A DNA stretch of 64,000 bases from a virus, in the IMG/VR virus record IMGVR_UViG_3300018053_000002, positions 10,063 to 74,062 of that record; one strand, written 5' to 3'. How positions within the stretch are numbered: the first letter of the stretch is position 1; each line of letters begins with the position of its first letter. Positions 1 through 64,000 of this stretch are shown here, piece after piece. The notes below the pieces were generated by a model. That model worked only from the letters and a program-made list of their open reading frames with translations, was not told the DNA's origin and did not search any database. The position numbers and the translations under genes were made by a program.

Positions 1-182
1 TGGACGATTACCGTCTACTCACTCCGGCCGAGGTCGCCGACCTGTTCCGGGTCGACGCCAAGACGGTCACGAGGTGGGCGAAGCAAGGGCGCCTCCGGAG
101 CCTCCGCACACCGGGCGGGCATCGCCGGTTCTACGAGCGGGACATCCTTGCTCTTCTCACCCGGCGGGAGGTGAGGCGATGA
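1..182 (+). CDS. bldC: BldC-like MerR-family HTH DNA-binding protein (start codon clipped by window edge; absent from ORF track)
   Basis: Manual translation from nt 3: DDYRLLTPAEVADLFRVDAKTVTRWAKQGRLRSLRTPGGHRRF, closely resembling Streptomyces BldC (LLTPAEVA-FRVDPKTVTRWAK-G-L-RT-GGHRR); ATGA overlap with next gene. Confidence 0.85.
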   Translation, partial: DDYRLLTPAEVADLFRVDAKTVTRWAKQGRLRSLRTPGGHRRFYERDILALLTRREVRR

Positions 183-325
183 CGCGCGAACCGCAGGCGG
201 TATTGATCGAGTACACCGTCCATCGTGTATTGGCCCAACACCGGCCGTACGAGATGTGTGACGAGTGCCGGGCGCTAAGGGCGATGCTCGTTCTCATCAT
301 TGACGATGGGGTGGTGAGCCCGTGA
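179..325 (+). CDS. small hypothetical protein (CxxC)
   Basis: ATGA-coupled start with GGGAGG RBS; GTGA overlap with next ORF. Confidence 0.55.
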   Translation: MTREPQAVLIEYTVHRVLAQHRPYEMCDECRALRAMLVLIIDDGVVSP

Positions 326-462
326 GACGTCGTCTCTCGCTCTACCTTGAGCCTCGCGATGCCTGGATAGGTGTCTATGTCGCGCCATCAGCTATCTACG
401 TGTGCCCGGTCCCGTTCGTGGTCATGAAATGGAACCGGAGGGGCTATCGTGTCGATGGATGA
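322..462 (+). CDS. small hypothetical protein
   Basis: Manual translation MRRRLSLYLEPRDAWIGVYV...; overlaps both neighbours. Confidence 0.55.
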   Translation: MRRRLSLYLEPRDAWIGVYVAPSAIYVCPVPFVVMKWNRRGYRVDG

Positions 463-709
463 ACCGACCTGGCGATATCTTCTTGGTGGCCGAGTTCTTC
501 ATGCCCTGGAATGGGCCGGGGCGCGGTACGCCATCTGTGGCCGAGGTAACCCATTGACGGTGCAACGCTATGTTTCCCGGCTCGACGTGAGGCGCAGCCT
601 CGATAACTGGCGCGGCACCGGCAACCAGGATGAATACGAGCGGGCGGCCGTTCTGCCCCGATGCAAAGACTGTGTACGGATGCTCAGGGGGGCAGGCGAT
701 GCGGATTGA
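455..709 (+). CDS. hypothetical protein, putative Zn-binding
   Basis: H-x-C...CxxC pattern; GGAGG upstream; operon packing. Confidence 0.55.
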   Translation: MDEPTWRYLLGGRVLHALEWAGARYAICGRGNPLTVQRYVSRLDVRRSLDNWRGTGNQDEYERAAVLPRCKDCVRMLRGAGDAD

Positions 710-1205
710 CAACCCTCCAACTGAATCTCGCCGGCTACCTCGGCTCGTCCCCCCGTGTGAACGGCACTGTGGCTGTCCGACCTGTCACGTGAAGCCGGGC
801 CAACGGTGCATCACGACCCGGCCCATCCACATGCAACCGTGGTCCGCGGCCGACCTGCGTTACGTTGGCAGCCCCACCTCGCCGCACCAGGCCCGGGTAC
901 GACTGTGGGCCCATCTCTTGGCGGGTGAAATTATGACCTTCCTAACCCATTCTCCCAGTCACGAGGAACGGTGCGTTGAGACACTGGCCATCCGCCAGAT
1001 ATGGGCCGCACTGCCCGAGTGGGCCCGTGAGGTCATTATGGTTACCGCGGACGCGGAATCTGGAGTTGACCAGGGCCCACCCCTAGCCCACGTCCGGGCC
1101 TCATCCTGGTTGCGCTGGGCTCGACAGCTCTGGCTAACGCTATGGCTTGAGGGCGAGACGCCACTGTCCGGTGAGACGCATGGAGGGGCCGTTGATGACC
1201 TCTGA
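699..1205 (+). CDS. zinc-finger hypothetical protein
   Basis: CPTCHVKPGQRC...PHQAR motif. Confidence 0.55.
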   Translation: MRIDNPPTESRRLPRLVPPCERHCGCPTCHVKPGQRCITTRPIHMQPWSAADLRYVGSPTSPHQARVRLWAHLLAGEIMTFLTHSPSHEERCVETLAIRQIWAALPEWAREVIMVTADAESGVDQGPPLAHVRASSWLRWARQLWLTLWLEGETPLSGETHGGAVDDL

Positions 1206-3018
1206 CCCCGTGACGCGTGTGCTCGATGCCCTCCGGGACTACGGGTCGGAGATCCGCGCCATCGCCGATGGTCACATGGCCCAGTGCCCGGCCCACAATG
1301 ATCGCAACCCCTCTCTTCACGTGAGCGAGGGAGCTGACGGGCGCGCGCTGGTCGACTGCAAGGCGGGGTGTCGGCTGGATGACGTGCTCTCCCCGCTGGG
1401 CCTGACCGAGCGGGACCTTTTCGTGGAATCGTTGGGGGGTAGCGGCTCGACTGGCACATATAAGGGGATGGCCGGTGTGCTCGCGCCGCGGTTGGATCCG
1501 GTGACCGACTACGTCTACACCGACGCGGCCGGCGTGCCCGTGATGAAGGTGACCCGGTTCAACCAGGTGGACCACTCGGGTGGCCTCATCGGCAAGACAT
1601 TCCGCCAGTATGGACCGGACGGTGCCGGCGGCTGGCAGGCCGGACTGAACGGGAAGGTTCCCCCGCTCTACCGGCTACCCGAGGTGCTCGCCGCGGTGGC
1701 CACCGGTGGGACCGTGCTCGTGGTCGAGGGCGAGAAGGATGCCGACCGGGCCACCTCGCTGGGGTTGGTCGCTACCACCTCGCCGATGGGTGCCGGGAAG
1801 TGGCGCGACGAGCACACGGCCAGTCTCACCGGCGGGGTCGTGGTGGTGGTGGTCGACGACGACGGGCCGGGCCGGGCTCATGCGCTGGCCGTCCACGAGG
1901 CTCTCAGTGCGGTGGCGCGCTCGGTCGTGATGGTGCTACCCGCATCGGGCTGCAAGGACCTCAGCGAGCATCTGGACGCCGGCTACACCCTCTCTGCGCT
2001 GCGACCGGTCCTGCCCGAGCATCTGACCCAGGCGCCCGAGCAGCTCCCCCAGGACGAACTCCACGTGAGGCTGGCCATCCATCAGGGAAGGGTCGTCATG
2101 GCCGACGGGCTCGACACCATTCCGGTACCGACCATGCTCGTACACGACCTGCTCCAGACGGACTCACTGGCCTGGCTCCAGGGCAAGCCGGGCTCGTGCA
2201 AAACCTTCCTCGCGCTCGATCTGGCCGGCGCCGTGGGGACCGGGCTCACCTGGCATGAGGGCCGTAAGGTACGCCAGGGATCGGTACTCTACGTAATCGC
2301 TGAGGGGGCCGGTGGGCTGCGGGCTCGGGTCCGGGCCTGGGAGTCGAGTGCCGGTCGACCGATGGGTCCGGTGGCGTTCCTGCCGATGGCGGTGCACCTG
2401 CTCGACCGTGTTGATCTCGGTGCGTTCTGTCTCCTGGTCTCGGAGATGACACCGTCGTTGATCGTGATCGACACCCAGGCGCGGGCCACGGTCGGAGCAG
2501 AGGAGAACTCAGCGAAGGACATGGGGCTCCTCGTCGAGGCGTTGGAACAGATCCGGGCGGCGTCCGGGGCGACCGTCCTTGTCGTGCATCACGAGGGTCG
2601 TAGTGGTGATCACCTCCGGGGCTCGACGGCGCTGGAGGGTGCCGCCACCACAGTGATGAAGGTCGATCGTGACGGGCCGGAACTCACGCTGTCGTGCCTC
2701 AAGCAGAAGGATGGCACCGAGTTCGAGCCAATCCGGTTTGCCCTGGTTCCCATGGGCGAGTCTGCTATCTGCGTGATGGCCGGTACGTCCGGTTCGGCGA
2801 GCCTTCTTAACCAGAGCGAACAGACGATCCTCAATTTCTTCCGGGACGGAAGTGAGACGGTCGGAGTGCCGTGGACAGTGATCCGGGACACCTCGGGACT
2901 GACTCGGACGACCGCGTACCGGGCCATGCAAGCCCTGGTCAGCCGTGGTGAGCTGCGCAATGTCGGGACTGCTGCCCGGATCATCCTGGTGGCCACTCGG
3001 AGAGGCAGCGTCCCATGA
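1195..3018 (+). CDS. DNA primase-helicase (Zn finger + TOPRIM + RepA-like AAA ATPase + C-terminal wHTH)
   Basis: CPAHND...CKAGC; VEGEKDAD and DDDGPG TOPRIM motifs; Walker A GKPGSCKT; Walker B IVIDT; VVHHEGR...RGSTAL. Confidence 0.9.
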   Translation: MTSDPVTRVLDALRDYGSEIRAIADGHMAQCPAHNDRNPSLHVSEGADGRALVDCKAGCRLDDVLSPLGLTERDLFVESLGGSGSTGTYKGMAGVLAPRLDPVTDYVYTDAAGVPVMKVTRFNQVDHSGGLIGKTFRQYGPDGAGGWQAGLNGKVPPLYRLPEVLAAVATGGTVLVVEGEKDADRATSLGLVATTSPMGAGKWRDEHTASLTGGVVVVVVDDDGPGRAHALAVHEALSAVARSVVMVLPASGCKDLSEHLDAGYTLSALRPVLPEHLTQAPEQLPQDELHVRLAIHQGRVVMADGLDTIPVPTMLVHDLLQTDSLAWLQGKPGSCKTFLALDLAGAVGTGLTWHEGRKVRQGSVLYVIAEGAGGLRARVRAWESSAGRPMGPVAFLPMAVHLLDRVDLGAFCLLVSEMTPSLIVIDTQARATVGAEENSAKDMGLLVEALEQIRAASGATVLVVHHEGRSGDHLRGSTALEGAATTVMKVDRDGPELTLSCLKQKDGTEFEPIRFALVPMGESAICVMAGTSGSASLLNQSEQTILNFFRDGSETVGVPWTVIRDTSGLTRTTAYRAMQALVSRGELRNVGTAARIILVATRRGSVP

Positions 3019-3230
3019 CGTCCCACCTCGTCCCACGGCCAAATGGGACATCGAAATATCGGCGTCCCACTATATCGACGGACTTGAGAGACGCAGTGGG
3101 ACGCAGTGTTGATCAAGGCTGTGACCTGCGGTTTCCCAAGATCCACAGCGGGCCAGAACCCCCCCCCCCCTATAAACCCCGTAGGGGTTTTAGACGGGGG
3201 GACTGTCCCGGGACGGTGAGACGGACATTT
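3009..3230. other. candidate replication origin (iteron-like repeats plus hairpin)
   Basis: CGTCCCA at 3009, 3019, 3029 (10-bp period) and 3063; inverted TGGGAC at 3044 and 3097; C12 tract 3159-3170 followed by AAACCCC-GTA-GGGGTTT. Confidence 0.5.
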
Positions 3231-3278
3231 ACCTTCCAATACCAATACACAAGGAATACCAGGAGAAGGCGTATATCG

Positions 3279-3590
3279 ATGAGTCGACATCTCGTCACGA
3301 CGACCGTGGCCGACCGGGTGTGTCCACGGTGCCAGGAGATGATCTTCGTCGGGGTGAGTCAGGGGATCACCGCTCGGGTGGACGTCTACCCACTCACGAC
3401 CGAGGTGGAGATCATGGCGCTGCTCCAGGGTCGATGGGTCTACGCCATGATCGATCATCGGCTGCATCGGAAGGTCGGCAGCCCGCGGGTCGGTGTCGTC
3501 CTCGCCGAGCATCGATGCGGTCAACCCCTACCGCGTACAGCCGTCACGTCGAGCGAGCCGGCGCCGGTGTCGGACCAACCCCCGTTCTGA
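3279..3590 (+). CDS. hypothetical protein (CxxC, ends DQPPF)
   Basis: AGGAG RBS; CPRC and EHRC motifs. Confidence 0.65.
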   Translation: MSRHLVTTTVADRVCPRCQEMIFVGVSQGITARVDVYPLTTEVEIMALLQGRWVYAMIDHRLHRKVGSPRVGVVLAEHRCGQPLPRTAVTSSEPAPVSDQPPF

Positions 3591-3604
3591 GGAGGACCGT
3601 GATC

Positions 3605-3958
3605 ATGACCACCCAACATCGGCGGGCTCGGGGTCGAGAGACCGAACGCTGCGTGACGGACTACCTCGCCAGCCGGATCTTCCCGGGTGCCTACCAGGTC
3701 GGCTCTGGTGCCGGTGGCGCCGACGTTCGCAATACCCCGGGCGCCTCAATCGAGGTGAAGGCGAGGCGGGACTTCGACCCGATGGCCTGGATCCGTGAGG
3801 CGTCACGTAGACCGGGGCTCCCGCTCGTGGTCTGGCGGCCGGACGGGATGGGTCCGCTCTCGGTGGCCGACTGGCCGAGCATGCTCCCGTTCGGGCGTCA
3901 GGTGGATCTCATGCTCGCGGCCGGTACGGGCTCGGCGTCGTCAAGTCTGGACCTTTGA
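3605..3958 (+). CDS. Holliday junction resolvase-like PD-(D/E)xK nuclease
   Basis: RGRETE...GADV...IEVKAR; GAGGAG RBS. Confidence 0.8.
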   Translation: MTTQHRRARGRETERCVTDYLASRIFPGAYQVGSGAGGADVRNTPGASIEVKARRDFDPMAWIREASRRPGLPLVVWRPDGMGPLSVADWPSMLPFGRQVDLMLAAGTGSASSSLDL

Positions 3959-3983
3959 TCATTCCTGAGGAGATGGTTCGGAG

Positions 3984-4799
3984 ATGACTCAGGAAGGGCT
4001 CACGCGCCCGAAGGGAACGGCCTACAACGGCCGAACAGCCTCCGGTGGTAGTTGGGTGCACCCCCGGGTGTCTGAGGCCGCTGTAGGCCGCTGCCGGACC
4101 GGTGACCGGTGTCGGTGGCGGGATCGTACTGGTCCGGCCCTTGTGGACGGTTTGGTCGTCTGTGACGGTTGTCTGGCCACGATGGACCGTAGCGTCGGCG
4201 GGCTGCTCTGGGATTATGTTGACCTTGAGCAGCTCATCCCGATGGCGACCTCACGGGGCCAGCTCGTCTCGGGTACGCGGGAACCGGCCAGCCTGCTTTC
4301 GCTTCACGTCGAGGCGTTGCAACGGGCGATTTGGCACACCGTCACGACGTGGGAGGAGATTATCCGCGAGCGAGCCGCGCTGTCCGAACCGACGGTAGGA
4401 GTTCGACCGGGTTGGGCGGTTCAGCGGGCCATCGAGGTGATTCGGCCGCGGATGCGGTTGCTCATCAACGTCGAGCCGGTCGCGGTCTGGCCGGACGGGT
4501 TCACCGGTGTGCCGGCAGACCGTAGCGGTGTGGATGCCGGGCTGGCGTTCGTGAGCCTGCATAACCGGGCTCGGGTCGTACTCGGGTTGACCCGGCAGAC
4601 GGACGAGCTGTACGGCTTGTGTTGGATGTACTCGATGCGGCATCCGACCGGGTGTGGTTGGCCGACGCTGCGCCGTGATGCCGGATCGGAGACGGTCTAT
4701 TGTGCCAACTGCTCGGCGCGGTGCTCCTGGGACAACTACCGTTCGTATCTCGGATTGATGGTGCCCTATGCCAAACGCGAGCTGGCCGTATCCGGCTGA
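3984..4799 (+). CDS. hypothetical protein with Zn ribbons (possible late regulator)
   Basis: N- and C-terminal Cys clusters; position at end of early region. Confidence 0.65.
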   Translation: MTQEGLTRPKGTAYNGRTASGGSWVHPRVSEAAVGRCRTGDRCRWRDRTGPALVDGLVVCDGCLATMDRSVGGLLWDYVDLEQLIPMATSRGQLVSGTREPASLLSLHVEALQRAIWHTVTTWEEIIRERAALSEPTVGVRPGWAVQRAIEVIRPRMRLLINVEPVAVWPDGFTGVPADRSGVDAGLAFVSLHNRARVVLGLTRQTDELYGLCWMYSMRHPTGCGWPTLRRDAGSETVYCANCSARCSWDNYRSYLGLMVPYAKRELAVSG

Positions 4800-5118
4800 G
4801 TCCGCGGTGGCGCGTGCACGACGGATAGCTCAGGCGTACCGGGCCCATCTGCACGCCGTGGCGCCCGACATCTGTGACCAGCTCGACGAGACGTGTGCCG
4901 GCTGGGGCGAGACGTGGATCGTGCCACGGGTGGTGACCTATGATCTCGACGACCTGCTGACCGCGCGGGAGGCGGCCGATCTCGCGAACGTGACGGTGTC
5001 GGCTGTCCGGCAATGGCGACACCGGGGCCGAATCATGGGCACATGGGTTGATGGGCAATGGCGGTACCGGGCCCGTGACGTGATCTTCCTCACAGGGGTT
5101 GTGGAGCCTGTCGCGTAA
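4768..5118 (+). CDS. MerR/excisionase-like HTH protein
   Basis: LLTAREAADLANVTVSAVRQWRHRGRI. Confidence 0.75.
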   Translation: MPNASWPYPAESAVARARRIAQAYRAHLHAVAPDICDQLDETCAGWGETWIVPRVVTYDLDDLLTAREAADLANVTVSAVRQWRHRGRIMGTWVDGQWRYRARDVIFLTGVVEPVA

Positions 5119-5271
5119 CGGGTTACGGTGCGCGCAACAGGTGGACTCTGTCCACTGCCCGGGGGGAACTGACCCTGACCCCCGTACCGCGGCCGGGTGC
5201 ACGGCGAGGTGGAGCGTGGCTCACCAGCGGGAGTCGAGCGCATAAGAGCCGATGACACCGTGCACCCGGCT

Positions 5272-5327
5272 GCGTCTGTGCCACTTTGGAAGTCGGAAAA
5301 CCCTTGGCGTCTGTGCCACTTTGGAAG
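5272..5327 (+). repeat. 21-bp direct repeat GCGTCTGTGCCACTTTGGAAG (2 copies)
   Basis: Exact copies at 5272-5292 and 5307-5327. Confidence 0.9.
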
Positions 5328-5337
5328 GGCTGTTGCC

Positions 5338-5739
5338 ATGCGAAAGTTTCTTGTCCTCACCGTTGCCGTGTTCGCGTCGCTGATCTTGGCCACACCCGCA
5401 TATGCCGGTTCACCCCACTTCGTGGGCGCGGTTACTGCTACCGTCTCGGGCGACAGTCTTACCGTCTCCGGCAAGGAGGCCGGGCTGGGCAATGAAGCGC
5501 AGGTACACATTGTGGTTACCGCTACGGCGGCGTGCCTTAACCCGGGTAACAACAAGCCGCAAGCGGGCAACAAGCAGAGCGTCTCGGCTGAGGGTGACTT
5601 CCCCGTACAGAACGGGCGGGCTGAGTTTTCGCTGACGTTAACAGCCATATTCCAACCATCGTGTACGCCACCCATGACAGTCGTATGGTCGGACATCACG
5701 GTGATCGATGAGACTAGCGGTATCATGGCCACGCCATAG
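5338..5739 (+). CDS. secreted protein
   Basis: Signal peptide MRKFLVLTVAVFASLILATPAYA; two Cys; beta-rich mature part. Confidence 0.75.
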   Translation: MRKFLVLTVAVFASLILATPAYAGSPHFVGAVTATVSGDSLTVSGKEAGLGNEAQVHIVVTATAACLNPGNNKPQAGNKQSVSAEGDFPVQNGRAEFSLTLTAIFQPSCTPPMTVVWSDITVIDETSGIMATP

Positions 5740-5855
5740 TGAAGTCATTCCTTGTGGTAGCGCTCACCGCTTATCTTGTCGTGCTGATTGGCCTGGCCTG
5801 GTACGTGATCTGGTTGCAGTGGAGGCGACCGTAAAACAAGGGGGGGGTGCTTTCC

Positions 5856-6200
5856 ATGCCCCTCCGGATCTGTCTTGAGGGGGGCCATCTCTTCCAGGGG
5901 GAGGGGCCTCGATGTCCGGGGCACACCCGGGCCAAAGACCGGGCCACCCTCCGACTCAAGCGAAAGCTGCGTCCCCACACCTACGCTGAGGATGTACGTC
6001 GAGCTGAAGTGGTCTTCTCATGGCGCGCCCTGTATGGAGACCTCTGCCCTGGGTGGCGTAGGGATGCCCACCCTGCCACACCCACCAATCCACTGACTGC
6101 TGATCACCCTCATGCTGTGGCTCGTGGTGGCGATGAACATCAGTCATTGTCTGTGCTGTGTAGACAATGCAACTCACGCAAACGTGATCACATCATGTGA
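5856..6200 (+). CDS. HNH endonuclease (packaging-associated)
   Basis: TADH...LCRQCNSRK; immediately upstream of terminase. Confidence 0.85.
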   Translation: MPLRICLEGGHLFQGEGPRCPGHTRAKDRATLRLKRKLRPHTYAEDVRRAEVVFSWRALYGDLCPGWRRDAHPATPTNPLTADHPHAVARGGDEHQSLSVLCRQCNSRKRDHIM

Positions 6201-6400
6201 TGTATGAGCGATAGGGGTGGGGGGGTACGGTTCGGACGTAATGTCCGTTTTGTCCCAGGACCCCGTCCCTCCAAAAGTCTTCGCGTGTTGAAATGAGGGT
6301 CAGTGTGCCCCTTGTGTCCTTTTTTTTGCCACCTGCTGTTTTCGCAGGTCAGGGGCCTCGTGGAGTCCATATAGGACATAACCTCCCCTTGTGAATGGAG
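6201..6400. other. probable cos/packaging site region
   Basis: Non-coding gap with G-run between HNH and TerS, the usual cos position in HK97-type phages; exact cut site not determinable. Confidence 0.5.
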
Positions 6401-6407
6401 GGTGAGG

Positions 6408-6923
6408 ATGCCGCGGACCAAGAAGCCGGCCGGTACGGCTGTCAATCCACGCAATGGTCGTCGCGCGGATCTGGTCCCGATCGCCGGGGCACGATTCGAT
6501 CCGCCCGAGGGTCTTTGCGAAGAAGCGACGACGGCCTGGGACTCCTACTGGGAAGACACTGTCGCCTGCGTGATGACGCCGGTTGACCGGGCCGTGCTCG
6601 TGCGCTGGGTTCGAGAGATGGATCGTTATCTACGTCTGTCGACGGAGGCGGATCTCAACCCCTCGGTGCGCGGTTCGCAGGGTCAGCCGGTCGAGAATCC
6701 GCTCTACGCGACGGCCTACAAGGCGCTCTCGGCAGTGCAGGCGTGCGAGAAGCAGATGGGGATGGGCGCACTGAACCGCTCGGCTCTGGGCATTGCGGTG
6801 ATCACTGAACGCAAGAGCCTCGCCGAGATGAATGCCCGGTACGGGGGTGGCGACGATGCTGATCGCGACCGCCCTGCCATCGTCGCCGAGATCGTCGACC
6901 CGCGGAGAATCATCGAAGGCTGA
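6408..6923 (+). CDS. terS: terminase small subunit (P27-like)
   Basis: GSQGQPVENPLY motif; precedes TerL. Confidence 0.85.
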   Translation: MPRTKKPAGTAVNPRNGRRADLVPIAGARFDPPEGLCEEATTAWDSYWEDTVACVMTPVDRAVLVRWVREMDRYLRLSTEADLNPSVRGSQGQPVENPLYATAYKALSAVQACEKQMGMGALNRSALGIAVITERKSLAEMNARYGGGDDADRDRPAIVAEIVDPRRIIEG

Positions 6924-8478
6924 CGGCTGTCCGGCGTGTGGCTGGAATCCGGCCGACGAGCTGTGGCCCAGTCACGGTGACATCGCGGTGCAGTGGATCA
7001 GCGACAATTGCATCTGTGGCGATGGCGACTGGTTCGGCCAGCCCATCAGGTTGCGCCTCGACCAGCAACGCTTTCTCTGGCGCTGGTACGAGTATTGCCC
7101 CGAGTGCAACCAGTGGCGCTATGACGAGGCACTGCGCGGTGCGGCCACCGGCGACGGCAAAACCCAGTTCATCGCGTCGATCGTGGTGCTGGAGTTCGCC
7201 GGCCCGCCACAGATCGCGCCATCCTCACCGATCATCCCGATTGCCGCCGCGAGCTTCGACCAGGCCAATCTCCTGTTTAGTGCCGTGGCTACGATCTGTG
7301 GTGGCCGAGATCAGAGCGTGCGTGAGTCGCCGTTGCGTGAGTTCTTCGAGGTCTACGACACGGTGATCAAGTTCGCCGACGGTCGGCCAGGTCTCATCGA
7401 GCGCGTCGCCGCGGTCGCGGGAACCAACGAGGGTGGTCTGCCGACGCTTTTCGTGCGTGATGAGTTGCATGAGTGGGGCGACGTCGGAGACCGCCGGGCC
7501 CGTGTCGCCACCGTCATCGGGAAGTCCACCAACAAGCGGCGTACGCCTCACGGCTCGGGCCGGATCATCAGCCTGTCCACGGCCGGGTTCGACATCGACC
7601 ATTCTTTGCTCGGCGCCAAGTGCAAGCTCGGTGAGCGCGTGGTGCGGAATCCCTCGTTGTCGCCGCGGTTCCTCTACGACTGGCGCCAGGCGCCCGACGG
7701 GCTCGACTATCGGCTGCCGGCTGACCGTGAGATCGCGGTACGCGCTGCCTCCCAGGCGGCCGACGTGCTCTGGAACGTGCGAGACCGGGTCGACGACTGG
7801 GGAAAGCCCGAGTGGCCCGCGCATGAGTGGATCCGCTATTACGCCAACCGGTGGGTCGACGTAGCCGAGGAGAGCTGGCTCAAGGACCACCCCGCCGCGT
7901 GGGTGCAGTGTGAGGGGACCTGGACGTCTAGTCCGTCGAACCCGTTTGTGGTCTCGGTGGACATGGCGTTGCGCCGGGACTCGGTAGCGGTCTCCCGGAT
8001 CGAGCAACTGCCGGATGAACGCTTCGCCATCACGTCGCGAATCTGGGTTCCGACCGGTGCGCCGATCGACCACCTGGACGTGTTCAACCACGTACGCACG
8101 CTGGCCTACGGTGTCGGTTTCCGCGGTGTTGTGTACGACCCCCGATTCTTTGAGTTGCCGGGTCGGATGCTGGAGGACGAGGGCATCCTCGTGGTCTCCT
8201 TTGACCAGTCGCCGCAGCGGATGGCGCCGGCGTGTGGGCTCGCCTTCGATCTCATCGTCAATCAGCGGATCGTGCATGACGGTGACCCCGAGCTGGGCGC
8301 GCACATCAAGGCGGCCGTGAAGCGTGAGCAGGAGCGCGGGTTCACGCTGAGCAAGGGCAAGAGCAAGCGGTCCATCGACGCAGCGATCACCCTGTGCATG
8401 GGTGTCTGGGTCCTCCACGAGCCGGCCGAACCGGTACAGCCGTTCTTCGGGACCTGGCGCGCGAGAGGTGGGGCCTGA
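6856..8478 (+). CDS. terL: terminase large subunit
   Basis: Walker A GDGKT; Walker B RDELHE; nuclease VDMA...D, YDP, SIDAAI. Confidence 0.93.
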   Translation: MLIATALPSSPRSSTRGESSKADGCPACGWNPADELWPSHGDIAVQWISDNCICGDGDWFGQPIRLRLDQQRFLWRWYEYCPECNQWRYDEALRGAATGDGKTQFIASIVVLEFAGPPQIAPSSPIIPIAAASFDQANLLFSAVATICGGRDQSVRESPLREFFEVYDTVIKFADGRPGLIERVAAVAGTNEGGLPTLFVRDELHEWGDVGDRRARVATVIGKSTNKRRTPHGSGRIISLSTAGFDIDHSLLGAKCKLGERVVRNPSLSPRFLYDWRQAPDGLDYRLPADREIAVRAASQAADVLWNVRDRVDDWGKPEWPAHEWIRYYANRWVDVAEESWLKDHPAAWVQCEGTWTSSPSNPFVVSVDMALRRDSVAVSRIEQLPDERFAITSRIWVPTGAPIDHLDVFNHVRTLAYGVGFRGVVYDPRFFELPGRMLEDEGILVVSFDQSPQRMAPACGLAFDLIVNQRIVHDGDPELGAHIKAAVKREQERGFTLSKGKSKRSIDAAITLCMGVWVLHEPAEPVQPFFGTWRARGGA

Positions 8479-8666
8479 TGGTTGCACTCACGACGCGTGC
8501 CCGCGGTCTTGGGCCCATTGTGCTGACGTCGATTGGTGCCCTCGTCATCGGGGCTGGTTGGCTGACTCACCGGATCGTTGCCGGGTCCTGGTTCGCTATG
8601 ACCTGGATCGCCGCAGCGTTCATGGAGGGCTGGGCCTCGGCTCAGCGGCCACGTGTCGTTTCTTGA
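8478..8666 (+). CDS. small membrane protein
   Basis: Two hydrophobic segments; TGATG coupling; between TerL and portal. Confidence 0.6.
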   Translation: MVALTTRARGLGPIVLTSIGALVIGAGWLTHRIVAGSWFAMTWIAAAFMEGWASAQRPRVVS

Positions 8667-11382
8667 CCGCATCAACGCTCGGCACCGTGGCGAGACGCGC
8701 AACTCGATCGACGGGTGGGTCAGCGACTATCTGTTTCCGGCCTCTGGCATGTTCGGGTTCGGTGGCAACCAGTACCCGTACGGGCTGAACACGACCTACT
8801 CCCGGCTGGCCGTCCAGGAGATCTCCTCGACCTTGCCGGGGCATATGGCCGCGGTACGGGGCTGCCCGCCAGCATTCGCAGCGGAGATGGTGCGGGCGCT
8901 GGTGCTCTCTCAGACGCGCTTCACGTTCCGGAACCCGCCCAGTCATCCCAAGACGCCGCGGCGGACGTTTGGCACGGGGGCGCTCTCGTTGCTGGAGCAC
9001 CCGTGGCCGAACGCGACTACCGGCGAGCTGGTTGCCCGGATGGAATGGCACGCCGGTCTTGCTGGCAACGCCTTCGTCACCAACCGGACCGCGGGTCGGT
9101 TGCGGGTGCTGCGTCCGGACTGGGTAGCCATCCTGTACGGCAGCGACCAGGAACCGGAGATGGCCGCGCACGCGCTCGACGGCGAGCTGCTCGGCTATGT
9201 CTATTGCCCTGGTGGGTTGGTGTCGACGGGACTTTCCTTGGCGCCGGCTGGCGGTGGAGAGCTTTACACCTTGCTGCCTCACGAGGTCGCGCACTGGTCG
9301 CCGCTGCCTGATCCTGAGGGTGCCGGTATCGGGATGTCCTGGATTACGCCGGCCATCCGGGAGATTCAGGGTGACACCATTGCTGCGCAGCACAAGGTTC
9401 TGTTCTTCCAGAATGCGGCGACCCCGAATCTTGTGGTCAAGGGCATTCCGGCGCTGACGAAAGATCAATTTGATGAGATCGTCGGTGCGATGGAGGAGCA
9501 GCACGCCGGTATTAGGAACGCTTACAAGACCCTTTACCTGACTGCCGGCGCCGATGCCACCGTGGTGGGCGCCAATATGCAGGAGGTCGACTTCAAATCC
9601 ACGGTGGGTAGCGGTGAAACGCGGATCTCGTTCCTGTCGCGGGTGCCGGCACCGGTGCTGGGAATCTCAGAAGGACTCGCCGGGTCGAGCTTGAACGCCG
9701 GCAACTTTGGACAGGCCCGTCGCAACTTTAGTGACACCTGGGTGTACCCGACGCTGCAAGATCTCTGCGCTGCGCTCGTGTCGATGGTCCGGGTTCCCTC
9801 GGATGCCGAGCTGTGGTACGACGTCACGGACATGCCGTTGCTTCGTGAGGACGCGAAGGATGCGGCCGAGATCATCAATATTCAGGTTGAGGGTGTCACT
9901 AAGGCCGTTCGAGAGGGCTTTACCGCCGTTTCCTCGATCGCTGCGATTGCTGGTCAGAACGTCAATCTGCTGGTGCACACTGGTCTGACCTCCGTCCAGC
10001 TCCAGAAGCCGGGGGAGGATCCGAATGACCCGTCCGCCGGTGACACTGGGCCCGACGGTGAGCCCACCGATGATAAGACTCAAGCTCTGTCTGATGCGTT
10101 GGACGAGGTTTCTGCTAGTCGGAACGTTGAAGAGCGCGTGAAGGTGCCGAGGAAACGGCTGCCTAGTTCGCGTCACCGAGGGGGTGCGTGGGCGATGTCT
10201 ATGGACCCCCAGCTTCGGCATCGGACGTTGCAATTGATCGGGCTTGCGGATCGCAATGCTGTTCCTGACGATTCAGACGACCTTGACGAGGATGCGGCGG
10301 CGCTCCTCTGGGCTCTTCAGGAGATCGAAGACCTGGACGATGAGATCGAGGAGGCCCCTTCGGCTCGGAATCGAGCGCTTCGTCTGGCCGGTGTGGAGCG
10401 TGCATGGACCGCTGCCCAAGCCGCTAAGCATCCTCGCAATTTGAAGGGCCCGGGTGGCGGGCGGTTCCGGTCGTTGTCACAGAGGCTCATTGACTGGATG
10501 TCAAGCATGGGCAATCGTGAGGACAGTCCGTTTGATGGCTTTGACCGAAAGCAACTGGCAAAGGTTGCTAGAGCGCGTGGTCTGAAGGTCGATCGTAAGG
10601 ACGATCGGGATGCGATCATCGACAAGCTGGTTGATAACCTTGAGTTCAAGGATCCTGGGAAGAAGGAAAGCCTGAAGAAGGCGATAGCCGGGAAGAAGAG
10701 CCGGGCACTGCACAAGTCGGTGGCGGTAGAGAAGGACCAGTTTGGCCAGGAGATAGCCCCGAAGGCGGTCCCGAAGGCGGTCCCGAAGGCGAAGCCTGGC
10801 CCTGATGATGTCGCGATCAGCAAGGCGCTACGGTCGCTGTCCTCGGGAGAGTTTGCCAGTATCGATGGAAGCCAGATCGATGCGTTCATGGCGGCCATGA
10901 GGGGCCAGGATCCTCCGGTCAATCTCTCATACCTCAAGGTGAACGGTCCTGGTAATGGGAACCTCTATGACCGGCATCTGCGGGACATTCCCCGATCGGA
11001 GATGCCGCAACTACCGACGACCGTTGAGGACTTGCAGGCGTTCCGTCTCAAGCTCGCCGACATGAACGTCAAGACAACTTATGAGCAGGTTGACCCGCGA
11101 ACTCTCGTCGCGACACAGAGCGAGCTGAACGGTCCGAAGGTTGCGAAGCTGTTTGGTTTCATGCGCGAGGGCGGATGGCAAGAGGGTGGCGCGCTCATCA
11201 TCTCACGCGAGGGGGCCGTGCTGGACGGGCATCACCGTTGGGCTGGTGCTGCTGCTGCCCGTGCGGCCGGCAAGGACATCAACGTCACGGCACTCCGAGT
11301 TGACATGGGTATTGACGAGCTTCTGGACGTGGCGCAGACGGTGTCGCTTCCCCGTAAGTCGCTCGACGAGGCTCCGAAGTAG
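8653..11382 (+). CDS. HK97-type portal protein with long C-terminal extension ending in a ParB/Srx-like domain
   Basis: LLEHPWPN, GNAF, GMSWI, FFQNAATP, RVPAPVLG portal motifs in first ~450 aa; C-terminal LVATQSEL...ISREGAVLDGHHRWA. Confidence 0.88.
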   Translation: MSFLDRINARHRGETRNSIDGWVSDYLFPASGMFGFGGNQYPYGLNTTYSRLAVQEISSTLPGHMAAVRGCPPAFAAEMVRALVLSQTRFTFRNPPSHPKTPRRTFGTGALSLLEHPWPNATTGELVARMEWHAGLAGNAFVTNRTAGRLRVLRPDWVAILYGSDQEPEMAAHALDGELLGYVYCPGGLVSTGLSLAPAGGGELYTLLPHEVAHWSPLPDPEGAGIGMSWITPAIREIQGDTIAAQHKVLFFQNAATPNLVVKGIPALTKDQFDEIVGAMEEQHAGIRNAYKTLYLTAGADATVVGANMQEVDFKSTVGSGETRISFLSRVPAPVLGISEGLAGSSLNAGNFGQARRNFSDTWVYPTLQDLCAALVSMVRVPSDAELWYDVTDMPLLREDAKDAAEIINIQVEGVTKAVREGFTAVSSIAAIAGQNVNLLVHTGLTSVQLQKPGEDPNDPSAGDTGPDGEPTDDKTQALSDALDEVSASRNVEERVKVPRKRLPSSRHRGGAWAMSMDPQLRHRTLQLIGLADRNAVPDDSDDLDEDAAALLWALQEIEDLDDEIEEAPSARNRALRLAGVERAWTAAQAAKHPRNLKGPGGGRFRSLSQRLIDWMSSMGNREDSPFDGFDRKQLAKVARARGLKVDRKDDRDAIIDKLVDNLEFKDPGKKESLKKAIAGKKSRALHKSVAVEKDQFGQEIAPKAVPKAVPKAKPGPDDVAISKALRSLSSGEFASIDGSQIDAFMAAMRGQDPPVNLSYLKVNGPGNGNLYDRHLRDIPRSEMPQLPTTVEDLQAFRLKLADMNVKTTYEQVDPRTLVATQSELNGPKVAKLFGFMREGGWQEGGALIISREGAVLDGHHRWAGAAAARAAGKDINVTALRVDMGIDELLDVAQTVSLPRKSLDEAPK

Positions 11383-11424
11383 ACTTGAGCCGTGCGGTGC
11401 TACCGACGATGAGAGGGGAGGTAG

Positions 11425-11598
11425 ATGATGGCAGAAGGTAGAGAACTGAAGCTCGGTGGTGAGCCCACCACGCCGCCACCGGATCCTGACCAGCCGTGGC
11501 TATGGACCGGTGACGAGTCGATCGGGAAGAAGGGCTGGATCCTGGTGATCACTGACACCGGAGACGGTGTCCCCGAGTCACTTGATGACCTTGACTAG
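11425..11598 (+). CDS. small acidic protein (not in ORF track)
   Basis: GGAGG RBS; MMAEGRELKLGG...LDDLD, 57 aa. Confidence 0.55.
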   Translation: MMAEGRELKLGGEPTTPPPDPDQPWLWTGDESIGKKGWILVITDTGDGVPESLDDLD

Positions 11599-11815
11599 TC
11601 CCCTGTACGAGCGGTTGGTCGAGGTTCTTGGTACCCGTGATGTGCACCCTGACGTCCGTAGCAAGATCCAGGATGCGTACATAGAAGTTGGTGATACGGG
11701 CACCTGGGACGACCTGCCCGTGGACGTGAGGCAGATGATCGAGGAGTCCGAGAGGCTTCCGCGTCAGGCTTGGGACGACCCAGCCGACGTACCTCAGGAT
11801 CTCGACAAGCTCTAA
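11585..11815 (+). CDS. small acidic protein
   Basis: ORF; overlaps previous gene. Confidence 0.6.
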   Translation: MTLTSPLYERLVEVLGTRDVHPDVRSKIQDAYIEVGDTGTWDDLPVDVRQMIEESERLPRQAWDDPADVPQDLDKL

Positions 11816-11844
11816 AGGTCTGTTTCCTGGGCCAGGGGGTGGTT

Positions 11845-14800
11845 ATGCCGCACCCTGGCCTCCGTATATCCGCAGCCGAACGGCACCGGGCCATGCAGCT
11901 TGCTGGGCTGCTTGATGTGCGGCGAGTGTATAACCCGGCGCTACATCCCCGTATCTTGAGGGGCCCGGGTGGCGGTCAATTCCTGAGCAAGAAACTGGTG
12001 GCCGGTCAGCATCCGCACAAGGAGCCTCAGAGTACGGATCTTCTTCATGACCCTGCCAAGATCGAGGCGCTTCGTCAGACGGTTCGGCGTGCTCGGTCCC
12101 GATACGCGGGTCGGACCGCTGACGACCGGTTGGCTGCGATCAGTGCCTTGCAGGGATTTGACGGTGCTCCGACCGTTGTGCCAAGCGCTGAGATGGACCG
12201 ATTGCTGGCAACCGGGGACTTCATCGAGGTTTGGCGTGGCGTAAAAGGGTTCGGGGCAGCGCCTAGTCAAAAGACTGGTGGTAGCCCGGTCTCAACGACC
12301 AAGACCGCGGCTGCCATTAATGACGAGTTCCGTACCGGGCCGGCGTACTTCGGAACGGGCATCTACGGGAACGGGTTCTACTTTTCGACTGCCAGGGAAA
12401 CTGCGCAGGGATACGCTGATGACACAGAGGGCAGTCTTGTACGGGCGTTGATTCCTAAGGATGCCAGGATCGGACGGTGGCGTGCATTGCGTGAAGAGGC
12501 TCGCCGCATCAATGACCACCCGGGCGAGGATGGCACGCTTTATGACGAGGGTCGCTATGCCGCCGCCAGGGGTATTGACGTCATGGAGATTGACGATGAT
12601 TACCTTGCGACCCAGTTTGGCGTCAGGCCGGATACCCAGGGTGGCACTAAGTCGGCGTTCAATGTCCTTAATAGGTCCGTTCTGGTTGTCGAGGACAGTC
12701 CTTCGGCGGATGTGTTAGCCGAGAAAAAGAGGCGCCAGTTCCTTATGGAGGTGTCTACCTTCCCGCTCACGTCGATGGACTTCTCGGGCAAGGTCAGGCA
12801 TCGGGCGCTTCAGCTTGCCGGCATCGTCGGGGCCGATGAGGATGTCGAGGCGCTCCTGGTGGCTCTGGACGAGTTCCGGGCGTGGGATCCGGCTAAGCAT
12901 CCTCGTAACTTGAAGGATACTCCGGGCGGGGGCCGGTTCCGGTCACTTGTGGCTTGGATTAAGGCTGCGCTAAAGATCTGGGACGATAAGCTCCAAAGTA
13001 GTGGCGATACGGTGGGAGACAGTCCGCTGGCGGGGTTCAGTCATGAACAGCTACAGAGGGCGGTAAAGAAGCTAGGGCTCTCGGTGCGACCTGACGCGAG
13101 TCGCGCGGAGATTGAAGAGCTGTTTAACGCTGATCTTCGGGCCCGTATGACCCACGACGCCCTGATTGCCGGCAGGGCTGCTCATGCTCCACCTCCCCCG
13201 ATCGATGTGCTGATGCGCCGTCTGGCTCAGGAATCGTCGGCTAACCTCGCTGGGCTGGAGGTCCGGGGGTACGGGAACGAGCATCTGTATGCGAAGCATT
13301 TACGTGAGATCCCCCGGGACCAGATGCCGCAGTTGCCGGAGAACGTGGCTGGACTAACGCCGTTCCTTAAGGCGCTGAACGAGCGGGGCGTCAAGTCAGA
13401 GCTGGTGGACATGGATCCCCGGCAGTTGACCATGACCCAGAACCAGCTCGACAGCAAGAAGGTCGGTTACCTTTACGACGCGATCCGTGACAAGGGGTGG
13501 AGAGAAGAGACCGTCATGGTCGCCTCGCGGGAGGGTGCGATCCTGGACGGTCACCATCGATGGGCTGCTGCCTCCGCTGTTCGTGCGGCCGGTGTTGAGT
13601 TTGATCTTCACGTGCTTAAGGTCGATATGGGCATCGACGAGCTGTTGACGTTCGCTGATGGCTTTTCGGGTGTCAAGAAGTCGATGGAACAGGCGATGGT
13701 GCGTGACCGTACTCTCTGGCTCGCTGGCATCGTCGAGGAACGGAAATATAACCCGAGCCAAGCCCGGGTCCCGAAGGGTAGTCGGTACGGCGGTCGCTGG
13801 GGATCTGTCTCGGTCATGCACAAGCTCTGGGACCGTGCCAAGGAGGGTGGCTTCACCTATAACACCGTGAGCGGTGATCAGCCCACAACCGGGTTTGCGC
13901 TCTCCGTGTATCCGGACCGGTCCCGGGTCATCGCGACGCGCGATTTCACGCCGGCTTCCATCCAGGAGTACCGTGACGCCAACCGTGAGGTTCTGTCCAA
14001 GCCGAACCACTATCTCGGGGCATGGCGCGAGCGTGACGAGGACGAGGGCGTCGACCGGGTCTGGCTCGACGTGTCTATCGTCCAGAGTGACCGGGCTGAG
14101 GCTGAGCGGGTCGGTCAAGAGTTTGATCAGATCGCCATGTTCGACCTCGGTGAGGGTACAGAGATTAGTCTCGGTGGTAAGGGTGGAGAGGTCGGGCTAC
14201 TCGCGGACGTTGCACCCGAGAAGCCGGGGCCGAGAAAGAGGGCTAAGAGCAGGGCACCTCCTGCGCTCCCTGCTTCGACGACGGCGCAGTCTGACTCTGA
14301 TTACCAGCCTGGCAAGTGGAAAAAGGCTGACAACAACGTTGTCAAAGAAGAGTTTCTCGGGATGCTCCGGGACTACTTGCATCGGGCGGGCCTGTCCACC
14401 GAAGACGTTAAGCGCATGGTTGAGGACGAGCGGGACGACCTTCCTGACCCCCGAGCGGTCTACGAGAACGGTCCGCACTATCTTACTGTGTGGAGCGACA
14501 GGCCCATTGGCCAACTCCGGATGGGCGAATTGTTTGACGCCATCGACCGGTTGCAGACCACTAATCCCAGCAGTGATCCGCTCAGAATCTCCATTCGGCC
14601 TCAGCACGAGATGCCGGGACCGCCAGGTGTGGCAGTAGGCAAAGCGGCTGGAGCGACGATTCGGGGTACTGGCTCGATAATACTGAGTGATCGGATGATC
14701 GATGATTGGAACGACCCCGATCTGTTCGGCAACTTTATGCCGGTCCGCACCTCTGTTCCTCTGGGTGAATATGTTGTCACTCACGAGTGGGGCCACGTGG

Positions 14801-15006
14801 TTGATCACTCTGATGAGGACCCATTGGCTGAGTCCTGGCAGAACATAGTCTGGCAGCGAAACGCGAAATACTTGTCGATCTACGGGAACACTGAGTACTC
14901 CGAGGGTTACGCGGAGGCGTTCGCTGAGTGGTTCTTGACCAAGGGCCAGACAACCAATGTGGCGGCGCAGGCGTATGCTAAGGAATATGGATGGAAGCAT
15001 GGCTAA
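11845..15006 (+). CDS. multidomain (polyvalent) head-region protein: ADP-ribosyltransferase-like, ParB-like, unknown domain, zincin metallopeptidase
   Basis: VWRGV...GIYGNGFYFST...AQGYA; LDGHHRWAA; GGFTY...LGAW...WLDVS...DQIAMFDL; THEWGH...SIYG...EGYAEAF. Confidence 0.8.
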   Translation: MPHPGLRISAAERHRAMQLAGLLDVRRVYNPALHPRILRGPGGGQFLSKKLVAGQHPHKEPQSTDLLHDPAKIEALRQTVRRARSRYAGRTADDRLAAISALQGFDGAPTVVPSAEMDRLLATGDFIEVWRGVKGFGAAPSQKTGGSPVSTTKTAAAINDEFRTGPAYFGTGIYGNGFYFSTARETAQGYADDTEGSLVRALIPKDARIGRWRALREEARRINDHPGEDGTLYDEGRYAAARGIDVMEIDDDYLATQFGVRPDTQGGTKSAFNVLNRSVLVVEDSPSADVLAEKKRRQFLMEVSTFPLTSMDFSGKVRHRALQLAGIVGADEDVEALLVALDEFRAWDPAKHPRNLKDTPGGGRFRSLVAWIKAALKIWDDKLQSSGDTVGDSPLAGFSHEQLQRAVKKLGLSVRPDASRAEIEELFNADLRARMTHDALIAGRAAHAPPPPIDVLMRRLAQESSANLAGLEVRGYGNEHLYAKHLREIPRDQMPQLPENVAGLTPFLKALNERGVKSELVDMDPRQLTMTQNQLDSKKVGYLYDAIRDKGWREETVMVASREGAILDGHHRWAAASAVRAAGVEFDLHVLKVDMGIDELLTFADGFSGVKKSMEQAMVRDRTLWLAGIVEERKYNPSQARVPKGSRYGGRWGSVSVMHKLWDRAKEGGFTYNTVSGDQPTTGFALSVYPDRSRVIATRDFTPASIQEYRDANREVLSKPNHYLGAWRERDEDEGVDRVWLDVSIVQSDRAEAERVGQEFDQIAMFDLGEGTEISLGGKGGEVGLLADVAPEKPGPRKRAKSRAPPALPASTTAQSDSDYQPGKWKKADNNVVKEEFLGMLRDYLHRAGLSTEDVKRMVEDERDDLPDPRAVYENGPHYLTVWSDRPIGQLRMGELFDAIDRLQTTNPSSDPLRISIRPQHEMPGPPGVAVGKAAGATIRGTGSIILSDRMIDDWNDPDLFGNFMPVRTSVPLGEYVVTHEWGHVVDHSDEDPLAESWQNIVWQRNAKYLSIYGNTEYSEGYAEAFAEWFLTKGQTTNVAAQAYAKEYGWKHG

Positions 15007-15160
15007 GCGGGTGATCACCGACACCTCGGAGGGTCCGGTCTATACGGATCTTTGGGAGTTGTCTGATGAGCAGATCCGGCTCTTGGCCGTGTCTGGTAGC
15101 AAGGACGCGACGGAGGAGTTGGCTCGCCGTATCGCGGAGAGGATGCAGGCGGATGGCTGA
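14999..15160 (+). CDS. small protein after peptidase module
   Basis: Overlapping start; 53 aa. Confidence 0.55.
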   Translation: MAKRVITDTSEGPVYTDLWELSDEQIRLLAVSGSKDATEELARRIAERMQADG

Positions 15161-15290
15161 GCTGCGTGTTGCCATGATCCCTGGCGATGCCTCTGACGAA
15201 GAGATCGACCGTATCCACGCGGCCCTGGTCACGGACCCGCCACCGGATGAGCCAGATGATGAGCCAGACGATGAGCCGGACGAGGATTGA
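15153..15290 (+). CDS. small acidic protein with DEPD repeats
   Basis: Overlapping start; GATGAGCCRGAY tandem. Confidence 0.5.
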   Translation: MAELRVAMIPGDASDEEIDRIHAALVTDPPPDEPDDEPDDEPDED

Positions 15291-15339
15291 TCCATAACTG
15301 AAGGCTTGGGCTCTCTCGCCCACGTGATCCCTGAGGGGG

Positions 15340-15639
15340 GTGGCGTGGGCGATGTCTATGGACCCCCAGCTCCGGGATCGAGCGCTCCGGTTGGCTGGCG
15401 TTCGTGTGGCCGGCAAGGATGTCACCCCGGGCCACGATCAGCTCCACCACTACTGGACCCGTGGTCCCGGTCTCGCTAAATGGGCTAAGAGCCCTCACCC
15501 GTGGACGGCGCTTTACAACCATCTTGTCAAGTACGTAGGCCCCGAGCGCGCAAAGCGTATGGCTGCGCAGTGGCACAAAGAGGTCTTCGGCATCTGGCCA
15601 GGGGAAAAGAAAGGCAAGAATCCAGTCGGTCCCGGCTGA
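15340..15639 (+). CDS. small head-region protein
   Basis: LHHYW..GPGLAKW...HLVKY...WH..FGIWPG; start region duplicated inside the portal extension. Confidence 0.75.
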   Translation: MAWAMSMDPQLRDRALRLAGVRVAGKDVTPGHDQLHHYWTRGPGLAKWAKSPHPWTALYNHLVKYVGPERAKRMAAQWHKEVFGIWPGEKKGKNPVGPG

Positions 15640-15715
15640 GCGGGGTGCTTGTAACGGTAACTGGCCGGGCTCATATCCCGAGCGACTAAGGGTTCGATTC
15701 CCTTCCCCGCCACCA
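15639..15715 (+). tRNA. tRNA-fMet/Met (CAT)
   Basis: Acceptor (A)GCGGGG/CCCCGC(C) with 1:72 mismatch; anticodon arm CGGG-CTCATAT-CCCG; T arm AAGGG-TTCGATT-CCCTT; encoded CCA. Confidence 0.8.
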
Positions 15716-15750
15716 ACCCGCATCACACGACATCGAGAGGTGGTGCGGCG

Positions 15751-17337
15751 ATGACGTCTGTCCCGACGATGACTGTGCCTGTCCGGACCTGGGACCACCG
15801 GGCGGACTCGAAAGAGCCCTACGGTCCTGCGTCGAAAGCCCACTATGCCGACCCCGGCTACCAGAAGGACGGTCAGAAGCGCTACCCGCTCGACTCCGAG
15901 GACCATTGTCGAGCTGCCTGGTCGTACATCAATCAAGCGGCCAACGCAGCCAAGTACACGCCCGACGAGCTGGCCCGGATCAAGGGCCGGATCAAGGCTG
16001 CCGGGAAGAAATATGGCATCGAGTTCTCCGACCAGCGGTCACGGTCGCTGCGGTTCTTTGATGAGAGCAAGTACGAACGTGACCCCAAGAATCAGCCAAC
16101 CGGCGGCCAGTTCAAGACCAAGGCTGCGGAGAAGGCACCGGCCAAAAAGACTACCAAGAAGGCGCCCGCCAAGAAGGCGACGACGCGTCGGCCCGCAGCC
16201 AAGAAGGCTGAGTCATCTAAGGGTGATATGGCCTATGACCCGGACACCGGGCGTGGTCCTGGCTACGGCACAGCCGGTGGCGATGCGCGGGTCAAGCAGC
16301 TTCAGACCGCTCTGAACCGGCTGGGTCTTACCGATTCACGTGGCCAGAAGCTCAAGGTCGACGGGAAGTTGGGTCCCAAGACCACCCAAGCCATCAAAGC
16401 AGCACAACGACGCCTCGGCATGAAGGCGGATGGACGGGTGACTCCTGCCATGCTAGCTCAATTCTCCGGCGCCAAGTCGCTGTCTAAGAGAGCGAAACCC
16501 AAGAACTGCACCTGTGGGTCCGTGGAATGCATCGCCGACGAATGTGGGGATGACACGGAGTACCGCCGGACTGTGCCAGACGTCTGCGTGCGCGCGTTCG
16601 ACTTCGAGTCACGTTCTCGCGGTGGCGATGGGCGCACGCTGGAGGGCTACGTGGCGGTGTTCGGTGCTGTTGCGCGGATCGCTTCCAGTCAGGGCGGTGA
16701 CTTCGACGAGGAGATCCATCGCGGCGCATTCGACGACTCGCTGGGACGCTCTTTCCCGGTAATGCAGTTCGACCATGGTCGTGACACCCGTGTCGGGTCA
16801 GTGCCGATCGGGGTCTATGAGGTGTTCGAGCCCGACAGTCGTGGCTACTTCGTCCGCGGCAAGCTGCTCGACAACCCCGTCGTGGAGCCGGTCCGGCAGG
16901 CCATTACCGCGGGCGCCATCCGTGGCATGAGCTGGCGGATGATGGTCGACCCCGCCAAGGGGTCCCGATGGACCCGTCGCAGTGGCCAGGTCGACAAGCG
17001 CGATGTGATCCGGGCCGATGTTCCGGAAGCCGGGCCCGTCGTTTTCCCGGCCTATGACGCCACTACTGTTTCTGTCCGCTCGATCCTCGCGGCAATGCCA
17101 GAAGAGGAACGAGCGGCACTCGTCCGTGAGCTTGCAGCCGAGGTTCGGCTCGCCGTGGACCTTAATGACTTCACCGGGCGATCGAGTGCATGGAGCACAG
17201 ATGGCGGTGAACTCGGCCCCGAACGGCAGGAGCCAGAGGAGCCAACCAGCACAGACATAACCGCCCGCTTCCATGACCCTGATCCGGCTCAAGCCGGTAG
17301 GGAACGGTTGCTACGCCTACAAGGAGTTCTTAAGTGA
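15751..17337 (+). CDS. HK97-family prohead protease with N-terminal accessory and peptidoglycan-binding domains
   Basis: YADPGY...RYPLD...RAAWSYI; VKQLQTALNRLG...VDGKLGPKT...AQRRLG (PG-binding); LEGYVAVF, FDHG, GMSW, GPVVFPAY protease motifs. Confidence 0.9.
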   Translation: MTSVPTMTVPVRTWDHRADSKEPYGPASKAHYADPGYQKDGQKRYPLDSEDHCRAAWSYINQAANAAKYTPDELARIKGRIKAAGKKYGIEFSDQRSRSLRFFDESKYERDPKNQPTGGQFKTKAAEKAPAKKTTKKAPAKKATTRRPAAKKAESSKGDMAYDPDTGRGPGYGTAGGDARVKQLQTALNRLGLTDSRGQKLKVDGKLGPKTTQAIKAAQRRLGMKADGRVTPAMLAQFSGAKSLSKRAKPKNCTCGSVECIADECGDDTEYRRTVPDVCVRAFDFESRSRGGDGRTLEGYVAVFGAVARIASSQGGDFDEEIHRGAFDDSLGRSFPVMQFDHGRDTRVGSVPIGVYEVFEPDSRGYFVRGKLLDNPVVEPVRQAITAGAIRGMSWRMMVDPAKGSRWTRRSGQVDKRDVIRADVPEAGPVVFPAYDATTVSVRSILAAMPEEERAALVRELAAEVRLAVDLNDFTGRSSAWSTDGGELGPERQEPEEPTSTDITARFHDPDPAQAGRERLLRLQGVLK

Positions 17338-18821
17338 GCACCGCCACTCGCACCGCCGTTCGTGATGACGACGGCAACCGCGGGTTCGACCTGACCATGG
17401 AGGACCTGCAAAACAAGACACCGGAGGATCTGCGCGACATCATCAGCATCACGGAGGCTCACCTTCGCGAGCTGCACCAGGACGAGCGTGGTTCCCTGCG
17501 CATCCTGGACGAGGCCGAGCAGGCTGCATTCGACATTGCCATGGAGATCCGCAACGCGGCCATGGACATGCTCGACAAGCACAACGAGATCCGGTCCGTG
17601 CTCCAGCGCCGGCCAAAGTCGGTTGAGCGTGCGCTGTCCAGCATGGGCCACCGTGATGACGACCCGTACTCGAACGTGCGGCGTATGACCCATGCCGAGG
17701 CTCGTGACAAGGCACTTCGGGTGCTGGACACGCGCGAGGCTAAGTCGTCGCTCAGCGCTCCGCAGATGGACCAGGTTGAGAAGCAGGTCCGTCGGGACTC
17801 TGACATCGCCAAGCGGTTGCTGGTCACCGAGACCGAGCACTACCGCAGCGCATGGATGAAGGTTGTCACCGATCCCAACGGGATGGGTCTGCTCGACGAC
17901 GAGGAGCGTAACGCCCTTCGCGCCTACCAGGAATACCGGGCAATGTCCGAAGGTGTCACCACCGCAGGTGGATTCGGAATCCCCGTATTCATCGACCCAT
18001 CTATTATCCTCACTGCCCAGGAATCGGGCAACCCGTTCCTCACCCTGGCCCGTCAGGTCACCGTCAACACGAACGCCTGGAAAGGTGTCTCGTCCGCCGG
18101 TGTCACCTGGCAGTTCCAGGCCGAGGCGGCCACGGCCACGGACGCAAGCCCGGTGCTCGCTCAGCCGTCTGTCACAGTGTTCATGGCTCGTGGTCTGATC
18201 CCCTTCTCCATCGAGGTTGGCCAGGACTACCCGTCCTTCGCCGACGAGATGGCGACTCTGCTCGCGGCCGGTTACGACGAGCTGCTCGTGGACAAGTTCA
18301 CGCGCGGCTCTGGCTCCAACGAGCCGAGGGGCATCCTCACGGCCCTGTCCGCCAACACAAACGTCCGCATCACGCTGACGACTTCTGGCTCCATCGGTTC
18401 GCCTGACCCGTACAAGGTGTGGGCGGCCCTTCCCCAGAAATTCCGTCGTCGCGCCAACTGGCTTATGTCGGTTGACGTCAACAACAAGTTCCGCCAGCTC
18501 GGTACTGCGAACGTGTTCCATGCGTACACGCAGAACCTTCCGGCGGAATGGGCGGACATTCTGTTCGGTAAGGGTGTCTACGAGAGCCCGTACATGCCGG
18601 ACTCGACCACCTCGACCTCTGCGACGACTGGTCTGGCCGTCGTTGGGGACTGGCAGAACTACGTCCTGGCCCGGCGCGGCGGCATGACCGTCGAGCTGAT
18701 CCAGAACTTGGTTGACGTGACCACCAACATGCCGACCGGCCAGCGCGCCTGGTTCGGGTACGCACGTATCGGTGGCAACTCGGTCAACGACCTCGGCTTC
18801 CGGCTGTTGGTCAACACCTGA
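17334..18821 (+). CDS. major capsid protein (HK97 fold, with delta domain)
   Basis: Coiled-coil N-terminus; YR|AMS...GGFGIP; GSGSNEPRGI; VVGDW; ARIGG. Confidence 0.93.
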   Translation: MSTATRTAVRDDDGNRGFDLTMEDLQNKTPEDLRDIISITEAHLRELHQDERGSLRILDEAEQAAFDIAMEIRNAAMDMLDKHNEIRSVLQRRPKSVERALSSMGHRDDDPYSNVRRMTHAEARDKALRVLDTREAKSSLSAPQMDQVEKQVRRDSDIAKRLLVTETEHYRSAWMKVVTDPNGMGLLDDEERNALRAYQEYRAMSEGVTTAGGFGIPVFIDPSIILTAQESGNPFLTLARQVTVNTNAWKGVSSAGVTWQFQAEAATATDASPVLAQPSVTVFMARGLIPFSIEVGQDYPSFADEMATLLAAGYDELLVDKFTRGSGSNEPRGILTALSANTNVRITLTTSGSIGSPDPYKVWAALPQKFRRRANWLMSVDVNNKFRQLGTANVFHAYTQNLPAEWADILFGKGVYESPYMPDSTTSTSATTGLAVVGDWQNYVLARRGGMTVELIQNLVDVTTNMPTGQRAWFGYARIGGNSVNDLGFRLLVNT

Positions 18822-18839
18822 TCCTTCTCCCCCTTCCCC

Positions 18840-18889
18840 GTCGAGGAGTCCCGAGCTATTTCCCCCTCTGTGGCTCGGGACTCCTCGAC
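18840..18889 (+). terminator. strong hairpin after capsid gene
   Basis: GTCGAGGAGTCCCGAGC / GCTCGGGACTCCTCGAC. Confidence 0.7.
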
Positions 18890-18907
18890 ACCCTTAAAGG
18901 AGCACTC

Positions 18908-19213
18908 ATGTCCGACGCGACCACCAAGGCTGAAGAAAAGGCCGAGGCTAAGGCTGAAGCCAAGGCCGAGGCTGCCGAGATCAAGAAGGCCGAGGTTGAG
19001 GCTAAGGCTGAAGCCAAGGCGGCTGCCGAGCTGGCTCCGGCGTCGGACTCCGGCGACCCGGACGTACATCACCTGCTCGCGCAGCGCCAGGCCCACGAGA
19101 TGAACGTGGCCACCCTCATGACGCCGGTCGACGAGGCTGCGGTCAAGGCGTCTAAGGACGCGATCGAGGCCATTGACGACCAGCTTGCCAAGCTCGGAGT
19201 CAGTGCGAAATGA
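18908..19213 (+). CDS. Ala/Glu/Lys-rich hypothetical protein
   Basis: AAGGAG RBS; AEAK repeats. Confidence 0.75.
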   Translation: MSDATTKAEEKAEAKAEAKAEAAEIKKAEVEAKAEAKAAAELAPASDSGDPDVHHLLAQRQAHEMNVATLMTPVDEAAVKASKDAIEAIDDQLAKLGVSAK

Positions 19214-19446
19214 AGGTTGTATACGCACGGGCGCGGTTCATTCCGGGTGGTTACGGCGGCGTGGTGGAGTTCGGTACCCACTGGCCGGCAGACGATCCGA
19301 TAGTCGCGGCGCACCCAGATATGTTCTCGGCCGACCCGGGCTTTGGGTTGGCGTACTCCGTCCCGCCAGCAGAGTTGCTGGACCCACCCGTCGAGATGGC
19401 CAGTGCGGCGCCAGGTGAGAGGCGCGCGGCGGTCAGACGTTCGTAA
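19210..19446 (+). CDS. hypothetical head-region protein
   Basis: ATGA overlap; VEMASAAPGERR C-terminus. Confidence 0.7.
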   Translation: MKVVYARARFIPGGYGGVVEFGTHWPADDPIVAAHPDMFSADPGFGLAYSVPPAELLDPPVEMASAAPGERRAAVRRS

Positions 19447-19514
19447 TCGCCTCCGGCCCCGGCTGCTTGGAATGGTCGGCTGGGGCCGGAGGTCAACCAT
19501 TCCGGAGGATCAGC

Positions 19515-20378
19515 TTGAACGCGTTATCGCTTGCGTCGATGGGAATCGACGAGTCAGTAGAGATTCAGCCCGAACCACAACCACAACCCGCACAACCACA
19601 ACCACAACCTGAGCTTGACGACCTACCGGACCGGTCTGAGTCCGTCGCGCTCGCGTATGTCTGCGGCAACCAGGTGGCCTACTCGTGGCACGTGAGCATG
19701 TGGCAGCTCGACCGGTACGACATCGCCAACCATGGTCGGATTGTGCGCGGTGGGCTCATCCCGATGCGGCACGGCAGTGATGGCCTGGTGGAGGCCCGCA
19801 ACAGGGTGATCCAGGAGTTCCTTGGAGATGATCGGGCGGACTGGTTGTTCTGGGTCGATACCGACATGGCCTTCGAGCCGGACACAGTAGATCGGCTGTT
19901 CCAGGCTGCCGACCCGATCGAGCGGCCCATGGTAGGGGCATTGTGCTTCTCCCAGCGTGAGGTCGAGACGGACGGAATAGGTGGCTGGCGCACCCTGGCC
20001 ACGCCGACTGTCTTCTACTGGGCTCACGACGGTGACCAGCAGGGCTTTGCTGTCCGTTGGGACTATCCCTCGAACACGGTCGTTCGTTGTGGCGGGACCG
20101 GCGCCGCGTGCGTGCTGATACACCGGTCGGTGTTCGAGCGGGTGGCCGATAAGTACGGGCCTATCTGGTACGACCGAGTACCCAACACGACCACCGGACA
20201 ACTGGTTGGGGAGGACCTCTCGTTCTGCTTGAGGGTGGGTGCGCTCGACATCCCGATTCACGTGCACACCGGTGTTCGGACGACGCACCTTAAACCGGTC
20301 TGGCTCTCTGAAGAGACCTATTGGCGCGAGCGGGCTCTGGAACCCCCACCGGCGAAGCTCGGTGAGGTCGATGGCTGA
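19515..20378 (+). CDS. glycosyltransferase (GT-A fold)
   Basis: ARN, WLFWVDTDM (DxD), GEDLSFC. Confidence 0.85.
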   Translation: MNALSLASMGIDESVEIQPEPQPQPAQPQPQPELDDLPDRSESVALAYVCGNQVAYSWHVSMWQLDRYDIANHGRIVRGGLIPMRHGSDGLVEARNRVIQEFLGDDRADWLFWVDTDMAFEPDTVDRLFQAADPIERPMVGALCFSQREVETDGIGGWRTLATPTVFYWAHDGDQQGFAVRWDYPSNTVVRCGGTGAACVLIHRSVFERVADKYGPIWYDRVPNTTTGQLVGEDLSFCLRVGALDIPIHVHTGVRTTHLKPVWLSEETYWRERALEPPPAKLGEVDG

Positions 20379-21042
20379 GCTACTGATGCTCGTACCTTCA
20401 CGTGGCCGTCCGGACAATATCGTTGCCCTGCTGGAGTCCTGGCAGGTCACCTCGGGTGGAGCGGCGGAACTGCTCGTTGCGGTCGACGACGATGACCCCG
20501 AGCTGGACCGGTACCGCGCGCTCGACGTCAGCCTGGAGGTCGGACCGCGGCTGCGGCTGGGGCCCACGCTCAACAAGCTCGCCGTCGAGCGGGCGCGCGA
20601 CCACTTCGCGATCGGGTTCCTTGGAGACGACCACCGGCTGCGTACGAAGGGCTGGGACCAGTTCATCGTCAAGGAGCTGCACGATCTCGGTACCGGCATC
20701 GTCTACGGTGACGACCTCCTGCAACGGGAGCGGCTCCCCACCGCGGTGGCGATGACCTCGGACATCATCACGACGCTGGGCTACATGGTTCCGCCGGGGC
20801 TGATCCATATGTACGCGGACAACGCCTGGCTGGTGCTCGGTAAGGAACTGGGGCGTATCCGCTACCTGCCTGACGTCGTGATCGAGCATATGCATCCTAT
20901 CGCCGGCAAGGCGCCCGTGGACGTCGGGTATGCCGAGGTGAACTCGCCTGGAATGTACGCGCGGGATGGGGCTGTCTTCCAGCGGTGGCTACGGGAGCGT
21001 ATGTCGACCGACGTGGCGCGGCTCAAGGAGATCCTCCAGTGA
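20371..21042 (+). CDS. glycosyltransferase (GT-A fold)
   Basis: VPSRGRP, VDDDD, LGDDH, YADN, EHMHP. Confidence 0.85.
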   Translation: MAELLMLVPSRGRPDNIVALLESWQVTSGGAAELLVAVDDDDPELDRYRALDVSLEVGPRLRLGPTLNKLAVERARDHFAIGFLGDDHRLRTKGWDQFIVKELHDLGTGIVYGDDLLQRERLPTAVAMTSDIITTLGYMVPPGLIHMYADNAWLVLGKELGRIRYLPDVVIEHMHPIAGKAPVDVGYAEVNSPGMYARDGAVFQRWLRERMSTDVARLKEILQ

Positions 21043-21608
21043 TGCGCCAGCGTTTGCGGCCGATGCCGACCGCGGAAGACCTGGCCGTCCTCTACGCTCA
21101 ACCCCACCAGCACGAGCGGTGGATCGATCACAAGATCCGTGTCGACGTGACGACCACCCTGGCCGGGCGAATGCTGCGTGATCGCGGTGTTGTGGCCGAT
21201 CTCTCGTGCGGGGACGCCGCCATCGCCCGACGGCTGGCCCGTACTCACGGCGCCCGGCTGATCCTCGGTGACCTCGCGCCCGGCTACGAGCGCACCGGCC
21301 CGATTGAGACCACTATCCATACCTTGTCGCGCCGGCAGGCTGATCTGTTCATCTGCTCTGAGACGATCGAGCACCTTGACGACCCGGACGCGGTATTGAC
21401 GGTGATCCGTGAGAAGACCGATTACCTGATCCTGTCCACACCCGACGGCGAAACCGATGACCGGAATCCCGAGCATATCTGGGGCTGGGATGCCGAGGCC
21501 GTCGAGAAGATACTCCGGGACGCCGGGTTCACGCCACTGATCCACAACACACTGGACTTTCGTCCGGCTGGCTACCAGTACGCCTATCAGATCTGGACAT
21601 GCCGATGA
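21039..21608 (+). CDS. class I SAM-dependent methyltransferase
   Basis: DLSCGDA; SETIEHLDDP; STP. Confidence 0.85.
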   Translation: MMRQRLRPMPTAEDLAVLYAQPHQHERWIDHKIRVDVTTTLAGRMLRDRGVVADLSCGDAAIARRLARTHGARLILGDLAPGYERTGPIETTIHTLSRRQADLFICSETIEHLDDPDAVLTVIREKTDYLILSTPDGETDDRNPEHIWGWDAEAVEKILRDAGFTPLIHNTLDFRPAGYQYAYQIWTCR

Positions 21609-22177
21609 CCGAGTGGAAGCTCTACCAGGGTGACGTGGCGCACGTGTCGACATCCGAGTTCCACGAGCACCGTGAACGTGCCACGCATCTGGAGCAGGAA
21701 GTTCATCGACCTCGGCTGGAGCACGCGGCACAGCTCGTGCGCATGGTCGGACAATCGGTTTCCGACCTTGGATGTGGCGACGGCGGGCTACTGTCCTTGA
21801 TCCCGGATCTGGACGCCTGGGGCTACGACTTCGCGCCAGCCAATGTGGCCGGGTGGGACGAGCGCGGCGTTCGGGCGGAATTCCTGGACGTGTTCGGTGC
21901 CGACCGGGACAAGGTTGTATTCGGTGTGACCACCGTGGTCACCGAGGTGCTCGAACATCTCACCGACCCGCACGCTGAGCTGCGTTGGATCGTCCGGCAC
22001 TCCCCGTTCATCGTCGCGTCCTCACCGTGGACCGAGAACGACCAGCACCACGACGAGTGCCACGCTTGGGCCTGGGATCAGAACGGCTACCGGGATCTGG
22101 TCGAACAGGCGGGTTACCGGGTGCTGCGTCATGACCTCGTCAACCAGTTCCAGATCATCCTGGGGATGCAGGCATGA
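21605..22177 (+). CDS. class I SAM-dependent methyltransferase
   Basis: DLGCGDG; TEVLEHLTDP. Confidence 0.85.
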   Translation: MTEWKLYQGDVAHVSTSEFHEHRERATHLEQEVHRPRLEHAAQLVRMVGQSVSDLGCGDGGLLSLIPDLDAWGYDFAPANVAGWDERGVRAEFLDVFGADRDKVVFGVTTVVTEVLEHLTDPHAELRWIVRHSPFIVASSPWTENDQHHDECHAWAWDQNGYRDLVEQAGYRVLRHDLVNQFQIILGMQA

Positions 22178-23037
22178 AGGCCCTGGTAACCGGCAGTGCC
22201 GGGTTCATCGGTCGGCACTTCGCCACCGAGCTTGCCTCCCGTGGCTACCGGGTGACCTCGTGTGATGTGGACTCGGTCCAGGACGCGTTCACCCGGTTCC
22301 GGCGCAATGACACCCAGTTTGATCTGGTGGTACACGCTGCCGCCCGTGAGCCGCACCGTGCCGCTATCGAGGGGCAACCGGCTACGTTCCCTTACAACGT
22401 CGCGCTGGATGCGTCCATGTTCGACTGGGCGGTCCGGACGGGGCAGGGCCGGGTGCTCTACCTCTCCTCGTCGGCGGTCTACCCGGTGGACACGCAGACC
22501 GGCAACCCCGCCATGTCTCTGCTTGAAGACCTCGTGGTGCTCGACTCCGCTGAGGAGCCCGACGCGCGCTACGGCTGGGCGAAGCTGACCGGGGAACGGA
22601 TGGCGGTCGCGGCGAGTGAAGCCGGACTGGCCGTGCACGTCGTAAGGCCCTTCAGCGGTTATGGAGAGGACCAGGACGAGCGTTGGCCGTTCGGTGCACT
22701 CATGGGCCGGGCCCGGCGCCGGGAGGACCCGTACGTTATCTGGGGGCCCGGTATCCAGGTACGGGACTGGGTTCACGTCGATGATGTCGTCGCGGCGTCG
22801 CTGGCCGTGATCGAGGCCGACGTCCTGGGGCCGGTCAACATCTGTACGGGTATCGGCACGTCGATGTTGGACCTGGCGGCCATGGCCTGCGAGCGGGTCG
22901 GCTATAGCCCGCGCTTCGAGCTGCATCGGGAAGCACCTACCGGCGTCATGTACCGGGTCGGTGACCCCACGCGGATGCAGGAGCACTACGTGCCGAAGAT
23001 CGGCCTGGACGAAGGTGTCTCGCGCGCTCTCGCCTGA
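22174..23037 (+). CDS. NAD-dependent epimerase/dehydratase
   Basis: GSAGFIG; SSSAVY; YGWAK (YxxxK); RDWVHVDD. Confidence 0.92.
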   Translation: MKALVTGSAGFIGRHFATELASRGYRVTSCDVDSVQDAFTRFRRNDTQFDLVVHAAAREPHRAAIEGQPATFPYNVALDASMFDWAVRTGQGRVLYLSSSAVYPVDTQTGNPAMSLLEDLVVLDSAEEPDARYGWAKLTGERMAVAASEAGLAVHVVRPFSGYGEDQDERWPFGALMGRARRREDPYVIWGPGIQVRDWVHVDDVVAASLAVIEADVLGPVNICTGIGTSMLDLAAMACERVGYSPRFELHREAPTGVMYRVGDPTRMQEHYVPKIGLDEGVSRALA

Positions 23038-23554
23038 CATCACGGTCATCACGCCGACCGTGCCGGGCCGGGAAACTCTGCTCAATGAATGTGTCGCCAG
23101 TGTTGAGGCTGTCGGTCTGAAGCACCTGGTCCAGCTCGACGTCGAGCATAAGGGCCCCGTTGCGGTACGCAACCGACTGATTCAGCAGGTGGCTACTAAG
23201 TGGACTCTTTTCCTCGACGACGACGACCTGCTTTACCCCGGTTATCTCACGACCGTGCGCGCGCACCTGGCAACGGCCGACGTCGTCTACACGGCCTGGG
23301 ACCTGTCCGGTGCCGATGAGCCCCAACCACACCCCTGGTTCGATGCCGAGCTGCTACTGGTGCGCAACTTCATCCCCGTGACTGCGTGCGTGAGAACGGT
23401 GGCGCTGCGCGCGGTGGGCGGTTTCCCGGATGCGCGGTTCGAGGACCACGAGCTGTGGAAGCTGCTCCTGGCTCGCGGATACCGCTTTACGTATGTCCCG
23501 GTCGTCGCCTGGTGCTACCGGAGATTTCCTGGCTCACGATCGGAGATGCGATGA
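23015..23554 (+). CDS. glycosyltransferase family 2
   Basis: ITVITPT; RN; FLDDDD; VGGF...EDHELW. Confidence 0.85.
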   Translation: MSRALSPDITVITPTVPGRETLLNECVASVEAVGLKHLVQLDVEHKGPVAVRNRLIQQVATKWTLFLDDDDLLYPGYLTTVRAHLATADVVYTAWDLSGADEPQPHPWFDAELLLVRNFIPVTACVRTVALRAVGGFPDARFEDHELWKLLLARGYRFTYVPVVAWCYRRFPGSRSEMR

Positions 23555-24186
23555 CTGCCGTCATTACCGACCTCTGCAAGAATGCGCTGCTTGACAGTGC
23601 GGTGGCGGCTGGGCTTAACACCACCCCGCATATGTCGTTGCATACCGGCTTCCCACCAGCGGGTGGCAACGAGCTGACCGGTGGCTCCCCGGCGTACGCG
23701 CGGCAACCGTTCACCTGGAATGCCGCTGGCTCTGGTGCGAGATCGATTGCCGCGAGCGAGACGTTTGATGTCGCGGCCGGTACCACCGTCCGGTCCGTGG
23801 CCGTCTACGACGCGCTCACCTCCGGCACGCAGAAGTGCTGGAGTCCGGCCGGTGCGTCGGCGAGACGAGCATTTGCCGTTATTGCCGCCGACCTGGCCGG
23901 TAACACGATCCAAAGCCCAGCGCATGGCCTGACCACCAATGACCGGGTTTTGTTTTGGCCGACTATCGGTGCCGCGCTGCCGACCGGATTGTCGGAGGAT
24001 ACCGAATACTTCGTCATCGCTGCGGGCCTGACCACTGACGTGTTTGAGGTGTCTACCACTCAGGGCGGCTCGGCCGTGGATATTACCGCCATTGGTGACG
24101 GTGACGTTCAGAAATACGTGGCGGAAGTGTTCGCCGGCCAGGGCACCTATCAGGTTTCAACCTTCACTGTTTCGCTGCCGGGCTAA
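23551..24186 (+). CDS. virion structural protein
   Basis: LHTGFP...NELTGG.PAYARQ; HGLTTNDRV...LPTGL; position. Confidence 0.7.
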   Translation: MTAVITDLCKNALLDSAVAAGLNTTPHMSLHTGFPPAGGNELTGGSPAYARQPFTWNAAGSGARSIAASETFDVAAGTTVRSVAVYDALTSGTQKCWSPAGASARRAFAVIAADLAGNTIQSPAHGLTTNDRVLFWPTIGAALPTGLSEDTEYFVIAAGLTTDVFEVSTTQGGSAVDITAIGDGDVQKYVAEVFAGQGTYQVSTFTVSLPG

Positions 24187-24197
24187 GAGGAGCTGAC

Positions 24198-24734
24198 ATG
24201 CCACGCCAGTATTGGGGTGCTCCGCTCCCACCGTTGCACATCCTCGACGGGGCGGCGTACAACACATCGGTCACGCTCACCGACGTGTCCCGGGCGCCAC
24301 AGAAACAGTTCGCGGCGATGCAACTCGAAGAGGGCACCGAACTTGAGTTGAGTGCCCATGGTCTGTTCTCTAACACGGGCACACCCACGTTGTTGTTGGG
24401 TTTCTACTACGGCGGTGTTGCGGGTGTGGCGCTGGCCGCGACCTCGGCAATCACGACGACCACTGGCGCGGCGTCCTGGCCATGGCGGCTCTACTACCGG
24501 GGCCGCGTCCGGGCGACTGGCACATCCGGGTCAATCAACGGTGACGGGTACATCATGCTCGGCACCTCCTTGCTCGCGTTTACAGTGCGGCCGATCCCGG
24601 AAACCTTAGCGGCGCGGACGGTGACAATCGACACCACGATCGTCAAAACACTCACCGTGGGCGCTCAGTGGGGTACCAGCTCAGCGAGCAACACACTTAC
24701 CTGTAACGACCTTTCCGTCGTCCTGATCAGCTAG
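24198..24734 (+). CDS. probable virion structural protein
   Basis: GAGGAG RBS; Thr/Gly-rich, beta-type composition. Confidence 0.65.
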   Translation: MPRQYWGAPLPPLHILDGAAYNTSVTLTDVSRAPQKQFAAMQLEEGTELELSAHGLFSNTGTPTLLLGFYYGGVAGVALAATSAITTTTGAASWPWRLYYRGRVRATGTSGSINGDGYIMLGTSLLAFTVRPIPETLAARTVTIDTTIVKTLTVGAQWGTSSASNTLTCNDLSVVLIS

Positions 24735-24740
24735 GAGGAG

Positions 24741-25049
24741 TTGGCTGTGGCCATCGGTTACCCGATCACCAAGATCGGACTTGACAATACCATGGGCGGT
24801 CTGGTCGTGGGGCTCCGCGACGCCCTTAACGCCTGTGTGGCATTTAAGGCGAACCTGGACGACACGGCCATTCTGCCTGACGCGGTTCTTACCTCGCTGG
24901 GCTATGGCAGCGGTGAGATCACCACGATTCGAGCGTCGTTTACCGACCTGAAGAAGCTCTCCGACATTGCTCGGGCGGCAGCGACCCAGTCACCGGCCTC
25001 GGACTTCTGGTTCAACGCCAAGCTGCTCGCCGGCACGAACCTTCACTAG
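24741..25049 (+). CDS. hypothetical protein
   Basis: AGGAGGAG RBS; in operon. Confidence 0.65.
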   Translation: MAVAIGYPITKIGLDNTMGGLVVGLRDALNACVAFKANLDDTAILPDAVLTSLGYGSGEITTIRASFTDLKKLSDIARAAATQSPASDFWFNAKLLAGTNLH

Positions 25050-25069
25050 CCCGCCCGGGGGGCTGAGCC

Positions 25070-27547
25070 GTGGGCCTGCTCATTGACATCTCGTCCCCGG
25101 CCATCGCGACAGGCAACCCGACCGCCACCACCGCCTCGTTCACTCCGCCCGACGACTCACTGTTGGTTGTCGCTTTCAGCGGCAACGACTCGGTTGCCTT
25201 CATGGCTGCCCCGAGTATCACCGACAGCCTCGGTACGCATCTCACCTACACCCGTACCGACTGGATTAACCGCAACGACACCGGCATCAACGGTCAAGCC
25301 GCGATCTGGACAGCCCCGGTCGTAACCGGCGCGGCGATGACGGTCTCCGTGACCAACGGCGACGGCGCCACCGCGCGACACTGCGCTATCCGGGTGTGGG
25401 TACTGACCGGCGCTGAGCCGACCACTCCGGTTGGCGCCCACGGTGGCGCCGCGTCAGCGTCCGCGGCGGCGATTGCCCAGTCCTACACGGCGCAGGGCGA
25501 TGGTGGGCAAGGGTTCCTGGTCTCCTGCGACTGGGACGCTCTCGGCGCCGACACCGCCGGGACCGGTTGCACACTGGACGGGTCGGCGACCATCCCCACC
25601 AACCAGATCTCCTACGCGTTTGAACACCGCACCTTCGCCGACGACTCCATCGGCGGTTTGAACACTCTGAACCTGACCCTGCCCGGAACCTCAACCAACC
25701 TCTCCTGGGCCTATATCGAGATCCTCCCGATGGTCGGCGACGATCCCGAGAAGGACCCACCGCCGTTCGTCATGTGGCGTCCGCCCGGTGAGGGTTTGGC
25801 CCCTAACGGGGTGTGGAGTCCATGGCTGGGAACAGCCAACGAAGGGCCACCCGACACAGGGTTGCGCATTGACGGCAGCGGCCCCGGCGCGGTCACCCAA
25901 ACCGACGGCACCGTCATCGCGCTTACCACCGCTTCATTCACCCCACCGGCCGGGTCGCTGCTGCTCATCTTGTGGGCGGGCAACTCCGTCAACGGGGTCA
26001 ACCCGTCTCAGCCGACGATCACTGACAGTCTCGGCACACCGCTGACCTACACCCGCTCAGACTGGCAGTCGCGCGCTGACGCACCCACCGTCGATGGGCA
26101 GGCCGCGGCCTGGACCGCTCCGGTGATTACCGCGGCACCGATGACGGTAACGGTCAGCAACAACGCGGCCAGCGGGTCCCGGCAAGCCGCGTTTCAGGTG
26201 CTGGTACTGACCAACGAGGCGGCCTCACCGGTCGGCGCCCACGGCAAGGCTGGTTCCGTCTCAGGCGCGATCATCACCCAGACGTACACCGCCCAGGCCA
26301 CCCTCGGCCAAGGTTTCATCGCCGTCAGTGACTGGTCCGCAACCGGCACACCCAAGGCCGGCACCGACTGCTATCTAGCCAACGTCAATGCCGCGGGTAC
26401 CATCCCAACCAACCAACTGTCGTATGGGTTCTTCAAACGGACCATCCCCGACGATGTCAACACCGTCAACAACCGCCTGAACGTCTCCCTGGCCGGCACC
26501 TCCACCGCACTGGCCTGGGTTTACATCGAAATTCTGCCGCTAGTTGTTAGTGGGCCGAGTGGGGCCGGAGTCACCCCGCAGCACACCGAAATTGTCAACA
26601 CCATCCGCAAGCAGGCCAACGCCGATACGGCAGTCACCCAACGTGCCGCAGTCGTTGCCACCGGCGTCAAGAACGCCAGCACCGGAACCATCACCAGTCA
26701 GCACACCACCACCCAACCAACCGGGCTGAAACAAGCCCAAGCCGCCGGGGCCACGGTTGGGCACACCACCACCCAACCAACCGGGCTGAAACAAGCTCAA
26801 GCCGCCGGGGCCACGGTTGGGCACAACGTCACCCAGTCCACCGGCACCTCTGCTGCTCCGGTCATCGGTTCTGGCAGCACTGTTCAGCGCAACACCACGG
26901 CTGTTACCAGCTTCAAGGTCGGCGTCGGTACGGGTCGTTCATCGGCTCGGGCCACCACTGTGGCAACCGGCCGGAAGCAAGCCGTTGCAACCGGCGCGAC
27001 TGTCCAGCGCAGCACCGGTACCGGCACTGTCCGGAAGCAGGCCATCGCAACCGGCGCGACTGTTCAGCGCAGCACGGACACCAACACCGTTCGCAAGCAG
27101 GGCATCAGCACCAACACGACCTCGGTCCATCCGCTGACCTTGGCCACTGCTCCTACCCCCGTGGTCGGTGCCGGCCTGACGGTCGTGCACCAGGTCACCA
27201 CCGCGACCGGCAAGCGTAGTGCAGTCGCCACCTCGGTTACCCACCCTCACGTAGCAACCACGTGCACCGGGAAACGGTCAGCTATCGGGGTCGGACGGAC
27301 CTCGGTTTATCCGGTCACGAGAGCAACCGGTGTCCATCAGGGTGTCGGGGTAGGGCGCGTCCCGGTCGCTGTGGCTACGCGCGTGCTGTCCAGTTCGACA
27401 CCCATTCCGGCGGATCTGCTCTACGCCACCGAGGTGGACCGCGAGCTTGTCCCGTCGGCGACCGGTGCGGCTCTTCATGGCACCGACTCTCATCCGACCT
27501 ATCGATCCACCGGATCTGGAGCCCAGCTCGTGGCGAGGGAGGACTGA
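25070..27547 (+). CDS. large virion fibre/decoration protein with duplicated domain and Thr-rich repeat stalk
   Basis: Two copies of TASFTPP...ITDSLGT.LTYTR.DW...GQAA.WTAPV...W.YIEILP; ~20-aa Thr-rich repeats, with a 60-bp tandem duplication at 26701-26825. Confidence 0.75.
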   Translation: MGLLIDISSPAIATGNPTATTASFTPPDDSLLVVAFSGNDSVAFMAAPSITDSLGTHLTYTRTDWINRNDTGINGQAAIWTAPVVTGAAMTVSVTNGDGATARHCAIRVWVLTGAEPTTPVGAHGGAASASAAAIAQSYTAQGDGGQGFLVSCDWDALGADTAGTGCTLDGSATIPTNQISYAFEHRTFADDSIGGLNTLNLTLPGTSTNLSWAYIEILPMVGDDPEKDPPPFVMWRPPGEGLAPNGVWSPWLGTANEGPPDTGLRIDGSGPGAVTQTDGTVIALTTASFTPPAGSLLLILWAGNSVNGVNPSQPTITDSLGTPLTYTRSDWQSRADAPTVDGQAAAWTAPVITAAPMTVTVSNNAASGSRQAAFQVLVLTNEAASPVGAHGKAGSVSGAIITQTYTAQATLGQGFIAVSDWSATGTPKAGTDCYLANVNAAGTIPTNQLSYGFFKRTIPDDVNTVNNRLNVSLAGTSTALAWVYIEILPLVVSGPSGAGVTPQHTEIVNTIRKQANADTAVTQRAAVVATGVKNASTGTITSQHTTTQPTGLKQAQAAGATVGHTTTQPTGLKQAQAAGATVGHNVTQSTGTSAAPVIGSGSTVQRNTTAVTSFKVGVGTGRSSARATTVATGRKQAVATGATVQRSTGTGTVRKQAIATGATVQRSTDTNTVRKQGISTNTTSVHPLTLATAPTPVVGAGLTVVHQVTTATGKRSAVATSVTHPHVATTCTGKRSAIGVGRTSVYPVTRATGVHQGVGVGRVPVAVATRVLSSSTPIPADLLYATEVDRELVPSATGAALHGTDSHPTYRSTGSGAQLVARED

Positions 27548-28396
27548 ATGCCCGATGTCGGTGACTGGACCACTCCGGTCCTGGAGGTAACCCCGTTCGA
27601 TGGCACGACGACCGCGACCTTGGTTGTCACCAAACCTGATGGCACTACGGCCAACCCGGGCGTGACCCCCTCCGCTGGTGGACACATCCAGACCGGCGTG
27701 GCCTACCAGTACACGATGGCCGGGCTCTGGCTGGAGACGTGGACGGTCAGCAACACCGGCGCTGGAGTGCAGTACCGGGACACCATCGTTACCGGTGTTC
27801 CGTCTGACCGGTATGCAACGGAAGCGGAGTTGCGCTCACGGCTGAACATCACGACCACGGCCGAGGATTCGAGGGTGCTCGACGCATTGTCTGCGGCGTC
27901 CCGTGGCATCGACGTTGTATGTGAGCGTCGGTTCACGAGAGCCAACACCGCGACGGCGAGGGTGTTTTACCCGGGTCGATGGTCGGCCGAGGTGGACGAC
28001 TTCTGGACCACGAGCGGCTTGATCGTGGCCACCGACGAGGGTGGCTCCGGGACCTTTGATTCGACCTGGACGTCGGCGGACTATGAGCTGTTTCCCCTCA
28101 ATGGTCTGGTCCGTGGCGAGGCACAACCGTTCTGTCGGATCAAGGCGGTCAACCGGTACTTTCCGCTCCAGCGGATCCGGGCCGGGCTTCAGGTCACCGC
28201 CATATGGGGCTGGGCCTCGATCCCGTCCCCGGTGCATGAAGCAGCGCTCGCGGTCGCGGAAGAGATTTACAAGCTTAAGGACTCCCCGTTCGGGGTCGCC
28301 GGCACCACAGAGTGGGGAACGATCCGTGTGCGACAGAACCCGTACGCGATGCAGATGCTCCGGCCCTACTCGCGCTACCCGTTCATGATGGCCTGA
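27548..28396 (+). CDS. head-to-tail adaptor with N-terminal extension
   Basis: YATEAELRSRL...AASRGID..CERRF...VTAIWGW..IP..V. Confidence 0.8.
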   Translation: MPDVGDWTTPVLEVTPFDGTTTATLVVTKPDGTTANPGVTPSAGGHIQTGVAYQYTMAGLWLETWTVSNTGAGVQYRDTIVTGVPSDRYATEAELRSRLNITTTAEDSRVLDALSAASRGIDVVCERRFTRANTATARVFYPGRWSAEVDDFWTTSGLIVATDEGGSGTFDSTWTSADYELFPLNGLVRGEAQPFCRIKAVNRYFPLQRIRAGLQVTAIWGWASIPSPVHEAALAVAEEIYKLKDSPFGVAGTTEWGTIRVRQNPYAMQMLRPYSRYPFMMA

Positions 28397-28397
28397 C

Positions 28398-28808
28398 ATG
28401 ATCTCCCAGGTTCGCGTCGGTCTGGCAGCCGGCATCGCCACCATCAACGGACTCAACGTCGATCCGAACGGGCTGGTGCAGGGTGCCATCACCCCACCCA
28501 CCGCGGTGATCCTGCCGGGTGAGCCGTATCTTGAATACAGCGTAACTATGGGCGACGAGGTCTACGACCTCCGATTCACCGTGCTGCTCATTGTCGGTGC
28601 GGCGTACAGCCCGGAGAACCAGCAGGCTCTCGACAACTACCTGGAACCGACCGGGGCGATGAGCATCCGCGCGGCCGTGCACTCTCACGTGACCACGGCC
28701 TATGACTACGCCATTGTGCGTCGGGCCTTCAGCATCGGGATGTTCGAGTACGCCGGTCAGCAGTATTACGGAGCGCAGCTCACCGTGGAGGTGGCGTGCA
28801 GTGTCTAG
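28398..28808 (+). CDS. tail terminator/neck protein
   Basis: Size, position, QQALDNYL...SIRAA motif. Confidence 0.65.
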   Translation: MISQVRVGLAAGIATINGLNVDPNGLVQGAITPPTAVILPGEPYLEYSVTMGDEVYDLRFTVLLIVGAAYSPENQQALDNYLEPTGAMSIRAAVHSHVTTAYDYAIVRRAFSIGMFEYAGQQYYGAQLTVEVACSV

Positions 28809-29055
28809 TGACGTTAAGGATCTCGACGAGACGCGCCGGTTGCTCTATGGTGCCTTGGCTGCTTCACGCACCGATCGGTGGGAGTTGGTCGGCACCCTCG
28901 TCAACGCGCTGGCGCATCATTCTGGGCTGAGCGAAGACCCGATGACCGACATGGACTACCTGGTCGGACTCGTGGAAATTGGTGGTACCGAGAACTCCGC
29001 TCGGGCGTTGGCCTGGATCGACCAGCTCACGGCCCGCCAGTGCGTTTCCTCGTAG
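28801..29055 (+). CDS. hypothetical protein
   Basis: GGAGG RBS; overlaps neighbours. Confidence 0.5.
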   Translation: MSSDVKDLDETRRLLYGALAASRTDRWELVGTLVNALAHHSGLSEDPMTDMDYLVGLVEIGGTENSARALAWIDQLTARQCVSS

Positions 29056-30062
29056 CGCACCCGGGGCCTCACTTCTCGGTCGCGGACGTGCACGTCGGTT
29101 GGTGCGAGGCGTTGCGGGAGTTGGGTTGTCAGGTCATCGAATACAACCTCGCGGAACGCCTCACGTTCTATGGCTCGGTGTTCTTCGAGGCGGGCGAGGG
29201 TGCCTTCCGGCGGGCGTTGACCTCGGAGCAGGCGACCGACCTCGCGACGAACGGAATCTATTCCACCCTCTACAAGACCCAGCCTGACGTTCTCCTGGTC
29301 ATCAGCGGGTTCTTCTACCCGCCCGAGGTCTATGATCGGGCCCGCGCCGCGGGAACCAAGGTTGTCATCGTTCACACCGAGAGCCCGTACGAGGACAAGC
29401 GCCAACTGGAGATCGCACCCCACGCTGACCTGAACCTGATTAACGATCCCGCTAATGTCGAGGCGTTCAAGGTGTTGGCACCGACCAGATGGCTACCACA
29501 CGCTTACCGGCCATCGGTTCACTGTCCGGGTGAACCCAAGCCGGATCTCGTCTGCGACCTTGCCTTCATCGGTACGGGCTACCCGAGCCGGGTCAAGTTC
29601 TTCGAGGCCATGGACCTCGACGGTCTGGACGTCCTGCTCGGTGGCAACTGGAAGGACCTCGACGAGGATTCACCATTGCGACCGTACGTTGGTCACGACC
29701 CGGAGGAATGCCTCGACAACGCTGACGCGGTCGACATCTACCGCTCGGCTCAGGTCGGCATTAACGTCTACCGCCGGGAATCCGAGATCGGCTACATCGG
29801 TCAGGGTGGCGCGTGTGGGCCACGTGAGATCGAGATGGCGGCGTGCGGCCTGTTCTTTCTCCGGGATCCCAGGCCCGAGAGTAATGATCTCTTCCCGATG
29901 CTGCCGACCTTCACCGGACCTCAACACGCCAGTGAGCTGCTACATGACTGGCTCGGGCGTCCCGCACTACGACAAACGTTGGCAGCCAAGGCGCGGGAGG
30001 CGGTCGTCGATCGCACGTTCACGAGCCATGCCCGGCATCTGCTGAGGCTGCTCGGCTACTAG
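29040..30062 (+). CDS. glycosyltransferase (GT-B, CgeB-like)
   Basis: TESPYED; DLAFIGTGYPSR; YRSAQVGIN; PREIEMAACG. Confidence 0.85.
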   Translation: MRFLVAHPGPHFSVADVHVGWCEALRELGCQVIEYNLAERLTFYGSVFFEAGEGAFRRALTSEQATDLATNGIYSTLYKTQPDVLLVISGFFYPPEVYDRARAAGTKVVIVHTESPYEDKRQLEIAPHADLNLINDPANVEAFKVLAPTRWLPHAYRPSVHCPGEPKPDLVCDLAFIGTGYPSRVKFFEAMDLDGLDVLLGGNWKDLDEDSPLRPYVGHDPEECLDNADAVDIYRSAQVGINVYRRESEIGYIGQGGACGPREIEMAACGLFFLRDPRPESNDLFPMLPTFTGPQHASELLHDWLGRPALRQTLAAKAREAVVDRTFTSHARHLLRLLGY

Positions 30063-30077
30063 CCCGGGGGTGGGGCA

Positions 30078-31223
30078 ATGGCGTTCGGTCGCAAGGCTCT
30101 GTTCATTATCACTGGTCTGTTGCTCGCCATGGCGGGTGTCGCTTGGGCGGTTACTCCTCCTGCCACATCGGATGACGCGGCCGTGTTCCGGCAGGTGTGC
30201 GAGGCCGCGTTGCGTGGCCAGTTGTCGACGGCGGATCGGACGTGGGCGCAACGCTGTGCGCGGGTAGGCGCGGTCGCCGGTGGAGTCCTGGATAGCCCGA
30301 GCCCGTCACCGTCCTCCAGCCCCAGCCCGTCCCCCAGCCCGTCAGGAAGCCCTACACCGACCCCCAGCCCGTCCCCGACCGTTTCCCCGTCCCCGACCCC
30401 CAGCCCGTCACCGTCGCCTACAGCGGGCCCCAGCCCGACGTCACCGGTGTTCGGCTGTCCCGTCTTCCCGGCTATCCCTGACCAGGACTGCACCGGCTGG
30501 CGGCATACCGGTGTTACCCTCCACGACTGCCCGCTCACCTTGACCGCAGCTAGTTACGACTCGTGTCGATTCAACGGCAGTATCGTCGTCGCTTCAAGCA
30601 ACGTCCAAGTATCGCGGTCGCTGGTCCTCGGTCACGTCGAGGGCGCCGGCTATGACCTACGTGGCCTGATCCTCACCGACGTGGAGGTCTCCGGCTCGGC
30701 GGACAACATGGCTGCCATCGGCAACTCGAACTGGACCTGCCTCCGGTGTGATGTGCATGACGGTCAGCGTGGCTTTGCGCTCGGCAACAACGTGCGGGTC
30801 GAGGACTCCTACGCCCATGACTTCGCGATTATCCCTGGCGCCCACCAGACCGCGGCCAGTACGCACGGTAGTAGCAACGTGACCGTGTTGCACTCGAATC
30901 TGCAATGCAATAGCGACGCCTATGCCTGCTCGTCGGCGATGAGCTTCTATTCGGAGGACGCTCCCGGCATCAGCGGCTTCACGGTGCGCCACAACCTGTT
31001 CAACACCGATGCTGGTTACTGCGTCTTCTTTGCTTCACTGACGGCCGGTAAGCCGTACGGAATTACCAATGTCATGTTCATCGACAATCTATTCGGCAAG
31101 CTGTTCCGCAGCGGTACGAGGTGTGGCGAGTATGGGCCTCTCGCGAACTGGCCAGAGTCGCAGGCCGGGAATACGTGGTCTGGAAATGTATATCAGGATG
31201 GTTCGGGGCCGGTGCTGCCATGA
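30078..31223 (+). CDS. secreted protein with Pro/Ser linker and probable right-handed beta-helix
   Basis: Signal peptide; (SP/TP)n linker; VEDSYAHD, VTVLHSNL, TVRHNLF, FIDNLF repeats. Confidence 0.75.
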   Translation: MAFGRKALFIITGLLLAMAGVAWAVTPPATSDDAAVFRQVCEAALRGQLSTADRTWAQRCARVGAVAGGVLDSPSPSPSSSPSPSPSPSGSPTPTPSPSPTVSPSPTPSPSPSPTAGPSPTSPVFGCPVFPAIPDQDCTGWRHTGVTLHDCPLTLTAASYDSCRFNGSIVVASSNVQVSRSLVLGHVEGAGYDLRGLILTDVEVSGSADNMAAIGNSNWTCLRCDVHDGQRGFALGNNVRVEDSYAHDFAIIPGAHQTAASTHGSSNVTVLHSNLQCNSDAYACSSAMSFYSEDAPGISGFTVRHNLFNTDAGYCVFFASLTAGKPYGITNVMFIDNLFGKLFRSGTRCGEYGPLANWPESQAGNTWSGNVYQDGSGPVLP

Positions 31224-31266
31224 GGGCCAGGTCAGTGAACTCGCAATTTAGTGGAGGTTGACCCTA

Positions 31267-31665
31267 ATGGCTCGTATTGCTGGTAGGAACGGTCGTGTCT
31301 ACATCGCCATCACGTCCGTTGGTACTGCTGCGCCGTTGCCGTTCCAGGCGTCGTGGTCGCTCTCTGCGGCCGTTGACAAAATCGATGTCACTGCGATGGG
31401 TGACACTAACAAGGTCTACGTGTCCGGGCTTCCCGACGCCAGCGGTGAGTTCTCTGGCTTCTACGACGACGCCACGGCGCAGACCTACACCGCTGCGACC
31501 GACGGATTGCCTCGTAAGTTCTACCTCTACCCGAACCTGTTGCTGGTGACTCAGTACTGGTTCGGTGAGGTGCTGCCGGACTTCTCGGTCAACGCCACTG
31601 TAGACGGCGCTGTCCAGGTGTCGGCGAGCTGGAACGCGTCGAGCACCATCATCAAGGTCGGCTAA
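31267..31665 (+). CDS. major tail (tube) protein
   Basis: WSLS...IDVTAMGDTNKVYVSGLPDASGEFSGFYD. Confidence 0.85.
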   Translation: MARIAGRNGRVYIAITSVGTAAPLPFQASWSLSAAVDKIDVTAMGDTNKVYVSGLPDASGEFSGFYDDATAQTYTAATDGLPRKFYLYPNLLLVTQYWFGEVLPDFSVNATVDGAVQVSASWNASSTIIKVG

Positions 31666-32130
31666 GTGCCGGTCACCGTCGAGGTCCGTGGTCAGGCCGA
31701 ACTACGTGACGCCGCCAGGGATCTGCGGAAGGAAAGAGCACAGCTACGCCAGCGATTGGTCGACGCGACCCTTCATGCGGTCAGACCGTTGGAGGGGCTC
31801 ATTAAGGTGGGCGCTCCGGCGTTCCTGCCCTCGGGCTATGCGCCCGTCATGGTGAGGACCCTGAAGGTGACCCCGTCGGTCCGGCTTTCTCGTGGTCGGC
31901 GGGGTGTGAGCTTGCGCGTGCACGCGAAGGGCCAGAAGGAACAGCGGGACGTTGAAGCCGTTGATCTCGGTATGTTGCGACACCCGGTGTTCGGCAACCG
32001 TAGGCGCTGGGTCGAGCAAGGCATCACGCCGGAGTTCGTGACCCGGCCGTTCGCGGCGATGAAACCCCGCATCATCAGTGAGCTGGACGATGTGCTCGAC
32101 GGTATGCGCGTGAGGATTGAGAGGGGCTAG
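31666..32130 (+). CDS. tail completion/neck protein (HK97 gp10-like)
   Basis: Basic; RHPVFGNR..WV.Q motif. Confidence 0.7.
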   Translation: MPVTVEVRGQAELRDAARDLRKERAQLRQRLVDATLHAVRPLEGLIKVGAPAFLPSGYAPVMVRTLKVTPSVRLSRGRRGVSLRVHAKGQKEQRDVEAVDLGMLRHPVFGNRRRWVEQGITPEFVTRPFAAMKPRIISELDDVLDGMRVRIERG

Positions 32131-32523
32131 ATGCGAATCACCTTGGCTGAGAAGGACCGCGAACGTTTCAGTGTGCCCGAGGTCATCGAATACGAAGAGA
32201 TGGACCTGACCCTTGGCGAGGTCGTGGCCCTGGAGGAGCAGGCTGGCATCACGTTCGATGTCTGGGCGGACATGCTACGCGGTGACCCCGTACCGGTGGA
32301 GGAGGGCAGAGAGCCACGCTATCGCCGGTCCTACCGCACTCAGCACGTCATCCTCTGGCTGGCGGTCCGTAAAGCAGGAGTGAATGTCAAGTACAAGGAC
32401 TTTGACGTGTCGCTGAGCGGGCTGAAGGTTCTTCAAGATGAGGTTGCCGTGGAGGAGCCGGGAAAAGAGCCGGGCCCGGACGGGTCCGAATTGCCAGACT
32501 CCCCAGCGACGACCCCGAGCTGA
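32131..32523 (+). CDS. tail assembly chaperone (gpG-like)
   Basis: Between tail tube and tape measure; contains slippery GGGAAAA at 32460-32466. Confidence 0.8.
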   Translation: MRITLAEKDRERFSVPEVIEYEEMDLTLGEVVALEEQAGITFDVWADMLRGDPVPVEEGREPRYRRSYRTQHVILWLAVRKAGVNVKYKDFDVSLSGLKVLQDEVAVEEPGKEPGPDGSELPDSPATTPS

Positions 32524-32678
32524 GCACGCTACGCCACTGGTATGACCTCGCATTTGAGCATCTCTTCTCGTTGACGATTGAGCAGATCAATGCCATGCCC
32601 TATAGCGAGTGGTGTGACCGGCGACGGTTCTCTGATCTGATGATCCCGGTGCGATGGGGGGTGCCAGATGGCTCGTGA
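32131..32678 (+). CDS. tail assembly chaperone gpGT (-1 programmed frameshift product)
   Basis: -1 frame after G GGA AAA is open to TGA 32676-32678 (...HLFSLTIEQINAMPYSEW...). Confidence 0.75.
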
Positions 32679-34680
32679 CCTGAACATCGACATCTATACC
32701 CAGGCGCATCTTGACGGGCTGGATAACGCGGCCCTGGGGTTGGACCAGACAGCCAGGAGTGCCGACAAGACTGGCAGCTCTTTCCGCAACATGAAGCAGG
32801 ACGCTGAAACACTCAACAAGACGATCGCGGTCACGAAGACAAAGGTCCAAGAACTCAACGCAGAGTTCGCGAAGAGTGGTGGCAGCGACAAGTCGATCTT
32901 TGGTGATCTGAAGAAAGAGCGTTCGTTCCTTGCTGAGCTGGAGCGGATCAAGAGGGAGTTGTCCAAGGACCAGGGCTGGGCTCTTGCTTTGGGGTCCAAC
33001 GCCGGTGCCGGTTTCGGTGACGGTTTTCTCTCGGCGCTCTCTGCGACACCACTGCGTACCAAGGCTATCGCTGCTCTGGTTGCTGTCGGTGTTGCTGCGT
33101 CTCCAGCCCTGGGTGCCGCGGTTGCTGGAGCGGTAACCGGTGCAGTCGGGCTCGGTGGGATTGCAGGTGGAATTGCGGCGGCGTCAAAGGACCCACAGAT
33201 CCGGATGGCAGCTAAGCACTTCAGCACCACAATCTCCAAGGAGTTCTTCAGCTCCGGATCGGCGTTCGTTGAACCGACCGTTGCGGCGCTAGACATCCTG
33301 GAGAAAGCTTTCCAGGATCTTGATCTGGGTAGTTCGTTTGCCCGAGCCGCACCCTTCGTCGAGGACGTTGCTCGTGGCATTGCTGGGCTAGCTACGAAGT
33401 TCATGCCGGGCTTCAATAAGGCTCTCGATGACGCGGGCCCAATATTGGAAGCCCTCGGCCGTGAACTGCCCGAGATCGGCGACGCGCTCGGTGACATGCT
33501 CGCCGACATGGCCGGTAGTGACGGGACCCTTGAGGGCTTCATCTTCCTGATGGATGTCATCGAGGGTAGCCTCCGGGCCGTCGGCGCCACTTTGCACTTC
33601 CTGGGCGAGGTGTTCGAGAACGCCATTCAGGCTATGCGGCTTCATACCGATGTCCTGCTTATTCAGTTCGGTAAGATACCGATCTTGGGTGACAAGCTCC
33701 GAGAGTTTAAGGGCCATCTCGATGACCTTTCTGTCGGTCAGCGTAACGTCGTCGTTGCCACTGATGATATGACCAAGGCCGTCCGGTTCTTCACGCCGGA
33801 GGCCCGCGAGAGCACCAAGATTCTGGTCGAGCAGGCCTACACCTCCATGATTGCCGCCGCTGAGTTTGAACACCTCCGATACATGACCGAGCAGGCCAAG
33901 CTGGAGCTGGCCCGCTTCAACCAGGAGGTTGAGGACGCGTTCAACGTAGAGATGACCCTTGACGAGGCAACTCTGCGTGTGCAACAGGGGATGTTGAGGT
34001 TAAAGGACACGCTGAAGGAGAACGGTAAGCACTGGGAGACCAACACCGAGAAGGGCCTGGCCAACCGGGAAGCGTTGCTGTCTCAGGTCAAGGCCCTTGA
34101 CGGGGCGCGACAGGCCATGGTGACGAAGGCCGGCTCAGACACCAAGGCGATCGATGCCATCAACGCGAAGTTCAACGCCCAGATTCTAGTCATCATGAGC
34201 ATGGCAAGGACGGCTGGCGCCGGGAAGGACGTGCTCAACGACCTCGCCGGGTCATATCTCATCGATGTCAAGGCGCCGACCGTGGTAACGGCCAAGGACA
34301 AAGTCAACGACCTGCACACCGCGTTGAACAACCTGCCCAGCCTGAAGACGCTCTACGTCAGGACGATCTACCAGGAGTTCCGCCAGGGGGAGAGGTCCTC
34401 TACCGGCCGGCAACACGGTGGCGACGTGCTGCCGCACCACACCTACCAGTGGCAGGAGAAACGGCCCGAGGTGCTGGTGATGGGCGCACAAAAGGGTCAC
34501 GTCTTCCCGTCGGTGGACGCCTACAAGAAGGCGATGGGTAACGGGGGCGGGGGTGGGCCCACGTACAACCTCACCATCAATGCCGGCATGGGGTCAGATC
34601 CACGTGAGATCCAGCGCGAGATCATGCGCGCCATTCAGGGCTATGAGAGCAGCAATGGCCGTCGCTGGCGGACACCGTGA
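32668..34680 (+). CDS. tape measure protein
   Basis: Long Ala/Gly-rich helical protein after the chaperones. Confidence 0.85.
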   Translation: MARDLNIDIYTQAHLDGLDNAALGLDQTARSADKTGSSFRNMKQDAETLNKTIAVTKTKVQELNAEFAKSGGSDKSIFGDLKKERSFLAELERIKRELSKDQGWALALGSNAGAGFGDGFLSALSATPLRTKAIAALVAVGVAASPALGAAVAGAVTGAVGLGGIAGGIAAASKDPQIRMAAKHFSTTISKEFFSSGSAFVEPTVAALDILEKAFQDLDLGSSFARAAPFVEDVARGIAGLATKFMPGFNKALDDAGPILEALGRELPEIGDALGDMLADMAGSDGTLEGFIFLMDVIEGSLRAVGATLHFLGEVFENAIQAMRLHTDVLLIQFGKIPILGDKLREFKGHLDDLSVGQRNVVVATDDMTKAVRFFTPEARESTKILVEQAYTSMIAAAEFEHLRYMTEQAKLELARFNQEVEDAFNVEMTLDEATLRVQQGMLRLKDTLKENGKHWETNTEKGLANREALLSQVKALDGARQAMVTKAGSDTKAIDAINAKFNAQILVIMSMARTAGAGKDVLNDLAGSYLIDVKAPTVVTAKDKVNDLHTALNNLPSLKTLYVRTIYQEFRQGERSSTGRQHGGDVLPHHTYQWQEKRPEVLVMGAQKGHVFPSVDAYKKAMGNGGGGGPTYNLTINAGMGSDPREIQREIMRAIQGYESSNGRRWRTP

Positions 34681-36494
34681 GCCTGCCGACGGTCATCGTC
34701 GAGGCGGCGTTCTCGGGTGGCGCATCCACCGGCTCGTACCTACAGCTCGACGACCTCACGCGAGGAAAGCTGGACACGGCCACGCTCGGGCCCGACACGG
34801 TGTGGACCGACATCAGTGCCTATGTGCATCGGCTGGCCATCGACCGCGGAGCCAATCGGGTCGAGTCGTCGATCCTCCGCAGTGAGGCCGGTACGTGCAC
34901 CATTGACCTGAACAATAGCGATAGGCGATTCGATCCGACCAACCTCTCCGGGCCCTACGTCTCGGCCGGGGTTACCCAGGTCACCCCGATGCGCGCAATC
35001 CGGGTACGCGCCACCTGGAACGGCGTCACGTATGACCTGTTCCGGGGTTTCGCCGATGAGTGGCACATTGACTATGACCCGCCGCGGTACTCGCTCTGCA
35101 CACTGCGTTGCACCGACGCGACCAAGGTGCTGGCCAACTACGACCGGGTTGCGGTGGGGGCAGTCGGGGGCGGGGAGGCTGCCGGCGCCAGGGTTACCCG
35201 CATTCTTGATTCGGGCTCGTGGTCGGCCTCGGACCGGTCCATCGCCACGGGCGATACCACCATGCAGGCGACCACGCTGGAGGGTCCGGTCTGGGACGAG
35301 CTGCTCCTCACTCAGGCGACCGATGTGGGCGAGATCTATATCGATGGTGCTGGTCGGGTTGTCTACCGCAACCGCCAGGCGGCGATGGAGGACCCGCGAT
35401 CGACCGGCGTGCAGGCGAGGTTTGGTGACAGTCCGGTGCCGGGCGTGCAGACGACCATCAACCTGGTCCGTAACCCGTCGGCCGAGATTGACATTGTCGG
35501 CTGGGGTGCCGGTGGCTCCGCTCCACCAGTGCCAACCCAGTCCAGTGTACGGGCCATGTTCGGCACCAAGTCAGTCCTGTATACGTGGGCCACCAACGGT
35601 CTTCTACCTTTGGCCAGCTATATAGTGACTGGGCTTGAGTTCGGTAAGACGTACACGATCAGTGTCTATGTCTATGTTCCCACCGGCTCCCCCGGCGTGT
35701 TCCTCTTCTTGCAGACCGGCCTGTCCTTTGAGGAGGGCATAGGCACTGGAACCAACCTGAAAGATCAGTGGGTGCGGCTGACCAAGACCCATACCATTTC
35801 ACCGGCCACCGGCTCGACCTGGGACATTCAGCTTTGGCCTCTCCAGACTCCGACATCTGGTGATCAGCTCTTTGTAGATGGGCTCCAGGTAGAGCTAGGT
35901 GGCAGTGCCAACATCTATTGTGACGGTGACCAGGCGTCCTCGGAGTGGGATGGTGTGGCTCACGCCTCCACGTCGCGACGTTTACCCGAGCTGCCCTATC
36001 AGGATGTTGAGATCGAGTACGACGATACGACTATCGCCAACTATGTACGGATTACCGCGGTAGGTGGTACTGAGCAGGTGGTCCAGGATGTTACGAGCCA
36101 GCAACTCTATTTGATTCACACTCACTCGCGCAGTGACCTGATCATGGAGACAGATGCGGCGGCGCTCGACTACGCCAACCTCATTCTCTACCAGTCCAAG
36201 GACCCCGAGCTGAGGTTCTCCACGCTGGATGTCATTCCCCATCGTGATGAGACGGCGTTGTACCCGCAAGTGCTCGGGCGCGAGTTCGGTGATCGCATTC
36301 GTATTGTCAGACGACCCCCCGGTGGCGGAACCATTGCGCGCGACGTGTTCATCCGTGGAGTTCGTCATGAGGTTGACAAGAGGTCCAATGCGTGGGGGAC
36401 CCGCTGGACATTGCAGTCGGCCACTAAGTACGCGTTCCTCACCCTTGACCATGGGACGCTCGGGAAGCTCGATGAGAATGCGTTGGCGTACTAG
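34677..36494 (+). CDS. minor tail/baseplate protein with inserted carbohydrate-binding-like domain
   Basis: WTDISAYV...RG, LNNSDRRFDP, LFRGF; insert NLVRNPSAE...YTISVYVY...VDGLQVE. Confidence 0.8.
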   Translation: MSLPTVIVEAAFSGGASTGSYLQLDDLTRGKLDTATLGPDTVWTDISAYVHRLAIDRGANRVESSILRSEAGTCTIDLNNSDRRFDPTNLSGPYVSAGVTQVTPMRAIRVRATWNGVTYDLFRGFADEWHIDYDPPRYSLCTLRCTDATKVLANYDRVAVGAVGGGEAAGARVTRILDSGSWSASDRSIATGDTTMQATTLEGPVWDELLLTQATDVGEIYIDGAGRVVYRNRQAAMEDPRSTGVQARFGDSPVPGVQTTINLVRNPSAEIDIVGWGAGGSAPPVPTQSSVRAMFGTKSVLYTWATNGLLPLASYIVTGLEFGKTYTISVYVYVPTGSPGVFLFLQTGLSFEEGIGTGTNLKDQWVRLTKTHTISPATGSTWDIQLWPLQTPTSGDQLFVDGLQVELGGSANIYCDGDQASSEWDGVAHASTSRRLPELPYQDVEIEYDDTTIANYVRITAVGGTEQVVQDVTSQQLYLIHTHSRSDLIMETDAAALDYANLILYQSKDPELRFSTLDVIPHRDETALYPQVLGREFGDRIRIVRRPPGGGTIARDVFIRGVRHEVDKRSNAWGTRWTLQSATKYAFLTLDHGTLGKLDENALAY

Positions 36495-36847
36495 TGGGCC
36501 ATAAGTGCTCACCGTCTGGCGACCATCCGAAGGTTCCCAGAGTTGGTGACGCGGTTCTGTTTGTTCCTGAGTGTTACGGCGTTCCTCGGCTGGTTGTCGT
36601 GGTCATGGTCCACATGCAGGACATGGAAGACCTGAATGTGTGGCGATGGCGAACCGACCCGTCGACCGGTCAACCGACCCTTGTTGTTGACCAGAATGGT
36701 CAGCCGGTACCGGTCGAGTGGCCTAATCCAAATCTTGAGCTACTTGACGATGACGGCAATACCCACATGACGCGGCAAATTCGATACCGAGGCTCGCCGG
36801 GCTGGACCTGGCCCCTCTCTCTGGGAGGAGTAACAGGTGGCCTTTAA
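36494..36847 (+). CDS. hypothetical protein
   Basis: Fills gap, overlapping both neighbours. Confidence 0.5.
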   Translation: MGHKCSPSGDHPKVPRVGDAVLFVPECYGVPRLVVVVMVHMQDMEDLNVWRWRTDPSTGQPTLVVDQNGQPVPVEWPNPNLELLDDDGNTHMTRQIRYRGSPGWTWPLSLGGVTGGL

Positions 36848-37424
36848 AACATTCACTGTCGGTGAGGTTCTGACTGCCAGCGATGTCAATACCCACTTGA
36901 TGAAGCAGGCCGTCATCGTCTGCACATCGGGCACCCGGCCAGGCTCACCGGTCGAGGGCATGACGATCTATGAGACTGACACCAACGAGTTGCTCATTTA
37001 CGACGGAGCCGCGTGGGTCCTAGTGACGCCCATTGACGCCTGGACCACCTATGTGCCGGTATGGTCATCGAACGGAACTCAGCCCGCAATCGGCAACGGA
37101 ACGATCACCGGTGCTTCTATCCAGCATGGTAAGACGGTGCATGTCCGGGGCCAGATCACGATGGGTTCGACGACCACGTTCGGCACCGGCTCCTATCTTG
37201 TGACAGTCCCGATTGCATGCACCGCTGGTTCCCAAGCCCAGACCGTGGCCGTGACTTTCTACTTCGATACGGGGACGGCTAACCGGGGCGGTATGGCGGT
37301 CTTCACTAACTCGACGACGCTCCAACTGGTCACCGCGGCTGGGGGCGATGTCACCAATCTCGTGCCTCAGACGTGGGCCAACGGCGACAACATCCGGTGG
37401 TCTATTATCTACGAGATCGCGTAA
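36837..37424 (+). CDS. tail fibre/minor tail protein
   Basis: FTVGEVLTASDVN; EGMTIYETDT; WTTYVP.W...GNGTITG. Confidence 0.75.
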   Translation: MAFKTFTVGEVLTASDVNTHLMKQAVIVCTSGTRPGSPVEGMTIYETDTNELLIYDGAAWVLVTPIDAWTTYVPVWSSNGTQPAIGNGTITGASIQHGKTVHVRGQITMGSTTTFGTGSYLVTVPIACTAGSQAQTVAVTFYFDTGTANRGGMAVFTNSTTLQLVTAAGGDVTNLVPQTWANGDNIRWSIIYEIA

Positions 37425-38272
37425 TGGCCCTACCGGTTCACTCGATCACGTGGCCAGTGGTGGTGGTTGGGCGAAGCAATGGTGAGCTGCCAGCCAGCAT
37501 CCTCGTTGACACCCCTGGTCAGGCGGGTGGGCCGATCGTTCGGCTGGTGGCACCGGCGGCGCGGGCGTGGCGGGCCCTGAGCGGTACTGCGCTCGCCGCT
37601 GGTCATGTCCTCAAGGCTACGAGTTTGTCGGACTCCTACCGCACGCTCAGCGTCCAGGAAGTCATCTTCTGCCAGCGGTACACGACCACGTTCCTGCCTG
37701 ACCGGCCGTACCGGACCTGGGAGGGCCAGCGCTGGTACCAGAAGCCGGGTACGGCCGTGGCCGCAGTGCCCGGAATGAGTAATCACGGGTGGGGTGTCGC
37801 GGTCGATGTGGGTGAGGAACGCGACGGTGACGTCGGTACCGAGTCGATCGACGCTGCCACGTTGGCCTGGCTGGTCGCGAATGAGAGCCGGTTCGGCTGG
37901 TCTCACGAGGTTCAGTCCGAACCCTGGCATATCCGCTACTGGAGCGGTGACACCACCCCACCCGCAGTCCTGGCCTTTGAGAAGGAGCCTGACGTGCTAT
38001 TGACCGACAAGCTTGCTAGCGGCATGACGGTGGGCGGCGCGCTCGACACGTTACTGGTCCGCACCAATTACCTGACCAACGTGCTTGGGCTGGCCGGGCG
38101 CCTCGATGCCATTCTCGCTGCGGCTCAGGACGACGGGAACGTGACGGTTGTTGCGGACCCGACTGTTGTAACCGAGTTGCAGGCCATTCGTGATGCGCTC
38201 GCCGCGGTACCCACTGCCGAGGAAACCGCTCAGGCGGTAGTCGATGAAGAGGCCACTCGGTTAGTCGACTGA
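37424..38272 (+). CDS. endolysin, M15-family peptidase
   Basis: SYR...Q; SNHGWGVAVD; EPWH. Confidence 0.85.
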   Translation: MALPVHSITWPVVVVGRSNGELPASILVDTPGQAGGPIVRLVAPAARAWRALSGTALAAGHVLKATSLSDSYRTLSVQEVIFCQRYTTTFLPDRPYRTWEGQRWYQKPGTAVAAVPGMSNHGWGVAVDVGEERDGDVGTESIDAATLAWLVANESRFGWSHEVQSEPWHIRYWSGDTTPPAVLAFEKEPDVLLTDKLASGMTVGGALDTLLVRTNYLTNVLGLAGRLDAILAAAQDDGNVTVVADPTVVTELQAIRDALAAVPTAEETAQAVVDEEATRLVD

Positions 38273-38310
38273 AAGGCACGCCGCCGACGCGGCTGAATAG
38301 CTACCCGAGA

Positions 38311-38736
38311 ATGGGGGGGGAGAACGTGGAAACTATCGTCGTCGCTCTGATCGTTGCCGCCGCCGCAGTCATTGGGCCGCTGCTGGTAGCCCGCCAGCGG
38401 GACAAGCGCCTTGATCGGAAGCTGGAGCAGAACAACAAACGGCTAGACGCCATCGGGCAGGTTGCATCGACCACCCTCGAAAAGGTCAGGACCGTCGAGA
38501 GACATACCGACGGAACCCTCACCGCCGCCTTCCGTGCTGAACTCGCGGCCGTTGACGCGCAGGCTGCCGCCATGCGCAGACCGGCACCGGACACGTGGGC
38601 GGCGATCCAAGCCACCGAAGCCCGAGCTGAGGTGTTGCGCCGCAACCTCGCCGAGCGGGAGAGGGCAACTGCTGCGGCCCAGAAGCTTATTGCCAATGGT
38701 GCGCAGGACGTCGAGGGTCCCGGTGAGCCGGGCTGA
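38311..38736 (+). CDS. membrane protein in lysis cassette
   Basis: One N-terminal TM segment plus coiled coil. Confidence 0.6.
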   Translation: MGGENVETIVVALIVAAAAVIGPLLVARQRDKRLDRKLEQNNKRLDAIGQVASTTLEKVRTVERHTDGTLTAAFRAELAAVDAQAAAMRRPAPDTWAAIQATEARAEVLRRNLAERERATAAAQKLIANGAQDVEGPGEPG

Positions 38737-39101
38737 TGTATACCTATGCCGCCACCGTAGTCAGAGTGGTCGATGGCGACTCGATCATTGTTGACCTGGA
38801 CCTGGGTCGGCGGATCTGGGTACGTGACGCGCCACATCGGTTGGCTGGTATAGCCGCACGTGAGCTGAAGATGCCCGGCGGCGTCGAGGCCCGGAACAAC
38901 CTGTCCACCCTGTTGCCGGTCGGTGCTCTGGTGACGCTGCGGTCGCTGAGACCCTACAAGTACGGCGACTCCTACATGGCACAGATCACCCTGTCCGACG
39001 GGACCGACCTGTGTAACCGGCTCATCGCTGACGGCTGGGCTCTGCCATGGGACGGGCGTGGTTCACAACCCGTTCCGTCATGGCCGCTGGCGCCTGTCTA
39101 G
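38736..39101 (+). CDS. staphylococcal-nuclease (thermonuclease)-like protein
   Basis: VVRVVDGDSI.VDLDLG...RLAGI..EL...KYG. Confidence 0.85.
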   Translation: MYTYAATVVRVVDGDSIIVDLDLGRRIWVRDAPHRLAGIAARELKMPGGVEARNNLSTLLPVGALVTLRSLRPYKYGDSYMAQITLSDGTDLCNRLIADGWALPWDGRGSQPVPSWPLAPV

Positions 39102-39148
39102 TTCTCCGGCGCATCGCATTGGTGGTCGGACTCAGATAAGGAGAAATC

Positions 39149-39298
39149 ATGTTAGCGATCCTGGCTCTGTTGGCGTTCGTGTTGGCACTTTTCCATGCCC
39201 ACTTTGCCAGCATCGACTTCGTTGTCCTCGGCCTTTGTTTCGTGGCCGCGCACCTGGCCTTTAGCATCGGCTTGACACCGTGGCGACGCGGCGGCTAA
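39149..39298 (+). CDS. small two-TM membrane protein (not in ORF track)
   Basis: AAGGAG RBS; MLAILALLAFVLALF... Confidence 0.65.
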   Translation: MLAILALLAFVLALFHAHFASIDFVVLGLCFVAAHLAFSIGLTPWRRGG

Positions 39299-39837
39299 AC
39301 CGCAGGGCTGTCATCACCGGCGCGTTTCTGACCGTCACCGTCACGGCCGTCGGCATGGAGGTGTGGTTCGCCACTGATAGCGACCCGGACACCCTCCCAT
39401 GGACCACGCTCCTAGTTGACAACGTGCCCGGTCCGATCATCCTTGCCGCCGTCGCGGTACTGACGTCGTGGATCGGGCCGCACTTCATCGAGGCCATCGC
39501 CAAACGAAAGGCCCGAACCATGAGCGCAGAAACCGTCACCGTCCCGGCAACCCCGGAGGCTGGGGCCCCGCGCGAGCCCCTGTTCGGCGTGGGATGGATC
39601 ACTGCCGTGGCAGCCGCCGCGCTCAGTTTGGCCGTGGCGTTCGGCATGGAGTTGACCGAGAAGCAGACTGGGGCCGTGCTCACGTTGGTCGCGCTTGTCG
39701 GGCCGGGGATCGTGGTGCTGGTGGGGCGGCGCAAGGTGTATGCCCCGGCGACCGTGCGGACGATGGTGGTCGACGCGGCCAACAATTTGCAGCCCGGCCA
39801 GACCCGCCCTGAGACGGTGGACGTGCCGGCGCCGTGA
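39280..39837 (+). CDS. holin-like multi-TM protein
   Basis: Four hydrophobic segments; AFGMELTEKQTGAV...RRKV. Confidence 0.65.
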   Translation: MATRRLNRRAVITGAFLTVTVTAVGMEVWFATDSDPDTLPWTTLLVDNVPGPIILAAVAVLTSWIGPHFIEAIAKRKARTMSAETVTVPATPEAGAPREPLFGVGWITAVAAAALSLAVAFGMELTEKQTGAVLTLVALVGPGIVVLVGRRKVYAPATVRTMVVDAANNLQPGQTRPETVDVPAP

Positions 39838-40048
39838 TCGTCCCCTTTTGATACCCTCACGTGGAGGGGTAGTCGACGCCGCTCTGGCACGGGTGGATCC
39901 GTGACCTCTGGCCCCAGGGCCTCACCCTCCAGGCAAGAGGTCCCGGGCGCGTCGACTACCTCTCCTCGTTTGGGCTCGTACTTCCCGCATCGAGCTGGGA
40001 CAGCCCAACTGCCCGGGATGGGCAGCTCTCCGAGATGGAGATGGCGTG

Positions 40049-40294
40049 ATGCCAAAAGAGATCATCTACGACAGTGCCGGGATGTATGACGCGGTTGTGG
40101 GCTGGAGCCCTGACCAGTACGTGCAGGTCGGCATCCAGACTCACAGTGGCCGAACGTTGGCCGAGACACTCGGGGCCGGTGACAACCCGGCTCAGTTCAC
40201 CGGACTGTGGGGCACCTTCGATCGGGACGGCCTCAACCGACTGATCAAAATGCTCCGTCATGCACGTGAGGCCGCGTACGGCAAGGACGAATAG
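40049..40294 (+). CDS. hypothetical protein
   Basis: ORF ends before terminator. Confidence 0.65.
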   Translation: MPKEIIYDSAGMYDAVVGWSPDQYVQVGIQTHSGRTLAETLGAGDNPAQFTGLWGTFDRDGLNRLIKMLRHAREAAYGKDE

Positions 40295-40372
40295 ACCGTG
40301 CGGACGGCGCTGTAAACCGGATGGTCCGTACCCCACGGTCGGCAGACATCACCGGGTCATGGTCGATACAAC

Positions 40373-40422
40373 GAAAAGGGCCCCGTTTCCGCCATCGCTG
40401 GTGGAAACGGGGCCCTTCTTTT
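40373..40422. terminator. bidirectional intrinsic terminator
   Basis: AAAAGGGCCCCGTTTCC...GGAAACGGGGCCCTTCTTTT between convergent genes. Confidence 0.85.
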
Positions 40423-40428
40423 GTGCGC

Positions 40429-40632
40429 CTACTCGACGGTCTCGAATCTGAACGAGCCAACCGTGTTGCCGTTGGCGTCTTGCAGTGTGAGTTCCGCTGG
40501 GTCCACCGTCCACTTGGCGTACTTCGGGTCCGCGACCTTCTTGGCAGCTTCCCGCAGTATCCGTGCGACTTCCTTCTCCAGGTCCGGCTCAAATGCTGCG
40601 TTGTCACAGGCAATCTCCAGCCAGAACTTCAT
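40429..40632 (-). CDS. small hypothetical protein
   Basis: MKFWLEIACDNAAF...DANGNTVG; AGGAG RBS. Confidence 0.75.
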   Translation of the reverse strand: MKFWLEIACDNAAFEPDLEKEVARILREAAKKVADPKYAKWTVDPAELTLQDANGNTVGSFRFETVE

Positions 40633-40729
40633 GGTCCTCATCCCTCTCCTAAGTGCTCCCGGTACAGTTGCCGGGCCCGTGGCCGGGGCGGGACTCGAAC
40701 CCGCCCTGTGTGCCTCCTCGGCCAACCTC

Positions 40730-40924
40730 TTACAGGTTGAGGTGAACCTTGACGTCTTTAACCTCAGCGAGGCCACCCCACTTCGGCTGCCGTAGGTACT
40801 GCTCGTGGTCCCTCAGATCACTGAGTGCCTGTTCCAGAGACCTGGCGGCGCTGGTGGTGCCGTATTCCTTGGTCCATTCGTCGAGGTCCAGCTCCACGTC
40901 GAGTGTCACCGTGAACCGTGCCAT
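40730..40924 (-). CDS. small hypothetical protein
   Basis: RBS; flanked by repeated elements. Confidence 0.7.
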   Translation of the reverse strand: MARFTVTLDVELDLDEWTKEYGTTSAARSLEQALSDLRDHEQYLRQPKWGGLAEVKDVKVHLNL

Positions 40925-41016
40925 GGTGATCCTTCTTCCTCTCTTGGGCCCCTAACCGGGGGCGGCCGGACGGGACTCGAACCCGCCTGTGTGCCGCTCG
41001 GCCGACCTTGCGCGTC

Positions 41017-41646
41017 CTACTCCACGGAGATCAGTTCTGCTCCGTCCAGCTTTCGCAGCTCACCAACCAGGTTGGCGGTGTAGCCCTCGCTCGCGTTGGC
41101 GGTCTTCGCGATCTGCTTGATCGTCCAGTCCGGGTGCTTGCTGAGAAGCTGGGCAACCAGTTCCTTCTTCTTCAGGATCGTGGCGGGTTTCGGCTCCGAC
41201 TTCGGCAGCCGGATGGCGAGACCTGTAGCTGCTGCTTCCAGCTCAGCGATCCGGTCGTTCAACTCGAAGACCGAGACCGAGGCAATGATCATCAGGCCGT
41301 CGATCAGGCCCGGCAGGATCGTTGCCGCCTGCCAGTCTTCGGTGTAACGGAGAACTGCTGAACGCTGGTGCCTGTAGCTCAGGTACGCCGCTCCGGCAGC
41401 GAGTCCGAACGTCACGATGGGACGGACCCACCGTCGATACCAGGGCCGGTCCTTGAGAATCGGGATCCGACTGACCAGTTCCCACGCACCGATGACGATG
41501 AGCGGGGGCGCTGCGGCGAAGAGGACGGGAACAGTACCCGGCTTCGCGTGTAGGACGTTGGCCCAGATCGAGAACCCCGCGGCGGCCAGAACGACCGCTC
41601 GACAGGCCCACAACAACCAGACCAACTTGTTGCGCTCTTTGTTCAT
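41017..41646 (-). CDS. DUF2637-like membrane protein with C-terminal HTH
   Basis: TM segments; SIWANVLHA, LSYRH, PGLIDGL; C-terminal HTH. Confidence 0.7.
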   Translation of the reverse strand: MNKERNKLVWLLWACRAVVLAAAGFSIWANVLHAKPGTVPVLFAAAPPLIVIGAWELVSRIPILKDRPWYRRWVRPIVTFGLAAGAAYLSYRHQRSAVLRYTEDWQAATILPGLIDGLMIIASVSVFELNDRIAELEAAATGLAIRLPKSEPKPATILKKKELVAQLLSKHPDWTIKQIAKTANASEGYTANLVGELRKLDGAELISVE

Positions 41647-42093
41647 GGCCCCTCCTCGGGGAACGAACGGGTTGCGCTTTTGCGCGTGGCTCCGGGAGGG
41701 GTCGAACCTCCTCCGGGCGTTCCCGCCTCAGGCGCGACTCGTGATGGTCGCAGCGCTGATTGATTACGTGCCTGACGCACGATTGACGTTCACGCCAGAT
41801 GCAGCCGGCGTAACGAAGCCATGGGCCCATCTCAACTCCGGTCGCGCTCGGGCGCGGTGTCGGGAGGAGTCGGGCTGTAATTCTGTGTGAGGGGGTGCAG
41901 GGCTTGTATCCTGCTAGCTCGGTCCTATCGCCGCAACACGTGGATCTGGTTCTGTGCGGCTTCCGTCTCCCCTTCGCTGCACCGACGGGTCTCGAACCAC
42001 GTCGACACGCCTGCCGGCGCGCCATGCCGGGCTTCCAGCTTCACCAAACGCTGGCGGTGCAATGGTAACCGGTGGCCTCCCCAGGATGACCGG

Positions 42094-42396
42094 TCATAGC
42101 CCGCAGGCGGGGCAGTCGTACAAGGTACCTGCTTCGTGTGGGTAGTCCGCGTGGACTCTATCCAGTGAGATCCAGCCGAGGCCGTAATGCCACTGCATCA
42201 GGTATGGACCCTCGCGGACGTGGTCGGCGGCGGGCTCGGTCTCGTGAGCCTCAGTCGGTTCGCCATAGTCCCACTGCGCTAAATGCGCCATGGTCTTGGC
42301 CACGCTCTCGGCCGTGGTCCAGCCGTCAACGTAGAGCATGTCGAGAGCCTCGTTCGCGTCATCGCCCTGCATGAAGATGATCGTTTCCGTGAGCAT
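42094..42396 (-). CDS. hypothetical protein
   Basis: RBS; HLAQWDYGE, CPAC. Confidence 0.65.
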   Translation of the reverse strand: MLTETIIFMQGDDANEALDMLYVDGWTTAESVAKTMAHLAQWDYGEPTEAHETEPAADHVREGPYLMQWHYGLGWISLDRVHADYPHEAGTLYDCPACGL

Positions 42397-42479
42397 CTCC
42401 GTGCTCCCTTCTTCCCCTCGGATGAGGGTAGTGGGTGCCGGGGCCTTGAATCCCGGTGGCTGCCAGTCACCCTCCTTGC

Positions 42480-42668
42480 TCAGACGTACGGTCGGAATTT
42501 GGCGGGTAGTCCTGCACGTTTCCGGGCTTCGCTCACCTGCGCCACAGTCCATGAGGACTGACACGTGCATTCGTCAACCGCTCCACATCCCTTGCGGGTG
42601 TGCCGTTCCAACAGGTGCCCGCACTCGCTACATTCCACGTAACCGTCGGACAACGCGGTGTCGTTCAT
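42480..42668 (-). CDS. small Zn-binding protein
   Basis: CSECGH...H...C...CTC; GGAGG RBS. Confidence 0.65.
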   Translation of the reverse strand: MNDTALSDGYVECSECGHLLERHTRKGCGAVDECTCQSSWTVAQVSEARKRAGLPAKFRPYV

Positions 42669-42699
42669 GTGTCGGTCTCCCTCCGACGTGCCCGGTCTG

Positions 42700-43185
42700 G
42701 CCGGGGTAGTGCTGTGTACGGGGGTCGAACCCGCCTACTCGAATCGACTGACCTGCGGTGGTCGTACCCGCCCGCGACCCGGTGCTACCGGCGACAGCAT
42801 TGGTGGTCCGAGAGAGGCTCAGCTTGTACGGATCGCCCGGACTCACACCGGGGGCTGTGATCTCTACCCTTTCGACCGGCGCGGACTCACACCGCTTCCG
42901 TGGCGGCCGGTGGCCGCTCTACGTCACAAATCAGGCCCCGGACTCTCACCGGCTTTGGATCGTTTCTGCCCGTCTTGGGTCTGGCCTCTCTCGGACTCGT
43001 GGGGGCGGGCTGACCTGCACAGCCTGTAGGACTGCGGCCGGCAGCGTGTAAATGCCGAACCTGCTAGCGCCCCTCAGTCTTTGCTATTCGGTGCTCCAGT
43101 CGGGCTGTTTCACTTCCCGGGTCCGCGCCTGCCACAATGGGTAAAGGTCTCGCTCGCCCTTGGTGTCCCGCTATCCACTTGTCCT
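42700..43185 (-). ncRNA. candidate structured ncRNA/leader with multiple T-loop-like hairpins
   Basis: No credible ORF; three CGGTGWGAGTCCG hairpins inside a perfect 13-bp stem (42806-42818/42984-42996); TATACT -10 upstream. Confidence 0.55.
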
Positions 43186-43191
43186 GCACCT

Positions 43192-43212
43192 AGTATAGCA
43201 TCCATGGATGCT
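43192..43212 (-). promoter_or_regulatory. -10 box (TATACT) abutting palindromic operator AGCATCCATGGATGCT
   Basis: Perfect 16-bp palindrome 43197-43212; near-copy at 43461-43476. Confidence 0.6.
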
Positions 43213-43256
43213 GGATTATTCCCGGGCACGCCAAGGTGCTGTCAGATCAAGGACAG

Positions 43257-43448
43257 TTAGCGGCGGGGAAGCTGCGGGCGTTCGGCCAGCCAGGTCTTCG
43301 CGGTGGACGGCCACCAGTAGGGGCGGACGTACTGGCCATCAATGTCACGACCGTCGGGCTCGGGCAGGTGCGCATGGCTGAGCGAGGTTATCTTGATCCC
43401 TGCCAGCTCGGCCATGTCTGCTCGGTAGAGCTTCCGACGAGGTGCCAT
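43257..43448 (-). CDS. small HTH DNA-binding protein
   Basis: LYRADMAELAGIKITSL...LPEPD...PYWWPST..W. Confidence 0.7.
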   Translation of the reverse strand: MAPRRKLYRADMAELAGIKITSLSHAHLPEPDGRDIDGQYVRPYWWPSTAKTWLAERPQLPRR

Positions 43449-43450
43449 GG

Positions 43451-43486
43451 TTGTCAGCTTAGCATCCATGGGTGCATACTGCGAGC
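43451..43486 (+). promoter_or_regulatory. promoter TTGTCA-N18-CATACT containing operator copy; probable leaderless start at 43487
   Basis: -35 at 43451-43456, -10 at 43475-43480, operator AGCATCCATGGGTGCA between. Confidence 0.55.
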
Positions 43487-44023
43487 ATGACACAGAATCC
43501 GCACCAAACACCGCCGGTTATCCCCGGCACTCATACTGCACCGTCGTCGGTGGCGCCCGTAACACCCAAGCGCCGCGTTCACCCGCTATCGATCATTCTT
43601 ACCGCCATTGGCGTGGCAACGTTTCTTGTCGGCATGATCCTTGTTGCCGTGTCGGTCGCAGGTCCTTCCGTCACGGCAGCCAGCTCACCCAGCCCCAGCC
43701 CGGTAGTCGTCTACGTGACCCAGCCCGGCGTTGCCCCGGTTGCCTCAGTGGCCGTGCCGGTCACCACAACCAAACCCCCACCACCCCCGGCGCCGACTAT
43801 TGACGATGGCACATGGACGGTTGGCGTGGATCTGCCGGCCGGCAAGTACCGGGTTACAGCCAACGTGGGTTCAGGCTGCTATTGGAAGATCACCAAATCG
43901 GGGACGAATGGCGAGGATATTATCGCCAACGACATTCCCGGCGGCGGCCGTCCGACGGTCACCGTGAAGGCTGGCCAGGACTTCAGCACGACGGAGTGTG
44001 GCACCTGGACAAAGATTGGCTGA
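43487..44023 (+). CDS. membrane-anchored surface protein
   Basis: TM + Pro/Ser linker + DGTWTVGVDLPAGKYR...CYW...ECGTW domain. Confidence 0.75.
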   Translation: MTQNPHQTPPVIPGTHTAPSSVAPVTPKRRVHPLSIILTAIGVATFLVGMILVAVSVAGPSVTAASSPSPSPVVVYVTQPGVAPVASVAVPVTTTKPPPPPAPTIDDGTWTVGVDLPAGKYRVTANVGSGCYWKITKSGTNGEDIIANDIPGGGRPTVTVKAGQDFSTTECGTWTKIG

Positions 44024-44501
44024 GCAAGGGGGGCGGCCGTCACGCCCACGCTGGGCGATACCGTTCATCGCCGGCTTGGCCGTCCTATTCCTTGTCGCGG
44101 CCGGAGCCACGTGGGCACTAACCCGGGCAGTCCCGGCCGCACCTACTCCGACGCAGTCCGCGACCGGGGCTGCGACAACCATCATCAACGGTGACCTCAC
44201 CCTCACCAGCGCCCGCGGTGTGAGGAACACGGTGGGCAGCATCTGCACCGGTACGGGCGGCTACGACGACATCCAGGCGGGCGCCTCAGTCACCGTTACC
44301 GACGCCAACGGGACCACGATCGCGCTCGGGTCACTCTTGCTCGGCGAGACGTCCGAGTTGATATTCAGGTGCGTCTTTCCGATCCGGGTCCTCGACGTGC
44401 CGATGGGCAAGGGCTTCTACGGGATCGAGGTGGCCCACCGGGGGAAAGTGCAGATCGCTGAGGCGGACCTTGCGGCGGGAGTGCACCTGACTCTGGGCTA
44501 G
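43998..44501 (+). CDS. membrane-anchored protein
   Basis: TM; C.GTGGYDDI..GA.VTVTD..G...C.F. Confidence 0.7.
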   Translation: MAPGQRLAEQGGRPSRPRWAIPFIAGLAVLFLVAAGATWALTRAVPAAPTPTQSATGAATTIINGDLTLTSARGVRNTVGSICTGTGGYDDIQAGASVTVTDANGTTIALGSLLLGETSELIFRCVFPIRVLDVPMGKGFYGIEVAHRGKVQIAEADLAAGVHLTLG

Positions 44502-44530
44502 AACTCCCTGAAGCGCGCTCCCCGTCAAGG

Positions 44531-44570
44531 AAGGGCCCCGGTCTCCACGTCATTGGAGATCGGGGCTCTT
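44531..44570. terminator. bidirectional terminator
   Basis: AAGGGCCCCGGTCTCCA...TGGAGATCGGGGCTCTT between convergent genes. Confidence 0.8.
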
Positions 44571-44581
44571 CTCGTTTGTCC

Positions 44582-45013
44582 TCAGCCGTTCGTTGCCTTA
44601 CGTGGTCGGCCACCCTTCTTGGCCGTCTCCGGGAGATTCTGACCACCCGCCTCCTCGTACGCCTCGGTGACCCGGGCTGGCAGTCGACCACGTGACCGCG
44701 GCATGGGGAGCTGGGGCTCCGTGCGGTTCCAGTTCGTCGTCCACCAGCGCCTCTGCGTGTCACGTTGGCCCTTATCGACCTGCGCTGTTGCCGTACTGGC
44801 CGGTGTCCGGACGGCGGGACCAGCCCGGAACGATCGTTCGGCCTTGTCGAGGAATGGCTGGATCGCCTGGACGTACGCGGTGTAGGAGTCGGGCCCAAGA
44901 TCAAGACGGTAGAACCACCCCTCGTGAAGGATGGACGTCGTGCGGACCAGGCCCTCTGGGACGCTCTCCCCAGTCATGTCGTCCGTGTAGACCTCGACGA
45001 TCTTCTTTGCCAT
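44582..45013 (-). CDS. lsr2: Lsr2-like nucleoid-associated protein
   Basis: MAKKIVEVYTDDMTG...YRLDL...QPFL; C-terminal RGRLP..V.EAYE (AT-hook-like RGR). Confidence 0.85.
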   Translation of the reverse strand: MAKKIVEVYTDDMTGESVPEGLVRTTSILHEGWFYRLDLGPDSYTAYVQAIQPFLDKAERSFRAGPAVRTPASTATAQVDKGQRDTQRRWWTTNWNRTEPQLPMPRSRGRLPARVTEAYEEAGGQNLPETAKKGGRPRKATNG

Positions 45014-45031
45014 AGATTGACCTCGTTTCGC

Positions 45032-45640
45032 TCAGCTTGAGGCGGCAGCCTCCTTGTTCTTCTTACGGATGGTAGTGAGCCAGTTCTGAGCGGTTTTCGG
45101 GGGGACCTTGAAGTGGTCCGCCAGCCCTACCGTCGACCCGGCCTGCTCGTGAACGGCCATCACCTCGTCTGCCGGGGGCATCTTGTGGTAGGTGCGCCGG
45201 GGCGTCGCCTCGGGGTCGGCCTTGACGCGCTTACGGGGCTTGCCTGCCTCGGCTTCCTGCTCATCGGCCTTCGCGATCCACTCACGGATCGACTGGAGAG
45301 TGGTGCCGAACTCGGCCGCTACGGCGCTGCGGAGCTTGCCGGACCTGACCTCGGCCACGGCCCTGGCCTTGTCCTCGGGGAGGAAACGTCTCTGCGACGG
45401 GGTCTTGGTCGGAACCTCGAACGACTGGGCCGGGATCGCGTCCAGGCGGTCGGCTGTGTTGGCCAGAGTGGAGGCCAGGGCGATGTACTCTGCCACGGAC
45501 CCGCTGACTCCCCCGCCGTTCTCAGTGCTGACCGACAGTGCCTTCACGATCGGGGTTGAACCGGACACATCCACTGTTGCGGTCACCCGTGGGCCTCTAC
45601 TCACGTCCATGCTGACGGTGACCAATGACTCTGCTGTCAT
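45032..45640 (-). CDS. HTH DNA-binding protein (two HTH-like segments)
   Basis: RRFLPEDKARAV...VAAEFGTT..SIREW; LADHFKVPPKTAQNW. Confidence 0.7.
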   Translation of the reverse strand: MTAESLVTVSMDVSRGPRVTATVDVSGSTPIVKALSVSTENGGGVSGSVAEYIALASTLANTADRLDAIPAQSFEVPTKTPSQRRFLPEDKARAVAEVRSGKLRSAVAAEFGTTLQSIREWIAKADEQEAEAGKPRKRVKADPEATPRRTYHKMPPADEVMAVHEQAGSTVGLADHFKVPPKTAQNWLTTIRKKNKEAAASS

Positions 45641-45731
45641 TGCCTCAGTTCTCCTTTGTGGGGGCAATGGGGGGGGGTGGTGGCATGAGCCCACCAATTA
45701 ACAGACGACTGTACGCGACGAATTGCGTCCG

Positions 45732-45962
45732 TCAACACGCATAGAGCTTTCGCGTGTCGATCTCACCGGTTCGGACGTCGGACCGCCCGCGGCGCCACTC
45801 GCCGGTCAGGTAGTCGCGGAGGATGTCGTCATCGACGTCGAACTGAGAGAGGAAGGACCACCAGGCGGCCATGGTGATGGCGGCGGCACGTAGTGATCGA
45901 ACGCTCTGGTACTCGACGAGGGCGCCATATCGGTACGCCTGGAGTCGGGCCCATCTCACCAT
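45732..45962 (-). CDS. hypothetical protein
   Basis: TAATG coupling. Confidence 0.5.
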   Translation of the reverse strand: MVRWARLQAYRYGALVEYQSVRSLRAAAITMAAWWSFLSQFDVDDDILRDYLTGEWRRGRSDVRTGEIDTRKLYAC

Positions 45963-46360
45963 TATGGATCTCCACGGTTGAGGACGATGATGCCGGCCTC
46001 AGTCGCGAGCTTCATACAGCCGCGGGTTCCGCGCGACTCCCCGAGTGGGTAGGCGAGCACGAGATCGGCGCCAAGCTCCACCATATGTCGGTTACGGAGG
46101 GGACCACACGCCGGCCAGGGTCCGAATAACGCAGCTGGATAGCGCTCGACCTTCACGTTGAGACCGGCCTTGATCGCAAGAGCGCACCAGCCATCGGCCC
46201 ACCTGTCAGCGCCTCGTAGTCGTCCCCGGCGGTCACAACAGGCTCCGTGAACGACGGTCAGGTCGTGATGGGATGCTTCGTACTGCCAGTTCAGGTCCAG
46301 CCAGATGAGGAAGGGCTCGGCCCAGTAGCGGGACCCGGTGACGATGGTGCGGGCCATCAA
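45962..46360 (-). CDS. SLOG/DUF2493-family protein
   Basis: IVTGSR.W; VVHGA; GAD; GPLRN..MV; SRGT. Confidence 0.85.
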   Translation of the reverse strand: MMARTIVTGSRYWAEPFLIWLDLNWQYEASHHDLTVVHGACCDRRGRLRGADRWADGWCALAIKAGLNVKVERYPAALFGPWPACGPLRNRHMVELGADLVLAYPLGESRGTRGCMKLATEAGIIVLNRGDP

Positions 46361-46554
46361 TCCCTCAGGACAATATAGACGTAGGCCCCGAGCTGCTGTG
46401 GGTACCAGTGCACGCCATGCACACGGTAGGTCCGTTCGTTTTCGCCGAGCGAGACAGTGTCGCCGACGCGAGGAGCGGCCTCCATGGTGAGGTCTAGACT
46501 GAAGCCTTCACCTGCCGGGCCGACGCCGCGTGGTGCATGAAATCGGATCTTCAT
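46357..46554 (-). CDS. hypothetical protein
   Basis: Coupled ORF. Confidence 0.55.
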   Translation of the reverse strand: MKIRFHAPRGVGPAGEGFSLDLTMEAAPRVGDTVSLGENERTYRVHGVHWYPQQLGAYVYIVLRD

Positions 46555-47045
46555 AGGTCCTCAGCGTTGGCGATGGCGAGGAACGCCGGCTCGTCGAATC
46601 TCAGCATGAGTAGCTGGGCGATCATCGCATCCTCGGTGGGTAGGCGCTGGTTGGCACCCTGCCACATGTCCGGATGGGCGCACAGACGTTGCCGGCGGCC
46701 GTTCAGTCGCTCGATGTTCTGGGAGACGCCGTGCCGGATCAGGTAGTGACCACCAGCCGACCCGATGACCCGGAACGACCTATCTCTGTTGTAGCGGCCC
46801 CGTTCGGTTGGACTGAGCAGGGATCGGAGGGTGGCCTGAGCCCGCTCTTCAGCCGCATTCTCGCGCGCACGCTGCTCTTCACGTTCCCGGTCCCGCTCAG
46901 CTCGTTGTACCTCGCGCTCTCGGGCTAGCTCAGCTCGTCGTTCCAAGGTGACGGTGTAGCTCGTGGTCAGTGGGGCGTAGTACATGGTGCCCAACGTGAT
47001 CCAGGTCCCCGTCGTGCTCGCGGTCGTGGTCAGGTAGACGGGCAC
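46551..47045 (-). CDS. hypothetical protein
   Basis: Coiled coil, then LCAHP...LPTED..IAQLL.L..DE..FL..AN. Confidence 0.7.
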   Translation of the reverse strand: MPVYLTTTASTTGTWITLGTMYYAPLTTSYTVTLERRAELAREREVQRAERDREREEQRARENAAEERAQATLRSLLSPTERGRYNRDRSFRVIGSAGGHYLIRHGVSQNIERLNGRRQRLCAHPDMWQGANQRLPTEDAMIAQLLMLRFDEPAFLAIANAEDL

Positions 47046-47046
47046 C

Positions 47047-47172
47047 TCAGGGACGCCAGCCTGACAACCAAGCAGTGATCAATACGCCGCCGAGACCCAT
47101 GCAAAAGCTGAAGATGAAGACGGGGCGCCAGTAGGTCCACCAGGTCTGGCGTACGTGTGACCGTATGGGCAC
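47047..47172 (-). CDS. small single-TM protein (not in ORF track)
   Basis: GTG start, 41 aa, fills the gap exactly. Confidence 0.5.
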   Translation of the reverse strand: MPIRSHVRQTWWTYWRPVFIFSFCMGLGGVLITAWLSGWRP

Positions 47173-47173
47173 C

Positions 47174-47401
47174 TCAGCCACCAGCCAACGGCGGGGTCAG
47201 CATGATGCGCTCGTGCTCGGGGTTGAACTCACGGATCACCTCGCCACGGTTGCCGTCACGATCCAGGCGGTAGGCCAGGTAGCCCTTCTTCCTCATGGCG
47301 GTGAAGTGGGCTCGGGCGGGCTCGACCTCATCCGGGAGGGAGGCGTCCCAGTTCATCGTGGTGTCGCCGGACGGGTCGAGGGTGCTCATCTGGTGCGTCA
47401 T
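47174..47401 (-). CDS. small protein with C-terminal Gly-Gly
   Basis: 75 aa ending TPPLAGG; GGAG RBS. Confidence 0.75.
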   Translation of the reverse strand: MTHQMSTLDPSGDTTMNWDASLPDEVEPARAHFTAMRKKGYLAYRLDRDGNRGEVIREFNPEHERIMLTPPLAGG

Positions 47402-48204
47402 TGGAATGGCTCCATTTCAGCGGTGGAAGGGAGGACGCGAGCGGTGTATGCCCCTAAGATCTCGCGTCCTCCCGGCATGAGCTAACGGGAGGCTCGATGG
47501 TCCTACCCACTACCCACGCCTTGTGGCCGACGTTACGTTCAGCCTTTCGGGTCGTCAAGGCATCCGAGACAGTTGATCTGCGCCGGGTTCCTTGACTCGC
47601 TCTCTATCCGGCCTTAGCGTGACCATGCCCCGCACACCGGGGGGACTTTGGGGCTGGCTTGCGGGCGCGACGTCGGGCCAGCCCCAAAGTGTTGGGACAT
47701 CCCACTAAAGGGTCGTACGGCTAGGGGTTCCAGGCCAGAGCTGCGACCCGCTCAGGGGCCGACCCCCGCCTCCACACACCAGGGTCGGCCCCTGAGTCTT
47801 GTCCCCGACAGTAGGGCTCCGGTGAGTACGACTGTTCGCAGCCAGCGTAAAGACCGGTAGTGCGATGGCTGTGGCACCGATAAGCGGGCCCCACGTGACC
47901 GAATAGCCTAGTGCTGCGAACAGCCCACACCGCTAACGTCGCCGGCCATGAGCGTGGCCCTTCTGCCCTGCAATGCACACAGCCCGACGGGGTCACGTTC
48001 GTGCTGGGAGGTGGACACTCCCACGGTATGCACGACCCCCGGGCCCACGAGCTGGCCAGGTGAAGGGTCCGGGGGAACGTGCTCGGAGGCGGTCGGAGGT
48101 AAGTTGATGGGCTGGTCACTGCGTGTCTGGCTGACCGTGGGGGTCGTCACGGTTATCGTCGGCATGACTCTGATCGTGATCGGGGTGACGAGGGCGGCGA
48201 TGCA

Positions 48205-48528
48205 ATGAATCTGCTGTACTTCGGGCGCCGTTGGGATGCGCCGATGCTCGACGACGCGCTGCGGGTCCCCGTCCCGGTCGGCGAGCGTTGCCTCTCCTGC
48301 GAAGAGGTCGTCACGGCCAAGGACCGCGGGTTTGTCCGGTCGACCCTCAAGGCCAACGGCACGGGGCTACTGCAACCGCAGCACTTGGAGTGTGATCTCC
48401 GACTGGTGCTCGGGCATGTCTACGGGGTGTGCGGGTGCACCGGGTACGGGACCACTCGGGTCGAGGCCCAGCTCGTGCTTATGCTCCTCAATCGGGACCG
48501 GTGCGAACAGGGGCGAGATCCTCTGTAA
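48205..48528 (+). CDS. hypothetical Cys/His protein
   Basis: WDAP, CLSC, HLEC, CGC. Confidence 0.65.
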   Translation: MNLLYFGRRWDAPMLDDALRVPVPVGERCLSCEEVVTAKDRGFVRSTLKANGTGLLQPQHLECDLRLVLGHVYGVCGCTGYGTTRVEAQLVLMLLNRDRCEQGRDPL

Positions 48529-48580
48529 GCTCATTGACGAACTATGACTGAAGGGTAAGACTGGCCGGGGAAGGGTCCAG

Positions 48581-48856
48581 ATGGTTATCCAGTGCATAGG
48601 CAAGTCAGATGCCATGGAGCTGATCCGCTCGTTGCGGGAGTGGGTCGACAAGGCCGACGCTGGGAGCGCCCAGCAAATGATTGATCTCAGGTGGCAATTG
48701 TCCCAAATCCACAACTGGCTGTCGGTGCTGCCGGAGCACGTGACGTGTGAGCCGCCAGCGTTCTCCTTGCTCGCCAGTCCGGTGGAATACCTGCCCCGTC
48801 GGCGACCGCAGCCCACCACGTATGGCGGTCAGAACAATGGCCGGGAGGCGACCTGA
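48581..48856 (+). CDS. hypothetical protein
   Basis: ORF in rightward small-gene cluster. Confidence 0.45.
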   Translation: MVIQCIGKSDAMELIRSLREWVDKADAGSAQQMIDLRWQLSQIHNWLSVLPEHVTCEPPAFSLLASPVEYLPRRRPQPTTYGGQNNGREAT

Positions 48857-48949
48857 TGTCTGTCGGCGCCAGGTTGTTTATGATGATCGTTGGTGGGCTC
48901 ATGCTTGTCTGGGTCTGTGTCTGGGTCCTGCGTAACGGGAGATGATCTG

Positions 48950-49261
48950 ATGACCATTAGAGATGACCTAGCCGAATACCGGGCCGTCGCCGGCCGTACC
49001 CTGCATGAGCGGATCACGTTGGCGATCCATGGCACTGACTGCTCCGACGGGGATCAATGCCAGGTGGAGGTCTCACCGAACGGTCGATATGGCCGATATG
49101 CCGGCGCGGCGCTCGGGGTGGTCCGGGGCGATGCCACCGACGCGCTCAAGCACCACCTGTTCGCGGCCTACCTTACCTACGTTCGAGGGGATCGCACACT
49201 GGCTCGGGAGCTGACCGAGCTGACGTTGACGACCATGGGCAACTGGTTCGAGGAGTCATGA
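48950..49261 (+). CDS. hypothetical protein
   Basis: ORF in cluster. Confidence 0.55.
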   Translation: MTIRDDLAEYRAVAGRTLHERITLAIHGTDCSDGDQCQVEVSPNGRYGRYAGAALGVVRGDATDALKHHLFAAYLTYVRGDRTLARELTELTLTTMGNWFEES

Positions 49262-49382
49262 GCGGGACCAACCTCGTGGGCCGCATCCATGTCCGTGTAC
49301 GTGGGTTCTCCACGCAGAGGGAGAAGGGTGCTCGCTGGCACGCCCGTCGAAAAGCGAAGATCAAACGAAGGCGGCGGCGGTC

Positions 49383-49823
49383 ATGACCAACCCGGCGATG
49401 TACGAGGTGGCGAAGCGGGTCGTCGAGGCATGGCTTGATCGGCAGGAGGAGATCGAAGACCTCGTCGATGCCCTCTGGCCTGTCGCCATAGCTGAGGGGC
49501 GTCGGCAAGCTGCGGAGGCGATCCGGACCGCGGGGCGTGAGGTGTATGAGGCCACCGGGCTGGAGACGTTCATGTGGCCGGAAGAGGCTGCCCTGATCGC
49601 TGAGGGGAGTCATGATGCCCCGGTGGTTGTGCAAGGGGTCAAGAACGAGCGCAGTTGGAATCGTTTGGCATTCGTCGTGTGGGACATCCCGCATGAATGC
49701 TTCAGAGCGGTTTGTTACATCTGCGACTGGCGTGGGAGCGATGCCGAGACCCACGCGGCGGCTGAACCCGAGCTGGCCGTACACGTGGCTACCACCGACC
49801 ACCTGGAGCGGATGTCGCCATGA
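49383..49823 (+). CDS. hypothetical protein
   Basis: ATGA couplings; CxxC. Confidence 0.6.
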   Translation: MTNPAMYEVAKRVVEAWLDRQEEIEDLVDALWPVAIAEGRRQAAEAIRTAGREVYEATGLETFMWPEEAALIAEGSHDAPVVVQGVKNERSWNRLAFVVWDIPHECFRAVCYICDWRGSDAETHAAAEPELAVHVATTDHLERMSP

Positions 49824-49992
49824 ACTGGCAAGTCGTCATCCCGATCGTGTTGGCCCTTGTCAGTGTTGGGCTCGGCTGGAGTATTCGGGCGTATATCGAG
49901 CTGGGCAATGACCTTCGTGAGCTTGAGGTCCACGTCAATCGGCTGGAGAAGATGCTCCGTGAGAGTCCCCTGATTGAGTCCAAGGAGGAGTA

Positions 49993-50319
49993 GTGACCTC
50001 GACCTTTGCCGGTGCATCGGCCAAGGAGATCCGGGCGGCCATCGACGACATTGCTCGGGCAATCAAGGCGATCCGGGGCCTGGACGAGATGCCGTCACGT
50101 GAGGTCGCGATGCGCCATATGATCCAGTTCCTCGACGGTCTCATGGACCAGCTCGTCGCAGCCGGCGTCTGTCCCGAGCGACCGGAGCTGCGTGGTGATC
50201 AGCAACTCGGGCTGTACCCCTGCCCGTTCTGTAGCTGCATGGTCCTGGCGGGGGAGCCTCATAGCCCTCACGATCAAGGGTGCGCGCTGGGCCTGGACGG
50301 GTTCGGGATATGGCGGTAA
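49993..50319 (+). CDS. hypothetical protein
   Basis: AAGGAGG RBS; CPFC...PH...C. Confidence 0.6.
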   Translation: MTSTFAGASAKEIRAAIDDIARAIKAIRGLDEMPSREVAMRHMIQFLDGLMDQLVAAGVCPERPELRGDQQLGLYPCPFCSCMVLAGEPHSPHDQGCALGLDGFGIWR

Positions 50320-50620
50320 GACTGAGCCTGATCCTCATCCTCGCCACGCTCCTCTTCCTGGTGATCTGGCGATGGTTCGAGTGGTTGGCCCGCAAGGATA
50401 AGGACCCACGATGACGATGGGGTTCTCATGAGGGTGTATGAGATCTTGTTAGCCTTGTTCCTGAGGTGAAATGAGAGGTGACGATCTATGCTTACTGACC
50501 CTAAAGCTGTCGAAATTATCAGCAAAGCACGCCAGGTGGGCGTCGCCCAGCCCGCTCGTGTACTGATGCGTTGCAAGCCGAGCGCCACTGACACGCGCTT
50601 CCGGTGGAGGCGAGCCTGAC

Positions 50621-51010
50621 GTGACGTACCGGCTAATTGGTGAACAAGGGGTGACCATGCTGCCTGATCCTGAGGGTGAGTTCGCCTGGATCGATGAGTT
50701 GGCCAGTGGTCCCGAGGCCGTGGCCATCCGGACGCAGGTTGATGTCTTGCGCCGGTCTATGCGCTCGATGATGGATGAGATTGCTCGGCTACGTAATGAG
50801 CGGGACTATGCGCGGGAGCAGTATCAGGAGGCTGCCAACGCGGCCGGAGACTATGCGGTGAAGCTCAAGGCTGCGGAAGAGGTCATCGCGCGGGCGCGGG
50901 AGATCCATGGACCGGTGATCGTGTTAGGTGGTGGCGTCGTCCCTTGCCGCGCCGGTTGTGGTGGGTGGCCTTGTAAAACCATCCGTGCTCTCGACGGGGA
51001 GCTGGCATGA
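50621..51010 (+). CDS. coiled-coil hypothetical protein
   Basis: C-terminal H...C..C...WPC.T.RAL. Confidence 0.65.
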   Translation: MTYRLIGEQGVTMLPDPEGEFAWIDELASGPEAVAIRTQVDVLRRSMRSMMDEIARLRNERDYAREQYQEAANAAGDYAVKLKAAEEVIARAREIHGPVIVLGGGVVPCRAGCGGWPCKTIRALDGELA

Positions 51011-51204
51011 CTAACATGCGACCACCGGAACGGGACCCGACCCGGAAGGTGATGCACTCGTCCTTCGCCATCCTGGCCATGGTCCTTGCGGTGGTTGTGG
51101 TGCTCATCATTATCTGTTGCTGCTTGTACCTCTTCTACTTCAGCGCGGAGTACAACAAGCAGCAGGGGGGCTCTATCACCGATGTGATCGAGGTGGGGAC
51201 GTGA
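51007..51204 (+). CDS. small membrane protein
   Basis: One TM; coupled. Confidence 0.6.
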   Translation: MTNMRPPERDPTRKVMHSSFAILAMVLAVVVVLIIICCCLYLFYFSAEYNKQQGGSITDVIEVGT

Positions 51205-51425
51205 CCAATACCTACGACCGACGGCTTGATCGATTGGTTGGTCATGACTACCCCGGTGTTCATACTCGTGGGTTCGTTCAGTACGAGCTGGACGAGTTGG
51301 AGCTGGGTGCCCGTGCGGCCATGGCGATCGACGATCCGGAGCAGGCGTGGTGGGAGGTCGTGGGCTATCCCGGTCTACGTGAGCTGGAAGCGTTGGAGGC
51401 GGCTGATGGGCCGGCGGCGCGGTAA
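51201..51425 (+). CDS. hypothetical protein
   Basis: GTGA coupling. Confidence 0.55.
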   Translation: MTNTYDRRLDRLVGHDYPGVHTRGFVQYELDELELGARAAMAIDDPEQAWWEVVGYPGLRELEALEAADGPAAR

Positions 51426-51634
51426 GCCTGGTCGAGGGCGTACCAAAGGAAGTTCGCGACATTGAGCGGGCAGTGATCCAGGCTGGTGGCACGGTGGAGC
51501 GCACGGGTAATGGTCACCTGAAGATCACGGGACCAGCCGGCGTCGCCATAGTTGCGTCGGAGCCAGGGTCTAATTCGATGCGCACGACACTGCGAACGAT
51601 CAAGTTCTATGCTGGCCTGGATCTGGAGCTGTGA
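51406..51634 (+). pseudogene. HicA-like protein split by a 1-nt frameshift
   Basis: GGAGG + ATG 51406 (MGRRRGKPGRG); +1 frame continues VPKEVRDIERAVIQAGGTVERTGNGHLKITGP... Confidence 0.5.
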
Positions 51635-51652
51635 GGATGAGAGAATGCGGGT

Positions 51653-51874
51653 GTGATGAAGACCTGCGGGGCACCCGTCATTTACCCACCCGACTTGGAG
51701 ATCGTTCATCCGTGTTCACGCCCGGCTGGCCACGCACATCCTCGTATCCACTGGTGCAATGCACAGATCGACGCTTGGGCGGCCAGCCTGCCCCGACTGG
51801 TGGACATGTCAGAGGAGAGGCGGGCCAGGCTTTCATTGCTGTTCGCGCCAGCTCGTCCGAAGAAACGTATGTGA
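51653..51874 (+). CDS. small Cys/His protein, paralogue of 61329-61577
   Basis: CGAPV.YPP...CSRPAGH...HWC.AQI.AWAASLPRLVDMS. Confidence 0.7.
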   Translation: MMKTCGAPVIYPPDLEIVHPCSRPAGHAHPRIHWCNAQIDAWAASLPRLVDMSEERRARLSLLFAPARPKKRM

Positions 51875-52014
51875 TCAATCTTACATCTAGTTTAGCTTCT
51901 ATCTTCCCAGGTCAAGCCCTTGATCTCGTGTACCGATACCCGAAGTTCGGCAAGACGAGGTTCGGAATTTAGTACATCGGTGGTACGTTACCCCTAGTGA
52001 AGGGGTGAGGCCCG

Positions 52015-52254
52015 ATGAGTACAGCCAAGGACTATGGCTACCAGGGTCACCAGGGAGTGGCCGAGGTCGAGGCGGAATCAGTCGCCTACATCGTCTCGGC
52101 TGCGCTCGGGCTTGACCGGAGCGACTATTCCACCGACTATCTGGTGGGGTGGGCGAGCGGCGACATCGAGGTTGTCCGGAACACGGCGGCCAAGGTGACG
52201 ACGGTAGCCCGAGAGATCCTCGACGCGCTCGGCGTCAAGGGCGAGGAAAACTGA
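52015..52254 (+). CDS. stand-alone C-terminal fragment resembling ArdC-type/zincin domain
   Basis: EVEAESVAYIV...G......YL.GW, lacking the upstream HExxH. Confidence 0.65.
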   Translation: MSTAKDYGYQGHQGVAEVEAESVAYIVSAALGLDRSDYSTDYLVGWASGDIEVVRNTAAKVTTVAREILDALGVKGEEN

Positions 52255-52313
52255 CATGGACGGGACCGTACTCAGTGATGGGTACGGTCCCGTTCGCAAT
52301 GGAGGGTGAGGAC

Positions 52314-53078
52314 ATGAGTGATCGTGTGAGGGTGCCCAGTCTTCCCGAATGTGACATCCACAAATACGAGCTGAACACGACAGGGGTCACAGCTCACTAC
52401 GACGGCAAGACTGTGAAGGGCCCGTGGGCCTATATGTGTGAGGGGTGCTTCACGTCTCATGGCATCGGGCTCGGGACGGGCAGAGGACAACGACTGTACG
52501 TGGAGGGTGAGGACATGAACGACAAGACCGTGCGGGTGCTGATCGTGTACCCGGACCTACCGGCCGAGACTAAGGACATCACGGCCAAGCTGAAGACGTT
52601 CCAAGAGATCGTCGGTGGCTACATCGAGGGCGTCTCTCCGGTACGTGGGACAGTGCGTTGGCACGCCTACTGCAATGAGGAAGGCAAGCTCCAGGGGCTA
52701 CCGATCAACCGGATTGCCACCAACATCGCGGTCGCGGCCGGCTGGACAACGACCGATCTCCTGGTGGGTCCCGTGGTGTTCCTCGGTGACGTGGAGAGTG
52801 ACGACGAGGAGGACGAGGGCGGCGAGGCCGACGTGCCACAAGAGCTGGTCGACCTGCTCGACGTCGAGCACGTGCAGTATCGGGTCGAAATCCTGGCAAC
52901 CAACGAGATCAACTGGGCCACTAACCAGCGCCGATTCGACACTATCGCGGAGGCCGAGACGCACGCCCGTGACCTCTACTCGCGATGGATGCTGGTGGAG
53001 AAGGCCAGTGTGGTCCCCGAGTCCACGCCATATCGTCAGCCCTATGTGGCCGGTGAGCGCGAGGAGGTCAAGCTGTGA
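52314..53078 (+). CDS. fusion protein containing DUF3846-like domain
   Basis: LKTFQEIVGGYIE...CNEEGKLQGLPINRIAT...LVGPVVF. Confidence 0.75.
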   Translation: MSDRVRVPSLPECDIHKYELNTTGVTAHYDGKTVKGPWAYMCEGCFTSHGIGLGTGRGQRLYVEGEDMNDKTVRVLIVYPDLPAETKDITAKLKTFQEIVGGYIEGVSPVRGTVRWHAYCNEEGKLQGLPINRIATNIAVAAGWTTTDLLVGPVVFLGDVESDDEEDEGGEADVPQELVDLLDVEHVQYRVEILATNEINWATNQRRFDTIAEAETHARDLYSRWMLVEKASVVPESTPYRQPYVAGEREEVKL

Positions 53079-53365
53079 GTGACGTCTGGTCAGAGGAGAC
53101 GCTGCGAGTTGAGGCTGAATCGGATGGGCTCGACACGCACGACCTGGAGCTGTTCAGCCGGTGGCTGTCGCGTGGCGATGGCGTCGCGGTCTACGAGAAC
53201 CATGACCTGGGGCACCCCGAAGTGGGGCACCGGCAGTGGATGTCCTACGGGGGCACCGCCGCACAACTGGAGGTCGACACGCCACCAACCACGCTCCCGG
53301 ACATCGGGGGCCGGATCCACTGGCGGTACCAACTGATCGCCACATGCCGACGTGAGGTGAAGTGA
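53075..53365 (+). CDS. hypothetical protein
   Basis: GAGGAGG RBS; coupled. Confidence 0.65.
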   Translation: MSDVWSEETLRVEAESDGLDTHDLELFSRWLSRGDGVAVYENHDLGHPEVGHRQWMSYGGTAAQLEVDTPPTTLPDIGGRIHWRYQLIATCRREVK

Positions 53366-54018
53366 TGACCGTTCCCCACGACCGCGACCCGTCCAATATC
53401 AACTATTGCCGGACCTGCCGTACTGCGCTGGAGGTGTTCTACGGCACCGGGCACCTTCAGTACCGGCACACCCGGCCGGGCCATGACGATCACATGCCTG
53501 TACCGACGCCGGTTACCGAGCTGGACCACGTTGAGATGGTCTGTGACTTCTGTTCCGGCCCAGACGTGACGTGGTGCTACGTGCTCTCCGACATTGAGAA
53601 GAAGCAGGGCATCGTCAAGCGGGTCACCGCGGACCTGGCCGACTACCGGGATCAGCACTACGCCGCTCGTGTTCGCAAGGTTCAGACCGAGGGTACTTTC
53701 ACCCGTCACATGGGCGAGCGGTGGACTGCCTGCAATGACTGTTCTGAGGCCATCGAGGCTGACGACGTTATGGCGCTGGTACGGCACGTTACGTCGACAC
53801 TGGCAACCAAGCACACCCGGGCCAATCGAATTGCAGAGACCCGGGCCAAGCTGGTGGTTGCTTACACCGAGATGTTCTCACTGTCCCGGACCCGTGTGGC
53901 TGTCACTAAGGACAACCCGCTCGGACTACCGGGGAGACGACGAGATGACGTTTGGCTCGGGCCGCCTATGGAGCCGGACATGACGTGGTTAGGAGACGAC
54001 GATGCCCCGTCAAGCTGA
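53362..54018 (+). CDS. Zn-binding hypothetical protein
   Basis: CRTC, CDFC, WTACNDC. Confidence 0.7.
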   Translation: MMTVPHDRDPSNINYCRTCRTALEVFYGTGHLQYRHTRPGHDDHMPVPTPVTELDHVEMVCDFCSGPDVTWCYVLSDIEKKQGIVKRVTADLADYRDQHYAARVRKVQTEGTFTRHMGERWTACNDCSEAIEADDVMALVRHVTSTLATKHTRANRIAETRAKLVVAYTEMFSLSRTRVAVTKDNPLGLPGRRRDDVWLGPPMEPDMTWLGDDDAPSS

Positions 54019-55477
54019 TCTTCATGTGCCCAAGCGAGCCCGTATCCTGGCCCGGCTATCAGAGGCCGACGACGAGGAGAACGGCAACGGCAGTAAGGGG
54101 ATCAACGACCAGATCGACGACCTCCGGGCCGAGGCTGCCAGGATGGGCTGGACGGTGCTGGAACCCCCGGTGGTAGAGGACGGCGTCTCTGCTTTCAAAC
54201 GGCGCCGGGTGACCCTCTCAGACGGCCGGAAGGTCTACCGTGTCGTACGACCGGCACTGGCCAAGCTCCTCGACGAGCTGACGTCCGGGGTGGCCGATGG
54301 GTTGCTCGCCTACGACATCGACCGGGCGTTCCGGGACCCGCAAGACCTGGAAGACCTGATCATGGTCGTGGAGATGAGTCGACCACGGATCCCGGTACGG
54401 TCGCTGACCGGCTCGCTCCGGCTCGACAACGACGCGGACATCACGATGAGCCGGATCCATGTCGTGATGGCCAACAAGTCCTCGAAGGACACCGGCCGGC
54501 GGGTTTCCCGGGCCAAGCTCCGTCAGGCGCTCAACGGGGAGTATGGCGGGGGCCGGCGCCCGTATGGGTTCGAGGCCGATGGCGTGACCCCACGACCGTC
54601 CGAGGTGGCCGAGATCGTGAAGGCGGGTGAGGAGATCCTTACCGGTGTCAGTCTCAAGGCCATCGTGCGGGACCTCAACGCCCGTGGGCTCGTCACGGTC
54701 ACCGGTACCCAGTGGACGTCTGACGGGCTGCGTGCGGTGCTCCTGAGGGCGCGCAATGCCGGTCTGATGGTGCACCGGGGTGAAGAGGTGGGGCCGGCGC
54801 CGTGGGATCCCCTCGTACCCGAGGACCAGTGGCGCGTGATCGTGGCCAAGCTGACCGACCCGGCCCGCAAGACCTCCCCCGGCCCGGCACCGCGGTGGCT
54901 CGGCAGTGGCCTGTACCAGTGCGGTGTCTGTGGCTCCGGCCTGCGGGTGCACACCTTTGGCTATGACGCGACCCGGCAGCCCACCTACCGGTGCCAGGCC
55001 ACGGGGGGTGGTCACGTAGCTCGTACCGTTGCCTCGCTCGATGCTGCCGTGGTCGACACGATCGTGAGGTGGATGACGAGCCAGGACGTCTCCGAGCTGG
55101 TGCTCCCACGCACCGAGGGGGTCGACGTGGCCGCGCTGCGAATGGAGGTCATGACTCTTCGGGCCAGCCTGGACGACCTCGGTGCCATGTACGTGGACCG
55201 CACTATCGACAAACGCCAACTGGAGTCGGGCACGAAGCGGGCCCACGTGCGGATGGAGGAGCTGCAACGCACACTGGAGGGGGCGACGGCAACCTCTCCG
55301 CTGGTGTCGTTGGCGGGCGCGCTGGACGTCCGGGCGGCCTGGGAGGCATTGCCACTGGGCAGTCAGCGCCGGGTCATCGAGGAGCTGATGACTGTGACCG
55401 TGCTACCGATCCCTGAGGGTGGTCGTGGGCTCAGCCCGGACACCCTCCGAATCGAACCAAAGAAAGGTGGGTCATGA
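54002..55477 (+). CDS. int: large serine recombinase (integrase)
   Basis: ARLS catalytic Ser; EDGVSAF...RPAL; DIDRAFR; GGRRPYGF recombinase domain; CGVCG...YRC Zn ribbon; coiled coil. Confidence 0.93.
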   Translation: MPRQADLHVPKRARILARLSEADDEENGNGSKGINDQIDDLRAEAARMGWTVLEPPVVEDGVSAFKRRRVTLSDGRKVYRVVRPALAKLLDELTSGVADGLLAYDIDRAFRDPQDLEDLIMVVEMSRPRIPVRSLTGSLRLDNDADITMSRIHVVMANKSSKDTGRRVSRAKLRQALNGEYGGGRRPYGFEADGVTPRPSEVAEIVKAGEEILTGVSLKAIVRDLNARGLVTVTGTQWTSDGLRAVLLRARNAGLMVHRGEEVGPAPWDPLVPEDQWRVIVAKLTDPARKTSPGPAPRWLGSGLYQCGVCGSGLRVHTFGYDATRQPTYRCQATGGGHVARTVASLDAAVVDTIVRWMTSQDVSELVLPRTEGVDVAALRMEVMTLRASLDDLGAMYVDRTIDKRQLESGTKRAHVRMEELQRTLEGATATSPLVSLAGALDVRAAWEALPLGSQRRVIEELMTVTVLPIPEGGRGLSPDTLRIEPKKGGS

Positions 55478-55636
55478 AGACGTTATTTGAGGATCTAGAG
55501 GCGCTAGAGGTGATGGTGGCGTTGAGAGAGAGGGAGGTCCAGCAGGCTCAGGAAGCTCTTGACGCTGCCCTGAACCGTTACGGCCAGGCAATCGCTCGCC
55601 GTACTACGGCCCACCTTGAGGGCAGGGTAGTTGGCC

Positions 55637-56080
55637 ATGAGCCAGGTTCCTGAGCGCCGATCCGAGGGCGTTTCGGCTGAGTTCAAGGAGTCGCTCGCCG
55701 AGAACATACACGAGAATGACGAACTGTACCGACGTCTCGCCACTGGCCCCCGAGGAGCCGGAATGACTGACAACCCGCCTGACGGGATCGAGTTCCAGGC
55801 TCCTGAGTGCGCTCATAGGTCGATGTCGGAGTGCACAGGCCCGGCGGATGTCGCCATTGTCTACCGCTCGGTGCATGGGCGTGAGCTGGACCGTGAGATG
55901 GTCTGTGCCGGCCATGTTGACGACCGGGTTGTGAGGATGGTTGAGAGGCGGTCCGCGGACATTTTCGTCGAGGGCCCGCAGCGATCCTCCTTCACGTGTC
56001 CAAAGTGCGGCATGGTGAGCCACAACCTGTTTAACACCGACGCCGGCTACTGCGGAGCTTGCCACGACTGGACCGGTTGA
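55637..56080 (+). CDS. hypothetical Zn-ribbon protein
   Basis: SFTCPKCGMVSHN...GYCGACHDWTG. Confidence 0.6.
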   Translation: MSQVPERRSEGVSAEFKESLAENIHENDELYRRLATGPRGAGMTDNPPDGIEFQAPECAHRSMSECTGPADVAIVYRSVHGRELDREMVCAGHVDDRVVRMVERRSADIFVEGPQRSSFTCPKCGMVSHNLFNTDAGYCGACHDWTG

Positions 56081-56099
56081 CCTCTCCTTGGACGCCAAC

Positions 56100-56133
56100 G
56101 ACCCCGGGCCACATATCCGGTGACCCGGGGTCT
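56100..56133. terminator. terminator-like hairpin between convergent units
   Basis: GACCCCGGG-CAC...GTGACCCGGGGTC. Confidence 0.7.
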
Positions 56134-56244
56134 CCCTGTTGGCTAGAGGTTCCTACGACCTCCGTCAGTTTTCAAGACTGACACGTCGGGTAGCCGCCAT
56201 CCTCTCACGCCAGCGACGGTTGAGAACGCCTCTTAGGTCTCAGT

Positions 56245-56318
56245 ACGTGCGCTCTGCCTGTTGAGCTACCCCGCCATGATTGGAGGCGGGGGCGGGATCC
56301 GAACCCGCAACCTCACGT
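56245..56318 (-). ncRNA. circularly permuted tRNA-like module 2
   Basis: ACGTG-AGGTT-GCGGG TTCGGAT CCCGC-CCCCGCC TCCAATCAT GGCGGGG-TA-GCTC AACAGGCA GAGC-G-CACGT. Confidence 0.8.
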
Positions 56319-56395
56319 AATTTGATGACGTCCGGTTGATCTGGCGATCGACGGCAATACTGAGTTTGGGACAAACAGCTTGAGTTTGAGTAGGC

Positions 56396-56473
56396 TCCCG
56401 ACGCCTCTGCCATTTGGGCTACCGGGGCATGATGGGAGCCCCGGGCTGGGATTTGAACCCGCACTGAACGGGA
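56396..56473 (-). ncRNA. circularly permuted tRNA-like module 1
   Basis: TCCCG-TTCAGT-GCGGG TTCAAAT CCCAGC-CCGGGGC TCCCATCAT GCCCCGG-TA-GCC CAAATGGCAGA GGC-GT-CGGGA. Confidence 0.78.
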
Positions 56474-56639
56474 TACCTGAGTTTGAGTTTGAGATTGAGT
56501 TTGTTGTCCCACCCCCGAGGGGGCGTCTAAGGGATGGCCGGTCTGACGCGATGCCCGGATCCGTCACGAGGATTATTGGATCTCCGGAACCACAGACTGC
56601 ACCGGCAGGTTCGGTGGCGGCCATCAGTTATCGAGGTTA

Positions 56640-57380
56640 CTACGCGAACAGGTAGCCGAAAATCTTGGTACCGATCTCGATGCTCGGGGCCTCGGTCGTG
56701 TTGGCCTGCTCGCGGGCGACCTTCACGGCGTCCATGAGCTTGAGTACGCGCGTGCGCAGCTCGTTGACCCGGGCCTGGGGCAGAGCACCGGAGAACTTGG
56801 TTGTGGTCCAGTTTCCCACGAGCACGTCCTCGTAGTACATCTCGACCTGAGCCGGGTGCTTGTCGGTGGCCTCGGCCCGGACGTGGTTGCGGGGCACCTT
56901 CTTGGACCGGACGGTCTGGGTTGCCGGCGTCGCGAACGCATCGGTGGCCGGGTCGTAGACCCATGTGTCAGCCGGGTCGAGCACGGGTAGTTTGGCTACG
57001 AACGTATGGACGTCGCCGAGATGCTTCTCCAGGAAGAGCAGGGTGGTCGCCGGTACGTTCTCGGCGATAGTCTCCCCGTCCACCTCGATGTCGGCTCGGG
57101 CGGTCGCGTTGCCCTTGTCCTTGGTGATCGTGATGTCGAATAGGCGGGTGAGCGCACGCTCGACGTCCTTGATCACGTCGGTGGCCCGGATCTGTACCCG
57201 GGTCTGCTCGGGTGGGAGCTGCTCCTTGTCGTCATCGTCCTTGGCCTTGTACGTGCGAGAGATACCCGACAGGAGCGGTGCCTTCTGGAGCAGTTGGTAG
57301 GCGGCCGTGAAGTCCGCGGAGGCGCGGGGCTTGATCCCCTTCTCCAGGGCGACGACCTTGTTGAGAGTCTGTGGCACCAC
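56640..57380 (-). CDS. uncharacterised coiled-coil protein directly upstream of the tRNA-mimic RNA
   Basis: LLSGISRTY...LPPE..RVQ...LLFLEK.L...LPVLD...HPAQV...AVKVAREQAN; resembles a conserved actinomycete family. Confidence 0.85.
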   Translation of the reverse strand: MVPQTLNKVVALEKGIKPRASADFTAAYQLLQKAPLLSGISRTYKAKDDDDKEQLPPEQTRVQIRATDVIKDVERALTRLFDITITKDKGNATARADIEVDGETIAENVPATTLLFLEKHLGDVHTFVAKLPVLDPADTWVYDPATDAFATPATQTVRSKKVPRNHVRAEATDKHPAQVEMYYEDVLVGNWTTTKFSGALPQARVNELRTRVLKLMDAVKVAREQANTTEAPSIEIGTKIFGYLFA

Positions 57381-57440
57381 GCGTCCCCTCTCAGTGTGTG
57401 GTGGCAGTGCTCGCAGACGTTAGTGACCGCGTTCAGGTTG

Positions 57441-57809
57441 TCAAGGGGGATTGCTCGCGGCACCGCTGAAGGTTGTCACCACGTATTCGTCCGAGGATCC
57501 CTCAAGGTCCAGGGCGGTGAGGACCAGAGTGACCATATGCTCATGGCCCACCTTGGCGTCCTCCAGTGAGCTGTAGCGATCCTGATCTGCGTCCAATGGA
57601 CCTCCGAAGACCATCGTCTCCCACAAGATCGGGGGGCCGCCTTCATGCCAACCATGATCTAGAACCAGGAAAATCGTCGAGACCTGGATGTGTAGATCCT
57701 TAGTAACGATCATGGTCTTAGCAACATGTCGAGCCTCGCCATCTCTCAGGAGAGCGTCTGCTTCCTGAATGGAAATGGGCTGGAGGTTCAACCCGTACCA
57801 GAGGATCAT
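57441..57809 (-). CDS. hypothetical phage protein
   Basis: VSTIFL.LDH...PILWETMVFGG...RYSS..DA..GH. Confidence 0.75.
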   Translation of the reverse strand: MILWYGLNLQPISIQEADALLRDGEARHVAKTMIVTKDLHIQVSTIFLVLDHGWHEGGPPILWETMVFGGPLDADQDRYSSLEDAKVGHEHMVTLVLTALDLEGSSDEYVVTTFSGAASNPP

Positions 57810-58066
57810 TAGAAGACCGTTGTCCTCTTCCGTCTCACCGGCCGGTCACATAGGTAGCCGACAGTGGTGCCGAGCGTATGAGCGATGGCGGCCAGGACCG
57901 TGATCGTGGTGTCCTGCCTGCCGGCCTCGATGTTGGCGATGGACGAACGGGCACGACCGACCGCGGCGGCCAGGTCTTCTTGTCGCATCCCGGACTCATA
58001 TCGCAGGAGTGCGATGCGGGCGCCCATCTCGGTAAGGAGGATCTGGGTCTTTAGGTTGGCTTGCAT
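57809..58066 (-). CDS. XRE-family HTH regulator
   Basis: GMRQEDLAAAVGRARSSIANIEAGRQ. Confidence 0.85.
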   Translation of the reverse strand: MQANLKTQILLTEMGARIALLRYESGMRQEDLAAAVGRARSSIANIEAGRQDTTITVLAAIAHTLGTTVGYLCDRPVRRKRTTVF

Positions 58067-58428
58067 CGGCCGCCGTGCTCGTCGGTACAGTCGGGCGCGT
58101 GCTCGTCGTAGCTCGTGGACTCCTCCGGCGGCAGTGGTAGACCGTACCGCTTGGCGTCCGCAGCGCTCTGCTTGGCCAGCTTCTTGTCGACTTTCTTCTT
58201 TCTTTCTGCGCGCTCGCCCGGTGTATCCCTCATCATGGGCCGAAAGAGCGCGTGCTCGATGGTGAAATAGAGCAGAGCGATGGGCCAGAACAGGCCCGTA
58301 AAGAATGCGGCTGGTGTCGGGCCGTTTTCCTCTCGATCCCAGTTCTGCCTGTCTATGAGACGGATGAATTGCAATCGCCACACCACCAGCATCATGATGA
58401 CGTACCCGACGATGATTACCCAGGTCAT
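58051..58428 (-). CDS. membrane protein
   Basis: Two TM segments; LFWP. Confidence 0.65.
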   Translation of the reverse strand: MTWVIIVGYVIMMLVVWRLQFIRLIDRQNWDREENGPTPAAFFTGLFWPIALLYFTIEHALFRPMMRDTPGERAERKKKVDKKLAKQSAADAKRYGLPLPPEESTSYDEHAPDCTDEHGGRCKPT

Positions 58429-58682
58429 GTCCGGACCACCAATCGGTGTTCTCCGGGACAGTCGGGGGCAGGGCAGGACACGGCGGCCGGCTCGCGACCG
58501 TATCGATGTTCTTCAAGCGGGCCCTGGGTCAACAATGCCGGCCAGGTCATGATGTACCCGTCCTCGAACCGGAGCCACAGCGCGGGGTTGTCCTGACCGC
58601 GGTCCCACCGTTCACCGTAGAAGTCGATCAGTGCCCTCACGTCCAGCGGCGGCGGCTCGGGCAGGCTCCATCGGCGGGTCAT
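58425..58682 (-). CDS. hypothetical protein
   Basis: WSLPEPP...D..GERW...TWPALL..GPL. Confidence 0.55.
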   Translation of the reverse strand: MTRRWSLPEPPPLDVRALIDFYGERWDRGQDNPALWLRFEDGYIMTWPALLTQGPLEEHRYGREPAAVSCPAPDCPGEHRLVVRT

Positions 58683-59057
58683 GGCCTCACCGAGCCCGTG
58701 AACAAGAGCGGCGCGACCCGATCCTGTCTGTTCTGATCGAGCTGGAACTGTTGGGGGGTTCGACGGGTGACGCGACAACGCGGGCACGGACATCCGGGGT
58801 TGTAGACCCACGGCCCTGATCCCTCATGCGAACGACGGCGGCGGCCCATCAGTATGCACCACTCTCAGCACGCTCCTTGAGGATCTCCTCCAGTCCTTCG
58901 AGGCGCCAGCGCCACATCTGACGCTCCATGTAGTCGGCTACTCGGTCTGTCGCTAACCTCTTTGTGAGGTTCTCAATGATTTGCTCGATACGTTTGGTCG
59001 TCATCTCGTGGGTGGACATGCACATGGGTCTGTGTTTCCTTCCTTCCCAGAGGGGTT

Positions 59058-59378
59058 CTACGTCCGTGTGTAGAAGGCGGCGCGGTAGTCCTCGACGTGA
59101 AGTTTTCCAGCACCATTGGTCTTGATGAGGTATCCCTCACCGTGCTTGTACTTCCGGCTCAGTAGTTCGTAGCTCTTCGTGTTGTAGACGTCGGTGCGCA
59201 TGGTCTCACACCTTGAGCATCCTCGAACGACCTCCAGGCCAGTGACAACACCGGAGCGGGTGGTTGACACGGGGGTCTCAGAGAGACGGCGCCACTGGTG
59301 ATTGTCCATCCGGCATTCGAGCATAGGCTCCGTCATGACGGTGGTACGGTCATCGATCGCGATGGCTGGGAGTTTCAT
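59058..59378 (-). CDS. hypothetical protein
   Basis: CR...H.W; CSRC. Confidence 0.65.
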   Translation of the reverse strand: MKLPAIAIDDRTTVMTEPMLECRMDNHQWRRLSETPVSTTRSGVVTGLEVVRGCSRCETMRTDVYNTKSYELLSRKYKHGEGYLIKTNGAGKLHVEDYRAAFYTRT

Positions 59379-59590
59379 TGCTGACCCTTCTTGGCTGACC
59401 CTTGTTCGGCTTGTGCTAGGCACGGCTTGTCGCCGATGTCATAGCAGACTACCGCAGTGCAGTGATCATGAGAGGTGGCCCGAGGGGGCATCGCCAGCCG
59501 GGTGATCTTGAATCCGCCCCGGTACGTTGACCCCTCTGGGTATAGCGAGTCGTAGAGCTGGCCAATCGTTTCGTCAAGGTCGTCGTTCAT
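59375..59590 (-). CDS. hypothetical protein
   Basis: Coupled ORF. Confidence 0.55.
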   Translation of the reverse strand: MNDDLDETIGQLYDSLYPEGSTYRGGFKITRLAMPPRATSHDHCTAVVCYDIGDKPCLAQAEQGSAKKGQQ

Positions 59591-60030
59591 GAGGGATCCC
59601 GTTGGCGCATCTGCATGGTGCGTTCCAGGGTGTCGAGGTTGGCACTAACGGACATGACACCGGTGAGGCGGTTAATGGATTCGGCGAGGAGGGCAAGCTG
59701 CTCGTTCTGCTCATCCATCGCTCCCGTGATCATCTCCTCGACGCGGGCTGCGATCTTAGTGATGGCGGCTGCGGTCTCAAGCTGGCTGTGGTGGTTCAGG
59801 AAGCCGATCACGCCGATCGCCGCGAGAACTACGCCGACCGAGAGGGTGAGGAACGCGAGCTGCCACAGCGGTGGGGCCGGGTCGCGCAACGAAATGCCGA
59901 GGAAGAGCACTCCGAGGAGGACGGCGACATTGCCTGTCCCGAGTACCAGGAAGGGAACGCGTGCACTGATTCTGAGCCGTTCCGTCCGTTCCGGTTTGTC
60001 TTGGTCCCGGCGGTTATCTTCTTCCTTCAT
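59587..60030 (-). CDS. two-TM membrane protein
   Basis: Hydrophobic pair plus coiled coil; coupled to repressor. Confidence 0.65.
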   Translation of the reverse strand: MKEEDNRRDQDKPERTERLRISARVPFLVLGTGNVAVLLGVLFLGISLRDPAPPLWQLAFLTLSVGVVLAAIGVIGFLNHHSQLETAAAITKIAARVEEMITGAMDEQNEQLALLAESINRLTGVMSVSANLDTLERTMQMRQRDPS

Positions 60031-60473
60031 CTGGTGACCTTTGCCGTAGTCTGCGCACGGAGTTGGACAATTCGCTCGATACTCTCATTGAACACATCTT
60101 CGCCAAAGAGGTCTCGTAGGTCGACGAGGAGCCCGACTAGCTGACCCGATGACGCGCTCTTAAATCCACCGATCTGTGCGTACCACATCTCCCGGGCCAC
60201 GTCAGGTCGGCAGCGTACGAGCTTCTCGGGGGGCAGCTCGACCACCCTGGCCATGATGGCGAGCACGGTGGACTTACCGCGGACAGACACCCAGCCGTCG
60301 GAGCCGAGGCGGACTCCACTCTCGACGAAGCGCCATTGGCTACTACTGACTCCGGCACGGCGGGCGGCCTCTCTCTGCGATAGACCCAGTCGCTTGCGGG
60401 CCGCCTCAATGAGCGCACCCTCTTTGGTCTGAACCAGCTCGGTGGCGATGACAGGACTCCTTGGGGTTGGCAT
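60027..60473 (-). CDS. immunity repressor (XRE HTH)
   Basis: ARKRLGLSQREAARRAGVSSSQWRFVESG; divergent from Cro-like gene. Confidence 0.8.
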   Translation of the reverse strand: MPTPRSPVIATELVQTKEGALIEAARKRLGLSQREAARRAGVSSSQWRFVESGVRLGSDGWVSVRGKSTVLAIMARVVELPPEKLVRCRPDVAREMWYAQIGGFKSASSGQLVGLLVDLRDLFGEDVFNESIERIVQLRAQTTAKVTR

Positions 60474-60602
60474 CGACGACCCTACTGGTTGTGTTCGCAA
60501 GATCTGGACATTGGATCTCCATAAGTCCTGCTCAGCGGGGATAGAGCCGCATGTTACCGCGAACATCTTTCGTACGCAAGCGGCGCACACTACTGTTCGC
60601 AC
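60474..60602. promoter_or_regulatory. repressor/Cro divergent control region
   Basis: TGTTCGC at 60492 and 60594, inverted GCGAACA at 60559; TACTGT 6 nt before ATG 60603. Confidence 0.55.
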
Positions 60603-60824
60603 ATGGCCCGTCAAACCCGTCCCCTCAGCCAGAACCCGTTGGCACTGAGCTGGGCTCGGGAGAGTAGGGGCCTGTCGTTACGAACATGTGCGAACCAAGC
60701 GGGGATCTCACCCGGCTATCTGCACGACTTGGAGTCTGGTCGGCGCAGTGCCACTCCCGATGTCCTCACCCGGCTCGCGCAAGCGCTTGGTTGTCCGCTC
60801 ACGGTGCTGGAGGCGAAGGCGTGA
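60603..60824 (+). CDS. Cro-like XRE HTH protein
   Basis: RESRGLSLRTCANQAGISPGYLHDLESGRR. Confidence 0.85.
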   Translation: MARQTRPLSQNPLALSWARESRGLSLRTCANQAGISPGYLHDLESGRRSATPDVLTRLAQALGCPLTVLEAKA

Positions 60825-61017
60825 AGTGGTGCGCGTGGTGTGGCTCCCTGCTCTCTAGCCCTGACGGCTCGCCGCGGTGGGAGATCTACGGGGGTGGTAA
60901 CCGTCGTGGTGCTCGTGCCGCGATGTATATCTGCCTGGAGGGCTGCAAGCGAGCGACACGCCGATGGGTTGTTCCGTTCGCACTGTCCCGGTGGGGGACG
61001 GTTTCGGTGCCATCGCT

Positions 61018-61326
61018 ATGACTGACGAACTGGTTCCCCTCGATGCGGTGGCAACCTACATTGACACCTACCGCGCGCTGGACAAGCAGATCCGTGAGTG
61101 GATCATCCTCCGGGACAAATGCCGGGAGCAGATCGAGACGGCGCTGGGGGAATCTGAGTCCGGCGCGGTGGCCGGGATTCCGACCGTGCGGTGGAGTCGC
61201 TACTCATACAAAAAGCTATCCAACGAGCTGCTCCGCAAGAAGTGGACCGAGGACGAGCTGGCCGACTGCTACGCCACCATCGACGCTCGCCGGTTCACGG
61301 TACTTCCCATCGCGAAGGTGGCATAA
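61018..61326 (+). CDS. hypothetical protein
   Basis: Coiled coil; C-terminal RRFTV. Confidence 0.65.
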   Translation: MTDELVPLDAVATYIDTYRALDKQIREWIILRDKCREQIETALGESESGAVAGIPTVRWSRYSYKKLSNELLRKKWTEDELADCYATIDARRFTVLPIAKVA

Positions 61327-61328
61327 AG

Positions 61329-61577
61329 ATGGCCCGGACCCCTGTACGTGCGGACTCACGCGAGCAGTGCGGGGCACCTGTCGTCTACCCGCCGCTTGCC
61401 GAGATTCCTCATTGGTGCTCACGCCCGGCTGGCCACGTTGGACGGGACCACTGGTGCGACGCGCAGATCGAGGCTTGGGCAGCCAGCCTGCCTCGACTGG
61501 TGGATATGTCATCCGAGAAGCGGGCGCGGCTGAGTGTGCTGTTCGCACCGGCCCGTCAAGTCCGGGGCAAACCATGA
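61329..61577 (+). CDS. small Cys/His protein, paralogue of 51653-51874
   Basis: Shared motifs. Confidence 0.7.
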   Translation: MARTPVRADSREQCGAPVVYPPLAEIPHWCSRPAGHVGRDHWCDAQIEAWAASLPRLVDMSSEKRARLSVLFAPARQVRGKP

Positions 61578-62125
61578 AGTATCGAGAGCGGCAAGTTGAG
61601 GTCGACGCCATCCAGTGGTTCAAGAACGGTGATCATCCCGGGGACGGTCCGGCTGATCTGGAAGGCCGGGTCGTGCGCTACTTCCGGCACCCCTACGTAT
61701 CAGGTACGGACGTCCACAGCGAGTGTGAGCGGACATGGCACGACCATGGCTGGATCGATGTTGGAGCGCCAACCAACGGTAAGACGGTCTGTCCAGGTGA
61801 CTGGATCATTTCGGGCGCCGGTGGGGACTACGCGCTCAAGTCTGAGCTGTTTGAGGCCATGTACGAGGCAGTCGAACCGTGGAATCTGGTCACTGCCGAG
61901 CGTGATGACATCAAGGCCATCACCAAGAAGTGGCTCCAGGTCTGCGTTCCCTGCGATGCCGGGGTCTCCGGCACGTGCACCCATCCGGCCGAGGACTACC
62001 GGCCCGTCATCGCCGCACTCGTGGAGGAGTTGAGGCTGACACTCCAGTACCTCGAAGCGGTCCAGCACTACCGCCGGTTGGCCGAGGACCAGGTCATTGA
62101 GCTGATCAACCGGACGACATCATGA
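61574..62125 (+). CDS. hypothetical phage protein
   Basis: MKYR...VEVDAIQW...VCPGDWII...LF...YE. Confidence 0.75.
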   Translation: MKYRERQVEVDAIQWFKNGDHPGDGPADLEGRVVRYFRHPYVSGTDVHSECERTWHDHGWIDVGAPTNGKTVCPGDWIISGAGGDYALKSELFEAMYEAVEPWNLVTAERDDIKAITKKWLQVCVPCDAGVSGTCTHPAEDYRPVIAALVEELRLTLQYLEAVQHYRRLAEDQVIELINRTTS

Positions 62126-62871
62126 CGACGACGTTCGCCGCACCGGCGGTGTCGAGTTCGGTCCACCTGCAACAGATCGTCAGGCGGGCGGCCGAGGCGT
62201 CGCCACGGAACCAGCAGGTGGCGGTGGGCCCGTCCGAGATGGGCGACGAGTGTGACCGACGGCTGGCCTATCGCGCGCTCGACGTGAAGGGTCCGAACAC
62301 CTCGGGCGACCCGTGGCCGTCCATTGTCGGGGTCGCGGTCCACGGCTGGCTGGCTGATGCCTTCACGTTGGAGAACCAGCGGTTGGGCCGGGTGCGTTAC
62401 CTCATCGAGCAACGCGTCTTCATGACCGACGGGATCTCCGGCACGTGCGACCTCTTCGACGTGGACCAGGCCGAGGTCATCGATCACAAGATCCTCGGTA
62501 CCACCTCCATGAAGAAGATCAAGTCGGGGGACATCGCGGCTCGGTACCAGGTCCAGCTTCAGCTCTACGGGTTCGGACTGCGCCGGGCCGGACGCCGGGT
62601 CGAGCGGGTGAGCCTGGCCTGCTATCCGCGGGGTGGCTTCCTTGACGGGCTCTACGTCTGGAGTACCGACTACGACGAGGCGACGGCATTGGCCGCGCTG
62701 GCGAGGTTCTCCAACATCTCGGCGGCGGCGCTCGTGCTCAACCTCGATGACCCGAGCACGTCGTTCTGGGGAATGATCCCGGCCCAACCCACCCCCGAGC
62801 GCTGTGCCTGGTGCCCGTACTGGCGGCCGGGTCGACCTGCTGACTTCACCGGCTGCCCGGGGCCGACATGA
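62122..62871 (+). CDS. Cas4/RecB-like PD-(D/E)xK exonuclease
   Basis: GPSE.G.ECDR; G.AVH; GTCDL.D...IDHK; QLQLYG; C.WCPY...C. Confidence 0.88.
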   Translation: MTTTFAAPAVSSSVHLQQIVRRAAEASPRNQQVAVGPSEMGDECDRRLAYRALDVKGPNTSGDPWPSIVGVAVHGWLADAFTLENQRLGRVRYLIEQRVFMTDGISGTCDLFDVDQAEVIDHKILGTTSMKKIKSGDIAARYQVQLQLYGFGLRRAGRRVERVSLACYPRGGFLDGLYVWSTDYDEATALAALARFSNISAAALVLNLDDPSTSFWGMIPAQPTPERCAWCPYWRPGRPADFTGCPGPT

Positions 62872-63389
62872 CCACCACCGCTGGAGGGACCATGGCTACT
62901 ATCGATCTTCATGCACTCGTTGACCGTGTACTGGACGAGACTGACCTTGTTCCATCTGAGGACATCACAAGGAAGGTTATTAAACTCCTCCGTGAGGACC
63001 AGCTCCGTGACGCTCTTTACATTACCTTGCTCGTCTTTGTCAGACAGCGCATGAGCTTCCGACACAATAGGACGGGGGTCAAAGCAGCATCGAATCCAAA
63101 TCTGCCTCCAATTAAAATTGTGGGCCGGTCGGCGAAAGTGTCCGGTTATCGCCACTGGGCGCCATGGCTGCGGGGACGTTATGATTCAATCCAGCAAATG
63201 CTCGGTAACTGCACTCAAGACAATCTGCTAACCCTGATTAAAGAACGTCGGACGCACGCTGCGGACACCAATGCCGCCGCCGATCGGCTTCAGAAGATTT
63301 ATAACGCAATGATCGAGCACGACGTCCAGCGTGTCATCGACCTTCCGGCAGACGTGCTCAAGCTCCTCGGCGAGGAGTGGACGTCATGA
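62868..63389 (+). CDS. hypothetical helical protein immediately upstream of array
   Basis: ATGA coupling; visibly more AT-rich than neighbours; stop codon 4 nt before the first array unit. Confidence 0.75.
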   Translation: MTTTAGGTMATIDLHALVDRVLDETDLVPSEDITRKVIKLLREDQLRDALYITLLVFVRQRMSFRHNRTGVKAASNPNLPPIKIVGRSAKVSGYRHWAPWLRGRYDSIQQMLGNCTQDNLLTLIKERRTHAADTNAAADRLQKIYNAMIEHDVQRVIDLPADVLKLLGEEWTS

Positions 63390-63393
63390 CTAT

Positions 63394-64000
63394 CCGCCCG
63401 ACCAAACACGCCTCGACACCCATACTCGGATCGTTGGGGGGCGGGTCCAAATCTGCCGGCCGCCACACTACGGACGACACCCATGTTACTCTCGCGACCG
63501 GCAACAACTCCCACCCGACCAAAGAGAAGCCGACATCCACCTTTCCCGCGTCGGGTGGGCCCACTTCCCTCGTGACCAGTGTCCAGTCGACACCCAGACT
63601 ATCTCCGTCACGGGGGACTAAATCCGCCGGTCGCCATTCACCATTCGATATCCAATCGACTCGCGCGACCGGTACCAACTCCCACCCGACCACAGAGACG
63701 ACGACATCCACAGCGCATCCGTCGGGTGGGCCTAAATCTGTCGGCCGCCAGATCCTCACCGATACCCGCCCCCAGGGCGCGGCCGGTACCAACTCCCGCC
63801 CGACCACCTTGACGGCGATACCCACGCTCTCATCGTCGGGTGGGCCAACTTCCCCCGTGACCATAGAGATCACGACACCCAGTCCTTCAACGTCACGGGG
63901 GACCAAATCTGCCGGCCGCCAAGTGCCCTCCGATATCCAAAAGGATTGCGCGACTGGTACCAACTCCCACCCGACCGGCAACAACTCCCACCCGACCAAA
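63394..64000 (+). repeat. TIGR-like dual-spacer stem-loop array (10 complete units, 1 collapsed, 1 truncated by window end)
   Basis: Unit = 8-bp stem, CCA, N9, CGAYAYCCA, N9, CG, complementary stem, 8-10 nt linker; all spacers 9 nt and unique. Confidence 0.88.

What the first reader, a model, noticed from the sequence alone, without database searches (positions are those of the whole stretch)
63394..63998. Higher-order ABACB period and a collapsed unit show how the array evolves
Seen: three stem types, A (CCRCCCGA/TCGGGTGG), B (GYCGGYCG/CGRCYGGY) and C (CCYCGTGA/TCACGGGG), occur as A-B-A-C-B, A-B-A-C-B. At 63967-63987 an A 5' stem is fused to a B 3' stem through the shared CGACC, followed by another A. 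The 5-unit scaffold was duplicated, yet equivalent units have different spacers (units 1 vs 6, 4 vs 9). Inference: spacers are replaced or diversified inside a fixed scaffold rather than added at one end as in CRISPR, and units are lost by microhomology deletion. Alternating stems would also limit mis-pairing between neighbours.
Basis: partly seen in the sequence, partly recalled or inferred. Interest (0 to 1): 0.7.

Follow-up and report, generated by a model that had tools for sequence, protein, structure and literature searches.

The report
Phage guide-RNA hairpin array (TIGR)
The hairpin repeats at the end of this phage contig are a stem-loop "TIGR" guide-RNA array, a recently described RNA-guided DNA-targeting system, and related phages show that its short guide segments are swapped in place inside a fixed hairpin scaffold.

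Summary
From 63389 to the contig end there are 10 full 57-nt units in perfect register, a 21-nt collapsed unit and the start of another. Three covarying stem types run A-B-A-C-B twice (95 of 100 stem cells pair).

The "spacer" is composite. Every unit reads stem-CCA | 9 nt | CG-AYAY-CCA | 9 nt | CG-stem. That is the published stem-loop TIGR (tigRNA) architecture (PMC12045711; bioRxiv 10.64898/2026.09.09.750476).

The contig ends inside the array, so no tas gene is present. The upstream gene's homologues in three Gordonia phages and 16 of 61 IMG/VR loci are followed by the same kind of array and a Tas (Nop-domain) gene. The public minus-strand gene call over the array is probably a shadow ORF.

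Contigs from three sequencing runs carry the collapse junction.

In 8 cluster-A mycobacteriophages the unit number is fixed at 5. Neutral sites in tas are 91% identical, while spacer columns are 41% identical. In-place spacer turnover is therefore supported in relatives. A single 5-unit block duplication is not specifically supported.

Verdict: a new member of a known kind. It offers useful comparative evidence on how TIGR arrays evolve, which both papers call an open question.

The parts
62868..63389 (+). Upstream gene (173 aa, phrog_4604, all-helical, function unknown). It is a recurrent neighbour of array-plus-tas loci.
   Evidence: phrog_4604 E 3.4e-15. Homologues lie directly upstream of array and tas in Gordonia phages Spooky, BENtherdunthat and LonelyBoi and in 16 of 61 IMG/VR Tas loci. 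AF2 with 13 sequences gives pLDDT 79.4 and only helices. No PDB fold match at E<=0.001.
63386..64000 (+). Open reading frame that starts at an ATG overlapping the upstream stop (ATGA), runs through the whole array and is cut by the contig end. Probable 5' part of a tasA gene with an in-frame array.
   Evidence: 205 codons without a stop. GAGGAG lies 8 nt upstream, a 5 of 6 match to AGGAGG. Same layout in three Gordonia phages. ATGA or GTGA overlap in 11 of 14 related loci.
63393..63442 (+). Unit 1 (degenerate A stem): spacer A 63405-63413, loop repeat 63414-63422, spacer B 63423-63431.
63454..63503 (+). Unit 2 (B stem): spacer A 63466-63474, loop repeat 63475-63483, spacer B 63484-63492.
63510..63559 (+). 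Unit 3 (A stem): spacer A 63522-63530, loop repeat 63531-63539, spacer B 63540-63548.
63567..63616 (+). Unit 4 (C stem, one G-U pair): spacer A 63579-63587, loop repeat 63588-63596, spacer B 63597-63605.
63625..63674 (+). Unit 5 (B stem): spacer A 63637-63645, loop repeat 63646-63654, spacer B 63655-63663.
63681..63730 (+). Unit 6 (A stem): spacer A 63693-63701, loop repeat 63702-63710, spacer B 63711-63719.
63739..63788 (+). Unit 7 (B stem, two G-U pairs; loop repeat ends CCG): spacer A 63751-63759, loop repeat 63760-63768, spacer B 63769-63777.
63795..63844 (+). Unit 8 (A stem, one G-U pair): spacer A 63807-63815, loop repeat 63816-63824, spacer B 63825-63833.
63852..63901 (+). Unit 9 (C stem): spacer A 63864-63872, loop repeat 63873-63881, spacer B 63882-63890.
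63910..63959 (+). Unit 10 (B stem): spacer A 63922-63930, loop repeat 63931-63939, spacer B 63940-63948.
63960..63979 (+). Collapsed unit (the 57-nt register gives it 21 nt, 63959-63979; base 63959 is also the last base of unit 10's 3' arm): linker, an A 5' arm and the tail of a B 3' arm joined through the shared CGACC. It has no spacers, so it cannot give a guide.
   Evidence: Junction covered by contigs from 3 of 4 runs.
63980..64000 (+). Start of a further A-type unit (linker, 5' arm, CCA), cut by the contig end.
   Evidence: Contigs continue from here in two ways.
63358..63999 (-). Minus-strand ORF (213 aa, P0002). It is the gene called in public collections and is probably a shadow of the plus frame.
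   Evidence: The third codon positions of the two frames coincide (worked out). No homologue among 1.84 billion representatives. AF2 pLDDT 33.4. Atlas model pLDDT 0.34. A read-derived extra unit carries TGA in this frame (hand reading).

Best explanation
The repeats are a stem-loop type TIGR array (tandem interspaced guide RNA array) of an actinobacterial phage, read on the + strand.

Each 57-nt unit would give one tigRNA. A 10-bp closing stem holds two 9-nt guide segments, spacer A and spacer B. Each spacer is preceded by box C (CCA) and followed by box D (here CG). The two spacers are separated by a 9-nt loop repeat, CG-AYAY-CCA.

By analogy with published systems, a dimer of a small Nop-domain protein (TasA) binds the two box C/D pairs. 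The two spacers then pair with opposite strands of an 18-bp DNA target. Without a nuclease domain, the complex would bind or repress rather than cut.

The tas gene itself lies beyond the contig end. The array most likely forms the in-frame 5' part of that gene, encoding a disordered T/S/P/G-rich N-terminal extension.

Shown here:
- the unit architecture and the stem covariation;
- the open + frame with a coupled start;
- synteny with Tas loci in relatives;
- in-place spacer turnover in relatives.

Inferred:
- the presence of tas in this phage;
- transcription and processing of the array;
- the repressor function;
- translation of the array.
For: Architecture:
- 10 of 10 units read CCA-N9-CG....CCA-N9-CG. 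The invariant columns are C10 C11 A12, C22 G23, C28 C29 and C40 G41, and A30 holds in 9 of 10.
- The published definition has two 8-12-nt spacers flanked by box C/D motifs and variable palindromic stems instead of edge repeats (PMC12045711, section 9, read). Both repeats end in CCA (box C) and start with UG (box D), and these motifs covary between edge and loop (section 8, read). The loop between spacers is mostly 9 nt (bioRxiv 10.64898/2026.09.09.750476, section 7, read).

Stems:
- 95 of 100 cells pair and 8 of 10 pairs are compensatory.
- There are 8 G-U pairs on the + strand. By my count the minus strand would pair in 90 of 100 cells.

Protein link:
- Homologues of the upstream gene in three Gordonia phages are followed, with an ATGA overlap, by ORFs of 399-424 aa.
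- The first 110-135 codons of these ORFs are the same kind of roughly 57-nt hairpin array.
- The rest matches phrog_4285 (E 2e-103 to 7e-108) and the solved TasR and TasH chains 9mty_A (E 3.6e-6) and 21kl_A (E 4.8e-4).
- Bethlehem gp71 and Euphoria gp70, 53-54% identical to the Gordonia Tas domain, are listed in Table S1 of PMC12045711.
- The upstream-gene family sits directly before array and tas in 16 of 61 IMG/VR Tas loci.

Reading frame:
- The + frame has 0 stops in 205 codons. Its ATG overlaps the upstream TGA, and there is an RBS.
- In the Gordonia trio, no other in-frame start with more than 3 of 6 RBS matches precedes the conserved domain.
- 28 of 61 IMG/VR loci have 3 or more parsed units inside the stop-free in-frame extension of tas.
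- The preprint reports intragenic stem-loop arrays that keep the frame (its section 5, read).
Against: - No Tas or Nop-domain gene is in this 74-kb record (phrog_4285: 0 matches). The key partner is inferred from synteny with relatives that share only 24-36% identity in the upstream protein.
- Box D is CG here, not the UG described for TasR.
- The CUU motif reported at the stem base is present as CTT in only 2 of 10 units (the C-type units). Others have CTC, TCT or TCC.
- No array with these stems exists elsewhere in IMG/VR, and no DNA match in GenBank phages.
- Codon statistics do not favour the + frame. Its GC by codon position is .50/.68/.70, against .66/.47/.75 typical of this phage's genes, and the minus frame looks more gene-like.
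- In cluster-A mycobacteriophage Bethlehem the homologous array is clearly non-coding, with stops in all 3 frames. Translation is therefore not a family-wide property.
- No expression data are available.
Confidence: 0.85

Rival explanations
1. The region is part of a real minus-strand gene (P0002) for a 19-residue tandem-repeat protein, for example a beta-solenoid. The hairpins would be a by-product.
For: - The minus frame is open for 213 codons and is the gene called in public collections.
- Its GC by codon position (.68/.51/.69) matches real genes of this phage.
- In the loops, G is 50% at its first codon position (read on the minus strand).
- Its columns look protein-like: E/D, L/V, an invariant P, and hydrophobic positions 13 and 19 (my reading).
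Against: - No homologue at E<=0.001 among 1.84 billion representatives or in the 5.8-billion collection, and no Pfam or PHROG family.
- AF2 pLDDT is 33.4 and the Atlas model scores 0.34.
- Three sets of 10-nt Watson-Crick complementary arms cannot be explained by protein constraints.
- The conserved 9-mer is read in two different codon phases in B units versus A and C units.
- One read-derived unit has TGA where this frame has its conserved W (hand reading).
- The frame is the third-position-aligned antisense of the + frame, the usual shadow in GC-rich DNA.
- Its 3' end would overlap the upstream gene by 32 nt.
Confidence: 0.03
2. It is a hairpin RNA or DNA array unrelated to Tas. Examples would be an anti-defence decoy RNA, a CRISPR-like array, a replication or packaging element, or an orphan decaying TIGR-like array with no partner protein in this phage.
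For: - No tas gene is present in the record.
- No Rfam family matches.
- No target for the 10 spacer pairs is found in the phage's own 74 kb at 3 or fewer mismatches.
- The collapsed unit and the short units show that the array is being eroded.
Against: - The exact box C / 9 nt / loop / 9 nt / box D design is shared with arrays that sit in front of Tas genes in 3 Gordonia phages, 8 cluster-A mycobacteriophages and many IMG/VR loci.
- The same upstream gene family is linked to those loci.
- CRISPR features are absent. There is no single direct repeat, and the 'spacers' contain a conserved core.
Confidence: 0.09
3. The higher-order pattern and the collapsed unit are assembly artefacts at a repeat-induced contig end.
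For: - The contig ends inside the array and its last 29 nt repeat 63495-63523 exactly.
- Logan contigs break into 67-168-nt pieces here.
- One contig (X3 record 19) joins 63971 back to 63495.
Against: - The collapse junction shares only 5 nt (CGACC) with its two parents. That is far below k=31, yet it is carried by contigs from 3 of 4 runs at depths 4.3, 12.9 and 5.45, similar to the flank at 9.4, 13.3 and about 3.
- Units 1-10 are covered without differences by pieces in X1 and X2 (table 8).
Confidence: 0.03

Closest known systems
Stem-loop TIGR arrays of TIGR-Tas systems (Faure et al. 2025, PMC12045711, Fig. 7 legend and section 9; Xu et al. 2026, bioRxiv 10.64898/2026.09.09.750476)
   Same: - Tandem hairpin units.
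- Two 9-nt spacers, each between box C and box D.
- A 9-nt loop between the spacers.
- Stems that differ between units of one array but always pair.
- A phage host.
- An array placed at the 5' end of, and in frame with, the effector gene, as the 2026 preprint describes for some loci.
   Different: - tas is not on this record.
- Box D is CG, not UG.
- Only three stem types are reused in a regular order with a strict 57-nt period, whereas the preprint stresses stem diversity within arrays.
- CUU at the stem base appears in only 2 of 10 units.
- With 10 or more units plus further units in the reads, the array is long for a stem-loop array, going by the preprint's general statement that these arrays are shorter than dual-repeat ones.
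Arrays in front of tasA of cluster-A mycobacteriophages (Bethlehem gp71, Euphoria gp70; both listed in Table S1 of PMC12045711) and of Gordonia phages Spooky gp50, BENtherdunthat gp59 and LonelyBoi gp46
   Same: - The same unit design, CA-N9-CG..CCA-N9-C between 9-15-bp stems.
- The same neighbourhood type, an early or recombination region with a Cas4-like exonuclease nearby.
- The Gordonia loci also share the upstream phrog_4604-like gene and the ATGA-coupled in-frame layout.
   Different: - Those arrays have 5-7 units, each position with its own stem. This one reuses three stems.
- The cluster-A arrays are in a non-coding leader with their own RBS and GTG start.
- There is no detectable nucleotide similarity to this array.
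Dual-repeat TIGR arrays (36-nt tigRNAs of TaTasR and SpTasH)
   Same: - Split 9-nt spacers.
- Box C CCA.
- A pseudo-symmetric edge and loop design for a protein dimer (PMC12045711, section 8).
   Different: - Their edge repeats are short conserved sequences and not long variable stems.
- Their period is 36 nt, not 57 nt.
CRISPR arrays
   Same: A tandem array of conserved and variable segments, in a mobile element, that encodes guides.
   Different: - There is no single direct repeat.
- The variable part is split in two around a conserved core.
- In the relatives examined, unit number is fixed and spacers change in place, not by polar addition.
- No cas genes were looked for, beyond noting a Cas4-like exonuclease that is common in actinophages.
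Archaeal box C/D sRNAs and IS110 bridge RNAs
   Same: Guides held between box C/D-like motifs and bound by Nop-domain proteins (PMC12045711, discussion, read).
   Different: - No k-turn box C (RUGAUGA) or box D (CUGA) consensus is present here.
- These units are arrayed and are not single genes.

Membership tests
Stem-loop TIGR array (TIGR-Tas) | Tandem units, each with two short (8-12 nt) variable spacers separated by a short loop sequence (mostly 9 nt) | tested here: met
   10 of 10 units have 9 + 9 variable nt around a conserved 9-mer. Spacer identity between units is 25%, the chance level.
Stem-loop TIGR array (TIGR-Tas) | [quoted passage not shown] | tested here: met
   CCA precedes spacer A in 10 of 10 units and spacer B in 9 of 10. 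CG follows both spacers in 10 of 10. Box D differs from the UG of TasR, but the paper states that the motifs may diverge while covarying between edge and loop.
Stem-loop TIGR array (TIGR-Tas) | Variable but consistently palindromic sequences close each unit | tested here: met
   95 of 100 cells pair, 8 of 10 pairs are compensatory and 0 of 500 shuffles reach this.
Stem-loop TIGR array (TIGR-Tas) | An associated tas gene encoding a Nop-domain protein | not testable with these tools
   The record ends inside the array, and phrog_4285 gives 0 matches in the 74-kb record. A 77,114-nt contig holding the upstream protein exists but could not be fetched. Support comes from synteny only.
Stem-loop TIGR array (TIGR-Tas) | Transcription and processing into unit-sized tigRNAs bound by Tas | not tested
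   No RNA data could be examined.
Stem-loop TIGR array (TIGR-Tas) | Conserved CUU at the stem base (processing site; 2026 preprint, section 11) | tested here: inconclusive
   CTT lies directly 5' of the stem in 2 of 10 units (C type). A-type units have CTC and B-type units have TCT or TCC. In Spooky CTT is common.
CRISPR array | One direct repeat of 23-50 nt alternating with unrelated spacers | tested here: not met
   The inter-loop segments come in several flavours (A-B, B-A, A-C, C-B), and the variable part contains a conserved 9-mer.
Protein tandem repeat gene on the minus strand | Homologues, or a confident fold, or conservation explained at the protein level | tested here: not met
   The nucleotide motif is conserved in two codon phases.
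Any Rfam 15 family | A match at or near the gathering score | tested here: not met
   No match inside the array at E<=10.

The most novel reading that the evidence does not exclude
Proposed reading: stem-loop TIGR arrays do not grow like CRISPR arrays. Each position has its own conserved stem 'socket', and the 9-nt spacers inside it are replaced far faster than neutral sites change.

Spacers are replaced singly or as a pair:
- In cluster-A phages, unit 4 has spacer A 8/9 alike and spacer B 0/9 alike in 3 phage pairs.
- In L141, one unit pair has spacer A 8/9 and spacer B 3/9 alike.

Arrays also change in other ways:
- Whole units are exchanged between phages as cassettes.
- Arrays lengthen by duplicating blocks of 2-5 sockets, giving the ABAB and ABACB orders.
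- Arrays shrink by deletions between arms that preserve the reading frame.

This would mean that an unknown templated or recombinational spacer-swap process uses the box and loop sequences as anchors. The roughly 100 sequenced, cultivable cluster-A mycobacteriophages would then be a ready allelic series for finding TIGR targets and the swap mechanism.
Probability: 0.5. Interest if true: 0.7.

Novelty: new member of a known kind. Interest (0 to 1): 0.5.

Why it matters
TIGR-Tas was described only in 2025. Both papers I read state that nobody knows how TIGR arrays gain or change spacers (PMC12045711 discussion; 2026 preprint discussion).

This window by itself adds one more array, cut off from its protein. 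It does show an unusually regular array: a strict 57-nt period, three reused stems, a collapsed unit, and more units visible in the reads.

Following it to relatives gives a clear comparative result. In cultivable mycobacteriophages and Gordonia phages the hairpin scaffold and unit number stay fixed while the 9-nt guides are replaced. In cluster-A phages tas four-fold sites are 91% identical and spacer columns 41%.

That result makes the open question testable in laboratory phage-host pairs.

It also flags routine mis-annotation. Public gene calls translate the array on the wrong strand here. They also label the array-plus-Tas ORF or the Tas gene as 'hypothetical protein' or 'transposase' in GenBank phages.

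Tried and rejected
Searches of the array itself that found nothing:
- Tandem Repeats Finder, 0 rows. The units are too divergent.
- Rfam, nothing in the array.
- Pfam and PHROGs on both translations.
- Homologue searches with P0002 and P0001: no relatives.
- blastn of the array against GenBank phages: no match.
- Back-translated search with P0002 in IMG/VR: nothing.
- Our-findings look-ups by place and by sequence: nothing relevant.

Structure checks:
- AF2 of P0002 gave pLDDT 33.4, so I dropped the beta-solenoid idea that I had held early on.
- The Atlas look-alike search gave a best feature score of 0.79, below the 0.9 the tool asks for, and its own model is poor.
- The PDB fold search of the upstream protein gave no match at E<=0.001. 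The best hits were histone-fold rows at E about 2.

Searches for close relatives or a longer contig:
- The IMG/VR scan for A-type hairpins gave 78 loci. None holds an array by nhmmer except one weak hit at E 0.34, so these are chance matches.
- Relatives of the upstream protein by pattern search in IMG/VR and in metagenome contigs: none confirmed.
- An exact 40-mer of the window in metagenome contigs: none. The longer 77-kb contig noted could not be reached.
- Own record searched for Tas (phrog_4285): no match.

Target searches:
- The 10 spacer pairs, in both side-by-side arrangements, against the 74-kb record gave 0 hits at 3 or fewer mismatches (shuffles average 1.19 at 3 mismatches) and 19 at 4 mismatches (shuffles 12.1).
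- 25 parsed guides of 8 cluster-A phages against 50 kb of Bethlehem gave 0 hits at 2 or fewer mismatches and 2 at 3 mismatches (shuffles 2.63).
- Host genomes and the phage collections were not searched with spacer pairs.

Other:
- No RNA holder was listed for the stretch.
- Two spacer-A pairs with 6 of 9 identical letters (u3-u6, u6-u9) are within chance, by my estimate, for the 90 comparisons.
- Supplementary PDF figures S4, S12 and S13 of PMC12045711, and all supplements of the two preprints, could not be read. They may show arrays of this clade.
Full report
**1. What is in the sequence**

The window is bases 10063-74062 of a 74,062-nt IMG/VR virus record, rated linear and 81% complete. Position 64000 is therefore a contig end. 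The best protein relatives of the neighbouring Cas4-like exonuclease are in Rhodococcus, Gordonia and Mycobacterium phages at 40% identity or less, so this is an uncultured actinobacterial phage.

From 63389 the sequence falls into 10 units of exactly 57 nt with no indel. These are followed by a 21-nt unit and the first 21 nt of another. Each unit folds on its own into a 9-11-bp stem around a 30-nt interior.

I aligned the stem-to-stem cores as 10 ungapped 50-nt rows and tested a 10-bp helix on them:
- The helix pairs in 95 of 100 cells.
- 8 of 10 pairs change on both sides.
- 0 of 500 column shuffles reach the observed pairing or covariation.
- Sliding the 3' partner by 1-3 columns drops pairing to 34-49%.

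Unit 1 is a degenerate A. Given 4 A, 4 B and 2 C, a random order has no equal neighbours in about 4.3% of permutations. It has an exact period of 5 in about 0.3%.

**2. The interior is not one spacer**

In all 10 units the interior reads CA, 9 variable nt, a conserved 9-mer, 9 variable nt, C. The conserved 9-mer is CGAYAYCCA in 9 of 10 units and CGATACCCG in unit 7.

Taking in the last stem base on each side, both variable blocks are preceded by CCA and followed by CG. The invariant columns are C10 C11 A12, C22 G23, C28 C29 and C40 G41.

The variable blocks are unrelated to each other. Mean pairwise identity is 25.4% against 25.8% expected from composition. This holds for units five apart (25.6%) and for units with the same stem type (27.4%).

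**3. Coding or not, and on which strand**

One frame on each strand is open across the whole array, and their third codon positions coincide.

I first favoured the minus frame (P0002). It is the gene called in public collections. Its GC by codon position looks like that of real genes in this phage. Its 19-residue repeats look protein-like.

That reading did not survive the following checks:
- There is no homologue in 1.84 billion representatives or in the 5.8-billion collection.
- There is no Pfam or PHROG family.
- AF2 gives pLDDT 33.4, and the Atlas model scores 0.34.
- The conserved 9-mer sits one base later, relative to the codon frame, in B units than in A and C units. The conservation is therefore at the nucleotide level.
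- One extra unit seen in sequencing-run contigs has TGA in that frame where the other B units have the conserved Trp codon. The same change is synonymous in the + frame. This is my hand reading, table 5c, and it assumes the 57-nt register that the flanks give.

The + frame (P0001) is a T/S/P/G-rich, low-complexity sequence. It starts at an ATG that overlaps the stop of the upstream gene (ATGA), with GAGGAG 8 nt upstream. This continues a run of two earlier 4-nt gene overlaps, at 62122/62125 and 62868/62871.

**4. Identification**

A note from this scan on another genome (e1-4503647) pointed me to the TIGR-Tas paper (PMC12045711). I read its sections 4, 6, 8, 9, 10, 24 and the figure legends.

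[quoted passage not shown] In TasR, both repeats start with UG (box D) and end with CCA (box C). One G-C pair forms between the boxes, and these motifs covary between edge and loop.

It also describes a second class, stem-loop arrays, with these features:
- no edge repeats, but 'variable but consistently palindromic sequences';
- a loop that may keep a conserved length and sequence.

A 2026 preprint (bioRxiv 10.64898/2026.09.09.750476; I read sections 5, 7, 11 and 13) adds the following:
- The loop is mostly 9 nt.
- Stems diverge within one array.
- Such arrays can lie inside the tas coding sequence at its 5' end 'without disrupting the reading frame', where they encode disordered segments.
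- A CUU marks processing sites at the stem base.
- TasA acts as an RNA-guided transcriptional repressor.

The array here fits that design unit for unit on the + strand. Box C is CCA and box D is CG at both the edge and the loop. The G of box D pairs with the first C of box C: columns 10 and 41 are C-G in 10 of 10 units, and the loop repeat is written C-G-AYAY-C-C-A. The spacers are 9 nt and the loop is 9 nt.

G-U pairs favour the + strand. There are 8 G-U pairs there, and by my count the minus strand would pair in 90 of 100 cells against 95.

**5. The protein partner**

The record contains no Tas. The family phrog_4285 gives 0 matches, as expected if the gene lies beyond the contig end.

The upstream 173-aa gene (phrog_4604) has distant homologues in Gordonia phages Spooky, BENtherdunthat and LonelyBoi. 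In all three, the next gene overlaps it by ATGA and is annotated 'hypothetical protein' of 399-424 aa.

These next genes have two parts:
- The first 110-135 codons are T/S/P/G-rich, and their DNA is a hairpin array of 6-7 units with the same CA-N9-CG..CCA-N9-C interior.
- The rest matches phrog_4285 'transposase' at E 2e-103 to 7e-108. It also matches the solved chains 9mty_A at E 3.6e-6 and 21kl_A (TasH) at E 4.8e-4. 9mty_A is 331 aa, the length the paper gives for TaTasR.

Cluster-A mycobacteriophages carry a 235-aa homologue, 53-54% identical. Bethlehem gp71 and Euphoria gp70 are listed in Table S1 of the TIGR-Tas paper. The Gordonia accessions were not found in the part of that table that is held, which was cut when stored.

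In Bethlehem, five hairpin units fill the 336-nt gap before gp71. All three frames have stops, and a separate AAGGAGG precedes a GTG start.

A pattern search with a six-sequence Tas alignment found 61 IMG/VR loci. My own parser is crude and gives false positives and negatives. It finds tandem units at roughly 55-63-nt spacing in front of most of these genes. In 28 of 61 loci, 3 or more units lie inside the stop-free in-frame extension of tas.

The upstream-gene family lies directly before array and tas in 16 of 61 loci. In 11 of the 14 loci I examined, its stop overlaps an ATGA or GTGA start.

In the three Gordonia phages, the only in-frame start that would include the whole conserved domain is that overlapping ATG.

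I therefore read 63386-64000 as the 5' part of an array-plus-tasA ORF. I give about two chances in three that it is really translated. Against this stand the codon statistics and the non-coding state of the array in Bethlehem.

**6. The collapsed unit and the contig end**

The unit at 63959-63979 consists of a linker, an A 5' arm and the last 8 nt of a B 3' arm, joined where both share CGACC. It has no spacers and cannot give a guide. It is 21 nt long, so the frame is kept.

Logan contigs from four freshwater-sediment metagenome runs were laid on 62900-64000. These are contigs, not raw reads. The runs may include the source sample and may belong to one campaign.
- Contigs from 3 of the 4 runs carry the junction, at depths similar to the single-copy flank.
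- A 5-nt overlap cannot mislead a k=31 assembler. I therefore take the junction as real DNA and not as an artefact of the IMG assembly.

The same output shows that the array is longer and more complex than the contig:
- After the last A arm there are two continuations. One is identical to unit 3. The other has new spacers and closes with an A 3' arm.
- Further contigs carry new B-type and C-type units.
- There is a 39-nt short unit.
- One unit has an A 5' arm and a C 3' arm.
- One variant of unit 4 has both spacers different but the same loop and stem.
- Summed depth over the A-to-C junction reaches 116.6 in X2 against 13.3 in the flank. The tool warns that this is not a copy number.

By hand, none of the six read-derived stretches I could place has a stop in the + frame. 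The true order of units beyond 64000 cannot be resolved from these data.

**7. How the array evolves**

No close relative of this array exists in the collections, so I tested the idea on the family.

(a) Cluster-A mycobacteriophages. I took 8 phages spanning 86-100% identity over array plus tas.
- All 8 have 5 units.
- Stems, linkers and boxes are almost invariant. Pairwise identity is 86% in those columns and 43% in spacer columns.
- Four-fold degenerate sites of tas are 91.2% identical (3370 of 3697) against 41.4% for spacer columns (1099 of 2654).
- Of 140 unit-by-phage-pair comparisons, 92 have both spacers unlike, 19 have both alike and 5 have one alike and the other unlike. The other 24 fell between these cut-offs. 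For example, unit 4 of Bethlehem, Euphoria and Rufus against SarFire has spacer A 8/9 alike and spacer B 0/9 alike.
- Spacer alleles are shared in a mosaic way. Forsytheast equals Lamina13 at unit 1 but equals Bethlehem at unit 5. Arlo equals Dexes only at units 4 and 5.
- The number of allele classes falls towards tas (6, 6, 6, 5, 3). This could reflect linkage to tas and does not involve a change in unit number.

(b) The Gordonia trio.
- Orthologous units, recognised by their stems, keep 79% scaffold identity (343 of 435). Compensatory stem changes occur, for example GCGCC/GGCGC against GCACC/GGTGC.
- Their spacers are 29% identical (79 of 270). The non-orthologous background is 27.6% (522 of 1890). 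tas four-fold sites are 52-59% identical.
- Unit content differs in the interior of the array and not at an end (my reading).

(c) IMG/VR locus L141.
- It has 11 units at a strict 57-nt period in which two stems alternate.
- One same-stem pair has spacer A 8/9 identical and spacer B 3/9 identical.
- Among 19 parsed arrays with 5 or more units, 18 reuse a stem type under my lenient 2-mismatch rule. 7 of them have one adjacent same-type pair.

Taken together, spacers in this family are replaced in place much faster than neutral sites change. Replacement sometimes affects one spacer of a pair. Unit number and unit-specific stems persist. I saw no sign of polar addition.

Reuse of two or three stems in a regular order points to duplication of multi-unit blocks. 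In this window, however, scaffold identity does not single out a 5-unit block. Unit 3 is closest to unit 6 (38 of 39) and not to unit 8 (35 of 39). An order such as BA-CBA-BA-CBA fits equally well.

Microhomology deletion remains a reasonable reading of one junction.

**8. Function and targets**

By analogy with the published TasA work, the units would be cut out of a + strand transcript. They would then guide a TasA dimer to 18-bp sites, with spacer A and spacer B on opposite strands, and would repress rather than cut.

I found no target in two local searches:
- In the phage's own 74 kb there are 0 hits at 3 or fewer mismatches.
- For 25 parsed cluster-A guides in 50 kb of Bethlehem there are 0 hits at 2 or fewer mismatches.

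Host genomes and other phages were not searched. Both papers note that 9+9-nt guides give many false matches.

If the array is part of the tas mRNA, processing of guides would destroy the message. That would couple guide maturation to Tas synthesis. The 2026 preprint raises the same idea, and it is untested here.

**9. Novelty**

The system is known (2025), and intragenic in-frame stem-loop arrays are described in the 2026 preprint. The mycobacteriophage Tas proteins are in the 2025 supplementary table. The window therefore holds a new member of a known kind, and an incomplete one.

What I did not find in print is the comparative evidence on spacer turnover:
- The discussions of both papers I read say that spacer acquisition is unknown.
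- A full-text search for 'tigRNA' returned 19 papers, of which 17 were listed. A search for 'TIGR-Tas' plus 'stem-loop' returned 4. Judged from titles and abstracts only, these are about structure, mechanism and engineering.
- The supplementary figures of PMC12045711 and the preprints' supplements could not be read. They may bear on this.

Noticed in passing
window 62868-63389 (+); L099, L113, L140, L111, L122, L119, L121, L117, L152, L112, L098, L100, L138 just upstream of tas: A helical protein family of about 160-230 aa (phrog_4604) is a recurrent companion of array-plus-tasA loci. It occurs in 16 of 61 IMG/VR loci and 3 Gordonia phages, usually translationally coupled by ATGA or GTGA. It has a conserved C-terminal 'LP.dV' motif. 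No Pfam family, PDB sequence match or PDB fold match was found. It may be an undescribed Tas accessory protein.
   Followed up: partly
L084:4780-4900, L085:4625-4750, L086:4545-4610 (inside the Gordonia phage tas genes): The Gordonia Tas proteins carry an insertion of about 40 residues, rich in T/S/G/P, relative to the mycobacteriophage proteins. The DNA of this insertion parses as one or two further hairpin units of the same design. This resembles the intragenic 'wedge loop' tigRNA that the 2026 preprint reports for a Bifidobacterium TasA.
   Followed up: partly
window 63358-63999 (-): Public protein collections hold the minus-strand translation of the array as a predicted protein. It is most likely a shadow ORF. 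TIGR arrays in GC-rich phages can therefore seed spurious orphan 'repeat proteins'.
   Followed up: yes
GenBank phage records: Tas genes of cluster-A mycobacteriophages are variously annotated as transposase, DNA binding domain protein, HTH DNA binding domain protein or hypothetical protein. The Gordonia array-plus-Tas ORFs are mostly annotated as hypothetical proteins (RefSeq calls BENtherdunthat's a transposase). The arrays themselves are not annotated.
   Followed up: no
L141:2690-3390 (IMG/VR contig of 60,897 nt): An 11-unit array with a strict 57-nt period in which two stems alternate. It is followed after about 265 nt by two more units and then tas. It is the closest analogue I found to the regular stem reuse seen in the window.
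   Followed up: partly
window 62448-62519 (+): A weak Rfam match to Rothia-sucC RNA (30.4 bits against a gathering score of 64.5, E 0.0046) lies inside the Cas4-like exonuclease gene. It is probably chance.
   Followed up: no
window 62868-63389 versus its flanks: By eye, the upstream phrog_4604 gene looks more AT-rich than its neighbours, and its codon score (0.175) is below the 0.20-0.42 of the 15 training genes. This may reflect acquisition together with the array.
   Followed up: no
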